A DNA stretch of 64,000 bases from NCBI GenBank assembly GCA_963849325.1, contig CAWKHF010000012.1, positions 256,001-320,000 on the forward strand. The letters run 5' to 3'. A program made the translations under genes and the position numbers. Each line of letters begins with the position of its first letter. Positions within the stretch are counted from its first letter, which is position 1. Source of the stretch: an uncultured Planctomycetota bacterium. Lineage in GTDB: Bacteria; Planctomycetota; Planctomycetia; Gemmatales; Gemmataceae. Below, piece by piece: positions 1 through 64,000 of the stretch. The notes below the pieces were generated by a model. That model had not been told where the DNA came from. It searched no databases and worked only from the letters and a program-made list of their open reading frames with translations.

Positions 1-1731
1 TACTGCTGGTCGGAGGAGTCGGCGGCGGTGTTGTACTGAGCGACGGCGGCTTGGGTGTCGGTGGCGAGCTGAGTGGCGTCGTCCTGGGTGGCTTGGTTGT
101 AGGCGTCGTCGGCGGCTTGCGTGGCGGCGTCGGCGGCGGTGTTGTCGTTGGCCAGCGTTTGCGTGAAGTTCTGGTCGGCGGTTTGTCCGCTGGTCTGGTA
201 GCCCTGATCGATGCTGCTTTCCTGTTGGCTAAGGTTGTCGTTGAGGGCGGAGATGGTCTGCTGCTCTTGCTGATCGTCGGCAGCGGCGTCGTTGGTGAGG
301 GTTTGCTGATCGTTCTGGACTTCCTGGATCACGGTGGGATCACTGGAGAACGTCATCGACCTCGGTAGAGCCGTAGTCGGTGGGGTCGGACTGACCAGGG
401 TCGGGCGGACCATACAGATCCAGCGTCTCCGTGCCATCGGATGAATCGGAGGAATCGGTGGCGTCTGCTGTGCCCGCCGTGGTGTTATCGGCGGCGCTGC
501 TGTCCGCGGGCGTCGAGGAGGCGGGGTCGGTGCCATCGGTTGAATCGCTGGAGTCGGCGAGGGACATCGGCGCCATCGTGGATGTTCCCGCCGCGGCGGA
601 GGATGCCGAGGTCTTGCCGGCCTTGGGGTCGGTGGTCGAAGTGGGGACGGCGGGCGGGTCGCCGATAGCTGCCGAGTGGGGCGTCGGCGGCGGCAGGAGA
701 GCGGGGCTGGCGGTGGGAGGCAGCGTAGTGGTGTGCGCCGGCGTGCCTTGAGGCAGGCGAGGCAGGCTTGAGCCAGTAGGAGCCGGAGTGTTGGCCCCGC
801 GCACATCGGCGATGACCTGCGTCAGTCCAGACAATGCCTGGCTACTTTTCGTGGGCGGAGGTGGCAGGGTGAAGGCGGGCAGGGCGTGGTTGGCCGCCGG
901 GCTGGAGGGGGTCGGACTGGTCTGGCTCTGGGTCGGACTGGTATTGGCCTGGCTGCTGCTGTTGAGAGCAACCGTGGCCGGCGTCGAAGGTGCGGCGTTG
1001 GCGCCATTCTGGGCCAGCAGGGTGTTCCAGTTCGGATTGCTGCCTCCTCCTCCTCCACCGCCTCCGCCGCTACCGCCGCCGGCGTTGGGCGTGCTGCTGC
1101 CGCCGGGACCGCCACCGCCGCCGGTGTCATTGTTAGGGTTGGACGGCGGTGCCGATGGAGGCGGCGAAGAGGACCGTGTGGGAGGCGGCGTCAAGGCAAG
1201 GTCTGTATCATCCGTCAGCGTCGGAGCGAAGGAGAGCGGCTGGGTGCTGCTGCTGGTGTTGTCGGTCGATGGGTTCTCCTGCTCAGGCGTGGAGGTGGCG
1301 GATTGGTCAGCTGCCGCCGGCTGTTTCAGGAGCAGCCAGGTCCAATAGTCCGGCGCGGACGAGGTCGAGGCGAGGTCCACCCCGGCGTCGGCGTTTTCTT
1401 GCGGCGGTAGTGAGACCGCAACGATGTCGGCATCCGCGTTGACTTCCGCATTCGCCGTCGGCGTTGGCTGAGAGGTGGCCAGCATGGGCGGGGGCGGGGC
1501 CAAGTTCGCCAGGCTCGACAGGAGTAACGGTGTGATGGCTTCGCCGGGCAGATCGCGCGAGGACAACGGCTCCAGCATCGGCCGCGAGGACCGCCGAGAC
1601 GTGGGGATGGCAGCGCGCCGCAGTCGTGGGCGATGACAGGTTTGCCGCAGGGCTTGATACAAATGAGTCGTAGTCCGTCCAACGTGCCAGATGGCCAGAC
1701 GCATCCAGCGACAACGCTGTCTCGGAGGCAT
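1..1731 (-). CDS. Large low-complexity extracellular protein, 5' part (runs off left edge; frameshift near 355)
   Basis: ORF 340..1731 has RRSSRPMLEPLSSRDLP (resembles the planctomycete RRxxLExLExRxL export motif) then Pro/Ser/Thr/Gly-rich sequence; another frame continues to position 1 as D/Q/A/T-rich repeats (VIQEVQNDQQTLTNDAAADDQQ...). Confidence 0.65.
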
Positions 1732-1962
1732 GAAAGATCCTCTCCGCGGCTGTGCGGTGATCGTTAGGCCGCGATCGTCTTCGTCACCCGTTCAACTGAC
1801 CTGTCTTGGACACAGGGGAGGATTCTAGGTGCGCCGAAGATTACTGTCTAGTAATAAATTACATTTTCGCAAGAAAATTCGGGGCTATCGACCGGATTGC
1901 GAGTCGGTCCTCGCCGCACGGCAACGGAGTTGGAACCCGGCCCCGATACGCCACGACGACCT

Positions 1963-2655
1963 TCAGGTGACGTGTTCCCAGCGCACTCCCGTGACGGTCG
2001 GCTCGATGTTCAGCCGCGACATCAGGTCTTCCATGGCGCGATCGTCGCGGCGAAGCGAGAAGACGTCGGCCACCACGGCCGTCTTGTCGGGATGGTCGGC
2101 GTCCTGCGTGGCGATACCCTGGATGGTCATGCCCGGATGCGTGTTGACGTGCCGCAGGAGAATGGTGCGAATGATGCCCTCGTGCTTCTGATCGCACAGG
2201 ACGCGCAGTCGATAGAACGTCTCGGCGCTGGCGGACATGCGGACGCGCGAGTCGATCCAGCGTGCGATCGGCCGCAAGCCGAGGTGCAGGACGAGGACGG
2301 CGCAGGTGCCGATGAGAGCGTGCAAGGGATAGCCGGCGCCGGACAGCGTGCCGATGGCGGCGCTGCACCACAAGGTGGCGGCGGTGGCCATGCCCTTGAC
2401 GTTGAGGCCTTCGCGCAGGATGACGCCGCCGCCAAGGAAACCGACGCCGCTGACGATGTACGAGGCGATGCGCGTCGGGCTGTCGCGGTCGCCCAGCAGG
2501 TGCGTCAGCGACACGAACAGGGCGGCGCCGACACAAACCAGGGCGTTGGTGCGCAGGCCGGCCGGGTGCTGGCGGAACTGACGCTCCAGGCCGATTGCGA
2601 CGCCCAGAAGCAGGGCGACAAGGATGCGCAGGGTGAAGGAGAATGTGTCCATCAT
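1963..2655 (-). CDS. mgtC: MgtC/SapB family membrane protein
   Basis: IGLERQ, AGLRTNALV, RIASYIVSGVGFLGGGVI, ATAATLWCSAAIG motifs plus C-terminal ACT-like domain. Confidence 0.9.
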   Translation of the reverse strand: MMDTFSFTLRILVALLLGVAIGLERQFRQHPAGLRTNALVCVGAALFVSLTHLLGDRDSPTRIASYIVSGVGFLGGGVILREGLNVKGMATAATLWCSAAIGTLSGAGYPLHALIGTCAVLVLHLGLRPIARWIDSRVRMSASAETFYRLRVLCDQKHEGIIRTILLRHVNTHPGMTIQGIATQDADHPDKTAVVADVFSLRRDDRAMEDLMSRLNIEPTVTGVRWEHVT

Positions 2656-2661
2656 TGGCTC

Positions 2662-2782
2662 CCCAAAGAGCCTCACGCCAAGGCGCAAAGAACGCAAAGG
2701 AAAAGAGAAGGAAGACCCAAGTGACGCGCGCTTATTTTATCTTTCTTTGCGTTCTTTGCGCCTTGGCGTGAGGCTCTTTGGG
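2662..2782. repeat. Intergenic inverted repeat, family A (cacgccaaggcgcaaagaacgcaaag arms)
   Basis: Long complementary arms; near-identical copy at 6781-6902. Confidence 0.9.
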
Positions 2783-4754
2783 TTAGGTCCGCGGAAACAC
2801 CCGGATCGGTTCCCGATGCAGATCGTGTGCTGACAACATATCCGCATCGGCCGACGCCTCCCACACACGCATCACCCGCAGACCGGCGACGGGACATTCG
2901 TGTCCCGGCCGGCTCTGGTAGCCCTCCTCCGACGCCACTTCCCATTCGACGCGCGGCCGCAGACGGGCATCGTAGATCACCAACCCCGGTCCCACGGCGG
3001 AACGAGCGATCAGCAGATCCCCGCCGCCGAACACGTCCTCCAGGCGAAAACGTTGCCTCAGAGGTGTGAAGTCGAATTGCCGCCAAGAACGCCCGGACGC
3101 TGCCGGGTGTGGTACGGAGAAAAACGAAGTCGGCGGCGGCTCGCCGGGCGTCCGCCAACGACACCGTACCCGGTCGAACGGCGCCGCCGATCGCGTCCAG
3201 GGGCAGACCATGCACCTCGGGAGGATCGAGCGCAAGCGACGCTTCGGCGGCGCGCAACCGCTCGCGCGCGATGGAGGCGCTGAACGCCTCGGCGGAGAGC
3301 AGCAACGTGCCGTCCGGCTCGGTGGCGGCCTTTCCGACGCCGAGCGGACGATCCAGGAAAACCGCCAGCCCCAGCTCGCGCCATTCGTCGGGGTGCTGGA
3401 GATCGAGCAGGCTTTGACGCAGCAGACCGGCGGCCTGGGGACCGAGTCGGTGCGACAGGGGATCCTCGGCGTACAGGCGCCGCGTCCTCCGGGCGGGCTG
3501 CATGATCTGCTCCTCGGGAACGCGCGGGTGGCTCGCCGGCAGGACGCGAGTGTTCTCGCCGGGTGAGGTCGGCAGGTCCGGAACGGGATGTCCTTCGTAA
3601 CGGCGGCGCAGCAGCCAGCCCTGGCGCAGAGCGCGGCGACGGAGACGCTTGCGCCGCTGGATCGGTTCGCTGTCCTCCGCCGCGTCCGCGAACAGCTCGG
3701 GCCGACGTTCGAGGATCGTCAGGTATTCCTTCAGCACGGCGTCGAGCAGCAGGGCGTCGGGGTAATTGGCGCCACGATGATGAAAGACGACGAGGTCGTA
3801 AGCGGTCAGGTGCCGGCCGAGGTGCCGCAGCAAGTAACTCAGGAAATCAACCACTTCATCCGTCTGAAATAGACCGCATTCTTCGAGGGTGCGCAGGAAG
3901 AGCAGCGTTTTCTCGACCAGATCGGTATACGGTGACAGCGAAACTTCATTGAACAGCGTCCGCAGCAGGGTGGACAGGTCGGCCGTCGTCCGGTCGAGCT
4001 CCGACCAGCGGCGGACGAACGCCGTGGCGGCGTCCACCATCTCCGTGGCCGGCGCCGCGTGCAAGAACGTCTCCAGCAGGCGGGCCTGTTCGCGCAGGTT
4101 CACGGGCGGCGACAGCATGTCCGCCACCAGCTCGCGCCAGGTACGCGGGGTCTCGGCCGCGTCCGGGGCGGCGAGGCGATGGCAGTAGAAAAGTTGACCG
4201 AATGAGAAAGCCGGCAGCGGCGTCTCGACCGAAGCCAGGGGTAGCCGAGACGTGCCGACGACCGCCTGAAAGAGCCGGCACGCCAACTCGTCGCGCAGCT
4301 CGTCGAGGTCGGCGAAACGGTCGAGGCCAATCGTACCCACCAGTTCGCGGACCCACTTGCGCCGCTCCCGGCTTTGGTAGACGTTTCCGCCCGCGTCATA
4401 GCCTTCCCAGACATAACTATCCAGGCCGCGGACGACGTGCAGCCGTCCACCGTCCGCGTCGAGCTTCAGAGCCAGCAACGGTTCTCCCGATCTCTCTCCA
4501 TTCGGGGCGGTCCTCTGATATGTGTTCCACGCCTCGAAGGAACGCCGCTCGCGGGTGTGTGCCGGGTCGAGAAGCCGGCCCTGAAAGATCTCCCACACCA
4601 GCTCTTCGGAGGCGACGTGTTCCCACTCCAGCGCGAGGTCCGGACCCAGAAAGAAATGCGCCGGCCGAAACATCTCCGCAATCAGTCCACGCACGGCCTC
4701 CAGCCCGACCGGATCGCCGGGCGCATCAGCCGAGCGTGTACGGAAGCGAGGCAT
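2783..4754 (-). CDS. Hypothetical protein, ~650 aa (frameshift near 3075)
   Basis: ORF 2673..4781 (ATG 4754) loses coding character near 3075 where ORF 2783..3235 takes over; no motif recognised. Confidence 0.7.
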
Positions 4755-4981
4755 GACGGCTTCTCCGCTATCGCGGACCAAACGAGTGTCGAGAGTGACG
4801 CCTCATTGTACCATCGGCGAACGCGGTGGACTTCTTGCTTGCAGGGACTCGGCCGGAACGCCATACTACCGGGGTCCGTGGGCGAGAAACCCTTCCGAGC
4901 CGAAAGCGTCCGAACGATCCTCTTCGCTGACGCTTCCGGCTCGGACGAAAACAGTTGGTCCCTTCACGAAGGAGCCTCTCG

Positions 4982-6778
4982 ATGCGGCATCATTATGCGT
5001 TCGCCTTCTCGCTGGTGCTGGCCCCCGGCCTGGTCCGAGGGGCGGAGGACGTTCCCGAACGACTGCTGCCGGCCTCGACGCAGATTTACCTGCGTTGGGA
5101 CGGCATCGACGCCCACAAGGCCGCCTACGGCAAGACCGGCCTCGGCCAGATGATGAAGGGCGATACCGGCCGCTTTGTGGCCGGCCTGTTCGACAAATTG
5201 CAGACCAGCGCCGGCGCCCTGTTGACCGTCGAATCGCTGCGGCGCGGCGAAGACCCCAAGACCTTGAAACGGATGCAGGCCGACGCCAAGGCGGCGGCCA
5301 CGCTCTTTCCGCGGATCGGCCAAAACGGCTTCATCCTCGCCGGCGAACTGCGCCGGCTCGATCCACCGGAGGCACAGGTCTTTCTCATCCTGCCCGGCAT
5401 GGGCGACAATCCCGAACCGCTGTTCGGCGCCCTGCGGCTGGCCATCGGTCTGGCTCAGGGGAAGGTCCAGGAGCGGAAAATCGCCGGGCGAACGGTCGCC
5501 GGCATCGATCTGGCGCCGATCCACCTGGCCTGGTGGGTCGAGGGCAAGCACGCGGTCGTCTCCATCGGCACCGACAAGCCGGAAACGGTCGTCCAGAACA
5601 TGACCGCCGCCGACCGGACGCCGCTGACGGATAGCCCTTTGTTTAAGCGCCTCGCCGGCTTCCACAAGTTCGAGACCAGCGCCCGCGCCTTCGTGGACGT
5701 GGCCGCCTTCGTCAAGATGGGCGCCGAGCGCAACAAGGACGTCGCCAAGCTGCTCGACGAACTCGGCCTGAGCGGACTGCGGAGCCTGGTGATGTATTCG
5801 GGTTTCGAGGGTCGCGCCGAGCGCGGCCTGGTCGAATGGGACGTGCCCGGACCACGAAAGGGGCTGCTGGCCCTGCTGAGCGGCAAGTCCTTCCAGCTGG
5901 GCGATGTGCCGCCGCTGCCGCCCGACGTGGTCAGCTGGTCCATGACTAACTTCGACAGCGCCGCCTTTTACGACACCGCCTACCAGGCCGCCGAACAGAT
6001 TGTCCGCCTCGTCTCGCCGGACGACGTGCCCAAGGTCAAGGAGTTCCGCAAACAGGCCAACGATCTGCTCGGCGTGGACATTCGCAAGGACCTGCTCGGA
6101 TCGCTAGGCGATCGCTTCGCTTATTACACCTCGCCCGCCGACGGGCCGTTCACCCTGGGCCAGACCGTACTCTTCCAGATCAAGGACGCCGGCAAACTGC
6201 TGACGACGCTGGAGCAGATCATCAAGAGCCTCGGCACGGCGGCGGGCAAACAGGTGCGCATCAAGAAGCGCGACTATCGCGGCATCATGGTCCACGAAGT
6301 TTACGTGCAGCAGCAGGGCTTTATCCTCGTGCCAAGCTACGCCGTCTGCAAAGACTGGCTCGTCGTCGGATTTTACCCGCAAGCCGTGCAGGCGTTCATC
6401 CAGCGCAGCAAGGGCGAGATGACGGTGTGGAAACCGTCGCCGGTCGTTCGGGATTCGCTCGACAAGCTGCCGAAAAAGTTCATCTCCATCTCGTACACCG
6501 ATCCGCGGCCTTCGTTGACGCAGTTGTTGTCGATCGCCCCGCTCATCGGCGGTACGGTGAGCAGTCTGAATCCGCAGCTGAACTTCGAGGTCGGCAGTCT
6601 GCCGAGTACGCAGGAGGTGACCAAACACTTGTTCCCGAACGTGTCCGTCACCAGCGACGACGGCAAGACGCTGCGTCAGGACAGCCGTGACTCGCTGGCC
6701 CTGCCGTTCGACATCACCGGGCTGGACACGTACAGCCTGTTCATTCTGTTCACCGTGTTCCGAGGATTCGCTGGCTAA
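4982..6778 (+). CDS. Secreted/periplasmic planctomycete protein (DUF3352-like)
   Basis: AAGGAG RBS, signal peptide MRHHYAFAFSLVLAPGLVRGA, ERLLPASTQIYL start, long GC3-rich ORF. Confidence 0.7.
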   Translation: MRHHYAFAFSLVLAPGLVRGAEDVPERLLPASTQIYLRWDGIDAHKAAYGKTGLGQMMKGDTGRFVAGLFDKLQTSAGALLTVESLRRGEDPKTLKRMQADAKAAATLFPRIGQNGFILAGELRRLDPPEAQVFLILPGMGDNPEPLFGALRLAIGLAQGKVQERKIAGRTVAGIDLAPIHLAWWVEGKHAVVSIGTDKPETVVQNMTAADRTPLTDSPLFKRLAGFHKFETSARAFVDVAAFVKMGAERNKDVAKLLDELGLSGLRSLVMYSGFEGRAERGLVEWDVPGPRKGLLALLSGKSFQLGDVPPLPPDVVSWSMTNFDSAAFYDTAYQAAEQIVRLVSPDDVPKVKEFRKQANDLLGVDIRKDLLGSLGDRFAYYTSPADGPFTLGQTVLFQIKDAGKLLTTLEQIIKSLGTAAGKQVRIKKRDYRGIMVHEVYVQQQGFILVPSYAVCKDWLVVGFYPQAVQAFIQRSKGEMTVWKPSPVVRDSLDKLPKKFISISYTDPRPSLTQLLSIAPLIGGTVSSLNPQLNFEVGSLPSTQEVTKHLFPNVSVTSDDGKTLRQDSRDSLALPFDITGLDTYSLFILFTVFRGFAG

Positions 6779-6780
6779 CA

Positions 6781-6902
6781 AGAAGAGCCTCACGCAAAGG
6801 CGCAAAGAACGCCAAGAAAGACAAGAGGAAAAGGAGAACGTCAGGTTCTTGCTTTCCTTTTCTTCTCTTTGCGTTCTTTGCGCCTTTGCGTGAGGCCCTT
6901 CT
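6781..6902. repeat. Intergenic inverted repeat, family A
   Basis: cctcacgcaaaggcgcaaagaacgc...gcgttctttgcgcctttgcgtgagg, followed by a T tract. Confidence 0.9.
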
Positions 6903-7005
6903 TTTTTTCGACTCCGGTTGACACCATCGCCGCGAAAGGTAACATCTTCCGCTCTCCCTTGCCGTCGCACCTCTGCCTCCTCCCTCTCCCTTGCGAGGAC
7001 AAGCG

Positions 7006-7959
7006 ATGCGACGACGAACCTTGTTGCTCACCCTGGCCTGGCTGAGTAGCGCCCCGCTGTGCGGACAGCCGATTAAGGAATTGCGCGGCCATAGCGCTCC
7101 GGTGTACGCCGTCGCCTTCCGGCCCGATGGCGGCCGCATGGCCTCGGCCAGCTTCGACCACACCATCAAGGTCTGGGACGTGGACCGTGGCCGACTGGTC
7201 CGCACCTTCGTCGGCCACACGGCCCAGGTGTTGACGCTGGCCTATAGCACCGACGGCCGGCAGCTCGCCTCCGCGGGACTGGACGGCACCATTCGGCTGT
7301 GGGACGCCGCTTCCGGCCGCGCCGTCGCCTTTCTGAACAGCCGTAATCAGTGCGTTCAGGGCATCGCCTTCACGCCGGACGGACGCCACCTGATCGCCTG
7401 CGGCGAGACCGGCACTGTGGAAGTGTGGCGGACCTCGGAAGGCGTCCGGGAGCGGTCGATCTCGGTCGAACTGTCGCCGGTGCCGCTATACGCGGTGGCC
7501 GTCTCGCCAGACGGCCGTTTGCTAGCCCTGGGAGGTCTGGACGGCCGGATTCACGTGTTGGATCTCATGACAGGCCAACCGCGGCGCACCCTGGAAGGAC
7601 ATGCGGATGCCGTCTACAGCCTGGCTTTCTCTCCCGAGGATGGCGCTCTGCTGTCCGGCTCCGGCGACCGGACGCTGCGCCGCTGGGACGTGACGACGGG
7701 GAAGCAACGGGACTGCCTCGACGGGCACGATGGGGCGGTGTACCAGGTCGGCTACAGTCCCGATGGCCGGCGTCTTCTCTCGGCGGGGACGGACGGAGAA
7801 GTGATGATCTGGGATGCCGGCAGCGGCGTCCTCTTGCACCGCCATCGCTTCCCCGGCAAGGCGCTTTGTGCTGCTTTCACTCCCGACGGGCGGCGCGTCG
7901 CGGCGGGCAGCGGACAGACCGGCTGCTATCTGCTGGAGCTGCCGCGGCACCTCCGCTAG
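7006..7959 (+). CDS. Secreted WD40-repeat beta-propeller protein
   Basis: About seven GH...V..VAF.PDG....SAS.D.T.K.WD repeats after a signal peptide. Confidence 0.92.
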   Translation: MRRRTLLLTLAWLSSAPLCGQPIKELRGHSAPVYAVAFRPDGGRMASASFDHTIKVWDVDRGRLVRTFVGHTAQVLTLAYSTDGRQLASAGLDGTIRLWDAASGRAVAFLNSRNQCVQGIAFTPDGRHLIACGETGTVEVWRTSEGVRERSISVELSPVPLYAVAVSPDGRLLALGGLDGRIHVLDLMTGQPRRTLEGHADAVYSLAFSPEDGALLSGSGDRTLRRWDVTTGKQRDCLDGHDGAVYQVGYSPDGRRLLSAGTDGEVMIWDAGSGVLLHRHRFPGKALCAAFTPDGRRVAAGSGQTGCYLLELPRHLR

Positions 7960-8034
7960 GTTTCTGTTTAGCCGCGACGCGCAGCGGAGCGCGGGACAGC
8001 CGCGCTCCGCTGCGCGTCGCGGCTAAACAGAAAA
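7960..8034. repeat. REP-like palindrome, family B (gtttagccgcgacgcgcagcggagcgc)
   Basis: Near-perfect hairpin between convergent genes; copies at 52831 and 53689. Confidence 0.9.
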
Positions 8035-8048
8035 CGCGCAACTTCTCC

Positions 8049-8627
8049 CTACGATTTGGTTGAACCGCTCAGATCGACGAAGGTGCCGCCGTTCTCGACC
8101 AGATCTTCGCCAACGGCGCAGGTCCACAGAACGCGCACAACGAAGTCCCATGTTTCCGTCCCATCCGGACTGGGTATGGCGACATGGATTTTCTGCCCCA
8201 GGAACCGCCGCGTGCCAATAAGGCGGATGCCGGTCGCGGACAGATCTCGGCTCATCAGGGTGTATTCGCGCTCGTCCTCGGTTCGGACCCGAACCGGCTG
8301 GACGAAATCGATGCGGTCTTCCTCGCGGCGCTCGACCCGTTGGGCGGCGCTGCGATACTGGCGGATGATCTGCCGGACGGTTTTCTGAACACCGAGCTGC
8401 TGCGACTGCTCGCGGCGCACGCGCTCGCTGACGGGGGCGGTGTAATAATAGCGGCCCTTGCGATAGGCGAGGGCGGGGCGGGCCACGGCCAGCACGTCCT
8501 TCCACAGCGATTCGGACACGCCCGCTTCGCTCAGCACCGTCCGGACCTGACGAGGCAGGATGAATCCCTGACGCTGCGCCTGACGGATGACCAGCTCCGC
8601 GACGCCCTGAAGGTTCGTCGAGATCAT
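8049..8627 (-). CDS. PilZ domain-containing protein
   Basis: C-terminal RREEDR (RxxxR) and DLSATG (DxSxxG) c-di-GMP motifs. Confidence 0.8.
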   Translation of the reverse strand: MISTNLQGVAELVIRQAQRQGFILPRQVRTVLSEAGVSESLWKDVLAVARPALAYRKGRYYYTAPVSERVRREQSQQLGVQKTVRQIIRQYRSAAQRVERREEDRIDFVQPVRVRTEDEREYTLMSRDLSATGIRLIGTRRFLGQKIHVAIPSPDGTETWDFVVRVLWTCAVGEDLVENGGTFVDLSGSTKS

Positions 8628-8762
8628 GGACCAAGACCCCTTGCCGACGAGGCGCTGAGACACAGTTCCCCAGTCGCTTGCGGCTTAGCGAACGCGAAAC
8701 CGCAAGCGGTCAGGAATCCGGCGCAAGTTTAGCACATTTTCCAGCCCGGCGACGGCGGAGGA

Positions 8763-9340
8763 TCAAGGGCGACTGGTGCGGGGTCGTGTGGCCTGTTCGA
8801 GGGCCAGCCGCGCCGCCTCGGCCTCGGTCGCGGCCACGGCTTCGATGCGCCGCGTGAGTCCGGGCTGACCTCCGGGAACCCAGCAGGTAAAGCGCGACTG
8901 GCCATTGGGCAACGCCTCGACGTGGAAACTGACGACGCCCAGTTCCTTGATCCGCGCGTGGATCGCCGGCCAATCAGATGCCGGCGCGGGGGTCGGTCGA
9001 ACGGTCACGCCCAGTTGTTCCGGCGACGGCATGGTCAAGGGCGCCGGACGGGGCCGAACCGGCTCCTCGGGTGCCTGGGCGCGGACCACGGGAGGCGGCT
9101 GCGATGAGGCCGCCGCGCGAGGAGTGGCGCCGCCGGCATCCGCGGGACCGGCGCCGGAGCGTACACCGGCGCGGGATAGACGGGGACATACGTGGGAGCA
9201 GGTATCGGCGAACCGCCGAAAAGAGGGGTGCCACACCCCGCCGGGCCTCACGGCCCGGCGCCGGATCGAGCCGGCAGGGCTAGACTCCAGAACAGCACCG
9301 GCAGACCAATGACAAGCCAGCGATGCGCTTCCTTGCGCAT
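8763..9340 (-). CDS. Small secreted Pro-rich protein with in-frame TGA at codon 31 (candidate selenoprotein); one apparent frameshift near 9130
   Basis: GGAGG RBS 7 nt before ATG 9340; signal peptide MRKEAHRWLVIGLPVLFWSLALPARSGA; GP-TGA-GPAGCGTPLFGG continues in frame; C-terminal domain is in ORF 8763..9251. Confidence 0.6.
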
Positions 9341-9707
9341 GGAGAGTCCTCCGACCGCAGCGGTCCCTGCCGCGGTTGAATCAGCGAGAGTCGTCCCGTG
9401 TGCGGACGAGGTTCGTCGAAGCACCCGGCGGAGAGCTTCCTGCTCGAAACCGAGGAGCTTGGGGCGTGACAGGCGGGCGAACAGGCGAGTCCTCTTCCCA
9501 GCCGTTCGTCACGAAGTCGAGGCGATATAACAGCACGCCTCGGGCCTGAAAAGAGCAACTTCACAAGACGGGGATTCTGCACAATTTACACACCCGCCGG
9601 ACATAATTACAAACACCCTCTCCCTCAAGCCACTCCCTTCGTTCCTTCGTTCCTGGGGTCTGATAAGATAATCTTGAGGGCGCAACGACACGCAACCGCC
9701 GCTCCCC

Positions 9708-10109
9708 ATGAGACGAACTATGCACTCAACGACCTCTTCCACCTCGACCCGCTCCTGGGGCATGGCCTTGTTGCTTCAGCGCTGCCCTCGCTGCCGAACC
9801 GGCCGAATCTTCCACGCGATGTTTGCGATGAACCTCTCCTGCCCGGTTTGCGCTTTGCCTTTCCGGCGTGAGGAGGGCTTCTGGCTCGGGGCCATGTATT
9901 GCAGCTATGGCCTGGCCATGGTCATCCTCGTCCCGCTCTTTTTCCTCTTTCAGTGGTTGTTCCCGAGTTGGCCGGGCGTGCTGGTGGCCTTCGTGGCCAC
10001 TCTGCCCTACCTGCCCTTGACGCCGATCATCTTTCGCTACTCGCGTGTCCTGTGGATCTACTTTGAGGACTACGTTGAGCCGAGGGAGTTGTACTCGCCC
10101 CGACGGTGA
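9708..10109 (+). CDS. DUF983 family zinc-ribbon membrane protein
   Basis: RCPRCRTGRIF...CPVCAL..REEGFWLGAMY followed by two TM helices. Confidence 0.85.
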   Translation: MRRTMHSTTSSTSTRSWGMALLLQRCPRCRTGRIFHAMFAMNLSCPVCALPFRREEGFWLGAMYCSYGLAMVILVPLFFLFQWLFPSWPGVLVAFVATLPYLPLTPIIFRYSRVLWIYFEDYVEPRELYSPRR

Positions 10110-10254
10110 GAGTCTGTCCGTTAAGCCCCTCTCCCCCGTACTCGGGGGAGAGGGGTTGGGGTGAGGGGGTGCGGTTTCTGCATCTTTTCCGCCCCCTCAC
10201 CCCAACCCCTCTCCCCCGAGTACGGGGGAGAGGGGGAATAACGGGACAGGCTTT
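10109..10254. mobile_element. MITE-like element (AGAGTCTGTCC...GGACAGGCTTT ends) containing cccctctcccc/ggggagagggg palindromes
   Basis: Imperfect terminal inverted repeats; homologous longer copy at 57579-57844. Confidence 0.7.
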
Positions 10255-10364
10255 GAGCGCTCGCGGGGCCGGAGACCGCCTCTTGTGGCGGTCGGCGCCG
10301 CCCTTACAATGGGGTCGGCGTCTCCACTCGCCCCGCAAACCCACCGGAAAGTCTGACCATCCCG

Positions 10365-13215
10365 ATGAAGCGATCCCTCCTCTGCTCGGCGGCCGTCGCC
10401 CTGGTGCTGATCGTCTCGACTGCCCACCTGGCGCGCCCCGAGGACAAACGTCCCACGGAGTCACCTCGCGCACGACCCACGCTTGCAAGTCGATCTCTTC
10501 GCCGCTGCTCCAGAACATCGTCCACCCCATCGGCATCGTCTTCGACGACCGCGGCCGCCTGCTGGTGATCGAGAGCCACACGCACTTCCGGCCGCCGAAC
10601 TATTCAGGCCCGAAACACGACCGCGTGCGCCTCCTCGAAGACACCGACGGCGACGGCAAGGCCGATCGCTTCACCACCTTTTTCGAGGGCACGCGGGCAA
10701 CCATGGACATCGCCGCTCATCCGGATGGCTCGGTATACCTCGCCACGCGCAACGAAGTCCTGCGGCTGCGCGATACCGACGGCGACGGCAAGGCCGACGA
10801 CAAGCGCCGTATCGTCTTTCTCGACACCAAGGGCGATTACCCGCACAACGGCCTGTCGGGATTGGCCTTCGACTCGAAGGGCAACCTCTACTTCGGTCTC
10901 GGCGAGAACCTCGGAGCGACGTACCGGCTGATCGGCGCCGACGGCACGACGCTGACCGGCGGCGGCGAAGGGGGCGGCATCTTCCGGTGTACGGCGGACG
11001 GTCGGAAGCTGCGGCGCGTGGCGACGGGCTTCTGGAACCCATTCGGCGTCTGCCGCGACATCTTCGGCCGCGTCTTCGCGGTGGACAACGATCCCGACGC
11101 CATGCCGCCGTGCCGGCTGGTACACGTCGTCGAGGGCGGCGACTACGGCTACCAGTTTCGCTACGGCCGTTCGGGCCGGCACCCCTTCCAGTCGTGGGAC
11201 GGCCAGCTGCCGGGCACCCTGCCGATGGTCAGCGGCACCGGCGAGGCGCCGTGCGAAGTCCTCAGCTACGAATCCGACGGCCTGCCCCGTGAGTACCTCG
11301 GCAATTTACTGGTCACGTCCTGGGCGGACCATCGTATCGAGCGCTACGCGGTCAAGGAGCGCGGGGCTTCGTATGCGGCGGAGCGCCAGCCGTTCGTCCA
11401 GGGAGGCGAGGGTTTCCGGCCGGTGGGGTTGGCCGTGGCGCCGGACGGCTCGCTGTTCGTCAGCGACTGGGTGCGCAGCGATTACAACCTGCACGGCAAG
11501 GGGGCCGTCTGGCACATTCGACCGCGACAGACCACGAGCAAGACGGAGCGGCCAACGGAGCCGCGCCGCGGCCTCTTGAGCGGGCACCGTCCACTGCGCG
11601 AGGCGGCGGCGCGCCGGCTTGCTTCCGAGGAATCCGGCCGCGCGTTCCTCCGCGAACAACTCCACAGCCGCGACGTTCGCGTCCGCGCCGCCGCACTGAC
11701 CGCGCTGGTCGATGCCGGCGACCGCACGCTCGAACTGAATACCGTGGCGGAGAAAGATCCGCTGACGCCGATCCGTGGCATGGCCGTCCGCGCCCTGGTC
11801 GAACGCGGCGAGGATGCAAACCGTTTCCTCGATGCCAGCCAGCCGCCAGCGCTACGGCTGGAGGCGATTCCCTCTCTGCGAGGCGCGTCCGCCTTGCCGC
11901 GTTTGCTCCACCTGCTGACCGATCCCGACCCGTTCCTGCGCAGCGCCGCCGTGAAGCAACTGGGCGATCAGACGGACCTGCTCGGCTCCATCGAGGTCCG
12001 TTCGCTCAAGCAGCCGTTGCAGCGTATCGGCATCCTGCTGGCCTGGCGGGCATCCGGCCGTGCCGAGGGGACGCGCCGGCTGTCCGAGTGGCTGGCCGAC
12101 CCGGACGAAGACGTGCGCTTCCTCGCCGTCAAGTGGATCGCCGACGAAAAGCTGGTCGCATATCGGCCGCAGCTCGTGGAGGCACTGAAGGACCGCGGGC
12201 TGAACGTGCGGCTGTTCTTCGCCTGCTCCTCGGCGCTGGCCCGGCTGGACGACCGCGACGTAAGTGAAGCGAAGTTGGCCGATTACTTCCTCGACCGCCT
12301 CCAGGATGGGAAGGGTCCGCCGACCCTGCGCGTGCTGGCCCTGCAAATGATACCCGCGAACTATCCGAAGTTGACGCTCAATCTCCTGCGCCAACTGCTA
12401 TCCCAAAACGACGCGGCCCTACGGCTCGAAGCAGTTCGCACCCTGAGCGATCATCCCAACCCCGGCCGTGAATCGCTTCTGCTCGATGTCGTTCGTGATG
12501 CGCGCCAGGCAGACGCCATGCGGGCGCAGGCCATCCTCGGTCTGTCGGAGCACTGCGCGGGAGCATCTCAACGACCTGCTGCCGCTGATTGACGGAGAGA
12601 ACGCCGTCCTCCGGGACGAGGCCTTGCGCCCTCAAGGACGTGCAGGGGAGTGCCGCGCAGCGCAGCCATCTGGAAGAGATCGCCCGCCGTCACCCCGCCA
12701 GCGCATCCCTCGTGGCTCGGGTGCTGGGCCGGCCGTTCGTCAAGGACCGTCCTCGGCCGGACGACCTGGACGGTTGGTTAAAGCACCTGGAGGGACCGGC
12801 CGACGCCGGCGCCGGGCGGCGTGTCTTCTTTCACCCCAAGCTGGCCGGCTGTTTTCGCTGTCATCGCGTCGAGGGACGTGGCCGTGAGGTCGGACCCGAC
12901 CTCAGCACCATCGGCCGCACCGACCGGCGGCACATCCTCGAATCGATCCTGCGCCCGAGCAACCTCGTCGCGCCACACTATCAGGTCTGGCAGATCGAAA
13001 CCGACGACGGCAAGATCCGCACCGGAATGCTCGTTCGGACGGTGCTCGACGAATACACCTACCTGGACGCCAAGGGCGAGCTGTTCAAGCTGAACACGCG
13101 CCGCATCACCGCCAGCCGCTCCGTGCCCACCTCGATCATGCCGGATGGCCTGACCGATTTGCTGACGGACCAGGAGCTGCGCGATCTGCTCGCGTATCTG
13201 TGTGCCCGTCGCTGA
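10365..13215 (+). CDS. PVC-type heme-binding membrane dehydrogenase-like protein (beta-propeller, HEAT repeats, cytochrome c); frameshifts near 10480, 12555 and 12625
   Basis: Signal peptide at 10365; EDTDGDGKAD repeats, GFWNPFG, FRPVGLAVAPDGSLFVSDW; CFRCH heme motif, VGPDLSTIG, SIMPDGL. Confidence 0.88.
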
Positions 13216-13311
13216 CCGTCCTGCAGAGCTATCACGGCGATCCTTGCTGTCTTTTCCGACTTCCGGCATGACGATTGCTCGCACAGAGGAGGATGCTCGA
13301 TCACTCTGGCT

Positions 13312-13819
13312 ATGGGGGTCATCATGCCCGCAGACAGATGTTCTCTGGCGAAGGCCGTGGACGTTTTGAAACACGTTTTGGGAGCGGACGCCACCGAGCG
13401 AGAGAATGACTGGATCGGGCGCGTGGATGTCGCCCTGGCCGGCGTGGAACGATCCGTGCGGCGGCACCGCGCGGTCTTGAAAGACCCCCAAGGACGTATC
13501 GTCGATGTGGACAGCTCGCTCAACCCTTCGCCAACCGTGGCCCGGCGCACGGAGCGTCTGCGACGAGAACTGAACGATCTTCTATGCGAAGCTCAGACTC
13601 TGCGCGAAGCTGAAAGAAATCCACCCTTCCGGGGGAGGGACCGACGCTTCCACGACCGCCGGTGCATTGCCCGTGGCGCCGGAAGCCGCCGACGTCGCCG
13701 ACTTCGGCGTCTTCTGCGAGCGCACGGAGCGGTTGCTGGAGGGGTTCACTCACTTCGATGAGAAGGAAGCCGAGTTGATGCGGGAGAGCGTCACGATGGA
13801 CCTTGGCGCCGGCGATTGA
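13312..13819 (+). CDS. Hypothetical helical (hemerythrin-like) protein, frameshift near 13610
   Basis: Helical N-terminal ORF; shifted frame ends ESVTMDLGAGD-stop. Confidence 0.55.
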
Positions 13820-13867
13820 CACCTTCTTGGTCCGATACAATGGGAGGAGGATGGCCCGCTGGGGACC

Positions 13868-14899
13868 ATGCGCGAACGCCGGGTGTCGGACGCAGAGAAA
13901 GCGATGGAAGCGCACAGAAACGAGCCGATCGAACCGACGCATTTCGATGGCCGACGTTATTTCAATCCGGCGGCCCCGGTCTACGGCTTCCGCGTCTGGC
14001 GTGTCCTGGGCTGGATGGCGCGACGGCGGCCCCAGCCCTGGCCGAGATGGATCGACGATCCGACCCAGCCCGGTCCCCCGGCCGTCCTCGGTCCGCATCA
14101 AATCGCCGCCACCTTCGTCGGCCAATCGACCTTCTTGCTGCAACTGGACGGCGTCAATGTGCTGACCGATCCCGTGTGGTCGGATCGCGCCAGCCCCTTG
14201 CGCTGGGCCGGGCCGCGGCGCGTGCGCCGGCCGGGGCTGGCTTTCGAGCAGTTGCCGCCCATCCATCTCGTTTTGGTCAGCCACAATCATTACGATCACA
14301 TGGACCTGACGACGCTGCGGCGATTGCAGCGGCGCTTCGATCCGCTCTTCGTCACCGGACTGGGCAATCGGCACTACCTGAGGAAGCGCGGTCTGCGCCG
14401 CGTCGAGGAGTTGGACTGGTGGCAGACGTGTCCGGGACCCGGCGGCATGGTGGTGACGATGACGCCTGCCCAGCACTTCAGTCGGCGCGGCCTGTTCGAC
14501 CGTCTGCGCACCCTCTGGGGCGGCTTCGTGTTGACGTCCGCGTCGGGGCGAATCTTCTTCACCGGCGATAGCGCCTACGGCGCTCACTTCCAGGAAATCC
14601 GTCGCCGTCTGGGTCCGATCGATCTGGCCCTGCTACCCATCGGCGCCTACGAGCCGCGCTGGCTGATGCGGGCGGCGCACATGAACCCGGAGGAGGCGGT
14701 GCGGGCGCACCAAGACCTCGCGCCTCGGCTGAGCATCAGCATGCACTTCGGCACCTTTCAGCTGACCGACGAGGCCATCGACGCCCCCATCGGCGAACTT
14801 CGGCGAAGCCTCCGCCAGCACGACGTCGAGGAGAGCGCTTTCCTCGTTCCGGGGTTTGGCGAAACCATCGTTCTCCGAGCAATAACAAACGGAACTTGA
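13868..14899 (+). CDS. MBL-fold metallo-hydrolase (RomA/NAPE-PLD-like)
   Basis: LTDPVWSDRASP, SHNHYDHMD, PAQHFSRR, GDSAY, LPIGAYEPRW, HFGTFQLTDE. Confidence 0.92.
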   Translation: MRERRVSDAEKAMEAHRNEPIEPTHFDGRRYFNPAAPVYGFRVWRVLGWMARRRPQPWPRWIDDPTQPGPPAVLGPHQIAATFVGQSTFLLQLDGVNVLTDPVWSDRASPLRWAGPRRVRRPGLAFEQLPPIHLVLVSHNHYDHMDLTTLRRLQRRFDPLFVTGLGNRHYLRKRGLRRVEELDWWQTCPGPGGMVVTMTPAQHFSRRGLFDRLRTLWGGFVLTSASGRIFFTGDSAYGAHFQEIRRRLGPIDLALLPIGAYEPRWLMRAAHMNPEEAVRAHQDLAPRLSISMHFGTFQLTDEAIDAPIGELRRSLRQHDVEESAFLVPGFGETIVLRAITNGT

Positions 14900-14902
14900 A
14901 CC

Positions 14903-14956
14903 ACAAGCCCGGAGCGCTAGCGACGGGTTTTCCGTCGCTAGCGCCTCCGGGCTTGT
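14903..14956. repeat. REP-like palindrome, family D (acaagcccggagcgctagcgacgg)
   Basis: Hairpin between convergent genes; related copy at 54847-54903. Confidence 0.85.
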
Positions 14957-14966
14957 AGACGGAAAA

Positions 14967-16007
14967 CTATTTCATCTTCTTGAAGCGCTCGTAGTTCTCC
15001 GCGACGCGGCCGTCCTTGGCGTCGCCCAGATGGATGAACATGCCGTAGCGCAGTTTCAAGTGCTTGTCCTTCTCGATGCGCACAAGGTCTTTTTTGTCCT
15101 TCTTGTCCTTCATGGCCGGGAAGCCGGATTTGGCACGGCCGAAGGGGTTGGCCGCCATCAGGCCGTAGCCGCGACTGTGCCAACAGGACGGAATCGGATT
15201 GTCCGGCCCGGCGAAGAGGGCGATGCCCACCATGTCGCCGCCGACCAACCCGGAGTAGTCGCACCATGCCGACAGCTGGCCCCAGCACTCCTTCTCGCCG
15301 ACCTTGCCCTCGGCGTTGGTGATCTTGCCCCGGCCGCCCTTCTCGCGCATGCTGTCGTTGACGCGCACACCGAAGGCCCCCTCCTTCGTATCGCCGAAGG
15401 TGATCGGCATGACACTGGCATGCAAATCGATGTCCACGATGAAGAAACGGGCCGTGGTGAAATTGTAGAACTGGATCTTGCGCACCTCGTCCAGCACCTT
15501 ATCGCCGTCGGCGCTGCGCCACTCGTTGTAGGTAGTCACCCAGGCGTGGTTCTGATCGTTGTGGCCCTCGCTGGTGCGGACGCAGACAATGCGGCCGGCG
15601 TTGGCGCCCTCGGCCCAGAAGTCGATGCCCTCGACGCCCTTGGTCTTGCGCTTCAGTTCCATGCCCTCGGGAATGACGTCGCCGTAGGTGAACCAGGCCG
15701 ACTTTTGGTGCGGATGGTCCATCGAGCCGCCAATCGGGGCCGGCAGCATCGGCCAGCTGCGCGTGACTTCGCGGCTGTTGGAGGCTTCCAGCGGCCAGAA
15801 GTACGGCTTGGCGTGGTCGCGGCCGAAGTCGTAAATCGCCGCCTCGTTCTTGTAGACGCGAAACTCGATGTTCGCCCGGTTGACCCAGATGGTCACGTCC
15901 GCCGGGAAGAGCGCCTCCTCCCGTTGCTGCGCCGCGCCCGGCAGGGCCATCACCCCCAGGGCGAGGCCCAGCGCCGCCAGCGGGAACAATGTTTGCTTGA
16001 TTCGCAT
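14967..16007 (-). CDS. PmoA-family/DUF6807-like secreted protein
   Basis: KPYFWPL, DHPHQKS.WF, FGDTKEG.FGVR, WHSRGYGLMAANPFG; signal peptide. Confidence 0.8.
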   Translation of the reverse strand: MRIKQTLFPLAALGLALGVMALPGAAQQREEALFPADVTIWVNRANIEFRVYKNEAAIYDFGRDHAKPYFWPLEASNSREVTRSWPMLPAPIGGSMDHPHQKSAWFTYGDVIPEGMELKRKTKGVEGIDFWAEGANAGRIVCVRTSEGHNDQNHAWVTTYNEWRSADGDKVLDEVRKIQFYNFTTARFFIVDIDLHASVMPITFGDTKEGAFGVRVNDSMREKGGRGKITNAEGKVGEKECWGQLSAWCDYSGLVGGDMVGIALFAGPDNPIPSCWHSRGYGLMAANPFGRAKSGFPAMKDKKDKKDLVRIEKDKHLKLRYGMFIHLGDAKDGRVAENYERFKKMK

Positions 16008-16213
16008 GACGATGTCTCCTAGTCGGGTCCGCCCTCTCTATACTGAACCGAGGGCCGCCGAAATTCGCGGCGGCTGACACCCGACGCGAGTATAAAGGGT
16101 ATTCTCTCCGCGGTCCACAAGCCAGTTACGAGAAGTGGGCCGTTCCCGTGAGACCGGCGGGACGCCGGTCCACCGATTCGGGTTGTCCCCTGCTCATTCA
16201 AGGAGTGTTGTTC

Positions 16214-17830
16214 ATGTACAGACGATGGTTGACCGGGACGGCCCTGCTGGGCCTGATGCTGGTGATGCCCGCCGCGACGCGGGCCGCCGAGGACAAGGCG
16301 GAAAAGCCGGCCGTGGTCGTGCGCCTCGCCTCCCTCGACAGCGTGCGGGCCGACCTCCGCTACCTCGCCGAGGTCGTCGGCCATGGCGAGCAGGTCAAGC
16401 AGTTCGATGCCCTGCTTCAGTCCAAGCTGGACGGCATCGACCCCAAGAAGCCGATCGGCGCCTACGGTTGGGTCGGCCGCACCGGCATCGACAGCCAGCT
16501 CGTCGTCCTCGTGCCCGTCCGTGACCAGAAGGCGTTCCTCGGCCTGTTCGACAACTTCGACGCCAAGCCCGACAAGGGCGACGATGACGTGTACACGGTC
16601 AACCTGGACAAGGTGCCTGCCCCCGTGTACTTCCGATTCGCCAACGATTACGCCTACCTCACGCTGCGCGACAAGGAAGTGCTCGACAAGAACAAGCTGC
16701 TCGCTCCGGCGGCGGTGCTGCCGGCCGGCCAGATCGGCATGCTCTCGTTGCTGGTCAACATCGACCAGATCCCTGAAAATCTCCGGGAGTTGGCGCTGGG
16801 CAACCTCGAAAACCAGCTGGCCAACGTCAAGGACAAGGAGGTGCCCAAGGAAACCGAGGCCGAGAAGAAGCTCCGCCTCGCCGTGGTCGATGAACTAAGC
16901 TCCGGCCTCAAGTCGCTGTTCAACAATGGCGGCGAAACGGCGCTGCGCCTGGACGTGAAGCGCGACAGCAGCGATCTATCGCTGTCGCTGAGCGTGGCGG
17001 GCAAGGCCGGCACGTCCCTGGCCACGACCATCCAGAATCTGGGGCGCGTGCAAAGCGTGACGGCGTCGTTGATCGGCGCGGACTCGGCCATCAACGGCGC
17101 GATGACCGTGAGTCTGCCGGAAAAGTTGCGTGAATTGCTGGCGCCGGCGATCGAGGACCAGGAAAAGAAAGCGCTGGCCAGGGCGAAGGAGCCGGCCGAG
17201 CGCGAGGCGCTGGGCACCCTGCTGCGGTCACTGCGGCCCACGCTGCAGAGTGGCGAGCTGGACTTTGCCGCCGACCTGCGCGGTCCGGGCGAGGGCGGAC
17301 TGTATACCGGCATCTTCGGCATCAAGGTCAAGGACGGCGCCGCCATCGACAAGGCGCTACGCCAAATCGTCGCCGGGCTGCCGCCGAAGGAACGCAAGAC
17401 CGTGACCCTGGACGTGGACAAGGTCGGCGCCGTCGCCATCCACCGTATTGTACCAGACAGGAACGATGCCGAGGGCAAGCGGCTCTTCGGCGACAACCCT
17501 CTCTACGTCGCCGTGCGCTCCAACGAAGTCCTGGCGAGCATCGGCCCCAAAGGGTTGAACGCCCTCAAGGACGCCGTGGAGACGACGCCGAAATCGGCCG
17601 GCGTGATGGAGCTGCAAATGTCCTTGCGCCGGTTGGCGCCGCTGATGGTCAAGGACAATCCGTCGGCGCCCGAGGTCGCCCGCCAGGTCTTCGCCGACGG
17701 CAAAGACAACGACAAGCTCCGCATCACACTGGAGGGCGGCAAGACGCTCAAGCTCCACCTCGACATGAAGGCGCCGCTGGTGGCGTTCTTCAACAAGCTC
17801 CAGCAAGCGAAGAAGAGTCAAGCCAAGTAA
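16214..17830 (+). CDS. Secreted hypothetical planctomycete protein
   Basis: AGGAG RBS, signal peptide, GIDPKKPIGAY motif, strong GC3 bias. Confidence 0.8.
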   Translation: MYRRWLTGTALLGLMLVMPAATRAAEDKAEKPAVVVRLASLDSVRADLRYLAEVVGHGEQVKQFDALLQSKLDGIDPKKPIGAYGWVGRTGIDSQLVVLVPVRDQKAFLGLFDNFDAKPDKGDDDVYTVNLDKVPAPVYFRFANDYAYLTLRDKEVLDKNKLLAPAAVLPAGQIGMLSLLVNIDQIPENLRELALGNLENQLANVKDKEVPKETEAEKKLRLAVVDELSSGLKSLFNNGGETALRLDVKRDSSDLSLSLSVAGKAGTSLATTIQNLGRVQSVTASLIGADSAINGAMTVSLPEKLRELLAPAIEDQEKKALARAKEPAEREALGTLLRSLRPTLQSGELDFAADLRGPGEGGLYTGIFGIKVKDGAAIDKALRQIVAGLPPKERKTVTLDVDKVGAVAIHRIVPDRNDAEGKRLFGDNPLYVAVRSNEVLASIGPKGLNALKDAVETTPKSAGVMELQMSLRRLAPLMVKDNPSAPEVARQVFADGKDNDKLRITLEGGKTLKLHLDMKAPLVAFFNKLQQAKKSQAK

Positions 17831-17842
17831 CGGTACGCTCGT

Positions 17843-17890
17843 CCCCATTTCGCCGCCCCGCGCTCCGCGGCGAAATGGGGAACTTGTTTT
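17843..17890 (+). terminator. Probable intrinsic terminator
   Basis: ccccatttcgccgc...gcggcgaaatgggg hairpin followed by aacttgtttt just after the stop codon. Confidence 0.55.
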
Positions 17891-17912
17891 CGCGGGAACT
17901 TTACAGAAACCC

Positions 17913-17940
17913 TAGACAAAACCACACGCTGCCGTATACT
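17913..17940 (+). promoter_or_regulatory. Sigma70-type promoter upstream of fusA
   Basis: TAGACA-16 nt-TATACT. Confidence 0.6.
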
Positions 17941-18158
17941 ATTAAACTTACTTCTACTTCGCGCCCTCCCTAGCGGAAGCCGGCAGTGATGGATGGTTCT
18001 TTCGGGTTAGTGTCTGTCGCTCTCCTCTGTGTGCTGCGGTTGTGAATCGCGGCACGGAATCCGCACCTGGAGATAACCGAAGCGATGTGGTGTGGGCTGG
18101 AAGCGTGTTCCAGCCGCCGCTGTCCCTGTTCTCGTTTCAGGAGTGCCGCCGCCTCCAG

Positions 18159-18245
18159 AGTTCTGAGTTCTGAGTTCTGAGTTCTGAGTGAAGAGCAATC
18201 CGCTTGCCTCTTTCACTCAGAACTCAGAACTCAGAACTCAGAACT
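18159..18245. repeat. Inverted array of 7-mer (agttctg x4 / cagaact x4) in the fusA leader
   Basis: Tandem heptamers forming a long hairpin about 20 nt before the start codon. Confidence 0.9.
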
Positions 18246-18266
18246 TTGCGAATGGCCTGCAACCTC

Positions 18267-20383
18267 ATGCTCGAAAACCTTCGTAACATTGGCATCATCG
18301 CGCACGTCGATGCGGGGAAAACAACGACGACGGAGCGCATCCTCTACTTCAGCGGTTCCAAGCACAAGGTTGGCGACGTCGATGAGGGCAACACCACGAC
18401 GGACTTCGACCCCCTGGAACGGCAGAAGGGCATCACCATCAACAGTGCCGCCGTCACCATCGAATGGGGCGACACACGCATCACTCTGATCGACACGCCC
18501 GGCCACGTCGATTTCACGGCCGAGGTCGAGCGTAGTCTGCGCGTGCTCGACGGGGCCGTCGGCGTCTTCTGCGCCGTCGGCGGCGTCGAGGTGCAGTCGG
18601 AGACGGTCTGGTATCAGGCCAACAAGCATCAGGTGCCGCGCATTGCCTATATCAACAAGCTGGATCGCACCGGCGCCGACTTCTTCGGCTGCATCCAGCA
18701 GATGAAGGACAAGCTCGGCGTCCTGCCGGCCATCTGCGCTCTGCCGGCCGGCGAGGCCAACCAGTTCAAGGGCGTCATCGACCTGGTGCGCGATGAAGTT
18801 CATCCTCAAGGATCCCACGGACAAGACGCACGTCAAGTACGACCTGGTCGAGATGCCCGACGAGTACAAGGAGCTGGCCGAGGAGTACCGCGGCCATCTG
18901 CTCGAGGCCGCCTCGCACGCCGACGATCACCTGCTGGAACTGGTGCTGGAAGGCAAGCCGGTGTCCGAGGACGTGCTGGTCAAGGCGCTGCGGGCCGGCA
19001 CGCTCAGCGGCAAGCTGACGCCGATCCTGTGCGGCTCGTCAAAGAACTTCCACGGCGTTCAGCTCTTGCTCGACTCGGTGATCGATTATCTACCGTCGCC
19101 GTTGGAGCGTCCGCCGGTCACGGGTTTGATTCCCAAGAGCAAGGACAAGGAAGAGACCTCGCGCAAGCCCGATGCCAAGGAGCCGTTCTCCGGCCTGGCC
19201 TTCAAGACCATCAGCGAGAGCACCGGCGACCTGGTGTTCGTGCGCATCTACTCGGGCGAGTTGCATCCCAAGGACGACGTGCGGAACACGGCGGTCGGCC
19301 GCGGCGAGCGCGTGGCCCGCATCTTCCGCATGATGGGCGATCGCCGCGACAGCCTCGACGTGGCCGGGCCGGGCGAGATCGTCGCCGTCGTCGGCCTCAA
19401 GCAGACGCACACCGGCAATACGCTGTGCGCGACCGAATGCTCCGATCGCGCTGGAGGACATCCGCTTCCCCGATCCGGTCATCGCGCAGGCGATCGTCCC
19501 CGATCGCAGCACGGACGAGTCGAAGCTGGCCGACGCCCTGGGCAAGCTGGTCCGCGACGATCCGACCTTGAAGTGCCGCACCGACCCGGAGACCAAGGAG
19601 CTGATCCTCAGCGGCATGGGCGAGCTGCACCTGGAAGTGTCGGTCGAGAAGCTAATGCGAACGCCGGGCGTCAAGGTGACGGTCGGTCGGCCGCAGGTGG
19701 CCTATCGACAGACGCTGTCCAAGGCGGTCGAGATCGAGACGCGCTTCATCAAGCAGTCGGGCGGCCGCGGCAAGTTCGCCGTCGTCTACATGCGCTTCGA
19801 GCCGCTGACCAAGGACCAGGTCGCCGAGTGGACGACCTATCAGGAAGAGCAGGGAGAGAAGCCGGACCCCAATAATATCTATTTCCTGGACAAGATCGTC
19901 GGCGGCGTCGTGCCGGGCGAGTACATTCCGTCCGTGCAGGCCGGCTTCCGCGATGCCTGCGTCAAGGGGGCCAAGTACGGCTTCCAATGCGTCGATATGC
20001 AGGCGACGCTGTTGGATGGCAAATATCACGAGGTGGATAGCTCGCAGGATGCGTTCAAGCTGGCGGGCATCGAGTGTACGCGCGAGGCGCAGCTCAAGGC
20101 CGGCATCACGCTGCTGGAGCCGATCATGAACGTGGTCGTCTTGGCGCCGTCGCAGTACCTCGGCGACCTGACGCGCGACATCAGCCGCCGTCGCGGCGAG
20201 ATCCTGAACTCCAGCATGGACAAGGGCCGCTGTCAGCTGCACGCCTACGTCCCGCTGGCTGAGCTGTTCGGCTACACCAGCGAGCTGCGCAACTTCACCA
20301 GCGGCACGGCATCGTTCAGCATGGAGCCGAGCCACTACGCCCCGGTCAAGGAGGAATTGGCCGATCTGCGCGCGGCGAGCTGA
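18267..20383 (+). CDS. fusA: Elongation factor G (paralog outside the str operon); frameshifts near 18795 and 19435
   Basis: [67 protein letters not shown]. Confidence 0.95.
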
Positions 20384-20408
20384 GCAACAATCATGGAAAA
20401 CCCTTCGC

Positions 20409-20454
20409 AGCCGCAGCGTCAGCGAGGGAGGTTCCCTCGCTGACGCTGCGGGCT
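20409..20454. repeat. REP-like palindrome (agccgcagcgtcagcgaggga)
   Basis: Hairpin between convergent fusA and DUF4058 genes. Confidence 0.8.
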
Positions 20455-20463
20455 CCGATCATC

Positions 20464-21198
20464 TCACTCCAGCACCTTTCGCCAGCGCTGGGGCAAGACG
20501 GCGAACGCCGTCTGATACGTCGCCTCCAACGGAACCAGAACGTGGGCATTGGGCTGCAGGAACAGCGGCATGTCCGGGAGGACGTCGCCGACGGCGACCG
20601 GCTCAATGTACGCTCGGGTCGTCAGGTCGCATTCGTAGGCGGCTAACGTGAGCGGCTTATCCGCCGGCAGGACAAACGGCTTGTCCTCGACCTCGGCCCA
20701 GATGGCGGCGTGGACGCCGTTGGGATCGCGCCGGCCGGGCGGAAACGGATCGACGATCAGCAGATGGATGCGGTGTTCGAGCAACTCGCACGCCTTGTCC
20801 AGCAGCGCCCGAAAGGCGTGCCGGCTGGCTTTGTTCCCTGGCGAGACGATTTCCAGCATGGCGACGATCCGATCCCCACTGACGTGGCGGACGGCGATGG
20901 AACTCTTCTTGCGACGATAAAACTCGGCATCGGTTTCCGCCACGAATCGCGTCTGGGGTCGAGTCTGCCGTGCCGTCATGGTGCCGACGCCTCCGCTATC
21001 CGGCTCGCCCTCCTCCTGGCGCTCATCCTGGAGGGTAAGGACGTTGGGACCGAAGCCGGCCGCTTGCTGCTCGGGTAAGGCGTAGTAATCGCTCGGCAGG
21101 CCGCCCTGGTTCAGCAGCCGTGCGATCTCGTGAATCCAGCCGTGATGAAAGGCGTGGAAGATGCCGGCTTCCACTCGCGTCCAGTCGTGCATGGGCAT
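20464..21198 (-). CDS. DUF4058 / Uma2-like restriction-endonuclease-fold protein
   Basis: MPMHDWTRVEAGIFHAFH, LEIVSPGNK, LPDMPLFL, VPLEATY. Confidence 0.85.
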   Translation of the reverse strand: MPMHDWTRVEAGIFHAFHHGWIHEIARLLNQGGLPSDYYALPEQQAAGFGPNVLTLQDERQEEGEPDSGGVGTMTARQTRPQTRFVAETDAEFYRRKKSSIAVRHVSGDRIVAMLEIVSPGNKASRHAFRALLDKACELLEHRIHLLIVDPFPPGRRDPNGVHAAIWAEVEDKPFVLPADKPLTLAAYECDLTTRAYIEPVAVGDVLPDMPLFLQPNAHVLVPLEATYQTAFAVLPQRWRKVLE

Positions 21199-21217
21199 GG
21201 CAAGTCCCTCTGGTCGA

Positions 21218-22135
21218 TTACGGTCCAGAATCCCCCGCGTCGCCCTCCTCCTGTATCGTCTGCGGGTCGCGGCGCTTGATCAAGGTGACTTCGTTGCCGG
21301 CGGCGTTATACCGCACTTCGTCCATGATCGTCCGCATCAGCATGACGCCGCGGCCGGCGTCGGGCAGACTGTCGGAGCCAGGTAGACGCGATACCTCGAA
21401 GCCGGAACCTTCATCGCGGATGACGAAGACAGCCTCGCTCCGCGAGATGCGGGCGACGACGTGAATGCGGCGGTTGCGGTACGGCTCCTCGCCCCGTCGC
21501 TGCCGCCCCAGCGCCTCGTAGGTGCGGCGATCGGCCGGACTCGTCGCCGAACGGACCTCCAGGTTGCCGTGATAACAGGCGTTGGTCAGCGCCTCCTCCA
21601 CGGCGACGCCGACGCGAAGACGCTCGGTCTCGTCGGCCAGCGGCAGACAACGCAGCATCTGTTGCAAGTGGTTGACCAGCGATTTGATAAGGGCCGGGTC
21701 GTTGTCGAGCGTGAAGACCAACTCGCTCGCCTCCAGGTAGTGCATCAGGCGCGAGTGGCCGCGATCTTCGCGTGAGCCGCGAAGGATGCGCTCGACGGTC
21801 GGCACCAGGTCGTCAGCCAGTTGGCGCTTGGGCACGTAACTGGCGGCCCCCTGCCGCAGCGCTTGGGCGGCGATGTCCTCGCTGCCCTGGGCGGTCATCA
21901 GCACGACCGGCACGAGCGGGAAGTCGTTCTTGACCGCCGCGACCAGTTCCAGACCGTTCATGTCCGGCATCTGCAAATCGGTGAGCACCAGATCGGGTAG
22001 CTGTCCGCTCAGCTGCCGCAGCGCCTCCTTGCCGTCGCCGGCGTACTGCACGGTGCAGTCGAAATGCTTTTCCAGCAGAGCGCCGGCCAGCCGCCGGTCG
22101 ATCGGCGAATCATCGACGACAAGTACGTTCAGCAC
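21218..22135 (-). CDS. Response regulator fused to RsbW-like HATPase (anti-sigma kinase) domain
   Basis: GAGGAG RBS before GTG; VLVVDDS...LVLTDLQMP...K; EEALTNACYHGN, IRDEGSGF, GRGVMLM. Confidence 0.88.
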   Translation of the reverse strand: MLNVLVVDDSPIDRRLAGALLEKHFDCTVQYAGDGKEALRQLSGQLPDLVLTDLQMPDMNGLELVAAVKNDFPLVPVVLMTAQGSEDIAAQALRQGAASYVPKRQLADDLVPTVERILRGSREDRGHSRLMHYLEASELVFTLDNDPALIKSLVNHLQQMLRCLPLADETERLRVGVAVEEALTNACYHGNLEVRSATSPADRRTYEALGRQRRGEEPYRNRRIHVVARISRSEAVFVIRDEGSGFEVSRLPGSDSLPDAGRGVMLMRTIMDEVRYNAAGNEVTLIKRRDPQTIQEEGDAGDSGP

Positions 22136-22913
22136 GGGAGTCTCCTCGATCAAACGGCGGCGTCAGTCGGTATCGTTCCGCTCCGATTCGGTGCGCAGGC
22201 CGGTTCGGTCCTCTAACCGATTGCTGCTCGGACGGCCCGTAGGCCGGGTCGGTGTAAATCAACTGGAAGCGGAGGTGGGCAACCGTCAGGATGCTGCCGG
22301 GCGGCAGGGGTTTCGCTTCCGCCCGGACGCCATCGACGCGGACGCCGTTGCGGCTACCCAGGTCGCGCACGGACCACTGGCCATGCGCCCATTCCAGCTG
22401 GCAGTGACGGCCGGAGATGGTGGCAAAAGGGAGGACAATGTCGCAATCGGGGTGGCGGCCGACGACGAGTTGCGTCCTGTACAGCGTGAGGGGATCACCG
22501 CCGCCGCAAGGCAGCAGCAGACCCAACGCCTCCCCTGTGGGGGGCTCGGCCGGCTCCAACGTCGTGGACCGCGCCGTCCTCCCTCCGAAGGTGGGGGCGG
22601 CGGTGCCGCGCATCGGCGTTCGACCTCCCGGCGGCGCGTAGACCACGTTGTAGCGATACCGCGCCAGCGCCAGCACGTCGTCGGGCATCAGACGGCGCGA
22701 GGCGCAGATGATGCCGTTGACGCGCGTACCGTTGCTGCTGCCCAGGTCGCGGGCAAACCAGTAACCGTCGAGCAATTCCATCTCGCAGTGACGCCCGGAG
22801 ATGGTGCGGAAGGGCAGCGTGATGTCGCAGTAGCTGTGCCGGCCGAGCAGCAGTTGCGGCTTGAGCAGGGGGATGGGCGCTCCTCCTCCGCACGGCAGCA
22901 GTTGACCAAGCAT
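22110..22913 (-). CDS. Tandem FHA-domain protein (3' end uncertain; may end near 22163)
   Basis: Two copies of GR...CDI.LPF.TISGRHC...DLGS.NG. Confidence 0.9.
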   Translation of the reverse strand: MLGQLLPCGGGAPIPLLKPQLLLGRHSYCDITLPFRTISGRHCEMELLDGYWFARDLGSSNGTRVNGIICASRRLMPDDVLALARYRYNVVYAPPGGRTPMRGTAAPTFGGRTARSTTLEPAEPPTGEALGLLLPCGGGDPLTLYRTQLVVGRHPDCDIVLPFATISGRHCQLEWAHGQWSVRDLGSRNGVRVDGVRAEAKPLPPGSILTVAHLRFQLIYTDPAYGPSEQQSVRGPNRPAHRIGAERYRLTPPFDRGDSRAERTCRR

Positions 22914-23000
22914 CGCGGTTCATCCTTCATCCCGAGAAATCTCTGTTTATTCTGCGCGGGACGATCGGCGGCGCCCAGAGAAATCCCGAGGGAAAAAAGA

Positions 23001-23074
23001 GAACCACGGATAACACGGATAACACGGATAAAGAAATTCTTTATTATCCGTGTTATCCGTGTTATCCGTGGTTC
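23001..23074. repeat. Inverted array of 9-mer (cacggataa x3 / ttatccgtg x3)
   Basis: Tandem nonamers forming a hairpin with an AT-rich loop. Confidence 0.9.
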
Positions 23075-23089
23075 ATTTGTTTTTTTCCC

Positions 23090-26000
23090 TCAGCGCTCGG
23101 GGCGATAGCGGATGTCGTTGACGATGCGGCGCGTCGGACCCTGGATGCGCTCCAGCGATTCGCTCACCATCGCCGGCGCCGGGCGATTCAGGCGTTCGAG
23201 CATGGCGCCCTGGTTGAAGTCGTCGTTCGCGTCGCGCCGTTTGTTCTGCGCCAGGCGCGACAGGCCCAGGTAGTAGAAATAACGTGCGTCCTGCGTATCG
23301 TTCTCGATGGCGAGCAGGAACGACTTTTCGGCGTTGAGGTAGTCGCGGTCAAAGTAGAAGTTCAGACCGCCGGCGAAATGGCGGACGGCCTCGGCCGGAT
23401 TGGGCGTCCGCAAGCTGTCGGGCCGCTTCAGACGCGGATGGTTGAGGACCAGGTACAGCAGGCCGTTGCCGTACTCGCGCGGCATGAACGGCCGCACGCC
23501 CTCGACATAGGTTTGCAACGCCATCGTCCAGCGGCCCTTGATGGCCAGCGCCTGCGCCGCACGTTGAAGGGTACTTTGTCGGCCGGGGAGTTGAGGACGG
23601 CGTCGGCCAACTTCTCCGCCTCGTCCCAGCTGGCCTGCTCGTCCGGCAGGCCCGGCGCTTGCAGTCCCAGCACCATCATCAGGGCCAACAGCTTCTTCTC
23701 CTCCCGAGTGCGGGCCGGGTCGCGTCCGCCGACCTTGTCGCCGCCGGCATTCGGTATCGGCGCCGGCAGTCCCGCCGGACGCGCTTCGCCGGCCTGCGAC
23801 AGCACACGCGCCAGGGCGATGCGATAGCGGCTGCCGTCGGCGTCGAGCGCGGGATGGGCAGTCATCGCCTTGCGATAGCTGGTGATGGCCACGTTCCATT
23901 GGCCCAACTCCTCGGCGATACGGCCGGCGGCGTAATGCCCCTCGGCGAGTCCGGCCTTGACCGCCTCGGCGGCGTCCTTGCTCGCGGCGGTCAGTAGCGG
24001 GTCCGTTCGCTTCAGCGGACCTTGCCCCATGGAGCGAGCGGCGTCCAGCTCGATCAGGCTCGCGCTGGGCGTACAGCTTGGCGTGCTCCTTCTCCGGCAG
24101 CGACTTTATGGCCCGCTGGAGTACCGCCATCGCGGCATCCATTTGACCGCGATCGTAGAGGCTCGCGGCCTGGCCGGCGAAGTAGGCGGCCGGGTCCGAC
24201 ACCTCCTTCAAGGCGGCGTCGGCGGCCAGCAGCCATTCGCCCTTGTCCACCGCCGTGCGACCTGCCTCCAGGGCGGACTTGGCCTCGGCGAACTTCTCGC
24301 TGTTCCGCAGCGCCAGGCCGAGGATGACCTGCGCCTGTCCCTTCTGCGCCGGCGTCGCCGCCTGGTCGGTCTTGACGCGATCGACGTCCACCGTCGCCTT
24401 GCTGGCCAGCTCCGCTCGTCCACGGTCCTTCTCCAGGAGCAGCAGCCATAGAGGCAGCATCTCCTCCGGCCGCCAGCGCTGTTTCAGGGTCGCCGTCGAG
24501 CTGAGCAATGTCGTCGCGCTGCTTGCGAATCATCCCTTGCGGATCCTTGATCCGGGCCGATCTCGATCACCTTGCGGATCGCCTCGCCGAGGTCCGGCTT
24601 ACCCTCGGGGTCGAGGAGCTTGGCCGCGGCCAGTTCATCGCTGATCTTCTTCAGGGAGCCCTGGAGTTCCTTGTTGGCGGCCGTCAACTTCTGCTCCAGC
24701 TCGGCGGCGGTCTTGAGCTTGGCGTCGCGGTCCTTGATGGTGTCCTCCGCCGTCTTCAGTTTGGTGGTCAGGTCGGTGGCCTCCTTGGTGGACTTGTCGA
24801 GTTTCGTCGTCAGGTCTTCGACCTTCGCCTCGGCGTCCTTCTTGTCGGCGAGAAGGCGATCGACGCCCTTGGGAAGATCCTCGGCGCGAGTGATGACCTT
24901 CTCCATGATGAGTTTGTCGGACACGGCCTTGACGGTCTCGCCACTGGTCTGGGCCTTCTTGAGCAAGTCTTGCAGCGCGTCTGGGGCCGTGTTCTTGTCC
25001 GTCAGGTAGCCGCCCTCGCGCAGATGGCCCTCCAGCAGCCAGTATTGCTTCAGTTCGTCACAGCAGCGGAGGAAGATTTCTTCCGTCGGATCGCTGAGCG
25101 GGTTCTGGGCCTTGCGCAGTCGGGTGAAACGCCGTTTATCGTGGACCGCGCGCGCTTTGTCGAGGGCCTGGGTTGCTTCGAGGTACTTGCCGCTACGGGC
25201 CAGCCGGGCTGCCTGCCAGAAGTCGAAGCCAGCCTCGTCCTCGCCTCCGGCCGGCGGTTGGGGTTGCGGCTGCGGTTGCTGGAGACCAATGAGCAAGAGG
25301 GCCAACAAAGCGGCGCGATCCTCGACGCGCTCGGGCAACAGCCAGGCCGCACCGGGGGCCGCGCCGGACGATTTCAAATCAACACGGTCGATGGCGGACT
25401 CGAAGCGCCGCTTCTGCAGCGGCACATTCTGGGCGGTGGCGGTGTCGGCGCCCTTGGTGTACTCGGCGCGGGCCTCGGCGTATTTGTTGGCCAACTCCTG
25501 AATCAGCCCCAGGTCGTAAATGGCATCAAGGTTCTTGGCCTCGGCCGCTTTCTGCAAGTCGGCGATGGCCTGTTGCAACGGCGGGTCTTGCAGGTTGACC
25601 TTCGCCCCCGTCTTCTGGAGGTAGGCACCCAGACGATAACTGCCGCGTTCGGCCAGCTGCTCGGGCTTGTCTTCCTGAATCTGCTCGATGCCCGCCTTGG
25701 CGGCCTCGTCCCAGTCACCATTGCGAAGGTAAGCGACCCGAGATGGAGACGTCGGCGCGGGAGCCTGGATCGGAGCCGCCACCTGCTGCTTCTTCTCTCC
25801 ACCGGCGCCGATCATCGCCGGCACGTCGAGACCGCCGAAGCGGGCGCCGATCAGTCCGCCGGCGCCAACGAGGACGCCGAGGAACGTCCCGCCGATCAAA
25901 GCGGGAATACGCGAGCGCGGCTTGGCGGGCCGGGCCGGTTTTTCTTCTGCCTCCGCTTCCGCCTCGGCCTCGGCCTCCGCCTTCTCTTCGGCTTCGGCTT

Positions 26001-27418
26001 CGGCCTCGGCCACGGCGGCCTCGGCCTCTCCGGCGGCGGCCTCTTCCTCGGCCATCGCGGCCAAGTCGGCATCGCCGGCCGGCGTCTCGTCCAGTCCGGC
26101 GAGCAGCTCGTCTACCTCTGCCTCCGAAACGGCCGGTTCTTCTCCGGCGGCGGTGACTTCCTCGCCTTTGTCCTTGGTGGCCGCGCCTCCCTCAAAGGCG
26201 ACCGTCTCCTCTCCGGCGAAAGCCGGCGATTCATCCGCGGGGACCGCCGCCTCCTCAGCGACGACCGCTTCTTCTTCGGCGAGGGTCCCCTCGTCGGGCG
26301 ATTCCGCCTGGAGTGCTTCGAGCCGGAGATCGCTGTCGGCGGCGGAAGGACTCGCCAATTCAGCGATGTCGCTCAGATCGGCGGCCGAATCCGCGGCGAC
26401 GACCTCCTCGATCCCCTCGCCTTCGGACGGGACCGGCTGGGCGATTTCCGCGTGGGAGCCGAGATCGACGGCCGAGTCCGACGCCGCCGGAGACGCCGGA
26501 AGGGGATGGCTCCGCCACTCCGCCCCAATCGATGCCGCTGTCGTCCGCCGCCTCGACAACTTCGTCGGCCTCGTCCGCGACTTCCGCCGTGCTCCGCTCG
26601 AGCGGCACCGCATCGAGGGCAGCCTCCGCCGTCAACTCCGCCTCCGGTGCGTGCGGGTCGGCGGTGGCCTCGACGACCTCGGCGACCGCATCGCGCTCGG
26701 GAGGTGTCTCCGCGAGGGGAGGGGCCAGAGCGGCATCGCTCGGCGACGCCAGGTCGATCACGTCCTCGTCGGCGAGGTTGACGGCCGACTCCTCGATCAG
26801 ATCGACGTGGCTGGCGTCGCTGGCCAACTCGGCCACGAACACGTCCGATTCGGCCGGCGGCGCCGCCGCCACGACCGCGCCGGAGTCTTCCTCAACCAGC
26901 TCGACCGGAGAGGCGCCGAGGTCCACGGCGGAATCGGAGACCGGCCCCGCCGGCTCCGGTGCCGCTTCCGTCAGATCGACCACCTCGGCGTCCTCGGCAG
27001 GGGGAGCGGGCGGCTCCTCAGCGATCAACTCACCGACAATCTCCTCCTCTGAGATGTCCGGCTCGACAGCTCCTGTGCCGTGGGCCAGCAAATCGGCGTC
27101 GGACGGCGAATCGACCTTGAGCTGATTGGCAGACGGCTCGCTAACGAGAGCGGCCCACTCGACGTCCGAAGCGCCGCTGGGGGGCACCTCCGCCGCGTCG
27201 CCGGCGCCGGAGACCGCCGGCGTCTGGCCGAGATCGATCACCGCATCGGAAGGCGTCGTCTCCGCAGGCAGTTCCGCCGGGCCGACGTTGGTCAGCTGCG
27301 TCTTGCGATCTTCCGCCGACCCACTTGCCAACTGAGTCTTTTTCGCGGCCGCACAGTGGGGGCACGCCGAAAGATCGTCCGCGTAGTCACGTTTGCATAC
27401 GTCGCAGTGTTTCGCCAT
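23090..27418 (-). CDS. Very large protein: N-terminal zinc ribbon, acidic disordered region, TM helix, coiled coil, TPR repeats (several frameshifts)
   Basis: MAKHCDVCK...ACPHC; TM segment IPALIGGTFLGVLVGAGGLIG; TPR-like helices; overlapping ORFs 26360..27418, 24484..26613, 23428..24030 and 23090..24508. Confidence 0.75.
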
Positions 27419-27680
27419 GCCTTTGCACTCCGCTATCGAGGTGGGCTCCGAGGAGGAGCCGTCAGGGTGCGGGAAATATCGCCAGTCCCAGGGCGTCGAA
27501 ATGCGCAGGGCCGTACAGCCCGGATCGTCGTTATGTTCCCTCTATTTTCCCGAGCTTGCCACGGGAGGGCAACTCCATTCCGCCGTTTCCGCCGATTCTC
27601 CGCCGTCAAGGCCGGTACGAACGCTCCAACCCCTGCAATCGACACAACCGCCGCGACCAGGTAATCGAGATCCTACCTAT

Positions 27681-27738
27681 CCGAGCCGCGACCGTCAGGG
27701 AGCAGAGAAAGCACCGCTCCCTGACGGTCGCGGCTCGG
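27681..27738. repeat. REP-like palindrome (ccgagccgcgaccgtcagggagc)
   Basis: Perfect hairpin arms in a divergent intergenic region. Confidence 0.85.
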
Positions 27739-27825
27739 TATCTTTCGCCATGCGTGACTCCGTAGAATGTCCCCTGCGAGGCCGGAGGCGAAAATTCATG
27801 GCCCACTTGAAAAGGGGAGGCTCGG

Positions 27826-28683
27826 ATGGCATTCATCGACGTACACGTCCACGTTTGGACGGATGACATCGCCCATTATCCGTTGGCGCCGGCTTTCAAG
27901 GCGGAAGACATGAAACCTCGTCGCTTCACGCCGGACGATCTGTTCCAGCATACCAAACCGGCTGGTGTGGATCGCATCAACCTGATCCAGATGAGTTATT
28001 ACGGCTTCGACAATCGCTATATGATGGACATGATGGCCCTGCACAAGGACGTTTTCTCCGGCACGGCGGTCATCGATCCCGCGGCCGAACACCCCGATCA
28101 TCTCATGGGCGAGATGGCGAAAAAGGGCGTGCGTGCTTTCCGCATCTACCCCGGCCTGGAACGCGGCATCAAGCCCAACGAGGGCAAGGGTGAGGGCTGG
28201 TTGCGTCCGGCCGGCTACGAGAAGATGTTCGTCGCTGCCGCCAAGAACAACCAGGCCATCAGCTGCCTCATCAATCCCAATGCCTTGCCGGATCTGGATC
28301 GCCTGTGTCGCAAATACCCCGGCACGCCGGTCGTTATCGACCACCTTTGCCGCATCGGCGCCGACGGCACCATTCGAGAGAAAGAGGTCAACGCCCTGTG
28401 CGACATGGCCAAGCACAAGAACGTCATGGTGAAAATCGGTGCGTTCTACGCCCTGGGCGCGAAGAAGGCTCCGTACACCGACCTGGCGCCACTCCTCCGC
28501 AGGGTGGTCCAGGCGTTCGGCGTCGAGCGCTGCATGTGGGAGAGCGATTGTCCGTTCCAGGTCGTCGAGCAGAAGTACCAGGACAGCATCGACCTGGTGC
28601 GCCGCCGGCTGGATTTCCTCAGCGCCGAGGACAAGGACTGGTTGCTGCGGCGCACGGCGGAGAAATTCTTCTTCCCCAAATAA
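27826..28683 (+). CDS. Amidohydrolase_2 family TIM-barrel protein
   Basis: IDVHVHVW, VIDHL, RCMWESDCP; GGAGG RBS. Confidence 0.88.
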   Translation: MAFIDVHVHVWTDDIAHYPLAPAFKAEDMKPRRFTPDDLFQHTKPAGVDRINLIQMSYYGFDNRYMMDMMALHKDVFSGTAVIDPAAEHPDHLMGEMAKKGVRAFRIYPGLERGIKPNEGKGEGWLRPAGYEKMFVAAAKNNQAISCLINPNALPDLDRLCRKYPGTPVVIDHLCRIGADGTIREKEVNALCDMAKHKNVMVKIGAFYALGAKKAPYTDLAPLLRRVVQAFGVERCMWESDCPFQVVEQKYQDSIDLVRRRLDFLSAEDKDWLLRRTAEKFFFPK

Positions 28684-28704
28684 AGTCCCGCTCGGCTGAC
28701 CACC

Positions 28705-29706
28705 CTATTCGGATCGGCCGGCCAGGATCTCGACCTTGTCGAGACTCTGCCGAGCGCCCAGGGCGATGAGCGTATCGCCGGCTTCCATGACGGCATCGCC
28801 GGGCGGGTTGGCGACGAGATGGCCGTTCGCCTTCTGGATGGCGACGACGATGACGCCCAGGTCCTGGCGCAGTCCGCTGGCGTGCAGCGTAACTCCGGCC
28901 AACTTACCACCGGCGTGGATGCGCGTCTCCTCGATCTGCAAATCGAGGTGTTCGGTGCGCGTGGCCAGCTCGATGAAGTCCACCACGGCGGGGCGCAGCA
29001 CGGCCATGGCCACCTTGGCGCCGCCGATGGCGTAGGGAGTGACGACGCGGTTGGCGCCGGCGCGGCGCAGCTTCTCCTCGGCCAGCTCGCCCTCGGCGCG
29101 GGCCACGATGAACAGCTTGTCGTTGAGCAGGCGGGCGCTGAGGGTGATGAACAGGTTGTCGGCGTCGGAGGCGGCGACCGTGACCAGGGCGCGGGCGCGT
29201 TCGACCCCGGCGCGGCGGAGCACGTCGTCGGAGGTGGCGTCGCCCTGCAGGGCGATGCCATGCGGCACGTCGAAATCCTGCAGCAACTCCTGCCGGCGAT
29301 CGATGATGACGAAGGGGAGATGCTGATTGGAGAACTCGCGGCAGACGTGCCGGCCCATGCGGCCATAGCCACAAATAATCATGTGATTCTTCAACTCCGA
29401 CAGACTGCGTTCCATGCGCTGCCTCCCCAGCAGTTGCCGTACCTCGCCGCTGACCACCAGCCGAATCAGTTCCGTGACCGCGTAAAAGAAGTTCAGGACG
29501 CCGACCAGCAGCAGGACAATGGTGAAGAGCCGTCCGCCGCGCGACAGGGGATGGACCTCGCCATAGCCAACCGTCGTCAGGGTGGTCACCGTCATGTACA
29601 GGGCGTCGAAAAGCGAATACTCATCCTCGATCAGGTAATAGCCCGTCGTCCCCGCCACGATGAGGACGATGGGGATGAGCACGAGCAGAAGGTAGCGACG
29701 CGGCAC
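28705..29706 (-). CDS. Potassium channel with RCK (TrkA_N/TrkA_C) domains
   Basis: TLTTVGYGE selectivity filter; ICGYGRMG; GDAT; overlapping ORF 28705..30153 trimmed to GTG 29706. Confidence 0.92.
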   Translation of the reverse strand: MPRRYLLLVLIPIVLIVAGTTGYYLIEDEYSLFDALYMTVTTLTTVGYGEVHPLSRGGRLFTIVLLLVGVLNFFYAVTELIRLVVSGEVRQLLGRQRMERSLSELKNHMIICGYGRMGRHVCREFSNQHLPFVIIDRRQELLQDFDVPHGIALQGDATSDDVLRRAGVERARALVTVAASDADNLFITLSARLLNDKLFIVARAEGELAEEKLRRAGANRVVTPYAIGGAKVAMAVLRPAVVDFIELATRTEHLDLQIEETRIHAGGKLAGVTLHASGLRQDLGVIVVAIQKANGHLVANPPGDAVMEAGDTLIALGARQSLDKVEILAGRSE

Positions 29707-29722
29707 GACGTTTCTCCCTGGA

Positions 29723-31219
29723 TCACTGCGGCCTCGACGGCTCTGAGCAGCGCCGCAGCAACTCCTGGCGCGCGGACTGGAAGACTTCGGTGAGGTGGCC
29801 GCGCTGATGCTCACTGGCACAGCGGGCCTCCTGCGCGACCCAGGCGAGCATCGCATCGAGGACGGCAAGCAGGGGGGCAATGGTGCCGGCATTCGGACGC
29901 ACGGGCCGCCCCTCGACCTGCAAATACACCGGCGAGGTGTGGGCGTGGATGGAGGAACGGCTGTCGTTTCCCAGGCACCGCGCCGCCAGCCAACCGCTCG
30001 CCGTGGCCGGCACTTCCGCCTCGATGAGCGCCGTGCGTCGATCACCGTCGGCCTGCCGGGCGGCAATGACCTCGCCATCGTGCAGCAGCTCCAGCCGATC
30101 GAACGCCGCCGCGCTACGGGCTTCAGCGCGCATGCGCACCGTCGCTCCCTCATCCGTCAGGGACAGCACCGAACCGGGGTCGTGCCCGTCTACGGTCAGC
30201 CACAGCAGCGGACCAGCGGTCACGAAGGTACGCCCCGCTCGAACCGCCTCGATCCAGGCGCCATAACTCCATTCCTGCCCCGCCTCCAGACGAGCATAGG
30301 TGCGAACGGCGCCCAGCGCCATCGTGTTGCGGTCCTTGCCGCTGGAGCCGACCAGAGGCAGACGCTGCCCACTGGCGAGCAGACGATACCAGTCCGCCAG
30401 CGGCGGCAACTGCGAATCTTCCAGGCGGCAAACCTCGAAGGCATCGACCTTGCCCAGGAGCAACGCCACCAGCGTTTCGCCCTGCGGATGCTCCGGCGTC
30501 AAACGTGGCTCATCCGGCCAGACGACGAGTCCCTTCTTGCGATGGCACTGATCGCACCAGTCACAGACCGACCAATCATCCAGGCCGTCGGGCGCTCCGA
30601 AACGCAGAGGATGGACAATGCGGTGACAGTTGAGCAGCGCCACCGTGCCGAGGATGGGGTGCGTGTTGCAGGTGTTGACGACGACACAGGGCGCTCCCTC
30701 CAGGGCCGGCTTCGTGCCGCTGAAGGCGAGCAGGTTGACCAGCGCCGCCGGCCGTTCGCCGTGCGGCGGTCGCTCGCGCGCCAGCAGATTGACCACATCC
30801 AGCCCTTCGGCCGCTCCCTCCAACTGGGCGGCGTGAGGCGACATTTCATGCGCCCGGCCGTCGCCCGCGTACCAGTCCTGCGCGCGCGGATCGATCCAGC
30901 GCTCGACGGCCAGGCGCAGCGAGATTTTCCCCGGCCCGAGGACGACCTCGCGTTGCAGAGGCACGTATTCCGGTCCCTTGTGGATCTCGACGCGAACCGG
31001 GCCAGGCGGCAGGTGGACCTCGCAGGTGCCGTCGATGTAGGCGAAGGAATCGTCGCCGAGCCGGACCTGGCCGCCAACGTCCTCGCCGGGTCCGGTAGCG
31101 AACGCGGCGAGTCGCCCGAATGGCATGTGACAGACGCCGCTGGAATCGACGAGGCGAATGCGTACCGGCGTGGGCCGGCCGGTGGCGGCATCGTTGACGC
31201 GGACATGAACGGTGAGCAT
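29723..31219 (-). CDS. CehA/McbA family (PHP-like) metallohydrolase
   Basis: KGPEY, WYAGD..AH, WYRLLASG.RLPLVGSSGK, GAVRTYA, VRAGRTFVT.GP, AHTSPVY. Confidence 0.8.
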   Translation of the reverse strand: MLTVHVRVNDAATGRPTPVRIRLVDSSGVCHMPFGRLAAFATGPGEDVGGQVRLGDDSFAYIDGTCEVHLPPGPVRVEIHKGPEYVPLQREVVLGPGKISLRLAVERWIDPRAQDWYAGDGRAHEMSPHAAQLEGAAEGLDVVNLLARERPPHGERPAALVNLLAFSGTKPALEGAPCVVVNTCNTHPILGTVALLNCHRIVHPLRFGAPDGLDDWSVCDWCDQCHRKKGLVVWPDEPRLTPEHPQGETLVALLLGKVDAFEVCRLEDSQLPPLADWYRLLASGQRLPLVGSSGKDRNTMALGAVRTYARLEAGQEWSYGAWIEAVRAGRTFVTAGPLLWLTVDGHDPGSVLSLTDEGATVRMRAEARSAAAFDRLELLHDGEVIAARQADGDRRTALIEAEVPATASGWLAARCLGNDSRSSIHAHTSPVYLQVEGRPVRPNAGTIAPLLAVLDAMLAWVAQEARCASEHQRGHLTEVFQSARQELLRRCSEPSRPQ

Positions 31220-31358
31220 GAACGATCCTCGACTAACCCGCCAGCCCGCTGCGCCATCGTTTTTCTCTTGACATCACCTCTCCAAGAGGCGGTAATGCCA
31301 GAATACCTCATGGCGAGTCGTCTTTTCGGCCGGAGTTCTTACGCTTGGAGAAAGCGCA

Positions 31359-32303
31359 ATGATTCTGCACAAACGTTCCAATTCAGGTGGATGGGATCGC
31401 GCGTTCACGTTGATCGAGCTGCTGGTGGTCATCGCCATCATTGCCATCCTCATCGGCTTGCTGTTGCCCGCCGTGCAAAAGGTCCGCGAGGCCGCCGCAC
31501 GCTCGCAGTGTACCAACAACTTCAAGCAGTGGGGCCTGGGCATGCACATGTACAACGACACGATGGGAACTCTTCCCCCGGGCGCGACCGCCAGCCCACG
31601 ACATACCTGGATCGTGCATCTGTGGCCTTACGTCGAGCAGGGCAATCTGGCGAACCTGTACGGCAATGTGAATACCCAGCCGTTCTACCTGCCCAACGCG
31701 ATCGTCCAGAACACGCTCAACGGCGCTTGCACCCAGCAGGTGAAATTGTACTACTGCCCCTCCGACCGCCCCGGTGCGTATTGGAAAGGCGACTCGTACT
31801 GGCGCTGCCGCAGCAACTACGCGGTCAACTGGGGGCCCGTGCCCATCCCCTATGCGGGAACGCCGCTTATGGGGCCTTTCGGCTACCAGGGCAACAATAC
31901 CAGCACTCCCCTGATCACCGCCATCCAGGTGATCGCTGACGGCACCTCGAACACGCTGCTCATGTCCGAGGTCATCCTCCCTCCCAATGATGGAGACCGC
32001 GATACCAACGGCGATGCCTTCAACGACGACAGTAGCACCTTGGGCGGACGGTTCATGACCATCAACGCGCCCAACAGCGGCACCGACAACATGGGCTATT
32101 GCGTCAACGACAACGTCCGCGCCCCTTGCTCCACTGCTTCGCCGTACCAGGTGGCGGCGCGCAGCCGGCACGTCAGCGGCGTCAACGCCCTCTTCTGCGA
32201 CGGCTCGGTACACTTCATCACCAACAGCATCATCCCCGCTACCTGGCAAGCTCTCGGGACCACCAGCGGCGGCGAACCGATAAACGCTTCTCAGTTCAAT
32301 TGA
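31359..32303 (+). CDS. DUF1559 prepilin-type protein with H-X9-DG motif
   Basis: [56 protein letters not shown]. Confidence 0.95.
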
Positions 32304-32376
32304 CCCGCGTTCTTCTGCCCGCTGGCGGCATCGTTGACGCGGATAGGGACCACGACCCTGCGTTTCCTCAGCGGGG

Positions 32377-32439
32377 CATCCGAGCCTGAAGCGTACGCGA
32401 AGGGTAGGATCTCCTTCGCGTACGCTTCAGGCTCGGATG
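32377..32439. repeat. REP-like palindrome, family E (atccgagcctgaagcgtacgcgaag)
   Basis: Hairpin; related copy at 60078-60139. Confidence 0.88.
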
Positions 32440-32449
32440 TCGTTCCGTA

Positions 32450-35400
32450 TCATGGCTTGGGGGAATCGCCGAGGTTTTTCCAAACCTCCGCAGCCGGCTT
32501 GCCGTTGATCGTCTCCAACGTCTTGCTCTCGCGCAGGATCGCCGTGCCGCGAAAAGCTTCGGGGTCACAAACCAATGTCTTGAGAGGCGCATCTTTCACG
32601 GGCGCAAAGTCCGTGACGCGCGTTTGGGAACACATCAGCTCTTTGAGGCGCGCGGCGCCCTTCAAAGGAGCCAGGTCGGCAACGTCGGTATATCGACAGT
32701 CGAGATGACTCAGGGGTAGTCCCGCGAGGGGGGCAAGATCGTGGACCCGAGTGTGATGACAAACCAAAAACCAGAAGCCCTTCTTTCCTGCAAGGGGGGA
32801 GAGGTCGGAAAGAGCCGTTTGATAGCAGACCAGCCACTGGAGAGGCAAATCCTTGAGCGGCGTGAAATCGCGAACGGGGCACTCGCCGCAGTCGAGGTGT
32901 TCGAGGGGGAGCCCTCGGAGCGCGGTGAGATCGGATATCGAATTGCCGGCGCAGAATAGCCAGCGTAGAGGCAATCCCTTCAAGGGCGAGAGATCCGTCA
33001 GTTTCCCCGTGCCGCTTCCCCCGCGTACTTTGCTGCCGTTGCAGCCCACACTCGTCAACTGCTTGAGCGCCCTCAGCGGAGTGAGGTCCGTCACCTCATC
33101 GCTGACGAACCGCACCCCCGTCACGACATCATTCTCGATCTTGTGATCCACCTGGCCATCGAAGCCGGGATTGCGCTTCTTCAACTCGGCGGCGACCGCT
33201 GCCACTTGCTGCATGGCCGGCATGGCGGCGACTTGCTTGCACCAGGACTCGAAACGCGCTTGCTGTGCGGCCATGTCCTTCCACAACTCCGCCACCGGCT
33301 TGTGGTTAATCGTCTCCAGCGTCTTGATGGAACGCAGGACATGGGCATCGCGCTCCGGTTTGAAATCACAGGTCAGCCACCGGAGGGGTACGTCGCGCAA
33401 GGGTGAAAAGTCCTGAATCTGCGTATAATCGCAGATCAACCTCTGGAGCGGCATTCCGCGTAGTGCTGCCAGGTCCGCGACCGGAGTTCCGCCACAGTTC
33501 AGCTTCGTCAGATTCATGCCACGCAACGGCGACAGATCCGAGATGGGCGCCCAGTGAATGTCCAGTTCCGTCAACGGCAAGCCTTTGAGGGCGCCAGATT
33601 GGAAAGCCCCTTATGTTTCTGGCTGCTGGGGCAGGTCAGCCGCTTCAGTCCCGTCAGCGCTCGTAGCGGTGAAAGGTCGGTCACTTGATCGCTGATGTAT
33701 TGCAAGCTCACGACAACGTCGCCCTCAATCTCGTGCCTCACTTGGCCATCGAAGCCGGGATTGCGTTTCTTCAACTCGGCGGCGACCCTTTCCACTTGTT
33801 TCCGCGGCGGCATGGCGGCGACCTGCTTGCACCACGCCTCGAACTCCGCCTGCTGGGCGTCCACTTCCTTCCAGAACTCGGCCACTGGCTTGTTGTTGAT
33901 CTTTGTCAACGTCTTGATGGAACGCAAGATGTCCGCGTCCCGGTAAGGCTGGAAGTCACACCACAGATCCTGCAAAGGCGAATCCCGCACGGGCGATAAA
34001 TCCGCGACCTGGGACCAACGACAGTCGAAGTACACCAGCGGCATACCATGTAGCACGGACAGGTCCGCTATCGGAATACCGTGGCATGTGAGGTTGGTTA
34101 GGGGCATCCCTTTCAAGGGGGAGAGGTCTGTCACCTTCGTCGCTTCGCAGTGAAGTTGCGTTAGGTGCATTCCTCGGAGGGGCGACAGATCGTTAACATT
34201 TGAGTGACCGCAGGAGAAATGTAGCAAAGGCATCCCTTTGAGCGGCTCAAGATCACGGACGCTGCTTTCCCTGCATTGTAGTTCGGCGAGGGACATGCCT
34301 GTTAGCGGTGTCAGATCCGCGAGCTTGCTTCTGGCAGGATACATATTCCCGCCAACGCGTAGCCTCTTCAGTCCTGGTAGTGCTCGTATCGGTGCTAGGT
34401 CAGTGATGTGGCTAGATCTCGCATCCAGCACGGTCACCGTTCCTTCCTGTATCTCATACTTCACCTTGCCATCGAAGCCGGGATTGCGCTTTTTCAACTC
34501 GGCGGCGACGGCCTTGACTTGTTCCTCCGCCGGCATGCCGGCCACGTCACGCAGCCATTGCTCGAACGAGCGTTGGCCTTCTTTCCGTGGTTTGGGCTGT
34601 TCCACGGCGACCGGCTGCGATGGGGGTTGCGGAGGATTCGCACGCCGGAGGAGAAGCCCGAACACGACCGCCAGTCCCAGCAGCAGGACGCCGCCTCCAA
34701 CCGCCGCAAGCCGCAGCTTCTGATTCTCCGCCTGCCGCCGCGAACGCTGCTCCTTCATTATCGCTTGCACGGTTTCGCCGGTCGGCCGGAAATCGAGCAC
34801 GTCGTTGACCGTCGGCTCCGTCGGAACGAGGTTGGCTCCGACCGGGCGCCACAGGGGATCGTCCGGCTGTCGTCGCTGGTCAGCGCTTCCAGTGCGCGGA
34901 CCAACTCGGCCGGCGTTTGATAGCGCTGCTGCGGTCGCTTGGCCATCAGCTTGTACACGATGTCCGCCAGCGCCGACGGCACCTCGGGCCGCACCTGTTC
35001 CAGGGGCGGCGGCTGATCGGACTGATGTTTCTTGAGCTTCTGAATCAGCGTGCCGCCGGAAAACGGCACCTTGCCCGTCAAGAGCTGATACAGCGTGCAA
35101 CCGAGACTGTACAGGTCGGCGCGGATGTCTACCGTGTGCGATTCCTCGGCCTGCTCGGGAGCCATGTAGTCGGGCGTGCCCATGATCGCTCCCTCTTGCG
35201 TCATGGTCGTGCTGGCCTCGCCGTCCTCATCGGCCACGGTCAGCCGCGCCAGGCCCATGTCGAGGATCTTGACCACGCCTTGCTTGGTCAGCAACAGATT
35301 GTGCGGCTTGATGTCGCGGTGGACCAGGCCGCGCTCGTGGGCATGTTGCAGCCCCAGCGCCGCCTGGCGAACCCAGTCGCACGCCTGCGCCACCGGCAAA

Positions 35401-35897
35401 GGCCCGTGCTGCTTGATGAGCTTGGCCAGGTCCGTGCCCTCGACGTACTCCATGGCGAAGAAGTGCGTGCCGTTGACCTCGTCGGCGTCGTAGGCCAGGA
35501 CGATGTTCGGATGCGAGAGCTGCGCCGCGGCGCGGATCTCGCGGTGAAAGCGTCGCACCGCGTCCTCGTTGCTGAGCCGTTCCTTGCGGATCAGCTTCAG
35601 GGCGACGAGGCGGCCGAGCTTCCAGTTCCTGGCCTTGAAGACCTGTCCCATGCCGCCTTCGCCAATACACTCCAGCAAGACGTAGGAGCCGAGCATCAGC
35701 TCGCCGCCGCGTCCTTGCAGGAGGAGATTGGCCTGGTAGGACGTCAGCCATCGACGGCGGACCAGTTCGGCGGCGAGAGCCTTTGGCTCGGCGAAGCGCG
35801 GCAGCAGCTCGCTTGCCAGCACGTTCTGCTGTTTCGGCTCCAGCAGCCGGCCGTGACAGAGGAAATCCGCCAAATCGCTAACGGAATCGAGCGCCAT
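32450..35897 (-). CDS. Membrane Ser/Thr protein kinase with three extracellular LRR modules; frameshifts near 34830 and 33585
   Basis: IGEGGMG, VALK, HRDIKPHN, DMGLA, GTPDYMAPE; TM segment; DL.PL.G.PL..L.C LRR repeats. Confidence 0.9.
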
Positions 35898-35926
35898 GAG
35901 GAACCTCTCGGCAGAGAGAACGGCCG

Positions 35927-36748
35927 CTATTGATGCGCCGCACCGGCGCGATCGAGGATGCCCTTGAACGCGGCGATGGCCTTGGGGAACAACTCCGGCC
36001 CCGTGACGCCGCCGGTGGGACCGCCACCGAGCAAATGCGGCTCCAGCGTGGCGAACCCATCATAGCTGTGGGCTACCTCGGCGACCACCTCGGGGATGCG
36101 TCCCTGACCCTCGCCGGCCAGGCAGCCGTGTTTCTCGCCAGCGATCCAGTCCTTGATGTGGAAATGCGTCGTCCACGCCTTCGTCATCTGCCAGCCCTGC
36201 CACGGATCGTAGCCGCAGAAGACGTAGTTGGCCGCGTCGTAGACCGCCCGCAGGTGCGGGCTGTTGACGCTCTGGATCAGATCGACCACGCGATGCGGAT
36301 CGTCGCCGTAAATGTTGTGCTCGTTCTCATGCAGCAGCCGCACACCAGCCTTCTCGGCGCGGCGCGTCTTCTCCGTCATGCGCGCCAGGATCTCGCTTCG
36401 CCACTTCGCCCAGTCGTCTCCGTCCGGTTTGTAATAGCTGAAAACGCGGATATTCGGCGTCCCGAACCTCTTGCAAAGCTCGATGGCCCGCTCGAAGCGC
36501 TGCAAGTGCGGCTCGAACGGCTGGTCGATCTGGACCTTGCCGATGGGCGAGCCGATGGCGCTGAGCCGAAAGTCGTGCCGGTCCAGCAGCGATTTCAGCT
36601 CCGTCACCTGCAGGTCGGTCAGGTCCAGGACATTGGTTTTCAGAATGGAGCGCAGCTCGATGTGCCGCACACCGCAGGCGCGGAGGACATCGATTTGCTC
36701 CTGCGGATCGGGAGAGATTTCATCGGCGAAGGCGCTGAGGATGAACAT
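35927..36748 (-). CDS. Sugar phosphate isomerase/epimerase (xylose isomerase-like TIM barrel)
   Basis: LSAFADEI, GSPIGK, HENE, DAANY, HIKD, LEPHL. Confidence 0.88.
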   Translation of the reverse strand: MFILSAFADEISPDPQEQIDVLRACGVRHIELRSILKTNVLDLTDLQVTELKSLLDRHDFRLSAIGSPIGKVQIDQPFEPHLQRFERAIELCKRFGTPNIRVFSYYKPDGDDWAKWRSEILARMTEKTRRAEKAGVRLLHENEHNIYGDDPHRVVDLIQSVNSPHLRAVYDAANYVFCGYDPWQGWQMTKAWTTHFHIKDWIAGEKHGCLAGEGQGRIPEVVAEVAHSYDGFATLEPHLLGGGPTGGVTGPELFPKAIAAFKGILDRAGAAHQ

Positions 36749-36780
36749 GGCGGGTGGCTTCCTGTCAGAGTCTCGGGCGA

Positions 36781-37362
36781 TTAGGGGTCCGGTTGTTGCG
36801 TCTGGCCCGGTCGCCAGAGGATGTCGTCGCGGCCGTTATTGTTGTAGACACGGGCCAGCACGAAGAGGAGGTCCGACAGGCGATTGAGATAGACGATGGC
36901 CTGCGGATTGACCGGCTCCGCGCGGGCCAGTGTCACCACGTCGCGCTCGGCGCGGCGGCAGACGGTTCGGGCCAGGTGGCACCACGCGGCGGCACTCGAT
37001 CCGCCGGGGAGGATGAAACTGGTCAACGGCGTCAGGCCCACGTTCAAGCGGTCGATGGCTTGCTCCAGTCGTTCGACCTGCTCCGGGCGGATGCGCAGGC
37101 GGGCACCGGATGTTTCCTCGGCCGACTGCGGCAGACATAGGTCGGCGCCGACGTCGAAGAGGTCGTTCTGGATGCCGCGGAGGAGATCGACTTCGGCGGC
37201 CTGCGGTTGGTGGCTGACGAGCAGGCCGAGGGCCGCGTTCAGCTCATCGACGCTGCCATAAGCCGTGACGCGCGGATGGTCCTTGGGCACGCGGCTGCCG
37301 TCGCCGAGTCCGGTGTCGCCCTGATCGCCGGATTTAGTGTAGATGCGCGACAGGTAGACCAT
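36781..37362 (-). CDS. PduO-type ATP:cob(I)alamin adenosyltransferase
   Basis: IYTKSGDQGDTGL, AYGSVDELNA, FILPGG, RTVCRRAER, YLNRLSDLLFVLAR. Confidence 0.95.
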   Translation of the reverse strand: MVYLSRIYTKSGDQGDTGLGDGSRVPKDHPRVTAYGSVDELNAALGLLVSHQPQAAEVDLLRGIQNDLFDVGADLCLPQSAEETSGARLRIRPEQVERLEQAIDRLNVGLTPLTSFILPGGSSAAAWCHLARTVCRRAERDVVTLARAEPVNPQAIVYLNRLSDLLFVLARVYNNNGRDDILWRPGQTQQPDP

Positions 37363-37458
37363 GACAGGCGGACTCCTGCAAAAGACGACAGTCCGGGGCA
37401 CGACCGCCTCGGTGGGCCGTGCCCCGGACTGTGAGGTAGACGAGTGGGGACGGGACGT

Positions 37459-37599
37459 TTAGCACTCGCGCATTTTCCGCAGTGCGGCCCGGACGCGCTG
37501 CTTGGCCAGACGAGTTTGTCGTTCTTTCTTGCGTTGCCGGCGCTTGAGCCGCTGCAACGCGGCCAGAAACCGCGGAGTCTCTGGCTCGCCATAGATCAT
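37459..37599 (-). CDS. Small basic hypothetical peptide (46 aa)
   Basis: AAAGGAG RBS; MIYGEPETPRFLAALQRLKRRQRKKERQTRLAKQRVRAALRKMREC. Confidence 0.45.
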   Translation of the reverse strand: MIYGEPETPRFLAALQRLKRRQRKKERQTRLAKQRVRAALRKMREC

Positions 37600-37741
37600 G
37601 GCGACCGCTCCTTTCCAGGGGTATCCGCTGTTGTCCTCCCTCCGCCTATTCCATCTTATGCGATCGTTACGACACGCTGTCAATAGCCTTGTCGAAGGAT
37701 TTGTCGAGATCGTTTCGCCGCGCTCTGGAGCGCGGCGAAAC

Positions 37742-40700
37742 TCAACTGCACCCCGAAGTAGCCCCACACGTATCGCACTTGCAGCAGCGCCGCTGCGCAC
37801 CAAGGTCAGTTGGCCGCACTCGCTGCACGGATCGCCCTCGTAACCTTTCAGCCGTGCTTGTCGGATCTTCTGCTCCATGCTCTGCTCGCGCAGGTCGGCG
37901 ACGTGCCGTTCTTGTGTCCGTTGCCGTTGCTCTGTTCGCGCAGCGGCGTCAGGTGGCCGCTGCGCGGCGTGGCGAACGCCTTGGATACCGGCTGCGGCTC
38001 GACGATGCGCTCCTCGACCACCTCCTCCGCCTCGAAGGCCGGCTCGTCGCGCTCGCGGTGCAGGGCGTCGCCGCGCAGATCCTCCGCCTCGACCTGGGCC
38101 AGGTCGTGCCGGCCCAGGTAGGTGATGGCCAGCTCGCGGAAGATGTAGTCGATGATCGACGTCGTCATCTTGATGTGCGGGTTGCCCTGGACCACGCCGT
38201 TCGGCTCGAAGCGCGTGAACACAAAGGCGTCCACGTACTCCTCCAGCGGTACGCCATGTTGCAGGCCGAGCGAAATGGCGATGGCGAAACAGTTGGTCAT
38301 GCTGCGGAAGGCGGCACCTTCCTTGTGCATGTCGAGGAAGATCTCGCCGAGCGTGCCGTCCTCGTACTCGCCGGTGCGCAGATACATCTTGTGGTTGCCG
38401 ATGCGGGCCTTCTGGGTGTAGCCGGCGCGGCGATCGGGCAGGCGGCGACGGTTGGCGATATAGCGATAGACGATCTTCTCGGCAATGCGAACGGCGTCGG
38501 CCTTCGGCTCGTCGTCAGCCGATTCGGCGACCTCGGCGTCGAGGTCCGGGGCGTCGGCGACGCTGTTGAGCGGCTGGCTGAGCTTGGAGCCGTCGCGGTA
38601 CAGGGCGTTGGCCTTGAGCATGAGCTGCCAACTCAGCTGGTAGGCGCTCTTAACGTCGTCGAGGGTGGCGTTGTGCGGCATATTGATCGTCTTGCTAGAT
38701 CGCACCACTGACGAACGGCTGGGCCGCCGCCATCATGCGGATGTGCGATTCCGCCGACAGGAAACGCTGGCCGAGCTTGCCGCACTTGTTGGCGCAGTCG
38801 AAGATGGGCAGGTGTTCCGGCCTGCAGGTGCGGCGCCCCCTCGACGGTCATCGTGCCGCACACGTGGTTGTTGGCCTCGGCAATCTGCTCCCGGCTGAAA
38901 CCCAGTGCCGTCAGCAGATCGAAACCGGGACGGTCGATCTGTTCGAGCGTGAAGCCGAGCCGGCCGGTCAACACATCGTCGCCGACGGTCCAGCGGTTGA
39001 AGGCGAAGGGCAACTCGAAGACGGCCGGCAGCATCGCCTCGATGCGCTGAAGCACGTCATCGGGGAAGCCCTTGGCCCGCAGCGTGGCGGCGTTGATGTG
39101 CGGACAGCCGTGCAGCGTGCCGGCCCCACGGCAGTAACGCACGATGTCCTCGATCTGCCGCGGCGTGTAGCCCAGCCGCGCCAGCGCCGGCGGGATCGAG
39201 GCGTTGATGATCTTGAAGTAGCCGCCGCCGGCCAGCTTCTTGAACTTGACCAGGGCGAAGTCCGGCTCGATGCCCGTCGTGTCGCAATCCATTACCAGAG
39301 CTATAGTCCCGGTCGGAGCAATACATGTGGATTGCGCGTTGCGATAGCCGTGCTTCTCGCCCAGTTCGACCATGCGATCCGACTCGCGCGCGAGCGGCGT
39401 CGAGCAGATAATCCGGACAGAAGCGCGGGTCGATGCCGACGGGCGTGATGGTCAGCCCCTCGTAGTCATCCTTGGGAGCGTCGTAGGCCGCCAGCCGGTG
39501 ATTGCGGACGACGCGCAGCATGGCCTCGCGGTTGGCCTCGTAGCGCGAGAACGGCCCGACCTCGGCGGCCATCTCCGCCGAGGTGGCGTAGGAGACGGCG
39601 TGCATGAGAGCGGTGACGGCGGCGCACCAGGCCCGGCCCTCATGCGAATCGTAGGGCAGCCCCTGTACCATCAAGAGCGATCCCATGTTCGCATAGCCCA
39701 ATCCCAGCGTGCGGTAATCATAAGACTTCTGCGCCACCGCCACGCTCGGGAACTGCGCCATGTAGACGGAGATCTCCAGGATCAGCGTCCACAGCCGCGT
39801 GGCGTGGCGGAAGGAACCCACGTCGAACCGGCCGGTGGCGGCGTCGTAGAACTTGAGCAAGTTCAAGGACGCGAGATTGCATGCGGTATCATCTATGAAC
39901 ATATATTCACTACAAGGATTGGACGCATTGATGCGTCCGTCGGCTGGGCAAGTGTGCCATTCGTTGACGGTGGTGTCGAACTGCACGCCGGGGTCGGCGC
40001 AGGACCAGGCCGCAAAGGTGATCTGTTCCCACAGTTCGCGGGCGCGCAGCGTCTTGCGCGGCTTGGGCGCTCGTCCCTCGGCCCGCGCTTTCTCGCTCTC
40101 CGTCCGCCAGTACAGGTGCCAGGGTCCGTCTTTCTGCGCCGCCTCCATGAAGTCGTTGGTGATGCGCACCGAGTTGTTGCTGTTCTGGCCGGAGACGGTG
40201 AAGTACGCCTTGGAGTTCCAGTCGGTGTTGTACTCCTCGATCTTCAGCGATGTGACGCCCTGCTCGGCCAGCTGCAGGACGCGCTCGACGTAGTTGAGCG
40301 GCACCAGGGCGGCGCGGGCCTCGGCAATCGCCCGGCGCAGGTCATGGTTGCGCTGGCGGTTCAGCCGTTCGTCGGCGTTGGGCCAGTTGGCGCACGCCTT
40401 GAGGATGGCGTTGAGATGGCGGTTGAGCAGCCGCGAGCCAGCGACCAGTGCCGCCACTTTGGCCTCTTCGACCATCTTCCAGCTGATGAATTCCTCGATA
40501 TCTGGATGATCGAGATCTAAAATAACCATTTTAGCCGCTCTGCGCGTGGTCCCCCCCGATTTAATCGCTCCGGCGGCGCGATCGCCGATCTTGAGAAAAC
40601 TCATCAGGCCGCTGGATTTGCCGCCGCCGGACAGTGGTTCGCCCTCACCGCGCAAAGAAGAGAAATTCGATCCCGTACCACTTCCATATTTAAAGATACG

Positions 40701-42407
40701 TGCCTCGCGGACCCACAGGTCCATGATGCCGCCTTCGTTCACGAGATCGTCCTGGATGGACTGGATGAAGCAGTTGTGTACAAGTCGGCCGGCGCACCAG
40801 AATTCGCCGGCTGCCGTCTGGAGGTCGTAAACCAACTCGGCTCCGGCCTTGCAACGTCCGTTGACCAGTACGGTAGATGGCCTGAGATGGGCTGCGGCTC
40901 CGACCAAGCTGAGCGCCATCTCCTCCTTTTTCGCTTCATGGGTGAAGCCGATTCGTTCCGCAAATAACTCACGCGAGTGCCGATCCCAGATGTTCAGGTA
41001 ATAGCAATCCTTGCGGTTGAAATCGGTGCGATCATCACTGGATTCGGCCACACAGGCGAAGATGCCGAGCGAACAGAGAAGGGCGTGCGCCTTTTCGATG
41101 ACGTCCCAACTTGTGTTGACGAGGCAAACCTTTTCTGCACTGACGTGTCCATCACTATCGAACAATCCTTGCAAAAACGGCCGTACAAAGTTTGCTCCCG
41201 AGCGAAGAACCCACTCGGGCACCATTTTGGCTGACGTGTGATTCCAGAGGCCCAGCCGCATCCAGAAGTGCCGTCCGGCCGCTCCGTAGCCGCGAATGGA
41301 ATGTCCCCAATGAAAGTCGGTCACGGTATGAGGCACGCCGTGTTTCTCGACGATGGCCAGCACCCGACGCAGTTCCGCCCCGGTGTTCACCTTCAACTCC
41401 CAGGTATCGCTGGTAGCCGAAGCGGGACGGCCGCTGAACCCATCCCCCACCATCAGGCCACTGATCCAGGCCAACTCCGCATCGACTTGCAACAGTCCGC
41501 ACGGGACGGGGAGGCACTCCGGTAGCAGCGGAACACGGGACAGGACCAGATGGTCTTTGCCAACCTCAAGGTCTCCCGCTCGTTTCTCTTGCAACTCCCC
41601 CTGGCCGTTCTGCACAAAAACAACGTGGTCCCCTGTCAATCGAATCGAGCTGCCGTCGGCCAGGTCAAGGCGGACCACAAAGCGCTTGCCGTTACAGACG
41701 GCCGCTTGGATCGGTGTCGGACGACCAAAACGGTCGAAGGCGGACAGCTTGACGCCCGATTGGACGGCCCGTACCACTTCGCCGACGGGTATCAATCCCC
41801 GATCGGTATTCACCAATTCGTCGTAAGGCAAACACGCATGCGGAGCGGGATGTTCGTATGCGGATGTGGAGCGCACGACTTGCTTGGTCTGCGGATCGAC
41901 GCGGTAATGTCCCTGGGCGGGTCCGTCGATGCCGTAGGCCCAGAACAGGCCGGTGTTGAACCACTGCGGCGAGTTCGGCGCCGCCATCTGCGCCGCCAGC
42001 ATGTAGCAGACTTCGTCGTGGAAGGCGCGGGCGTCGGCCTCCGACGAGAAGTAGCCACCCTTCCAGCCCCAGTAGCTCCAGCAGCCGGCCAGGCGGCGGA
42101 ACACCTGACGCGCGTCGGTCTCCTGGGCGTTGCGCGGATCGCCGGAGACCGGCACGCTGCGCTGCAGCCACTCCGGCACGCCCTCCTCGGCAACGCGCTG
42201 GCCCTGCACCGGCACGCCGGCCTTGCGGAAGTATTTCTGCGCCAGCACGTCCACCGCAACCTGCGACCAGCCTTCGGGGGCCAGCAGGTCTTTCAGCTCG
42301 AAGACTACCGAGCCGTCCGGGTTGACGATGCGTGAGGTCCGCGGGACGAACGCGAAAGCGGCGAACGGATCGGCCCCGGCCGTGGTGTAATGACGTGTGA
42401 TTTCCAT
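37742..42407 (-). CDS. nrdJ: Class II (adenosylcobalamin-dependent) ribonucleotide reductase with intein, C-terminal TSCPD-like domain and zinc ribbon; several frameshifts
   Basis: [78 protein letters not shown], terminal [11 protein letters not shown]. Confidence 0.95.
40773..41834 (-). mobile_element. Intein with LAGLIDADG homing endonuclease in NrdJ (354 aa)
   Basis: Starts CLPYDELV after PHA; block [16 protein letters not shown] and [10 protein letters not shown] motifs; VYDLQT...LVHN|CFIQS; visibly lower GC than flanks. Confidence 0.95.
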
Positions 42408-42562
42408 GAGAGATTTCGCGAAGAAGGTCACTCGACCGATCGCGGCCGCCGAGGGCTGGAGTCTCGGGCCGGCCGGACGGAGGGAGCGGCTGTCGGTCTA
42501 GCGGTAAACAAGTGTACCGCAAACGGTTGACGGTTGTACACAGCAAAATTCGTGAATGGGGC

Positions 42563-44255
42563 TCACCCCGCCGGCTCGGCGCCGACGACGAACGGCAGCG
42601 TGAGTCCCTTCTGGTCTTGGTACTTGCCACGCTTGTCGCCGTAGCTGGTCTGGCACACGGCTTCGCCGCGCAGAAACAGGATCTGGGCGATGCCCTCGCC
42701 GGCATAGATCTTCGCCGGCAGGGGAGTCGTATTGGAGATCTCGATGGTCACTTTTCCGCGCCACTCGGGCTCCAGGGGCGTTACATTCACGATAATGCCG
42801 CAATTGTGCGTGAAGACCCCGGCTTCGAGCGCGAAGTTAGCGGCCTCGGGGACGGTGAGGCAGTAAACGTCGTGGATGCCGGGAACCGAGCGAATGGCAG
42901 CAACCTTGTGGTTGCGTTGGGGGCGATGGCCGCGGAACGCTTCGATCAATCCAGGGAAGCGGCGAAACACGGAGCGATCGCAGTTCAACAAACGCGCGGC
43001 GGCGCGGACGGAGCCTGTCTCGTGGAGTGCGGCTCGCACGATTTCCTCGGTAATCTCCTGTCGCGTTCGGATGGCGCGGGCCACCTCCGCTTGCTTGCGT
43101 CGGCGGCTGCCGTCATCCTTGGCCCAAGCGGAGCGCGTCAGGCCTGCGATTGCCGTTCGCGCTCGGCGGGATCGAGGTAACGGCGGAGCATGGCTTGCCG
43201 GTGCGCTTCGCGGGTGGCATCCGAGATGTCCTGACGCTGAGCCAGCAGACGGTCACGAGCGATGGCGTACTCTTCGTCGTGCCAAAAACGCATCGCACGT
43301 TCTCGTTGCGACAACGAATACCGGGCCCGCCATTCCGGATCTTCCCGCAGGGCCGCCAGCGCCGCCCGAATGGCCGCGCTGTGCTCGTCGGGGTCGAAGT
43401 CTTCTCCATAACTCTCCGCGTTATGATGGCGGATGTGCTCGTTGACGCCCATCCGCACGATGTTCCACGGACGGTTGTTGCGCCGGTCGTGATCGACGTG
43501 GTGCCGATGCGTGTCGGGAAGATTGGGATACACCTGATGGCGGAGGTTCCAATCGTCGGCCAGCCGGTGCGTCGGGTAGAGGTAGCCGTTCAATGGCTGG
43601 TAGACAATCTCATACCCGCGCGACAAGTGGCGGTACAGCGGCATGAGCGAATCGCCGGGCGCAGTTGATTCGCCTCGGTCATGCGGCCATCGCGCCGCAG
43701 GAAGAGATGGTCCGGGGTGCAAAAGATCGATTCGCCGTTGTCGAGGACGATTTCTTGTAAGGCGTCGCGGCCGATGTAGCGGGGCTGTTCGAGCAGCGTC
43801 ACCATGATCCGGCCGTGCGGGCCGATGCTATAGCCCCAGAACATCTCTCCCGCCTCAGCCCGCCGGGCCATCTCCTCCAGCGTCGGGGCGCTACCGTCCA
43901 CCAGGGCGACGCGGGTGTCGCCGCGGAAACAACGCGCATACGTCGATTTCCCGACGCAGACGCAGAGAATATCGCGTGGGATCTCCAGATACTCCACGGT
44001 TTCGGCGAGTGCGAAGCTGTTCGGGGGAATGAGACAATAATCCCCTTCAATGTCCACGAATGACGCCGGATCGAAGTTCTTGGGATCGACGACGGCGCAG
44101 CGGGCGTTGGTAAACACTTTGAAGTGCCGGCCGACGCGGACATCGTAGCCGTAGCTGGAGACGCCGTAGGAGATCACGCCCGGACGCAGGGCGCTTTCGG
44201 CGAACGGCTCAATCTTGATCTCGCGCAGGATCTGCCAGTCGGCGAGCACGCCCAT
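42563..44255 (-). CDS. dcd: dCTP deaminase interrupted by an intein
   Basis: [71 protein letters not shown]. Confidence 0.95.
42803..43931 (-). mobile_element. Intein with HNH endonuclease in Dcd (internal frameshifts near 43655 and 43120)
   Basis: [13 protein letters not shown] start, CTPDH block [16 protein letters not shown]...EHIRHH HNH motif, DVYCLTV...[13 protein letters not shown] end. Confidence 0.92.
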
Positions 44256-44574
44256 GGGTGTCCTCCCTTGTCGCAAGGCGCTCGTTGGTCCCCAGCACCT
44301 TACTTTGCCCTGTCCTCGCCCCCCTTGCAAGTCGAGAGCGGAGGGAGGCAACGGCGCGGCCAACGCCGCAGGCGCAGCTGTGCCGGGATTGCCCCGATTG
44401 CCTCACGGGGGGAGACGACGCCTTTTGCCAGATTCGCCAACTGTAGCGAAAACAGCGACCCTCGGCGGAGGAACGAAAGGAGATCACCCGATTGAACTTG
44501 ACTCGACGTGGAGGAAGTGCGCTACAGTTTCGGCGAGCGTCGCCGCGGCGTTAGCTCGTGAAGAGGAGGTTGTC

Positions 44575-45408
44575 ATGTCCCCGGTCCTGCCCATCCTGTG
44601 CGTCCTGCTCGGCGCCGCACCGGCCATCGAAACGCAGTTCGTCCAGGTCGCGCCGGATCGGCCGCAACGACGCTGGTGGTCCACGCCCGGACAGACGCGG
44701 GCCGTCGTGCTCATCCACGGCCTGTACGTCCATCCCTTCAGCAAGACCAACGTCACTCGCGCGCATCTGCACAGCTGGCAGACGCCGAATTGCCTGCTGG
44801 TCAAACGACTCGCCGCCGACGCGGACGTGTTCGCCTTCTCCTACGCCCAGACCGTCAGTGCCGACGAGGTCGCCGAGTGCCCGGAGCTGGAAGGGCAAGT
44901 GCGCCGACTCCGCCGCGAAGGATATCGGGAGATTGTGCTGATCGGCCACAGCGCCGGCGGCGTCATCGCCCGGCAGTTCGTCGAGGACCATCCCGACTGC
45001 GGCGTGACCAAGGTGATTCAGGTGTGTACGCCCAACGCCGGCTCGGGCTGGGCGAAGTGGCAGACGGTGCGCTCCAACCAGATCGAGTTTCTCGAATCGC
45101 TGAGCAAGCCGGTTCGCCGTCGCTGTCTCTCGGAGCGAGCGGACAAGCAGGTGCCGGCCGGGATTGAGTTCGCCTGCATCGTCGGCACCGGCACCGTCGT
45201 CGGCGATGGTCTGGTATCGACCCGTTCGCAGTACACGCCGGATCTGCAGCGTCAACTCATCCCCGTGTATCCGTTCAACGCCACGCACTGGACGGTGCTG
45301 CGCAGTCACAAGGGGGCCGAACTGGTGGCCCGCCTGGTGCGGGAACCCCAGCCGCGTTGGGATGCGGAACACGTGGCGGAAGTGTGCCGCCGTATCTGGC
45401 GCGATTGA
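44575..45408 (+). CDS. Alpha/beta-hydrolase (lipase/esterase-like), exported
   Basis: VVLIHGL, IGHSAGG nucleophile elbow, TPNAGS, GDGLV, H; GAGGAGG RBS. Confidence 0.85.
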   Translation: MSPVLPILCVLLGAAPAIETQFVQVAPDRPQRRWWSTPGQTRAVVLIHGLYVHPFSKTNVTRAHLHSWQTPNCLLVKRLAADADVFAFSYAQTVSADEVAECPELEGQVRRLRREGYREIVLIGHSAGGVIARQFVEDHPDCGVTKVIQVCTPNAGSGWAKWQTVRSNQIEFLESLSKPVRRRCLSERADKQVPAGIEFACIVGTGTVVGDGLVSTRSQYTPDLQRQLIPVYPFNATHWTVLRSHKGAELVARLVREPQPRWDAEHVAEVCRRIWRD

Positions 45409-45423
45409 TCCGCCTCGCGGCGA

Positions 45424-45816
45424 TTAACCGACGAGCGAGGGCCAGCTGGGCGGGCGGCCGTCCTCATCGACGGAAAAGCTACAGAGGGTCTGTTCGGCCT
45501 CGAGCGTCGGCCGGTCGATGACGCCCATGCCGACGAGAATGTCGCCCAGCGACGGACTTCGCCTCACCTGGACGCGCAACAACTCCTCCAACCCCTGCTC
45601 GCTCAGAAAGCCCAACTCCACGGCGATCCGGCCAAAGGGCCGGTGTTGCTGGGCCTGGACGCTCAGGATCTTGAAGACTTGCCCCATGCTCAGGTGGCCG
45701 GTTTGCACGGCAAGTTGGCCAATGGGAGTTCGACTCTTCATCTGCTGGTCGAGCGCCTGAACCACCTGCTCTGCCTTCACCAGCCCTTTGCGCACCAACT
45801 CGGTTGCCAGCCGCAT
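45424..45816 (-). CDS. Stand-alone MshEN-like repeat protein
   Basis: Four ~29-aa repeats resembling RLGxxLxxxGxxxxxxLxxxLxxQ; GAGGAGG RBS. Confidence 0.7.
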   Translation of the reverse strand: MRLATELVRKGLVKAEQVVQALDQQMKSRTPIGQLAVQTGHLSMGQVFKILSVQAQQHRPFGRIAVELGFLSEQGLEELLRVQVRRSPSLGDILVGMGVIDRPTLEAEQTLCSFSVDEDGRPPSWPSLVG

Positions 45817-46142
45817 GGGACCAACGCCTCCTCAGGAAAGATCGGGCTTCCAAGCAGAAGCATAGCACGGGATCAAGGGAGTGGCGGCGTCGCTTATGCC
45901 ATGATGGCCCGCCGCGCCGCGGGCCGTGTCAACGATCCTCCTACCCTTCGTCGAGGATGGGTATGGAAGGACGCCCGCCACTCTCGTGGTGGCGTGGGGA
46001 ATGACAAGAACGATCAATGCGTTGCCCGCAGACGATGCGGGCGAGAATCATTCCGTATTCCGGCGACTGTGCCGAGGAAGTGGGGGCGAAAGGACGTGCT
46101 CGGGCGTTGGCAAGACGCTTCCCTGGAAGCGAATGCGCGGCC

Positions 46143-46385
46143 TCAGGTCATAACGCGCGCCCGGCGACCGCCCTTGCGACCGGCCTCGCGCGCTTCCTCC
46201 GACGTGAAACGGTGGGCCGTGCCGCGCGAATGGGCCGCCTGGCCGCCCTTGCGTCCGGCCTCCCGAGCCTCTTCGGACGTGAACTCGTGGGCCGTGCCCT
46301 TCTCGTGCGCCGCCCGGCCGCCCTTGCTGGCGATTTCCCGCTGCCGGTTCGCATCCATGCTGGCAAATCCACGCTTTCGGTTCAT
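46143..46385 (-). CDS. KGG-repeat general stress protein (GsiB/YciG-like)
   Basis: RGFASMD...REIASKGG; two copies of GTAH.FTSEEAREAGRKGG. Confidence 0.92.
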   Translation of the reverse strand: MNRKRGFASMDANRQREIASKGGRAAHEKGTAHEFTSEEAREAGRKGGQAAHSRGTAHRFTSEEAREAGRKGGRRARVMT

Positions 46386-46558
46386 GAGAGGAACTCCTCA
46401 CCTCTATGGTTAAGGATGTGCCCCGCCCGGCCAACGCCGAGCCTGGGCGTCCACTACTACCGAGAAGTAGATGCAAACGAAGTGCCCAAAATGAGTACGA
46501 GGGACAAGAAGGCGGAGAACGCCTGCCGGATGAGTCGGCGAAGGCCCCGGAGCCGAAC

Positions 46559-46588
46559 TTGACCCGGACGAACCGGGTCTCTTAGAAT
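46559..46588 (+). promoter_or_regulatory. Sigma70-type promoter, probably giving a leaderless transcript
   Basis: TTGACC-18 nt-TAGAAT ending 8 nt before ATG 46597; no RBS visible. Confidence 0.5.
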
Positions 46589-46596
46589 CCGCCCTC

Positions 46597-47365
46597 ATGA
46601 AACAGCTTCAGTACGTGGTAACGGGGACCGGCCGCTCCGGCACGGTCTACCTGGCCAATCTGTTGACCCAGTGTGGTTTGCCGTGCGGCCACGAGAGCGT
46701 GTTCACGCCCCTGGGGCTGGACGAGGCCCTTGCCGCGCCTGGAAGGCCGCTCGGCGATTCAGGTCAGCGCCATCTCGCGGCAGTCCTGCGGCGACTGGTT
46801 CGGCGGCAGCAAAGACTTGGTCGCCGATTCGAGCTACATGGCCGCTCCGTTTCTCGACCACGCCATCCTGCACGAGGCGCACGTCCTCCACGTCGTGCGC
46901 CATCCGATGGACGTCATCAACTCCTTCGTGGTGGGATTGAACTATTTCCAGCAGTGGCTCCCGTCCGACCCGTGGCACTGGTTCATCTACACGCACGTCC
47001 CGGAGTTGCGCTGGATTATCATCCGCTGGAGCGGGCCGCCCTGTACTACGTCCGCTGGAACCGCCTGATCGAGACGCGCTCGGCCGGCAAGCCGTACTTC
47101 TTCTGCCAGCTGGAGACGATTGCGAGTCCGCTGTTGGCCTACCTGGGACGGCACTGCGCCGACGAAACCTTGCTGTGGCGCGCGCAGGGTCAACAGCCGC
47201 ATGGACGGCAAGCCGGAGTATACGTTCGCGGACATTCCGTCCGGCCCCATCCGCGCGGAGCTGCGCGACCTCGCGGAGCGCTACGGCTACACCCTGCCGG
47301 GGGGCGGCTCGCGGCGTCGGAAGCTGTGGCGGCGGATGTGGGGCGCTGTGCGCATCGGGGCATAA
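46597..47365 (+). CDS. Sulfotransferase-like protein (frameshifted)
   Basis: VVTGTGRSGT PAPS-binding loop, CGHE, HVVRHPMDVINS; ends LAERYGY. Confidence 0.75.
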
Positions 47366-47397
47366 AGGGCCGGCAACGAGGGACAATGCGGCCGGCA

Positions 47398-47426
47398 TTG
47401 ACAGGAAAAAGAGGGCGGGATAGGAT
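47398..47426 (+). promoter_or_regulatory. Sigma70-type promoter for glf locus
   Basis: TTGACA-17 nt-TAGGAT. Confidence 0.6.
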
Positions 47427-47553
47427 CAGCCCACTTCGTTACGATCGAATCCGGAAAGACCGGGCATCCGCCACGGATCGCGCAGACGACACACGCACTC
47501 CGTATCCGACCAACCGGCGGACGGGGACGAGTCCGAAGCCAAGGATAAGGCGC

Positions 47554-48660
47554 ATGCTCGACGACGTCGATCTTCTCATTTGCGGGGCGGGCCCGGTGGG
47601 CTGTGTTCTCGCCGAGCGTGCCGCCCGCGTGCTGGGTTGGCGTGTCCTGATCGTCGATCGCCGCCGCCACATCGCCGGCAATTGCTACGACTCCCGCCAC
47701 GCCAACGGCGTCCTCATCCACAATTACGGTCCCCATTATTTCCGAACCCGAGACGAATCGCTGCTGAAATACCTGTCGCACTTCACCGACTGGATTCCGG
47801 CACGCTACGAAGTCAAGAGCCTGGTGCGCGGCGAGCTGTTCCCCTTCCCGATCAACCTGACGACGCTGGAACAGTTCTTCAAGCGATCCGTTGACCGCCG
47901 AGGAGGCGGACGCCCTGCTCGCCCGCCACCGTCGCTTCACGCCCCAGCCGCGCAACTCCGAGGAGTACGTGCTCGGCCGTGTCGGCCGCGAATTGTACGA
48001 GGCGTTCTATCTGAATTACACGCGCAAGCAGTGGGACATGCACCCGCGCGAGCTGGAGCCGACCGTCTGCGGACGCATCCCCGTGCGCCTCAATCGGGAC
48101 AACCGCTACGTCGATCATCGCTACCAGGTGATGCCGGCCCGCGGCTTCACGGCGCTGTTCGGACGCATGCTCCGCCACCGCAATATCCGCGTCCTGCTGG
48201 ACTGCCCTTTTCAGGAGGTGCGCCACCTGGTCCGGCCGCGCCGGGCCACCGTCTATACCGGCCCCATCGATGAATACTTCGAGTGGCGGCTCGGCCGGTT
48301 GCCGTATCGCTCTTTGCGGTTCGATTGGGTTGCCTACCCGACGGAATACAAGCAGCCGTGCGTGCAGATCAACTATCCCAATGATTCGCCGTACACGCGC
48401 TCCGTCGAGATCAAGCACGTCACGGGGCAGAAGCATCCGGAAACGGTCGTCAGCTACGAACGGCCGTGCGGACAGGGCGAGCCGTATTATCCGGTGCCGA
48501 AGGCGGACAACCTCGCCCTGTATCGCCGCTATCAGCAGCTGGCCGAGGAGGAGACGCGGCGACGCCGCGTCTGGTTCTGCGGCCGGCTGGCCCAGTACCG
48601 TTATTTCAACACCGACGAGGTGATTCGGGAGGCCTTGCAGTGCTTCGAGGACATCCGCAA
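47554..48660 (+). CDS. glf: UDP-galactopyranose mutase (frameshift near 47890; probably fused to the downstream glycosyltransferase)
   Basis: ICGAGPVG, RRHIAGNCYD, HNYGPHYF, YTRKQW, RIPVR, LPYRSLRF, EPYYPVP, GRLAQYRYFN. Confidence 0.93.
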
Positions 48661-51019
48661 ACGCTGTCCGAACGACGCCCCGCCATCTGCTTTGTCGCCA
48701 ATGACTTCGACTACGTGATGCGCAACGGCGGCATCGGCACGTACAACTGGCTGATGGCGCACCTGCTGGCGCAGCCAGGGCTGGGACGTCCACGTTCTCT
48801 ACTGCGGGGGGATGCGGCAGCGCAAGGAGATGCTGGCCGTGGCGCGAGCGGCTACGCCAGGCCGGCATCGGCTGGTCCTACCTGCCGGATTTCGAGGAGT
48901 CGGTCGAGTTGGCCGTCGAGGGCATCACCGACATCGTGCAGGTCTACTTCAGCGAGCGCGTCCGCTACGCGCTGGAGGAACTGCACCGCCGGCATCGTTT
49001 CGACCTGATCGAGTTCGGCGAGTGGGGAGCGCTGGGCTTCCGCTGCGTCCAGGCCAAGCGCGCCGGCCTGGCCTTCCAGGACGTTCGCCTGATCGTCAAG
49101 CTGCACAGCTCCAGCCAGTGGATGCGCGAGGGCAACCACCAGTGGCTGGCCGACCCCAACGAGGTCGAGGTCGATTACTGCGAGCGCTACGCCTTCGAGC
49201 ACGCCGACGTTCAGCTCAGCCCCTCGCGCTACATGCTCGACTACGCCCGGCAGATCGGCTGGGACGTGCGTCCCGATGCACGGGTCATCGCCGTATCGCT
49301 TACCCGGAGCCGGAGTTCACGCCGGCGGCGGCCGCCTGGCCCTGGTGTGCCGGAGTTGGTGTTCTTCGGCCGGCTGGAGACGCGCAAGGGGCTGGAGGTA
49401 TTCGTTCGCGCCGTGCGGCAGCTGGACCCGTCCGTGAAGGTGACGTTCCTGGGCCGCGTCAACCCAGATGAACGACAGCCGTAGCTCTCTGGAGTACATC
49501 AAGGAGCAGTTGGCCGGTCGGTCGTACACGCTGCTGACCGACTACAACCGCGAGCAGGCGCTGCGTTACCTCGCGTCCGGCGATCGCCTGGCCGATCATC
49601 GCTTCGCTGGCGGAGAACTCGCCCTTCACCGTCATCGAATGCGTCCTCAACGGTCTGCCGTTTCTGGCCTCGCGCGTCGGCGGTATCCCGGAGCTGTTGC
49701 CCGACGAGTGGTTCCAGGGTCGCCTGCTGTTCGAGCCGAATGCAGCCGACCTGCTGCGCTGTCTGCACGCCTACCTGGACTTGCCGGCATCCGATCGCGC
49801 CGAACTATGGCAGGCGACGCGACGCGCCACCCACGTCGCCGAGCACAATCGCGCCGCGGCCGAACTCTATGGCGAGCTACTACGTCCGCCGAGCCGGGAG
49901 CGTCAGCGACCGGAGGAAAGTCCTCCAGTCGCTGACGCTCCCGGCTCGGCGGACGAGGAGAAACCGTTGGTGACGGTGGCCATCGCCTATTACAACCTGG
50001 GGGCGTATCTGCCGGAGACGCTGGCCTCGCTGGCGGCGCAGACGTATCCCCATCTCGAAGTGGTGGTCATCAACGACGGCTCCACGGACCCCCATTCGCG
50101 CGAGGTGTTCGAGCAGCAGCAGGCGCTGTACCCGCACTTTCGCTTCCTCAGCCAGGACAACGCCGGCATCGGCGCCACGCGCAACCGTGGATTGGCCGAG
50201 GCACGCGGGGAATACTTCATGCCGATGGACGCCGACAACGTGGCCCGTCCGGACATGATCGAGCGTTTCGTGTCGGCCCTGCGCCACAACCCGGACCTGG
50301 CCGCCCTGACGTGCTTCTGCCTGGCCTTCGAGGACTCAAGCGACCTGCAAAATCAGGAATTTCAGTACGCCTATCGCCCGACGGGTGGGCCGCACATCCT
50401 GGCCGGCGTCAAGAACGTCTACGGCGACGCCAACGCCATCTTCCGCACCGACGTTTTTCGCTCGGTCGGCGGCTACGAGACCGACCGCGACAGCTCGTGG
50501 GAAGACCTGGAGGCGTTCGTCAAGCTGGTCAACGCCGGCCATCGCCTCGACGTTCTGCCGGAGTACCTGTTTTATTACCGGCACCTGGAGACGGGCTTCT
50601 CGCGCATCACCGATACGTACCTGAATCAGCGGCGCGTGCTACGGCAGTATTTCCAGCTCAACAACCTATCCGTCGCCGAAGGCATGGCCCTGTGGACGAC
50701 CCTGGTCAGCCTGCACAAACGCAACGACGCCCTCGCCCTGCGCCTGACGTCGCTGCGCTACCGGATAGCGGACTCGGTTCACGAGTTGTTCGCCGGCGTA
50801 CCGGGCGTCAAGAAAAGCCTCAAATGGCTGCTGCAAGCGGCTGGGCGAGCCTGGCGATTCCTGACGACGCGCCGCGTCGCGGAGGAGGACGAACGTCCAC
50901 CGAAGCCGGAACGTCGTGGATCGGCGGAACCCAACCGCGAATCCGCGCCCCGGGTCGTTCGCCGCAGCGCCGTGGAGAACGGCCGGGCGGCGTTGACAGG
51001 GAACGGTCGGTTTTCGTAG
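48661..51019 (+). CDS. GT4 + GT2 glycosyltransferase (several frameshifts)
   Basis: ICFVANDF...GGIGT, FFGRLETRKG, ENSPFTVIEC...ASRVGGIPEL (shifted frame), VTVAIAYYNLG, INDGSTD, MDADN, WED. Confidence 0.85.
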
Positions 51020-51091
51020 TATCCCGCTCGCGTTGGCCGGTTCGTCGGCGAACCGCAACTCGAAACCATTTCCCGGAAAGGACTCCGGCAC

Positions 51092-51724
51092 ATGAAATGT
51101 CTGTCGGCCCCCCTTCTGACGGCCCTGTTCGCTTCGCTCGTCGCTTTCGCCAGCCCGGCCCGAGCGGACTGGGTCTACACGACCAATCCCAGCCCACCCG
51201 GCTTGACCGTTACCAACGGCTCCGGGGCCACCGCCTCCAGCGCCTCGGTCCAGCTAACCCCTTTCAGCAATGCTACCGGCTCCTCGACGATTCCCGTTAT
51301 TGCCTACGTGACGTCGTCGGGCAGCACTCCGGTAACCTTCGACTCCGGTGATCCCAACACGCATTACCAGCTGACCCTGAACATCATGGACAATTCCACC
51401 CATGCGTCCAACACGTGGACCTTCAACGGCGCCATCACGGGGACGCTGGGGACGACGGGCTTGACGAACAGCCTCACGCCCGTCGGCAGCAGTACCTTCA
51501 GCCTGGGGAAAGACGTTTTCACCGTGACCATCCCCGACCAGGCGCTGACTGGACCGGGCCAGCAGAACATCATCGCCAACGTCACCGTCAACGGCGGCGG
51601 CGGCGGCGGGACCGTGTCCAGCACGCCGGAGCCGGCCAGCCTGGTGCTGGGCGGCCTGGGCTTCTCCTTCTTCGGCGCCGGCTGCTGGTTCAAACGCCGC
51701 CGTGATGTCACGCCGGTAGCGTGA
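51092..51724 (+). CDS. PEP-CTERM sorting-domain surface protein
   Basis: Signal peptide ending ARA, Thr/Ser/Gly-rich body, TPEPASLVLGGLGFSFFGAGCWFKRRR. Confidence 0.92.
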   Translation: MKCLSAPLLTALFASLVAFASPARADWVYTTNPSPPGLTVTNGSGATASSASVQLTPFSNATGSSTIPVIAYVTSSGSTPVTFDSGDPNTHYQLTLNIMDNSTHASNTWTFNGAITGTLGTTGLTNSLTPVGSSTFSLGKDVFTVTIPDQALTGPGQQNIIANVTVNGGGGGGTVSSTPEPASLVLGGLGFSFFGAGCWFKRRRDVTPVA

Positions 51725-51980
51725 CGGACGGAAGCGGAGGGGAGAGGAGGGGACGATTGACCCTGACCGTCTCGGCCGTTTACAATGCCCCTGGGACACT
51801 CCATGAGTCATCCCTCGGGCTGGGCCGTCGCCGACGGGTTTTGCCGGATGTCGCCCGTCGTGTGGGGCCGGCCGGGGCATCGCTCCTCCTCTCCCTCGGG
51901 TTCGCGCCCAACGGAGAGGTTGCCCGCGGGTGGAGTAGCGACCCGCAAGCGGCGACCTCGGCAGCGCGAAGGGCCTTTCG

Positions 51981-52817
51981 TTGATCCTCCTGGCGTTCTT
52001 CTTCCCCCTGGCCATCTATCTGCTCATTCTCGGCGTCCTCAACCGGCGCCGCCGTCCCCTGCTCGTCTCCGGCGTGTGGGACGGCATCGGTCTGTTATTC
52101 GGCGCCTCCGGCTTTCTCCTCTTCGCCGGCCCCGCCATCTTCAGCAGTCTCAGTGAACGCTGGCGGGCGTACTGGCTGCTCGGCCACGGCGGCGCCTCGA
52201 TGGCCGGGCCGGACGGCGCCTGGCAATTTTGGGTGTTCCTGTCGGTCCTGTATTTCCTGCTGGTTGTCGGCGGCGCCGCGTTCCTCTTGTGGCGGCAGCG
52301 CACGCTGACGGCCATCTACAACGTCGAGGCGGCGCAGGTCGAACGCGCCTTGACGCAAATCTGCGCGAAGCTGGGTCTCAACCCGGTGCAGTCCGGCGGC
52401 CTCTTCCTGTTTGGCCTGTCCCTCGGCCCGTCGTCAGAGCGGCGCGGCGCCAACGGGGAGCGCATCCAGGTGCCGCATCACCTGCCCGCCGCCGTCCGAG
52501 CCGTCGGCCGCGAACATCCGGAGACGATGCTCCAGCCGTCCGGGGAAGAACGGACGTCGCACGGCGCCGTTCTGGAACCGACGGCCATCCTGGAGTTGGA
52601 TCATTTTCCGCTGATGCGTCACGTCACGCTACGCTGGGATCCGGCGGATTGTCCTCTGCGCCCGGTCGTCGAGGCGGAGCTGAGTCAGTGCCTGGCGGAG
52701 ATGCCGGTGGGCGAAAGTCTTCTCGGCGGCTGGCTGCTGGGCCTGGGTTGTCTACTCCTCGCTTTCGAGTTCCTGGGCGCCTGTGTCGTGATCCTTCTCC
52801 ATGCGGTCCTCCGTTGA
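51981..52817 (+). CDS. Hypothetical membrane protein
   Basis: Three N-terminal and one C-terminal hydrophobic segments; start codon uncertain. Confidence 0.7.
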   Translation: MILLAFFFPLAIYLLILGVLNRRRRPLLVSGVWDGIGLLFGASGFLLFAGPAIFSSLSERWRAYWLLGHGGASMAGPDGAWQFWVFLSVLYFLLVVGGAAFLLWRQRTLTAIYNVEAAQVERALTQICAKLGLNPVQSGGLFLFGLSLGPSSERRGANGERIQVPHHLPAAVRAVGREHPETMLQPSGEERTSHGAVLEPTAILELDHFPLMRHVTLRWDPADCPLRPVVEAELSQCLAEMPVGESLLGGWLLGLGCLLLAFEFLGACVVILLHAVLR

Positions 52818-52830
52818 CGGTTACTGCCTT

Positions 52831-52901
52831 CTCGTTTAGCCGCGACGCGCAGCGGAGCGCGGGACAGACCCGCGCTCCGCTGCGCGTCGCGGCTAAACGA
52901 G
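52831..52901. repeat. REP-like palindrome, family B
   Basis: Same arms as 7960-8034. Confidence 0.9.
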
Positions 52902-53042
52902 GAGGGAATGAGAAATTCACCGCCGCGCTCTTGCAACGGGTCGAGCCGGTTGAAATAATAATCCCTCTCCCATAGAACGTAAGTTCGGGACACCCGCGCG
53001 GTCGTGTGGTGTCCCCTTTATGTTTGTCAGCGAGACGCGAAC

Positions 53043-53687
53043 ATGGCCGAGTCCGTGGTACTGGTGACCGAAAAACGGGACACGCGCGGCACGCGCACGG
53101 CCCGCCGATTGCGCGGGCAGGGCCGAGTGCCCGGCGTGGTGTACGGGCACAAGGAAGAAACCCTGTCGGTGTCCGTGGCCACCGACGATCTGGTGTCGGC
53201 GATCCGCCACGGGGCGCGCGTCGTCGATCTGCGCTCCGATGCCGGCTTGCAGAAGGCGCAGATCGCCGAATTGCAGTGGGACCATCTGGGCCACGAGGTA
53301 CTGCACGTCGATTTCCGCCGTGTCGCGGCCGACGAGCGCATCCACGTCACGGTCCCGATCGAGGTGCGCGGCATCGCCCCCGGCGTGACCGCCGGCGGCG
53401 TGCTCGATCAGCCGATCCACACGTTGTCCGTCGAGTGTCCGGCCGACAGCGTGCCGGAGTCGATCCGCGTCAACATCAACGAACTGCAGCTCGGCGGCGC
53501 CATCCACGTGCGCGATCTGCATCTGCCGGACGGCGTCAAGGCGCTGGCCGACCCCGACGCCATCGTGGTCCACGTGACGGCCCCGCAGGCCGAGCCGGAA
53601 GCCGCCGCGGCGCCGGGCGCCGAACAGGCCGAGCCGGAAGTCATCGGACGCAAGGCCGCCGCCGAGGAAGGCGAAGAGGAGAAGTAA
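53043..53687 (+). CDS. rplY: 50S ribosomal protein L25/Ctc (long form)
   Basis: ARRLR..GRVPGVVYG, LHVDF, GGVLDQ, IHVRDL.LP, EPEVI. Confidence 0.96.
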   Translation: MAESVVLVTEKRDTRGTRTARRLRGQGRVPGVVYGHKEETLSVSVATDDLVSAIRHGARVVDLRSDAGLQKAQIAELQWDHLGHEVLHVDFRRVAADERIHVTVPIEVRGIAPGVTAGGVLDQPIHTLSVECPADSVPESIRVNINELQLGGAIHVRDLHLPDGVKALADPDAIVVHVTAPQAEPEAAAAPGAEQAEPEVIGRKAAAEEGEEEK

Positions 53688-53688
53688 G

Positions 53689-53748
53689 GTTTAGCCGCGA
53701 CGCGAAGCGGAGCGCAGGCACGCGCTCCGCTGCGCGTCGCGGCTAAAC
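53689..53748. repeat. REP-like palindrome, family B
   Basis: Between rplY and pth. Confidence 0.88.
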
Positions 53749-53760
53749 GAAGTGATTCCC

Positions 53761-54342
53761 ATGAAGGTCGTCGTCGGTCTGGGCAACCCCGGCAAGCGCT
53801 ACGACGGCACGCGGCACAACGTCGGCTTCGCCGTCCTCGACAGCCTGGCGTCGGGTCCGCGGGCCGGCCGCTTTCAGTCGCGCTTCCAGGCCCAGGTGGG
53901 CGAGCTGGTCGAGGACGCGGGCAAGCTCTTGCTGGTCAAGCCGGAGACGTTCATGAACCTGAGCGGCCGCTGCGTCCGCGAGGTCATGGATTTCTACCAA
54001 TTGCCGCTGACCGACCTGCTGGTGGTCTGCGACGACATCAACCTGCCGCTGGGCAAGCTGCGCGTCCGGGCCAAGGGAACGCATGGCGGCCACAACGGCC
54101 TGCGCGACATTCAGAACCACCTGGGTACGACGGAATACGCTCGCCTGCGCCTCGGCGTCGATGCTCCTCGCGAGGACGCGGTCGATCACGTGCTCGGCCG
54201 CTTCAACGCCTCCGAGCGTGCCGTGATCGACGATGCGGTTGCGCTGGCCGCCCAGGCGGTGATGGTCTGGGCGGTCCAGGGTGTCGAGACGTGCATGAAC
54301 CAGTATAACGGTCCCAAGGAGCGAGGCGGAGATAACGGTTGA
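53761..54342 (+). CDS. pth: Peptidyl-tRNA hydrolase
   Basis: VGLGNPG..Y..TRHNVGF, KPETFMNLSG, GGHNGL. Confidence 0.97.
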   Translation: MKVVVGLGNPGKRYDGTRHNVGFAVLDSLASGPRAGRFQSRFQAQVGELVEDAGKLLLVKPETFMNLSGRCVREVMDFYQLPLTDLLVVCDDINLPLGKLRVRAKGTHGGHNGLRDIQNHLGTTEYARLRLGVDAPREDAVDHVLGRFNASERAVIDDAVALAAQAVMVWAVQGVETCMNQYNGPKERGGDNG

Positions 54343-54398
54343 GCCGCGGGCGGCTTAGCGCTGAGGCGCCGGCGGCCGGATAGATAAGTGAGCCACGA

Positions 54399-54845
54399 AT
54401 GCCAGCCAACGTCTACGAGTGCATGTTCCTTCTGGACACCAACAAGGTCGCCGGCGACGTCCACGCCGCCGCCAAGCAGCTGCACACCATCCTGGAACGC
54501 AACCAGGCCGAGGTGCTGGCCAGCCGGCCGTGGGACGAACGCCGTTTGGCCTATCCCATCAGCGGCCACAAGAAGGGGCTGTATTACTTGACCTACTTCC
54601 GCACCGAGGGCAAGAACCTCGCCACCATCGAGCACGACTTCGCCCTCAACGAAACCGATCCTGCGCGCGCTGATCTCAAGGTCGATCCCAAGCAGGTGGA
54701 CATCATGCTGCAGCTGGCCCGCGACGAGCACGCCGTCGCCCTGCAGACCGTCACCGAGCCGCCGGCCGACGAGACCGGCCTGGGCGACGAAGGTGATCGC
54801 GGACATCGCCGCGGTCCACGCCGCAAGGACGAAAAGGAGGGGTAA
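54399..54845 (+). CDS. rpsF: 30S ribosomal protein S6
   Basis: YECMFLL, WDERRLAYPI, GLYYL; short compensating frameshift near 54657-54676. Confidence 0.93.
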   Translation: MPANVYECMFLLDTNKVAGDVHAAAKQLHTILERNQAEVLASRPWDERRLAYPISGHKKGLYYLTYFRTEGKNLATIEHDFALNETDPARADLKVDPKQVDIMLQLARDEHAVALQTVTEPPADETGLGDEGDRGHRRGPRRKDEKEG

Positions 54846-54846
54846 G

Positions 54847-54903
54847 ACAAGCCCCGAGCGCCAGCGACGGGTCTGTATATCCCGTCGCTGGCTCGGGGCT
54901 TGT
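54847..54903. repeat. REP-like palindrome, family D
   Basis: acaagccccgagcgccagcgacggg...cccgtcgctggctcggggcttgt. Confidence 0.85.
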
Positions 54904-55101
54904 GGGCAAAAGAGCGAAGATGAACACACTTTGGGGTTTGCGAGACCTCCAAGGGAGGAAAAAATCGGCACGAATCCGCTACCGTGCTTGCACATGCCTA
55001 CCAAACGGATGTATAGTACCCGTTGGTGATCGGAGTGAGGGAGTGGGGTGATTCGACCCGGCGAACGGGCCTCTCCCCTCCCCGTGCAGGAGATGCCCCC
55101 A

Positions 55102-55621
55102 ATGGCGAACCTCAACAAAGTGATGCTCATCGGCCGTCTGACGCGCGACCCGGAAGTGCGGACCTTCGGCAACGGCGGCAAGGTGGCCAAGTTTGGCTTC
55201 GCGGTGAACAACAAGAAGAAGAACCCCCAGACGGGGCAGTGGGAAGATGAGCCGGTCTTTCTGGATATTGAAGCGTTCAACCGGCAGACAGGACGGCAAG
55301 CTGGCCGACCTGGTGGAACAATACTTCAAAAAGGGGGCGCAGGTCTACCTCGAAGGCCACCTCCGGTTAGACCAGTGGAAGGACAAGAACGATGGCGCGA
55401 AGCGCTCCAGGTTGAAGATTGTCCTTGATGACTTCCAGTTTTTCGAGCCGCGCACCGACGGTGGCGGCGATGGGGGGATGAGGTCGCAGCGCTCAACCGC
55501 GGCGCCGGCCGCTCCGCGCAAAGCGGAACCCAACTACTCCAACGGCGGCGGTCACGGCGGTTTCGACGAACCGGAGCCGGGGCCGTCGGAAGGCAACCGA
55601 GAGGACGACATCCCGTTCTGA
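55102..55621 (+). CDS. ssb: Single-stranded DNA-binding protein (frameshift near 55290)
   Basis: NLNKVMLIGRLTRDPE, KG.QVYLEG.L, C-terminal DDIPF. Confidence 0.96.
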
Positions 55622-55655
55622 GTCGGACGGGAGCAGCTAGACAGGCAGGTATCTC

Positions 55656-56153
55656 ATGGCCAAGCAGCGGAATCAGATGCTCCGGGGAACGCACGGCGGC
55701 ATGCAGCTGGTGCTGACCGAGGACGTGGCCCACCTGGGCAAGCAGGGCGACGTGGTCGAGGTCAAGCCAGGCTACGGGCGCAACTACCTGCTGCCGCGCG
55801 GCCTGGCCACCGTGCCGACCGAGCACAACCTCCGCCTGCTGGAGCGCTACAAGATCCGCGTCAGGCAGGCCCGCGAGGCGCGCATCGCCGACCTCAAGGG
55901 GCTGGCCGAGCAGATCGCCAAGATGGCCGGCATCACCATCGAGGCCAACGCCAACGACGAAGGCCACCTGTACGGCTCCGTCGCCGCCCCCGAAATCTCG
56001 CAGCGGTCTCAAGGCCAAGGGCATGCTCATCGAGCCGGACATGGTCGCCTGGAAGGGCCGATCAAGGAGACCGGCCTGTACGCCATCAAGCTGAACCTCG
56101 GCTACGACATCGAGACCGAGGTCAAGGTCGCCGTCATCAAGACGCAGAAGTGA
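55656..56153 (+). CDS. rplI: 50S ribosomal protein L9
   Basis: LGKQGDVVEVKPGYGRNYLLPRGLA, HLYGSV. Confidence 0.96.
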   Translation: MAKQRNQMLRGTHGGMQLVLTEDVAHLGKQGDVVEVKPGYGRNYLLPRGLATVPTEHNLRLLERYKIRVRQAREARIADLKGLAEQIAKMAGITIEANANDEGHLYGSVAAPEISQRSQGQGHAHRAGHGRLEGPIKETGLYAIKLNLGYDIETEVKVAVIKTQK

Positions 56154-56212
56154 TCGTCCGCCCGCCTCCGGCATGGATGCCCGGAGCGCGCAGGCCACAG
56201 GGAGGTGGGACC

Positions 56213-57567
56213 ATGTCGCCGGAAGCCATCGGGCCGGAACGTCTGCCGCCGCAGAACCTCGACGCCGAGCGTTCCGTCCTCGGCAGCATGTTGCGCGACA
56301 ACGACGCCATCAGCGTCGTCGTGCAGATCATCACCGCCGAGAGCTTCTACGCCGACGCCCATCGCAAAATCTTCCAGGCCATCTCCGATATCAACGACAA
56401 GGGCGGCCAACCCGTCGATCTGGTCATCCTCGCCGAAGAGCTAAGCAAGCGCGGCCAGCTGGAGGACGTCGGCCGCGCCGCCTACCTGGCGGAGCTGTGG
56501 GACGCGGCCCCGACGGCGGCCAACGCCGAGTATTACGCCCAGATCGTCCGCGACAAGGCCATCGTCCGCAGCCTCATCCACGCCAGCACCGAGATCCTCC
56601 GCGACGCCTACGAGCAGGGCCAGCCCGCCGAGGAACTGCTGGAGGGGGCCGAGCGCAAGATCCTCGACGTGGCCCAGATGGGCGTCACCGGCCAGACGAT
56701 CACGCTGGAGCAGGCGATCACCGAGACGTATCGCCGCATCGACGATCGCGCCAGCGGCAAGCAGAAGGCGGGCGGCCTCTCGACCGGCTTCGCCGACCTC
56801 AACGAGATCACGGCCGGCCTGCACGACGGCGAACTGGTCATCATCGCGGCGCGGCCGAGCGTCGGAAAAACGGCCTTTGCGCTCGGCTATTGTCCGTAAT
56901 ATCATCGTCGAGGAAAAGGAGCCGGTCTTCTTCGTCAGTCTGGAGCAGTCGCGCATCGAGTTGGCCGAGCGCCTGCTGTGTTCGCAGGCCCGCGTGGACA
57001 GCCATCGCCTGCGCAAGGGCACGCTCGGCTCGCGACGACATGGATCGTCTCATCGACGCCGGCGGCGTGCTGCGCAACGGCAAGCTGTTCATCGACGACT
57101 CGCCGGTGCAGAGCATGTTGCGCATCGCGGCCAACGCCCGGCGTCTGAAACTGCGGCACGGCATCAAGCTCATCGTGATCGATTACTTGCAGCTGATCGA
57201 GCCGGACAACCGCCGCGATCCGCGTCAGGAGCAGGTGGCGCAGATCAGCCGCCGTCTCAAGGCGCTGGCCAAGGAATTGCAGATCCCGCTGGTCGCTCTG
57301 GCCCAGGTCAACCGCTCCTCGGAGGATCGTCAGGACCATCGGCCGCGATTGGCGGACTTAAGGGAGTCGGGAAGTATTGAGCAGGATGCGGACACCGTCA
57401 TGCTGCTGCACCGGCCCGATCGCTACGAACCGGGCCAGCACGAGGGCATCATCGAGGTGATTATCGGCAAGCAGCGCAACGGCCCGACCGGCGAGATCAC
57501 CCTCGCCTACCTCAAGCAGTTCATGCGTTACGAGGACTACGCCGCCGGCACGCCCTTCGACAGCTGA
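56213..57567 (+). CDS. dnaB: Replicative DNA helicase (frameshifts near 56885 and 57030)
   Basis: PPQNLDAERSVLG, AARPSVGKT, IDYLQL, ADLRESGSIEQDAD, KQRNGPTG. Confidence 0.97.
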
Positions 57568-57578
57568 CAGCAACGCTC

Positions 57579-57844
57579 AGAGTCTGTCCCAAAAGCCCCT
57601 CTCCCCCGCTTCGGGGGAGAGGGGTTGGGGTGAGGGGGCGAGAAACTCGCGGAAAGCGCACCCCCCTCACCCCAACCCCTCTCCCCCGCTTCGGGGGAGA
57701 GGGGTTGGGGTGAGGGGTTGGGGGTGAGGGGTTGGGGGTGAGGGGTTGGGGGTGAGGGGGCGAGAAACCCGCGGAAAGCGCACCCCCTCACCCCAACCCC
57801 TCTCCCCCGGAGTACCGGGGAGAGGGGCTTACCGGACAGACTCT
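57579..57844. mobile_element. MITE-like element with 11-bp terminal inverted repeats AGAGTCTGTCC/GGACAGACTCT and internal G-rich tandem repeats
   Basis: Perfect TIRs; duplicated internal cassette and ggggtgaggggttg tandem; homologous to 10109-10254. Confidence 0.75.
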
Positions 57845-59320
57845 CGGCGCATCGTGGCAAACAGCAGCAGCGTGGCCAGGGCGTTGTTGACGCCGTGGGC
57901 AATCATCGGGGGCAACAGCGTGCCGCGCCACTCGCGCATCAGCGCGAAGGCCAGGGCAAGACGCCATCAGCACCGGCACTCCCAGGAACCCTTGCGGGTG
58001 GATGACCGCGAACACAAAGCTCACCACGAGCGCACTGAAGACCACACTCAACGCCGGCCGCAGTCGGGAGCTGGCCTCGCGCAGATGGCGATACAGCACG
58101 CCGCGGAACATCGTCTCTTCCACCACCGGCGCGACCACGCTGGCCACGAACACCACTTCCAGCCACACCCACCAGCCGGCCCGCGCCGCCCAGAAGACGA
58201 TCGGATGCCCCGGCGCGTCGCTCGGCCCGAACTCGTCGGGACCGAGACCGAGTTGATCGCGCAGTTTCGTCAGGCCGAGCATGAGGAGCAGGCCGACGAG
58301 CAGGAGAGGCAGGGCCATGGCATAGCAGCCGAAGCCGAGCAGCGTATCCACGGCCGGCCGTCGGCCGAAGTGCCAGCCGATGTCCTGGCGCACCTGTCGC
58401 CAGGGGATGCCGCGCAGCACCGGCCAGCCCAGTGCGGCCAAACTGCCCAGCGCGGCCAGACCGCTCAGGGCCAGCGACCCCTGGCGGAGCGAAAACCAGT
58501 CCACGACATAGTGAGCGCCATGACTGAAGCCCAGAAAGAGCAGCATGTACAGGGCGAACGTCTCGGCGTAGAGACCGCCGGACGACGAACCGAGGCGCAG
58601 ACCGCCGCGCAGCAAACCCAGCATCCACAGCACCAACAGCGTGACGAGCAGGACCAGCCCCAGCCCTCCCACACCCAGCAGGACGGCCTCGGCCGCCAGC
58701 ACCGACCACGCGGCCCGATACGCCGGCGCCAGCACCGCCGCTCGATCCGCGTCATCGCCCGCGCCGGCCGGCGCCAGGGCCAGTTCGCCGAACCAACCGA
58801 GCCGCTGACGCAACTCCTGTCGATCATCCTCCGGCAGCGAAGCCGCCGCGTCCGGCTCCTTCTCGCGCACGGCGTAGAGGCGATCCAGAACCTCCGCAGT
58901 CCGGGCGTCCTCGGCGGGCGGATCGCAGGACTGAGACTCATGCCAGCGTTCGTTGATCTGGCGCAACTGCTCGCGGGCCTCGTCCGGTCCCTTCAACTCG
59001 CCGGCCAGCACGACAAAGCGCAGCCGCTGATCGTAAGGCCCACGGTTGAGGGTCTGCCGCGCATCGTCGTACAGGGTCGAGCCGAGGCCTTTGGCGAAAG
59101 ATAAGTCCTTGCCAATCTGGGCCAGGCCAACAAAGCAGCGGCCCTGCAAGCGCGTGACCAGTAGATCATAGCGCGGGCGGTCCAGCGGGCCTACCGTCGC
59201 ATAGCGCCACAGGATAAAGCCGATCGCGGCAAGGATGACGAGCCAGGCCAGAAGCGGCCGGCCCTTGGGCACGGCGGGGATGACCGGCGGTTCCAGCGTG
59301 ACGGCGAAGGGACCAGACAT
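57829..59320 (-). CDS. CPBP (Abi/CAAX) intramembrane glutamic endopeptidase (frameshift near 57960)
   Basis: APVVEETMFRG, FAVIH, and in the shifted frame MREWRGTLLPPMIAHGVNN. Confidence 0.88.
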
Positions 59321-59346
59321 GCCTTATCTCCGCGGGTCCGATCAGC

Positions 59347-60006
59347 TCACGACTTCGTGTCGCCCCACAGACGCAGGCCGCCGAGGAAGGCGTTGCTGTT
59401 GTCGCCCATGCGGCAGGCGGGCGGCAGCTCGTCGAGCTTCTTGACGTTGCCGCCACCCAGCACGACATAGTCGGACAGAAAGGCGTTGCGCAGGCGTTCC
59501 ACCACGTCGAAGACCGCGTGTTGCCACTTGCGCCGCCCCAATCGCTTCAAGGCGGCCTGCCCCACGTACTCCTCGAAGGTGAGGTCCTTCTTGTACGGCA
59601 GATGTCCCAGCTCCATCGGCAGCAGGAAATTGTTGTACACCAGCGCCGAACCCAGACCGGTGCCCAGGCCGAGAAAGAGCATCCGGCCGCCCTCGTAACT
59701 GCCCAGCGCCTGCATGGCCGCGTCGTTGACCAGCTTGACCGCGTGCTCGAACGCCTTCTCGAAATCGAAGCCGACCCAACCGCCGCCCAGGTTGACCGGC
59801 TCTTTCTGGATCACGCCGTCCACCACCGCCCCCGGGTAGCCGATGCTGATGCGATCGTAACGCCAATCCTCGGTCGCCGCCCGCACCTGGTCGATCATCT
59901 CCGCCGGCGTCAGGCTCGGACCCGAGGGACACTTGCGTACCTCGTCGTGGCCCTGCACCCGCAGCTTGACGTGCGACCCACCCACGTCGATTACGAGAAC
60001 CTTCAT
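59347..60006 (-). CDS. ROK-family polyphosphate glucokinase-like sugar kinase
   Basis: IDVGGSHVK, VNDAAMQALG, GLGTGLGS, ELGHL, LGGGN. Confidence 0.88.
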   Translation of the reverse strand: MKVLVIDVGGSHVKLRVQGHDEVRKCPSGPSLTPAEMIDQVRAATEDWRYDRISIGYPGAVVDGVIQKEPVNLGGGWVGFDFEKAFEHAVKLVNDAAMQALGSYEGGRMLFLGLGTGLGSALVYNNFLLPMELGHLPYKKDLTFEEYVGQAALKRLGRRKWQHAVFDVVERLRNAFLSDYVVLGGGNVKKLDELPPACRMGDNSNAFLGGLRLWGDTKS

Positions 60007-60077
60007 GACACTCCTCGTCTGCGCCGGGATGCTCCTTCCGATCATTGTACGCGGAGGGTGGGGACGACAGGATAATC

Positions 60078-60139
60078 TATCCGAGCCTGAAGCGTAAGCG
60101 AAGATGGCCATCTCTTCGCTTACGCTTCAGGCTCGGATA
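60078..60139. repeat. REP-like palindrome, family E
   Basis: Same arms as 32377-32439. Confidence 0.88.
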
Positions 60140-60148
60140 AGACCTTGT

Positions 60149-60880
60149 TTATTTCTTTAACATGCCCTCCAGCGTCGGCCCCATGGCGTCGGCCCAGATC
60201 TGATACCCCTTGGGCGTCAGGTGCAGGTAATCGTACATGATGTTCTTGCTCAGCGAGCCGTCCGATTCGAGGAACTTGTCGCCGATGTCCAGGTACTTGA
60301 CGTGCTTGCCGTCGTCCAGCTTGGCGAGGCGTCCGTTGACGTCCTTGATCTTTCCGCGCGCCTTATCGTCGGCCTTGGCGGCGCGGGGGAAGATGCCCAG
60401 CAGAAGGACTTTCATGTCCGGCTTTTGGCGGCGCAGCTCGGCGACGATGGCCTGGACGCCGTCGGCGATCTCCTCGACGCTGTTATTGCTCATGTTATTG
60501 GTGCCGATCATGAGCACGGACGCCTTCGGCGCGATGCCCTCCAGTTCCTTGCCTTCGGTGATGCGCCAGAGCACGTGCTGAGTGCGATCGCCGCCGATGC
60601 CGAAATTGGCGGCCTTGAGCGGCTCGAAGTATTTCTTCCATACGTCCTTGCCGTTGCCTTCCCAGCCTTGCGTGATGGAATCGCCCAGGAAGAGCACCTC
60701 GACGCCGCCCTTCTTGGCGCGTTCGAGGAAGCGCTGATGCCGGGCCTCCGGCCCCTTGCCCTTGTGCTCCTCCGCCTTGACGGCGCTGTGGGATGGTTTC
60801 TTGTCCTCGGCCTGGAGCGCGGCCACGGCCAGCACGGCCAGCAAGCCGGTGGTCCCAGCCAGCAAGCGATAACGTGTCAC
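60149..60880 (-). CDS. SGNH/GDSL hydrolase (PAF-acetylhydrolase-like), secreted
   Basis: Own RBS and GTG; FLGDSIT, NFGIGGDRTQH, IGTNN, DYLH. Confidence 0.9.
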   Translation of the reverse strand: MTRYRLLAGTTGLLAVLAVAALQAEDKKPSHSAVKAEEHKGKGPEARHQRFLERAKKGGVEVLFLGDSITQGWEGNGKDVWKKYFEPLKAANFGIGGDRTQHVLWRITEGKELEGIAPKASVLMIGTNNMSNNSVEEIADGVQAIVAELRRQKPDMKVLLLGIFPRAAKADDKARGKIKDVNGRLAKLDDGKHVKYLDIGDKFLESDGSLSKNIMYDYLHLTPKGYQIWADAMGPTLEGMLKK

Positions 60881-61074
60881 GAGCAGAGTCCCCCTTTGTT
60901 GCGCGGTGTGCCGCTCCCTGGCCAGATGATGCGACGGGCAGCCTGGTCCCATCGTCCCGTGGTCGGACAGGGAGGAATGTAGGCCGGCCGCGTCGTTTCG
61001 TCCACGCGGCGCCGCGGAAAGCACAACGTCCCCGCGAGGAGGCGGTCTCGCGGGGACGTTGGCTTGCGCACGAG

Positions 61075-63265
61075 TTATCGACGAGGCGATCGGTTTCTCG
61101 GCTGGGTGGGAGAGGAAGAGGGCATACGGGGGTTCGTTCGCGGCGACTGCGGATAAGTACCCTGCTGCGGGTAAGCACCTGGCTGGGGGTAGCGCCTGGT
61201 TGCGGGTAAGCGCCGGCGCGAAGGGCCTGCCGGTGGTGGGGTCAATCGGTCCCTGGCCGGCGGTGGCCGCGGCGGCCTGGGACTCCTTCAACTTTTTCTG
61301 GAAGGTTTCGCGGATCTTCTTCATCGTGCTTTCCGACTCGAACTTGATGTTGCCCACGTAGCTGAACCACTCCTTCTCCAGGGCCGCCAGCTTGGCCTTG
61401 TCCGGCTTGTTGCCAGCATCCACCTTGCCAAAAGCGCGGGCGAAGCAGCCCAGCAGGACTTCGTCGTCCAACTCGATGTCGCGCGGCATCCGGCTCAACT
61501 CCTTAAAGTAACGTTGCAGCCCGTCGAGCTTCTGCTTGGCCAGGAAGTAGGTCAAGGACCAGGAGGAGGTACGGGCCTTGCGAAGGGCCAGATCGTGGGC
61601 GTGACGAAGGGGGGTGTCGGGCGGTCCCTCGGGCGGCAAGCCGCGGAAGTAAGCGTCGGTGACCACCTGGCGCAGCGTCGCGCCGCTCTCCTTCTCGAAG
61701 CCCTTGTTCTTCAGCTCCTGCCAGCGCGGCAGGTAGTAGGCGCTGGGAGCGCCGATGCCGGGCCACGGCGATTGCAAGGGCGTCTCGAAGAAGCTGCCCA
61801 TGCCGAACAGCAGCCACTCGGGAGCCGCCACGTTGCGCGGCAGCAGGCCAGAGGAGAAAAGCAGTTGGCGGCTGGCGTCGTGGCTGATGGTGGCCAGTTC
61901 CGACTCCTGCTGCAGCGCCTTGAGCATCAGGGCCAACATTTCCGCCGTGTAGATCAGTGCCACCTGACCCTCAGCAGCCACGGGGTAGCCCTTTTTCTTC
62001 CCGGTAGCACGGAGGAGTTCATTGTGCCTGAAACCCTTGTCTTCCCAGTTCTTCCAGTATTTGTTCAGCACGTCATACGTTTCGTCCTGACGTTGGTCGG
62101 TCATCACCGCCACGTTCTCGCGGCGAGCGAAGAAACCATCCACCACGACCGGGCCGGACGTGAGGATCTTCCGCAAGTGCTGGAAGTCCTTGTCCTGCCC
62201 GGTGGTGATCACGACCAGCTGCCGCTGCTTCGGCACGGGCAGGGCGACGCTCTTGAGGGCGAACCAGTAGTAGAAACCGCGGAAGGAGTTCTCCAGAAGC
62301 TCCAGGTGCGATTGTACCGAGACCTTACCGGAACCCGTCGAGTGATGCACGACCGTGTAATGGGGTCCTTCCGTCGCCTTGTAGCCATTGAGGAGCTTGC
62401 CGCGCCAGGCGGCGCCGGTGTCATCCGCAGTCAACGGCCTATCGAGGTCGGCCTTGACCTTCAGGTAGGCGACGGCGGCCGGATGGCCCTTGTCGATCTC
62501 CACGAGCTTGTCCATGACCTGCGGGAACTTGTCCACCAGGCCGTGTCCCAGGGTCCAGTCGGCCAATTCCAGGACGAGTTCGGTCGAGGGCTTGGTGTCG
62601 AAGGTTTTCTTGAACTTGTCGTTGAAGCGGCGCAGGGTGGTCGGCAAGGGTTTGTGGTTGGAGTCGTCCTTGAGGACGATGGTCTCGGCGAAATCGGTCT
62701 TATGCAGCAAGTCGCACGTCTCGCCGAGCCGAGGCGGGAGCTTGACCTTGGCGAAGCCTTTGTTGGGGTCTTCCAGCTTTTTGGCCAGGTCGCCGATCGA
62801 CTCGACCTCGACGACGACCGTGATGAAGTAGGGCACGTCATCGACGTCGGTAGGCTCGCCCATGCCCATCATGCCGAATCCACCGGCCATGCCCATCATG
62901 CCGCCGCCCATGCCGCGCATCCCCATACCACCGGCCATGCCGCGCATGCCTGCGCCGCCGGCCATGCCGCGCATGCCCGTGCCGCTGGCCATGCCCGGTC
63001 GCATCGTGTAGGGGCCCATGCCCGGCTGCACGCCGCCCGGCTGCACGCCGCCCGGCCGCACGCCGCCCGGTTGCACGCCGCCCGGTTGGGGGCTGCTGGG
63101 GTAGCCGCCGGTCGCTCCGGCCCCGGGGTAGCCCGGTATCCCAGAGCCAGCCTGGGCCTCCGCTTCCTTGTTGGCGCCGACGTTGGCGATAATAATCACG
63201 TAATCCGCCGAGGTCAGACCGGCACTCGTCAACAGGAGTATCGCGGCCAGGAACCAGCGTTTCAT
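61075..63265 (-). CDS. DUF1570-like secreted protein with Gly/Met/Pro low-complexity repeats (frameshift near 61200)
   Basis: Signal peptide; ATISHDASRQL...PEWLLFGMGSFFE; SWSLTYFL; shifted frame ends PRR-stop at 61075. Confidence 0.7.
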
Positions 63266-63370
63266 GATGGCAACCTCCGCCAAGACCGTTCGTGGTTTCG
63301 TCCCGCACGGGAGCATCTTGTTATTGTGGCGACCAGAGCGCGAAACCGCAAATGGATTCCTCGCCCCGTC

Positions 63371-64000
63371 TCATAATCGCTGTCCGTGCAACTGGCGGAA
63401 GGTGGCTTCGTCGATGCGCGTGAAGCGAACGCGGTCGCCGGTACGCAGGGGGAAGTAACCGTCGGCGACGTGGACCAGCTCCAGCGGTGTGCGGCCGACC
63501 AGGTTCCAGCCGCCCGGCCGCGCTTCGGTATAGATGCCGGTCTGTCGGCCCGTCAGGCCGACACTGCCCGCCTCGACGCGCAACCGCGGCGCGGACAACC
63601 GGGGCACGCCGCACAGACGAGCCGGCAGATAGCCCAGGTACGGGAAGCCGGGACAGAAGCCGATGGCGTAGACGGTGTACTCGGTATCGACATGCAGACG
63701 GATGACCTCGTCCTCCGTCAAGCCTGTGGTCTCGGCGATTCGCGGCAAGTCCAGCGAAAACTCGTAACAGCACGGGAGCCGATGCAGGCGTGCCTCCCGG
63801 ATCGCGTCGGCGATGCCTTCGGTTACGAGCCGATCGAGAGCTGACGTGACGGCGGCGAGCGTGATTTGATCGAGGTCGAAGTAGACGGCCACGCCGCGGT
63901 ACGCCTGGACGACATCGACGAGCCAGGGCGGCGCCAGGCGGCGCACGGCCGCCGCCCAGCGCAACGCATCGTCCTCGGCGGCGAAAGAAGCCAGCACCGC
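63371..64000 (-). CDS. pxpB: 5-oxoprolinase subunit B / KipI family (5' end off window)
   Basis: VYAIGFCPGFPYLG, PRL..PRLRVEAGSVG, QTGIYT...PGGWNLVGRTP. Confidence 0.92.
   Translation of the reverse strand, partial: AVLASFAAEDDALRWAAAVRRLAPPWLVDVVQAYRGVAVYFDLDQITLAAVTSALDRLVTEGIADAIREARLHRLPCCYEFSLDLPRIAETTGLTEDEVIRLHVDTEYTVYAIGFCPGFPYLGYLPARLCGVPRLSAPRLRVEAGSVGLTGRQTGIYTEARPGGWNLVGRTPLELVHVADGYFPLRTGDRVRFTRIDEATFRQLHGQRL

Follow-up and report, generated by a model that had tools for sequence, protein, structure and literature searches.

Organization of the nrdJ locus

The window analyzed here is a 64,000-nt stretch of the genome of an uncultured Gemmataceae bacterium (GenBank assembly GCA_963849325.1, contig CAWKHF010000012.1). 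Its reverse strand carries nrdJ, which encodes a class II (B12-dependent) ribonucleotide reductase (Table 1). Profile searches matched PF08471 (E 1.8e-39) and PF02867 (E 7e-86), placing the gene within class II NrdJ; full-length relatives are 67–91% identical, and this is the sole PF02867 locus of the genome. The ORF opens with a GTG codon at 42431 and stops at 37744–37742, but translation probably starts from the ATG at 42407, because relatives begin with MQITRRYTT.

Three-frame read-through yielded nrdJ in six frame pieces, i.e., the frame is not intact but changes near 39389, at about 38817–38825, at 38697, and near 37895 and 37797. Contigs of relatives from soil metagenomes hold one base fewer at 39389/39390, at 38817–38825, and at 38697, where a base is missing in three of them (runs X3 and X6). 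Since there is a single PF02867 locus and relatives' contigs are one base shorter at three places, we consider the five frame breaks to be probable assembly indels, the four runs aligned to nrdJ containing relatives only and hence giving no proof of error in this strain. A comparison with 20 runs found no source run for the assembly (word share ≤0.12 in each). The genome assembly is 84.69% complete in 14 contigs, and its dcd gene was likewise read in three frames.

The original prediction regarded the conserved nrdJ motifs as intein-free; for the whole gene this does not hold, since a resident LAGLIDADG intein interrupts the PHA|C motif (the bar marks the insertion junction). Its skeleton, CLPYDE...TGDH...LVHN|C with two LAGLIDADG-like motifs, comprises Cys1 (TGT, 41834–41832), a TxxH block (TGDH), and a terminal HN followed by a +1 Cys at 40772–40770, so that the segment 41834–40773 has the splicing residues, the endonuclease, and the in-frame insertion into a conserved motif that define a homing intein. 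Domain matches included LAGLIDADG_3 (E 1.7e-13) and Hom_end (E 1e-4), while the Intein_splicing profile scored 29.6 bits, below its curated cut-off of 35.8. A/T-ending codons make up 0.32 of the intein vs 0.15 of the nrdJ extein. Among relatives, the PHA|C site is empty in loci L004–L006 and L009, and its N-extein flank is A/T-rich in alleles of the genus both with and without the intein (hereafter, L-numbers denote loci of relatives and G000 the nrdJ of this genome).

Table 1 Features of the nrdJ locus (window coordinates)
Feature	Coordinates	Strand	Details
nrdJ, class II (B12-dependent) ribonucleotide reductase	37742..42431	-	PF08471 + PF02867
N-extein flank of resident intein	41835..41870	-	6/12 codons A/T-ending, P 0.011
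Resident LAGLIDADG intein, 354 aa, site PHA|C	40773..41834	-	splicing and endonuclease motifs
Island B	40653..40712	-	12/20 codons A/T-ending, P 2.3e-5; centred on empty KYGSG|T (junction 40677|40676)
Island C	40488..40572	-	15/26 codons A/T-ending; empty AIK|S (40560|40559) and SGGT|T (40548|40547) in upstream part
Island D	39866..39965	-	spans empty NP|C (39915|39914), NPC|S (39912|39911), and DDTA|C (39882|39881)
Weak KSYDY cluster	39662..39730	-	7/20 codons A/T-ending, P 0.049
Frame break 1	39383..39390	-	one surplus base in CGCGCGCG run
Island E	39285..39335	-	10/15 codons A/T-ending; centred on empty APTG|T (39308|39307)
SGAISKTIN stretch	38645..38712	-	unenriched; holds empty site AISK|T (38691|38690) and extra T at 38697

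Islands of A/T-ending codons

Six islands of A/T-ending synonymous codons had been predicted along nrdJ. We evaluated each through Poisson-binomial tails against genome-wide, amino-acid-specific A/T-ending frequencies, and four held up, with P about 1e-5 each: 11 of 17 codons at 40702–40650 (3.0 expected, P 1.8e-5), 15 of 26 at 40572–40490 (4.9 expected, P 8.2e-6), 16 of 31 at 39965–39866 (5.9 expected, P 3.7e-5), and 10 of 15 at 39335–39285 (2.3 expected, P 7.5e-6). Within the third of these, a core at 39938–39876 reached 13 of 20 codons (P 8.9e-6). The KSYDY cluster was marginal (3.6 expected), and the SGAISKTIN stretch, which had been put forward as a weaker island and is readable only by skipping the extra T, was at chance level (4 of 21 codons, 3.6 expected, P 0.49).

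For genome-wide context, an island was defined as ≥8 of 12 codons A/T-ending, internal to an ORF, and with normal first- and second-position context, and 4054 long high-GC3 ORFs served as a proxy for genes. At least one island was found in 325 of these ORFs, at least two in 39, and at least three in 4; the nrdJ extein has four. An unfiltered count of 2719 islands was rejected because wrong-frame stretches and 5′ non-coding sequence had inflated it, as revealed by surplus islands where codon positions 1 and 2 were poor in A/T. An A/T-rich amino-acid context was also rejected as a cause, A/T-rich codon contexts showing no enrichment in A/T-ending codons genome-wide.

Association with intein insertion sites

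Intein junctions were mapped in 120 multi-intein NrdJ homologues, in which recurrent junctions follow extein residues 199, 231, 270, 274, 485, 486, 496, 685, 890, and about 1022. As predicted, the thiyl-cysteine motif is an intein insertion site, with NP|C occupied in 86 homologues and NPC|S in 11 (together 97/120). Inteins were further found at APTG|T in 69 of the 120, at TA|C (the DDTA|C site) in 46, at KYGSG|T in 27 (as well as in L040, L041, and L067), at AISK|T in 16, at SGGT|T in 9, and at AIK|S in 3. The strong islands accordingly map onto or beside recurrent junctions, as the original prediction would have them: junctions lie at the centres of B, D, and E, while C adjoins two, so that all four are directly beside homing sites. 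For island C this agreement is partial, since an offset profile places its A/T maximum 8–19 codons downstream of SGGT|T, i.e., off-centre. No junction among those mapped in the 120 homologues falls in the KSYDY cluster, and the prediction of an intein site there is not supported.

Overall, the fraction of A/T-ending codons in G000 was 0.394 within 8 codons of the sites (127 codons) vs 0.124 elsewhere, an enrichment matched by 62 of 20,000 circular shifts and by 3 of 20,000 conservation-matched draws. Around single sites, the excess was limited to about −8 to +7 codons, and it was absent at sites 890 and about 1022. By comparison, 12 equally conserved control windows had no excess, 11 of them at 0.00–0.12 in G000, with the exceptional one (0.25) overlapping the KSYDY cluster and another control stretch at 0/16.

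We then considered 135 sequence pairs across the family, using windows set by intein positions alone and not by G000. All six common site windows had lowered codon identity at identical residues, at 0.73–0.85 of what amino-acid matching would predict, compared to 0.94–1.30 in the 12 control windows; the rare site near 1022 stood at 1.16. Codon identity within the islands defined from G000 was set aside as biased, the islands having been selected for rare codons. Regressed against host codon bias, empty-site windows gave a slope of 0.47 with an intercept of 0.19, i.e., A/T-ending codons are kept whatever the host bias, whereas control windows (slope 0.92, intercept −0.02) and resident inteins (slope 1.07, intercept 0.08) tracked it. 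Inteins were more A/T-ending than host genes in 45 of 51 cases, but in the most GC-biased hosts empty-site windows stood at 0.2–0.5 vs 0.04–0.16 for resident inteins of the same gene. Finally, NrdJ genes without inteins from other high-GC planctomycete lineages (L045, L047–L049) had no islands, with windows at 0.00–0.12. Across-sequence P values here and below are overstated, because the compared sequences share phylogeny. Taken together, a link between islands and inteins, through target-site diversification and co-conversion considered jointly, is well supported and in our judgment probable, and nrdJ seems to keep a codon-level, host-side trace of host–intein conflict.

Empty and occupied alleles

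For the NP|C cluster in low-background genomes, the A/T-ending fraction was higher in empty alleles (mean 0.365, n = 21) than in occupied ones (0.194, n = 13; Mann–Whitney P 0.0015). The residues M-F-L at 490–492 were found in 11 of 15 occupied NP|C alleles vs 21 of 51 empty ones (Fisher P 0.04). When sites B–G were pooled over 69 family-level sequences, however, empty alleles were not more enriched than occupied ones (mean excess 0.030, n = 358, vs 0.073, n = 30; one-sided P 0.99). Flanks of occupied alleles were no less A/T-rich than those of empty alleles at PHA|C (0.366 vs 0.291) and APTG|T (0.287 vs 0.244), while at NP|C, SGGT|T, and KYGSG|T they mostly followed the G/C-ending consensus.

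Individual patches are shared irregularly. Occupied APTG|T alleles have TGT ATT GCT, GTA, and GAT in common with island E of G000. Identical rare-codon patches also cross genus boundaries: TTT AAA TAT GGA occurs in G000, L002, L060, and L071, and AAT CCT..AGT GAA TAT..ATA is common to G000 and L015, L003 and L069 having close variants of it. At the NPC patch, G000 differs at most codons from its nearest relative L002, and the patch is shared by L003 and L015. Such identical patches across genera look like patch transfer rather than independent mutation. The GAT CTC GAT CAT of island C is widespread, including in the sister family.

A metagenome scan recovered 80 nrdJ loci, which by match length looked mostly intein-free; L092 and L102 were longer. 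In dcd (30 loci, 25 of them empty), the two flanks of KSTYAR|C, where this site is empty, averaged 0.31 and 0.27 vs a background of 0.21, and a few genomes of low background (L182, L191, L176) had striking patches. As a replicate of the nrdJ comparison this is only suggestive, because amino-acid composition was uncontrolled.

Origin of the islands

Recoded alleles resistant to homing endonucleases and scars of co-conversion had both been proposed as the source of the islands, and the association with inteins shared by the two proposals is supported. Between them we slightly favor, as a tentative reading, silent diversification of the endonuclease target sites. LAGLIDADG inteins would circulate at about seven nrdJ places in this planctomycete family, each endonuclease reading several tens of base pairs that surround the point of insertion. 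The insertion points would be catalytic motifs with immutable amino acids, and empty alleles may diverge, by drift or under selection, from the sequence that is usually cut. Because the motif residues cannot change, escape would be confined to silent positions or a few conservative residues, and because nearly all codons in the genome end in G/C, the escape changes would necessarily be A/T-ending. Advantageous patches might also spread among relatives through recombination. This reading builds on four observations: the coincidence of islands with the sites, an island width of about 8 codons per side, the family-wide excess of synonymous turnover, and the lack of any effect in equally conserved controls; from these we infer selection against cleavage or invasion as the driver. 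Also in its favor are the independence of empty-site windows from host bias, the higher A/T-ending fraction of empty NP|C alleles in low-background genomes, and the missing islands in intein-free NrdJ of other high-GC lineages. The islands might then be natural “functional resistance alleles” against homing drives, directed at ≥4 intein endonucleases through silent and a few conservative recodings, kept at empty sites regardless of codon bias, and passed among related planctomycetes as short patches. If so, each island would outline the footprint of one endonuclease, and nrdJ would document, at several loci, an arms race still under way between host and inteins. Several results speak against diversification, namely the pooled comparison of empty and occupied alleles, the equally A/T-rich flanks seen when PHA|C and APTG|T are occupied, the cross-genus patches, the off-centre island C, and the lack of excess at 890 and about 1022.

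Some of the same results are what co-conversion would leave behind. Under this alternative, which we regard as credible but somewhat doubtful, homing, or repair of an endonuclease-induced break from incoming DNA, copies a few of the donor's extein codons beside the cut. A foreign patch is left at an empty site if the intein is later lost precisely or if the repairing donor had none, and the islands would be scars of inteins gained and lost or of recombination stimulated by breaks. The A/T-rich occupied flanks at PHA|C and APTG|T, the codons that occupied APTG|T alleles share with G000, the rare-codon patches common to several genera, the NPC patch that sets G000 apart from L002 and joins L003 and L015, and the higher A/T-ending content of inteins relative to host genes all agree with it, and exonic tracts beside the cox1 intron offer a precedent (PMC3192709). 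It would, on the other hand, expect empty windows and resident inteins to be similar, whereas in the most GC-biased hosts the windows far exceed the inteins; it does not predict the consensus flanks of occupied NP|C, SGGT|T, and KYGSG|T alleles; and for G000 it calls for a recent gain followed by a precise loss at four separate sites. The lower-GC donors invoked by the original prediction are not supported either: inteins track host bias with a mere +0.08 offset, and where hosts are most GC-biased the islands surpass them in A/T-ending codons. No low-GC donor was found, and a search with a 368-aa part of P0002, one of the intein-bearing close relatives P0001–P0018 of 70–84% identity, retrieved the TA|C intein from 0 of 252 family genomes.

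Rare-codon clusters that slow translation would be expected to keep their positions and to bear no relation to intein junctions. The nrdJ islands resemble such pausing clusters in being local runs of non-preferred codons in a highly expressed essential gene, and they could in principle serve pausing, co-translational folding, or mRNA structure without any causal intein link, inteins simply preferring the same motifs. Both inteins and islands indeed sit on conserved catalytic motifs, the GAT CTC GAT CAT of island C is widespread and off-centre from the sites, and the weak KSYDY cluster has no intein site. We nevertheless consider this explanation unlikely: a functional element should be conserved, yet synonymous change is concentrated at the sites and codon identity there is lowered; the 12 windows that are equally or more conserved have no clusters; the excess fades some 8 codons away from the junctions; and islands are absent from the intein-free NrdJ of other high-GC planctomycetes. 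Least probable by far is an assembly or polishing chimera, in which conserved motifs would have drawn in reads from other organisms of lower GC content. The indels, the fragmented dcd, and the incomplete assembly would fit such an artifact, but the effect is family-wide, and the same patches recur codon for codon in independently assembled relatives (L002, L003, L004, L060, L071), which argues that the islands are not chimeric.

Comparison with known systems

Inteins are usually seen as nearly neutral passengers whose target motifs are unable to evolve. If the codon signature is true, the host side of the conflict leaves a trace at silent positions, which would open a sequence-only route to homing sites and to endonuclease footprint estimates in GC-rich genomes. 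In the literature searched, we did not find such a host-side signature, i.e., codon islands with raised synonymous turnover at empty sites.

One close parallel is provided by the angiosperm cox1 co-conversion tracts, described in PMC3192709 as exonic stretches of 3–21 bp with synonymous third-position differences beside a homing group I intron, one of which was kept after intron loss. The nrdJ islands are likewise short, adjacent to homing sites, synonymous at third positions, patchily shared, and usable as a footprint. However, the cox1 tracts accompany the intron and intron-less alleles lack them, whereas in nrdJ the empty sites are deviant and many occupied alleles are consensus; nrdJ is moreover a bacterial gene, its element is an intein, and several sites are involved at once.

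From the endonuclease side, the excerpted text of PMC3159444 states the logic that silent changes are the hosts' only escape and, together with studies cited there (Kurokawa 2005, Scalley-Kim 2007), shares with our case the principle that essential motifs vary only silently. Published cleavage assays covered there, on two other intein endonucleases, found changes at all wobble positions to be tolerated, and silent recoding therefore need not protect; what nrdJ adds is a genomic signature on the host side. If the signature is true, the arms-race idea could be directly tested by a handful of cleavage assays. Haloarchaeal mcm provides a case of invasion-resistant alleles, in which a +1 proline blocks splicing but not cleavage (PMC10643990, in the portion available). 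There too, the flanking extein differs systematically between empty and occupied alleles, with empty mcm alleles resisting invasion, but that resistance lies in an amino acid, and the same portion of the source describes no codon-level signature.

If true, the nrdJ pattern would also be the naturally occurring counterpart of the resistance that engineered homing gene drives meet at conserved essential targets. As with the gene-drive resistance alleles of PMC8519452 (as excerpted), target variants keep an essential function while escaping a homing nuclease, an escape that is putative in nrdJ. Those alleles were engineered or observed in the laboratory, as single changes in insects, whereas the drive at nrdJ would be natural and multi-site. 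The islands also call for caution with methods that take a local codon-usage deviation as evidence of whole-gene horizontal transfer.

Codon islands in nrdJ

The window spans C12:256001–320000 of the studied genome (G000; 8.16 Mb, 65% G+C, 14 contigs). On its minus strand, nrdJ encodes a class II ribonucleotide reductase (RNR): Pfam matches cover the class II N-terminal domain (PF08471, E 1.8e-39) as well as the barrel domain of RNRs (PF02867, E 7e-86), and a genome search finds PF02867 at this locus only. Its frame opens with a GTG; the start is more probably the ATG at 42407, because aligned relatives begin MQITRRYTT. The original prediction spoke of intein-free motifs, yet nrdJ as a whole carries a 354-aa LAGLIDADG intein (LAGLIDADG_3, E 1.7e-13; Hom_end, E 1e-4; sequence CLPYDE...LVHN, then a +1 Cys).

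The 3′ 2 kb of nrdJ contains five frame changes (near 39389, 38817–38825, 38697, 37895 and 37797). These are very probably assembly indels, because an assembly of just 14 contigs reaches a completeness of only 84.69%, nrdJ is the sole class I/II RNR found, the adjacent dcd is likewise read in three frames, and soil-metagenome contigs of relatives (not G000’s strain) are exactly one base shorter at 38697, 38817–38825 and 39389/39390, i.e., three of the five changes are single surplus bases absent from these contigs. Together with the completeness in 14 contigs, the frame changes point to indel errors throughout the assembly, which may affect further genes of the window. The predicted motif SGAISKTIN is readable solely when the surplus T at 38697 is skipped; the AISK|T junction follows two codons downstream of this T, probably by coincidence.

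We mapped nrdJ codon by codon, reading through frame breaks, and evaluated islands by a Poisson-binomial tail against genome-wide, amino-acid-specific A/T-ending frequencies. A/T-ending codons made up 15% of the extein (nrdJ minus inteins) and 32% of the resident intein. Four of the six islands originally proposed were highly improbable by chance, 39730–39662 was marginal and 38712–38645 was no island; the original observation is thus partly confirmed, with four real islands. Among 4054 long high-GC3 ORFs used as a gene proxy, 325 contained ≥1 internal island, 39 contained ≥2, and 4 contained ≥3 (filtered counts; the unfiltered 2719 islands were inflated by wrong-frame stretches); the nrdJ extein has four, each on catalytic motifs. 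A/T-rich codon contexts showed no preference for A/T-ending codons. The rare-codon patches recurred, codon for codon, in independent assemblies, so that the islands are no chimera, and artefact is a very improbable explanation.

Features of nrdJ and intein junctions mapped onto it (window positions, all on the minus strand)
Feature	Position	Observation
nrdJ ORF opening	42431, GTG	reading frame
nrdJ end	37742	reading frame
Resident intein, 354 aa	41834–40773	inserted at PHA|CFIQS
Proposed island	40702–40650	A/T-ending 11/17 codons, P 1.8e-5
Proposed island	40572–40490	A/T-ending 15/26 codons, P 8.2e-6
Proposed island	39965–39866	A/T-ending 16/31 codons, P 3.7e-5
Proposed island	39335–39285	A/T-ending 10/15 codons, P 7.5e-6
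Marginal cluster (KSYDY)	39730–39662	A/T-ending 7/20 codons, P 0.049
Stretch, not an island	38712–38645	A/T-ending 4/21 codons, P 0.49
Island B	40712–40653	centred on junction
Island C	40572–40488	starts at two junctions; A/T maximum 8–19 codons downstream
Island D	39938–39876	centred on junctions
Island E	39334–39293	centred on junction
PHA|C	resident intein’s site	47 of best 120 homologues, +9 aligned with an offset of two residues
KYGSG|T	40677|40676	occupied in 27 of best 120
AIK|S	40560|40559	occupied in 3 of best 120
SGGT|T	40548|40547	occupied in 9 of best 120
NP|C	39915|39914	occupied in 86 of best 120
NPC|S	39912|39911	occupied in 11 of best 120
DDTA|C	39882|39881	occupied in 46 of best 120
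APTG|T	39308|39307	occupied in 69 of best 120
AISK|T	38691|38690	occupied in 16 of best 120
MTN|C	38292|38291	occupied in 3 of best 120

Association of islands with intein insertion sites

The best 120 of 212 longer NrdJ homologues, one source-labelled “Gemmataceae bacterium”, were all multi-intein NrdJ, and pairwise alignment to the G000 extein placed recurrent junctions on or beside the four strong islands, as predicted. Phylum and family genomes examined at the DNA level carried inteins at these same sites. Planctomycete NrdJ with two or three inteins each included loci L040 (G185, ORF of 2086 aa), L041 (G289, 2216 aa), L067 (G362, 2425 aa), and L071 (G325, 2337 aa), and intein-bearing database proteins reached 3228 aa (P0031).

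The N-flank of the resident intein was also enriched (6/12 codons A/T-ending, P 0.011). AISK|T and MTN|C showed no enrichment in G000, and the KSYDY cluster had no intein site among the junctions mapped in the best 120 homologues. Overall, of the 127 G000 codons that lie no more than 8 codons from one of the ten sites, a fraction of 0.394 ends in A/T, compared with 0.124 of the remaining codons; the site value was reached by 62 of 20,000 circular shifts and 3 of 20,000 conservation-matched draws. Twelve control windows, conserved equally to or above the site windows, displayed no excess in the family (mean −0.085 to +0.005), and 11 scored 0.00–0.12 in G000 (the twelfth, 0.25, overlaps the weak KSYDY cluster). 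Around single sites, the mean excess was limited to about −8 to +7 codons. Intein-free NrdJ of other high-GC planctomycete lineages (L045, L047–L049) had no islands. Relatives’ contigs in four soil runs stopped matching at 38713, 39292, 40693–40702 and 40773, i.e., at the edges of the 38712–38645 stretch, islands E and B, and the resident intein.

As the strongest test, synonymous turnover was scored for 135 family sequence pairs (78–93% protein identity; G000 defines nothing here): codon identity at identical residues was divided by the value expected from how the same amino acids behave at other positions of that pair. This ratio was 0.73–0.85 in each of the six site windows that inteins commonly use, 0.94–1.30 in all twelve control windows, and 1.16 at a rarely used site near residue 1022. 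Intein sites are thus family-wide hot spots of synonymous change. Given the site map, matched draws and codon-identity test, the predicted link of islands to inteins is likely and well supported.

Possible origins of the islands

Earlier publications already contain the concepts of invasion-resistant alleles (PMC10643990), co-conversion tracts (PMC3192709) and endonuclease tolerance of silent changes (PMC3159444). The openly accessible full-text literature searched contained no account of empty intein sites with codon islands or with raised synonymous turnover.

We tentatively favor escape or diversification of endonuclease target sites, a plausible origin that falls short of being probable. 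In empty-site windows, A/T-ending codons persist under any host bias (slope 0.47, intercept 0.19). Control windows track the host bias (slope 0.92, intercept −0.02), as do resident inteins (slope 1.07, intercept 0.08), and in the most biased hosts empty sites are far A/T-richer than the same gene’s inteins. In low-background genomes, the mean at the NP|C cluster was 0.365 for empty alleles (n = 21) vs 0.194 for occupied ones (n = 13) (P 0.0015; this and all other P values across sequences take no account of phylogenetic relatedness and so are overstated), and M-F-L occurred at residues 490–492 in 11/15 occupied vs 21/51 empty alleles (P 0.04). However, across 69 pooled family-level sequences mean excess was 0.030 in empty vs 0.073 in occupied alleles (one-sided P 0.99), flanks of occupied PHA|C and APTG|T alleles were as A/T-rich as empty ones, identical rare-codon patches occurred in different genera, and, in published assays (PMC3159444), two intein endonucleases cleaved targets mutated at every wobble position no less efficiently than their native targets.

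The sharing of patches fits co-conversion by homing inteins, a possible, slightly less likely origin, as does the contrast at the NPC patch of G000 with L002, its closest relative; synonymous co-conversion tracts of 3–21 bp are an established footprint of a homing cox1 intron (PMC3192709). Yet the flanks of occupied alleles at NP|C, SGGT|T and KYGSG|T are mostly consensus, inteins are less A/T-rich than islands, and four recent gains plus precise losses would be demanded in G000. An intein-independent origin is unlikely: synonymous identity is lowered at the sites rather than conserved, which argues against a conserved functional element. A mixed scheme, with resistant patches spreading by recombination, would be a candidate for reconciling much of the conflicting evidence.

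Within otherwise invariant catalytic motifs, a few residues beside intein sites are unusually variable, at extein 490–492 (~39902–39894; M/L/A/S/N, F/H/Y/W/D, L/I/V/A after NPCSEY in the family) and 688 (~39301–39299; A/G/S after APTGTI). Residue 688 is Gly in 6/6 occupied APTG|T alleles, and Ala (25), Gly (31) or Ser (5) in empty ones.

Other intein-bearing genes

Directly upstream of nrdJ, the dCTP deaminase gene dcd (PF22769; 42563–44363, minus strand) is read in three frames (ORFs 43590–44363, 43138–43722 and 42563–43084) with apparent frameshifts. It carries an intein at KSTYAR|C (CFRGDT... ...[12 protein letters not shown]); visual inspection shows an HNH-like motif in the central section of this intein, which has no Pfam match. 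Among dcd loci of family genomes (L171–L200), flanks of 25 empty alleles averaged 0.31 and 0.27 vs a background of 0.21, and some very GC-biased genomes display A/T-ending patches with rare ATA at the empty site (L182, L191, L176). In L194, Ile replaces the +1 Cys, leaving no nucleophile that an intein would need. A third intein-bearing G000 gene encodes a SpoVR-like protein (G000:C8:174905-175144, L170:1799-4510; PF04293, E 7e-138); its LAGLIDADG intein sits at HVYGH|C...VVHN|CDFFKNN.

Follow-up and report, generated by a model that had tools for sequence, protein, structure and literature searches.

The closest described counterparts of this locus are the DnaB inteins of M. smegmatis, DnaBi1 and DnaBi2, which lie in the P-loop ("insertion site b") and in the H4 DNA-binding loop ("insertion site a"); the +1 Ser/Thr of DnaB inteins is used by the helicase and by splicing alike (PMC6195587). 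The locus described here involves the same protein, with insertion points at the same two places. In contrast to what the relevant part of that study describes, the dnaB gene of the genome analyzed here (G000; other G-numbers denote genomes compared with it) is empty at both points, the inteins are found in relatives (at both points in G009), and our focus is the DNA of the empty sites. Haloarchaeal mcm genes are also comparable, in that empty alleles resist invasion and moving inteins take at least the final N-extein codon along. As presented in the cited portion of that work, resistance there acts at the protein level, through a post-site proline that blocks splicing (PMC10643990), whereas the haplotype that we describe at H4 (hapE) is silent and leaves the protein unchanged. 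Closer parallels to the haloarchaeal case are the +1 Ala or Gly alleles (ESGA, ESGG) in other genera and a +1 Ala at C8:169640. A second, unrelated empty dnaB allele with a +1 Ala is present in G136.

Three further systems inform the comparison. The WHO elements of Torulaspora encode LAGLIDADG proteins with a 28-bp site in FBA1, where 8/24 silent single mutations are resistant, and the target region has diversified, evading cleavage (bioRxiv 10.64898/2026.08.13.744650); that system, as outlined in the part of the preprint used here, is eukaryotic, intein-free, cleavage-assayed, and dominated by amino acid changes, while the H4 changes are silent and known from sequence alone. In fungal mitochondria, exon diversity is raised at mobile-intron boundaries, for which co-conversion from outside donors or mutagenic repair was proposed (Repar and Warnecke 2017, PMC5378118). 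The likeness is a local excess of host-gene variation close to where a homing element inserts; the part of that paper considered here concerns introns within populations, whereas the dnaB case concerns inteins, differences between genera, and a discrete haplotype shared by empty alleles. Finally, the intein endonucleases PI-SceI and PI-PspI accept substitutions at every wobble position, including 10-11 wobble transitions (Barzel et al. 2011, PMC3159444). An escape by silent change therefore has to go through switches between codon families, which fits the Leu/Arg/Ser switches at H4; the part of that report consulted does not mention naturally recoded empty sites. Our literature search found no description of recoded empty intein sites.

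The dnaB gene and its two rare-codon patches

The replicative helicase gene dnaB occupies positions 56213-57567 on the forward strand of the window (the whole 64-kb stretch of DNA analyzed) and is the sole dnaB match in the G000 genome. Its identity is given by PF00772 (Pfam DnaB; 120.2 bits) and by PF03796 (DnaB_C), matched in three consecutive pieces (profile positions 1-36, 39-84, and 87-255). The reading frame is interrupted by two +1 frame changes, giving three frames (56213-56884, 56886-57032, and 57034-57567). The first change (56882-56887) contains an additional base, probably G56885, and lies inside the P-loop patch; relatives read CTC GCT/GGA ATT here, and at 56887 a contig from a related organism is one base shorter. 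The "..." in the first-pass annotation's quotation of this patch conceals the frame change, which was overlooked there. The second change (57030-57034) contains one extra base at 57032-57033, and contigs of three public runs (X2, X3, and X4) have one base fewer at 57032/57033. These contigs stem from relatives of about 88-95% likeness (the top run has just 0.14 of the sampled words), so that they speak only for relatives without the two extra bases, and gaps in their cover are uninformative. Both insertions are probably assembly errors, as suggested by the contigs of relatives rather than of the source strain. Frame errors in the G000 assembly were found in dnaB, ssb, rplI, and nrdJ.

The gene is strongly GC3 biased (0.887; 51 A/T-ending codons, hereafter A/T3, among 451), and the two short patches of rare codons first described from the sequence are indeed present. 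The P-loop (Walker A) patch (56861-56903, forward strand) includes GTC GGA AAA ACG GCC TTT at 56861-56878 and GCT ATT GTC CGT AAT at 56886-56900, and it spans an empty intein site, GK/T (the slash marking the junction, here 56869/56870). The H4-motif patch (57346-57387, forward strand) runs from CGA TTG to GAT and spans the empty site ESG/S, with its junction at 57372/57373. The densest 14-codon windows of A/T3 codons in dnaB coincide with them (7/14 at 56858-56864 and 6/14 at 57346). Several codons used are rare in G000: TTA makes up 0.9% of Leu, AGG 3.3% and CGA 9.3% of Arg, AGT 7.1% of Ser, and GGA 10.6% of Gly codons.

Rarity was expressed as an amino-acid-conditioned z-score with frame filters, against 746,786 filtered G000 windows; a raw A/T3 count over all long open reading frames was dropped because wrong-frame stretches and low-complexity frames dominated it. 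The H4 window centered on the junction scored z = -3.71, with 0.26% of genome windows lower, and the H4 window as delimited in the first-pass annotation scored z = -4.32 (0.10%). The P-loop window reached z = -2.0 (3%), or -2.7 if shifted, and Walker A windows in general are at background rarity (153 windows; mean z, 0.41 versus 0.36). When dnaB was aligned by codon across 10 genomes of the genus, the windows richest in A/T3 codons were those at the two intein sites (0.586 and 0.436, with a gene mean of 0.234).

Inteins at both junctions and a silent haplotype at H4

Both patches sit on true intein insertion points, as had been proposed. G009, of the same genus, carries inteins at exactly both junctions: its dnaB reads GK/C...HN/TAF and ESG/C...HN/SIEQ, and the two inteins match PF14890 (Intein_splicing) at 84 and 111 bits and PF14528 (LAGLIDADG_3) at 75 and 72 bits. 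The search for inteins in related planctomycete dnaB genes, proposed as a check, was positive more widely. The H4 intein occurs in 10 of the 252 family genomes, and the P-loop intein was read in six genomes (G009, G023, G022, G097, G117, and G156). LAGLIDADG_3 domains, predicted endonucleases, were found in the family H4 inteins. Extra dnaB matches in G047, G258, G129, and G058 proved to be paralogues rather than further H4 inteins.

At H4, the empty allele of G000 is recoded relative to occupied alleles. The core of hapE (57358-57381, forward strand; TTA AGG GAG TCG GGA / AGT ATT GAG) is a 24-base shared silent haplotype that alters nearly every base changeable without altering LRESG/SI. The +1 Ser codon is changed at all three positions, and the Leu and Arg codons are changed at their first position too. 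Out of 13 possible silent differences, counted from -15 to +6 of the junction, G000 shows 13, 9, 12, 12, 9, 10, and 8 from seven occupied H4 flanks. The mean distance (10.43/13) exceeds that of a null drawn from the codon usage of G000 itself (mean, 6.21; 0/200,000 draws reach the observed value) and of a uniform-codon null (P = 2.3e-4). This comparison carries some circularity, in that features differing from occupied alleles served to define the haplotype.

The 24 bases of hapE, bar four variable silent positions, were found in 12/20 pattern matches in the 252 family genomes, where hapE is present in empty alleles only, and the same codons recur in nine more genomes of the genus and in five other genera, all independently assembled. 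Alleles combining TTR, AGR, and GGA are empty in 15/15 cases. All 10 occupied family alleles use CGC for Arg, their Gly before the intein is GGC, GGT, or GGG (8/1/1), and AGR or GGA occurs in none of them (0/10). No occupied allele with an AGG-form N-flank was found in the genome collection, where all 15 matches are empty dnaB genes. The association of hapE with the empty state, in a sample deliberately enriched for both classes (occupied in 0/15 against 10/55; p about 0.07, calculated by hand), is not significant by itself, nor is the overlap in two genera between those with AGR alleles and those with occupied alleles (about 1.2 expected, counted by hand).

The patch persists where codon usage has otherwise moved away from it. 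G022 has a GC3 of 0.95 in the rest of dnaB, yet 9/14 A/T3 codons in the H4 patch, and the A/T3 codons of G007 are retained in G000 at 8/11 patch codons versus 27/86 elsewhere (p = 0.016). The sole TTA-majority and AGR-majority columns of dnaB fall within the patch, and in the genus, mixing of the two codon families in Ser/Arg columns is concentrated within six codons of a junction (2/3 columns versus 1/44 elsewhere; p = 0.008). Moreover, hapE is common to several genera, in conflict with the DnaB tree: the haplotype requires at least nine changes on it, and forcing hapE carriers into one clade was rejected (lnL difference, 289-497, for clades named after the tree had been viewed). Sister genomes are discordant for the haplotype in G022/G064 (support, 100) and in G232/G229/G233 (support, 98).

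The claim that both sites bear the same recoding signature is not supported as stated: recoding relative to occupied alleles is supported for H4, but not clearly for the P-loop. There, the distance of G000 from occupied flanks is 4.17/6 (null, 3.24; P = 0.044), with P = 0.47 under uniform codon use, and the occupied G009 allele likewise has the A/T3 codons downstream of the junction. The rare GGG codon precedes the junction in 5/6 P-loop-occupied alleles, and among the 269 Walker A-like motifs of G000, GGA is used in seven and GGA with AAA in three. Repeated short-tract exchange around this site is a likelier source of the P-loop patch than a demonstrable escape from homing.

A candidate endonuclease-escape allele and its alternatives

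Both patches would be vacant landing sites for two homing inteins with LAGLIDADG endonucleases, circulating in the genus and the family. We tentatively favor, at a confidence just short of even, the reading of hapE at H4 as an endonuclease-escape (homing-resistant) allele. Judging from its codons, hapE would no longer match the sequence met by the endonuclease of occupied alleles, and this mismatch would explain why it is kept while the rest of dnaB drifts to G/C-ending codons. Very short gene-conversion tracts may pass hapE between genera, possibly during repair of endonuclease cuts. The sequence comparisons establish where hapE lies, what it consists of, how far it stands from occupied flanks, how it is distributed, and that it disagrees with the gene tree; resistance, selection, and the way it is transferred are inferred. 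The fuller proposal, that hapE is a selected immunity cassette against intein homing which spreads horizontally through short-tract repair of cuts and escapes by Leu/Arg/Ser codon-family switches, the sole silent moves open outside wobble positions, is more doubtful. If it were true, confined Ser/Arg family switches would be a mark, readable from sequence, of present or past homing sites, that is, endonuclease footprints. Counterevidence to escape comes from G009, a carrier of the H4 intein that is nested in a genus whose ancestor apparently had hapE; therefore, either hapE failed to protect or the intein came via another allele, for example that of G002.

The main rival, possible but on balance unlikely, is a neutral co-conversion scar, in which an intein would have homed from a low-GC donor together with its A/T-rich flanks and then been lost precisely, leaving an undecayed foreign patch. 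Flanks do travel with inteins, as the GGG codon of P-loop-occupied alleles indicates, and the last N-extein codon is co-converted in haloarchaeal MCM inteins according to the cited part of that study (PMC10643990). Occupied alleles at other sites are also A/T rich in their flanks (8/20 A/T3 codons at gyrB, 10/20 at a dnaE-like site, and 12/20 at C4). Importantly, on three low-GC metagenome contigs (0.35-0.49), a related intein (CLAGDT...) directly follows TTA AGA GAG TCK GGA. An occupied allele with a hapE-type 15-base flank thus exists, for the N-flank only, and such an allele could have donated the entire haplotype in one co-conversion step; a single event of this kind would account for all of the multibase codon switches together. 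Against this stands the absence of hapE from the 10 occupied family alleles, and none of the 15 matches in the genome collection is an occupied allele. No intein remnant was seen in G000 dnaB, which is empty at the P-loop and at H4, and so neither site gives the past or present intein in the G000 lineage that co-conversion implies. The tree would further demand gain and exact loss in several lineages, the patch survives with preferential retention in genes at GC3 0.89-0.95, and AGG, GAG, and TCG are atypical as low-GC codon choices.

Less probable than either co-conversion or the escape reading is a mutational hot spot, in which repeated cuts and error-prone, A/T-biased repair raise substitutions near the junctions without selection for resistance. 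Divergence between close relatives peaks at the two sites (at roughly codons 382-391 for G009 and G002 against G000, and at the P-loop region for every pair in the genus), and mutagenic repair after cleavage is one of the two mechanisms that the cited part of the mitochondrial study proposes beside mobile introns (PMC5378118). Independent mutation leaves unexplained, however, both the identical 24-base haplotypes across genera, including the rare TCT and ATA, and the near-maximal distance from occupied flanks.

A functional rare-codon cluster unrelated to inteins (a folding pause, an internal Shine-Dalgarno-like AAGGGAG, or mRNA structure) is improbable. The codons are conserved across the genus despite pairwise synonymous differences at 13-44% of codon positions, and TTAAGGGAG, as read from the sequence, looks like a ribosome-binding sequence. 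Nevertheless, 40/60 empty alleles have the ordinary haplotype, which shows that the motif itself does not cause the effect, and the empty alleles of G044, G074, G017, G070, and G028, in genes whose GC3 equals or exceeds that of G000 dnaB, have 0-1/14 A/T3 codons at the H4 patch; no rare-codon cluster is thus conserved at this position irrespective of mobile elements. Such a cluster would also have to be absent from occupied alleles and distributed in conflict with the gene tree, and other, equally conserved DnaB motifs of the G000 gene have ordinary codons. Chance clustering, or an artifact of an indel-rich assembly, is scarcely credible: G000 has 1,248 windows at z < -4 and 22,062 at z < -2, and one of its frame errors lies inside the P-loop patch, but the same codons recur in the independently assembled genomes, and the two intein sites rank first and second among the windows of the genus alignment.

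Other intein sites and the meaning of the recoded site

The suggestion that the pattern is genome-wide and could be used to find homing sites is borne out only in part. Of nine other sites that are empty in G000 and occupied in a congener, three are rare-codon outliers (genome percentiles of 0.006, 0.015, 0.034, 0.15, 0.24, 0.34, 0.45, 0.73, and 0.995; median, 0.24; Fisher combined p = 0.006), too few for predicting sites. The rare-codon signal alone cannot predict intein sites, because about 3% of G000 windows have z < -2. The supposed parallel with nrdJ is not supported either: its patch is the strongest of the window (z to -6.1), yet 10/10 congeners have no intein there. The G002 nrdJ match starting at residue 13 reflects a frame error, not an intein. 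Recoding at the dnaE-like site (GYGFNK/SHS) was considered and rejected; the use of non-GGC Gly codons is no less mixed among 15 occupied alleles than in the empty G000 allele, and therefore no empty-specific recoding is seen at this site.

Inteins are usually regarded as passengers of next to no cost that draw no response from their hosts. If the escape reading is true, a near-maximally recoded, silent landing site would be direct sequence evidence of host escape from homing endonucleases, with the greatest weight where very GC-rich genes have retained the site and genera exchange it. The route of escape would be predictable, namely, codon-family switches where wobble changes are tolerated, and the haplotype would delimit a testable endonuclease footprint at about -15 to +9 around the junction. 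The earlier hope is limited, in that rare-codon patches alone fail to predict intein sites in G000. One of the two dnaB patches, that at H4, is likely the trace of a conflict between a host and a selfish element.

Inteins at the two DnaB sites in relatives

Within the genus of G000, the genome that holds the window, the related genome G009 has a 1,427-residue dnaB frame holding two inteins, one of 495 residues in the Walker A P-loop (GK|CLVHD...VHN|TAF) and one of 430 residues at the motif that we call H4 (ESG|CLAGD...SHN|SIEQ). Both contain Intein_splicing and LAGLIDADG_3 domains. The first-pass annotation had placed two rare-codon patches of the G000 gene at true intein sites, and the G009 inteins at both motifs bear this out. 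The search that it proposed among related planctomycete dnaB genes also yielded inteins at both. Among 252 family genomes, H4 intein orthologues occur in eight (58-100% identity) and, truncated by contig ends, in two more, that is in 10 of 252 genomes and at least nine genera; P-loop inteins with both flanks read occur in six genomes. According to PMC6195587, the DnaB inteins of mycobacteria interrupt these two motifs as well (P-loop as "site b," H4 as "site a"). The P-loop intein of G009 (relative's record L031:5944-7428) also contains a helix-turn-helix domain (HTH_31, 29.6 bits) before the LAGLIDADG domain.

Both sites are empty in G000, whose dnaB (DnaB helicase; window 56213-57567, + strand) needs a three-frame reading: the pieces hit Pfam DnaB at 120 bits and cover DnaB_C profile positions 1-36, 39-84, and 87-255 in succession. 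The frame changes, one extra base each, lie at ~56885, in the P-loop patch and under the ellipsis of the codons quoted in the first-pass annotation, and at ~57032-57033. The genome has a single dnaB copy; the neighboring ssb and rplI (window 55048-56153) and the more distant nrdJ (37848-42431) are likewise frame-split; the assembly comprises 14 contigs at 84.7% completeness; and in soil contigs from relatives (~88-95% alike, other than the source strain) one base is missing at 56887 in one run and at 57032/57033 in three. The two indels are therefore probably assembly errors. Single-base indels appear to be frequent in the assembly, and codon-level readings of G000 therefore need frame checks. 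Directly 3' of dnaB, window 57570-57850 contains G/C-rich inverted and tandem repeats with CCCCTCTCCCCCGCTTCGGGGGAGAGGGG hairpins and GGGGTTGGGGGTGAG runs, repeated twice, a candidate REP-like or terminator-like block.

Rare codons and silent divergence of the empty sites

Rarity was conditioned on amino acids, using the codon frequencies of 3,437 long G000 ORFs (GC3 0.83) and 746,786 filtered windows of this genome as the reference (negative z, rarer codons). In dnaB, 51 of 451 codons end in A or T (GC3 0.887), and the densest 14-codon windows of such codons fall on the P-loop (7/14) and H4 (6/14). The H4 patch draws on very rare synonyms: TTA for Leu (0.9% of the codons for that residue), AGG (3.3%) and CGA (9.3%) for Arg, AGT for Ser (7.1%), and GGA for Gly (10.6%). 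It is a clear outlier, with a z of -3.71 in the junction-centered window (0.26% of windows lower) and of -4.32 in the window as first annotated (0.10% lower). The P-loop patch is mild (z -2.0 when centered, with 3% of windows lower; z -2.7 when shifted). Since 1,248 windows of G000 fall below z = -4, this genome alone makes a suggestive case only. The 153 Walker A windows of G000 match the background (mean z 0.41 versus 0.36; Mann-Whitney p 0.55). Of the 269 Walker A-like motifs, 7 have GGA for Gly and 74 have AAA for Lys; 3 combine the two, and none of these resembles a real P-loop. Rare codons are not a property of the motif itself; the GC3-rich relatives G044 (0.98), G074, G017, G070, and G028 have zero or one A/T-ending codon of 14 at H4 and zero or one at the P-loop.

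The patches recur across the genus. In a 10-genome dnaB codon alignment, the two windows richest in A/T-ending codons are SVGKTAFA.AIVRN (0.586) and RLADLRESGSIEQD (0.436), against a gene mean of 0.234. G000 has the highest dnaB GC3 (0.889; other members, 0.70-0.84), and A/T-ending codons of G007 are still A/T-ending in G000 at 8 of 11 positions in the patches versus 27 of 86 outside them (p 0.016; p 0.01-0.03 with four further genomes as source). Among 333 amino-acid-invariant columns, rare codons are the majority in 6 of 18 within the patches versus 18 of 315 elsewhere (p 7.7e-4), and TTA-majority and AGR-majority columns are confined to the H4 patch. Between genome pairs of the genus, 13-44% of synonymous codons are different; divergence peaks at the P-loop region in every pair, and G009 and G002 diverge from G000 mainly within about codons 382-391.

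At H4, the empty alleles of 9 of 11 genus members follow GAY TTR AGR GAR TCN GGA WSN ATY, while the occupied allele of G009 has CTT CGC GAA AGC GGC before the intein and TCA ATC after it. The empty site of G002 reads CTT CGC GAA TCC GGC TGG ATC. This allele (L004, ESGWIEQD) combines ordinary, occupied-like flank codons with TGG for the +1 Ser codon, which could be a long-read sequencing error (TCG to TGG) or the footprint of inexact intein loss. In all 10 occupied family alleles the Arg before the intein is CGC, and the Gly is GGC in eight, GGT in one, and GGG in one; neither AGR nor GGA occurs at these two positions in any of the 10. A pattern fixing the Arg as AGR matched 20 of the 252 family genomes (reversed control, 0), and 12 of the 20 have in common the core TTA AGR GAG TCK GGA AGY ATH GAR (window 57358-57381 in G000), its carriers being G000, seven congeners, and G048, G052, G022, G175, and G232 from five other genera. 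Over LRESG|SI, G000 shows 13, 9, 12, 12, 9, 10, and 8 of 13 possible silent differences from seven occupied alleles; the mean is 10.43, a value that none of 200,000 draws from G000 codon usage (mean 6.21) reached (P 2.3e-4 under uniform codon use). Carriers of this haplotype have the largest mean distance from occupied alleles (9.93, versus 6.82 in the 40 ordinary and 7.48 in the 5 intermediate empty alleles), a comparison that is partly circular because the haplotype is defined by features absent from occupied alleles. The ordinary form makes up 40 of the 60 empty H4 alleles placed on the DnaB tree.

At the P-loop, the distance of G000 from six occupied alleles over VGK|TAF averages 4.17 of 6, where the null expectation is 3.24 (P 0.044; with uniform codon use, P 0.47). 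GGG precedes the junction in five of the six, which suggests that the flank travels with the intein. The occupied G009 allele has the downstream A/T-ending codons GCT ATT GTC CGT AAT too, so they cannot be an escape feature against its P-loop intein. Of the "same signature at both sites" first proposed, the recoding relative to occupied alleles holds at H4 and is weaker at the P-loop.

Silent non-wobble changes are possible only through codon-family switches at Leu, Arg, and Ser. Four residues of LRESG|S are open to such switches, and the haplotype uses them. Leu family mixing is widespread in the genus alignment (30/39 columns away from junctions). Ser/Arg columns with both codon families number two of three within six codons of a junction versus 1 of 44 elsewhere (p 0.008), a count that omits two more junction-near Ser columns solely on account of the Thr and Trp that G002 has there. 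According to the available text of PMC3159444, PI-SceI and PI-PspI cleave their targets with native efficiency or better after 10-11 silent transitions that alter every wobble position, and one base change that replaces an amino acid can prevent cleavage. If the tolerance described there by Barzel et al. is valid here, wobble changes would not protect.

Other intein sites of the genus and nrdJ

Inteins are numerous in the genus of G000, and nine more sites that hold an intein in a congener but not in G000 were mapped. Their centered windows rank at genome percentiles of 0.006 (radical SAM-like gene), 0.015 (dnaE-like), 0.034 (aconitase-like), 0.15, 0.24, 0.34, 0.45, 0.73 (gyrB), and 0.995 (a paralogue), with a median of 0.24 and a Fisher combined p of 0.006; a cut catching three of the nine also catches ~3% of all G000 windows. 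The suggestion that the pattern is genome-wide is only partly supported: the empty sites show an enrichment, with most of the nine being ordinary. At two mapped sites, the +1 Ser codon family is switched between occupied and empty alleles. One gene (G000 contig C8:173795-176506) has an intein at ~174139-175298 in G000, absent from G008, and another at ~175830 in G008 and G009, absent from G000; this complementary occupancy implies two intein sites in one gene within the genus.

Intein splicing requires Ser or Cys at +1, and in several empty alleles that position is Ala or Gly. At C8:169640, G000 has +1 Ala (AFNFDGE) versus Cys in occupied congeners (CFNFDGE). ESGA or ESGG is found at the empty H4 site of other genera (L013, L017, L022-L025, L030, L165, and L167). 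The +1 Ala or Gly is a possible protein-level block to invasion; it resembles the +1 proline of haloarchaeal mcm, for which the available text of PMC10643990 describes alleles resistant at the protein level.

The strongest rare-codon patch of the window lies in nrdJ (39300-39345, - strand; z to -6.1, a score undercut by ~5 in 100,000 windows). G000 and G006, but not G007, share it as a discrete haplotype that includes a Val-to-Ser change, and much of the genus retains the rare ATA and GTA codons that follow immediately downstream. The patch is contiguous in 10 of 10 congeners, none of which has an intein there, so the reverse prediction, from patch to intein site, fails within the genus, contrary to the use for finding homing sites that had been envisaged. 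G000 nrdJ does contain an intein at ~40947-42000 (- strand; PHA|CLPYDE...LVHN|CFIQS; LAGLIDADG_3 match), which G007 lacks. A weak intein-splicing match lies upstream of it (~42803-42922), and a dCTP deaminase-like ORF (43590-44363, - strand) contains what looks like an intein start inside dcd, unflagged by Pfam intein searches.

Origin and maintenance of the H4 haplotype

On a DnaB tree built from 70 alleles without the patch columns, the haplotype changes at least nine times, and well-supported sisters differ in it (G022 versus G064, support 100; G232 versus G229 and G233, support 98). AU tests rejected the 15 carriers as one group (lnL lower by 497, p 2.8e-9) and the whole genus together with the five other full carriers (lnL lower by 289), both groups having been named post hoc from the tree already seen. 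Even the rare codons TCT and ATA recur in carriers of different genera, which suggests transfer of a very short tract, not convergence.

Our tentative and best-supported reading of these alignments is that the H4 patch represents an endonuclease-escape allele of an empty homing site, whose resistance to the endonuclease we infer. Such an allele would have been kept while dnaB became GC3-rich and exchanged by short conversion tracts. In open-access papers and preprints, we found no account of silent recoding at empty intein sites. Related ideas appear in the available portions of PMC10643990, PMC3159444, bioRxiv 2026.08.13.744650 (an endonuclease-target arms race in yeast WHO elements), and PMC5378118 (raised exon diversity beside mobile introns).

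The main rival, which we consider less likely, is a neutral co-conversion scar from a low-GC intein donor. With one genome per species, the AGG form followed by a Ser or Cys codon gave 15 matches, all in dnaB and all empty (7 Planctomycetota or Gemmatales records and 8 from unrelated bacteria of low GC, in which these codons are nothing unusual). In metagenomes, the haplotype form with a Cys codon after it matched four times; three of the matches are low-GC (0.35-0.49) dnaB alleles in which a related intein (CLAGDT..., CLSYDS...) begins right after TTA AGA GAG TCK GGA. Hence, an occupied allele with a haplotype-type N-flank exists outside the family, and such an allele, known from its N-flank, could have been the donor by co-conversion. 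A scar would account for the origin in one step, but it is hard to square with the absence of occupied carriers in the family, and neither the repeated gains nor the persistence at GC3 0.89-0.95 is easily explained by it. Escape and co-conversion can also be combined: the haplotype may have originated by co-conversion or templated repair and then been maintained in these bacteria by resistance.
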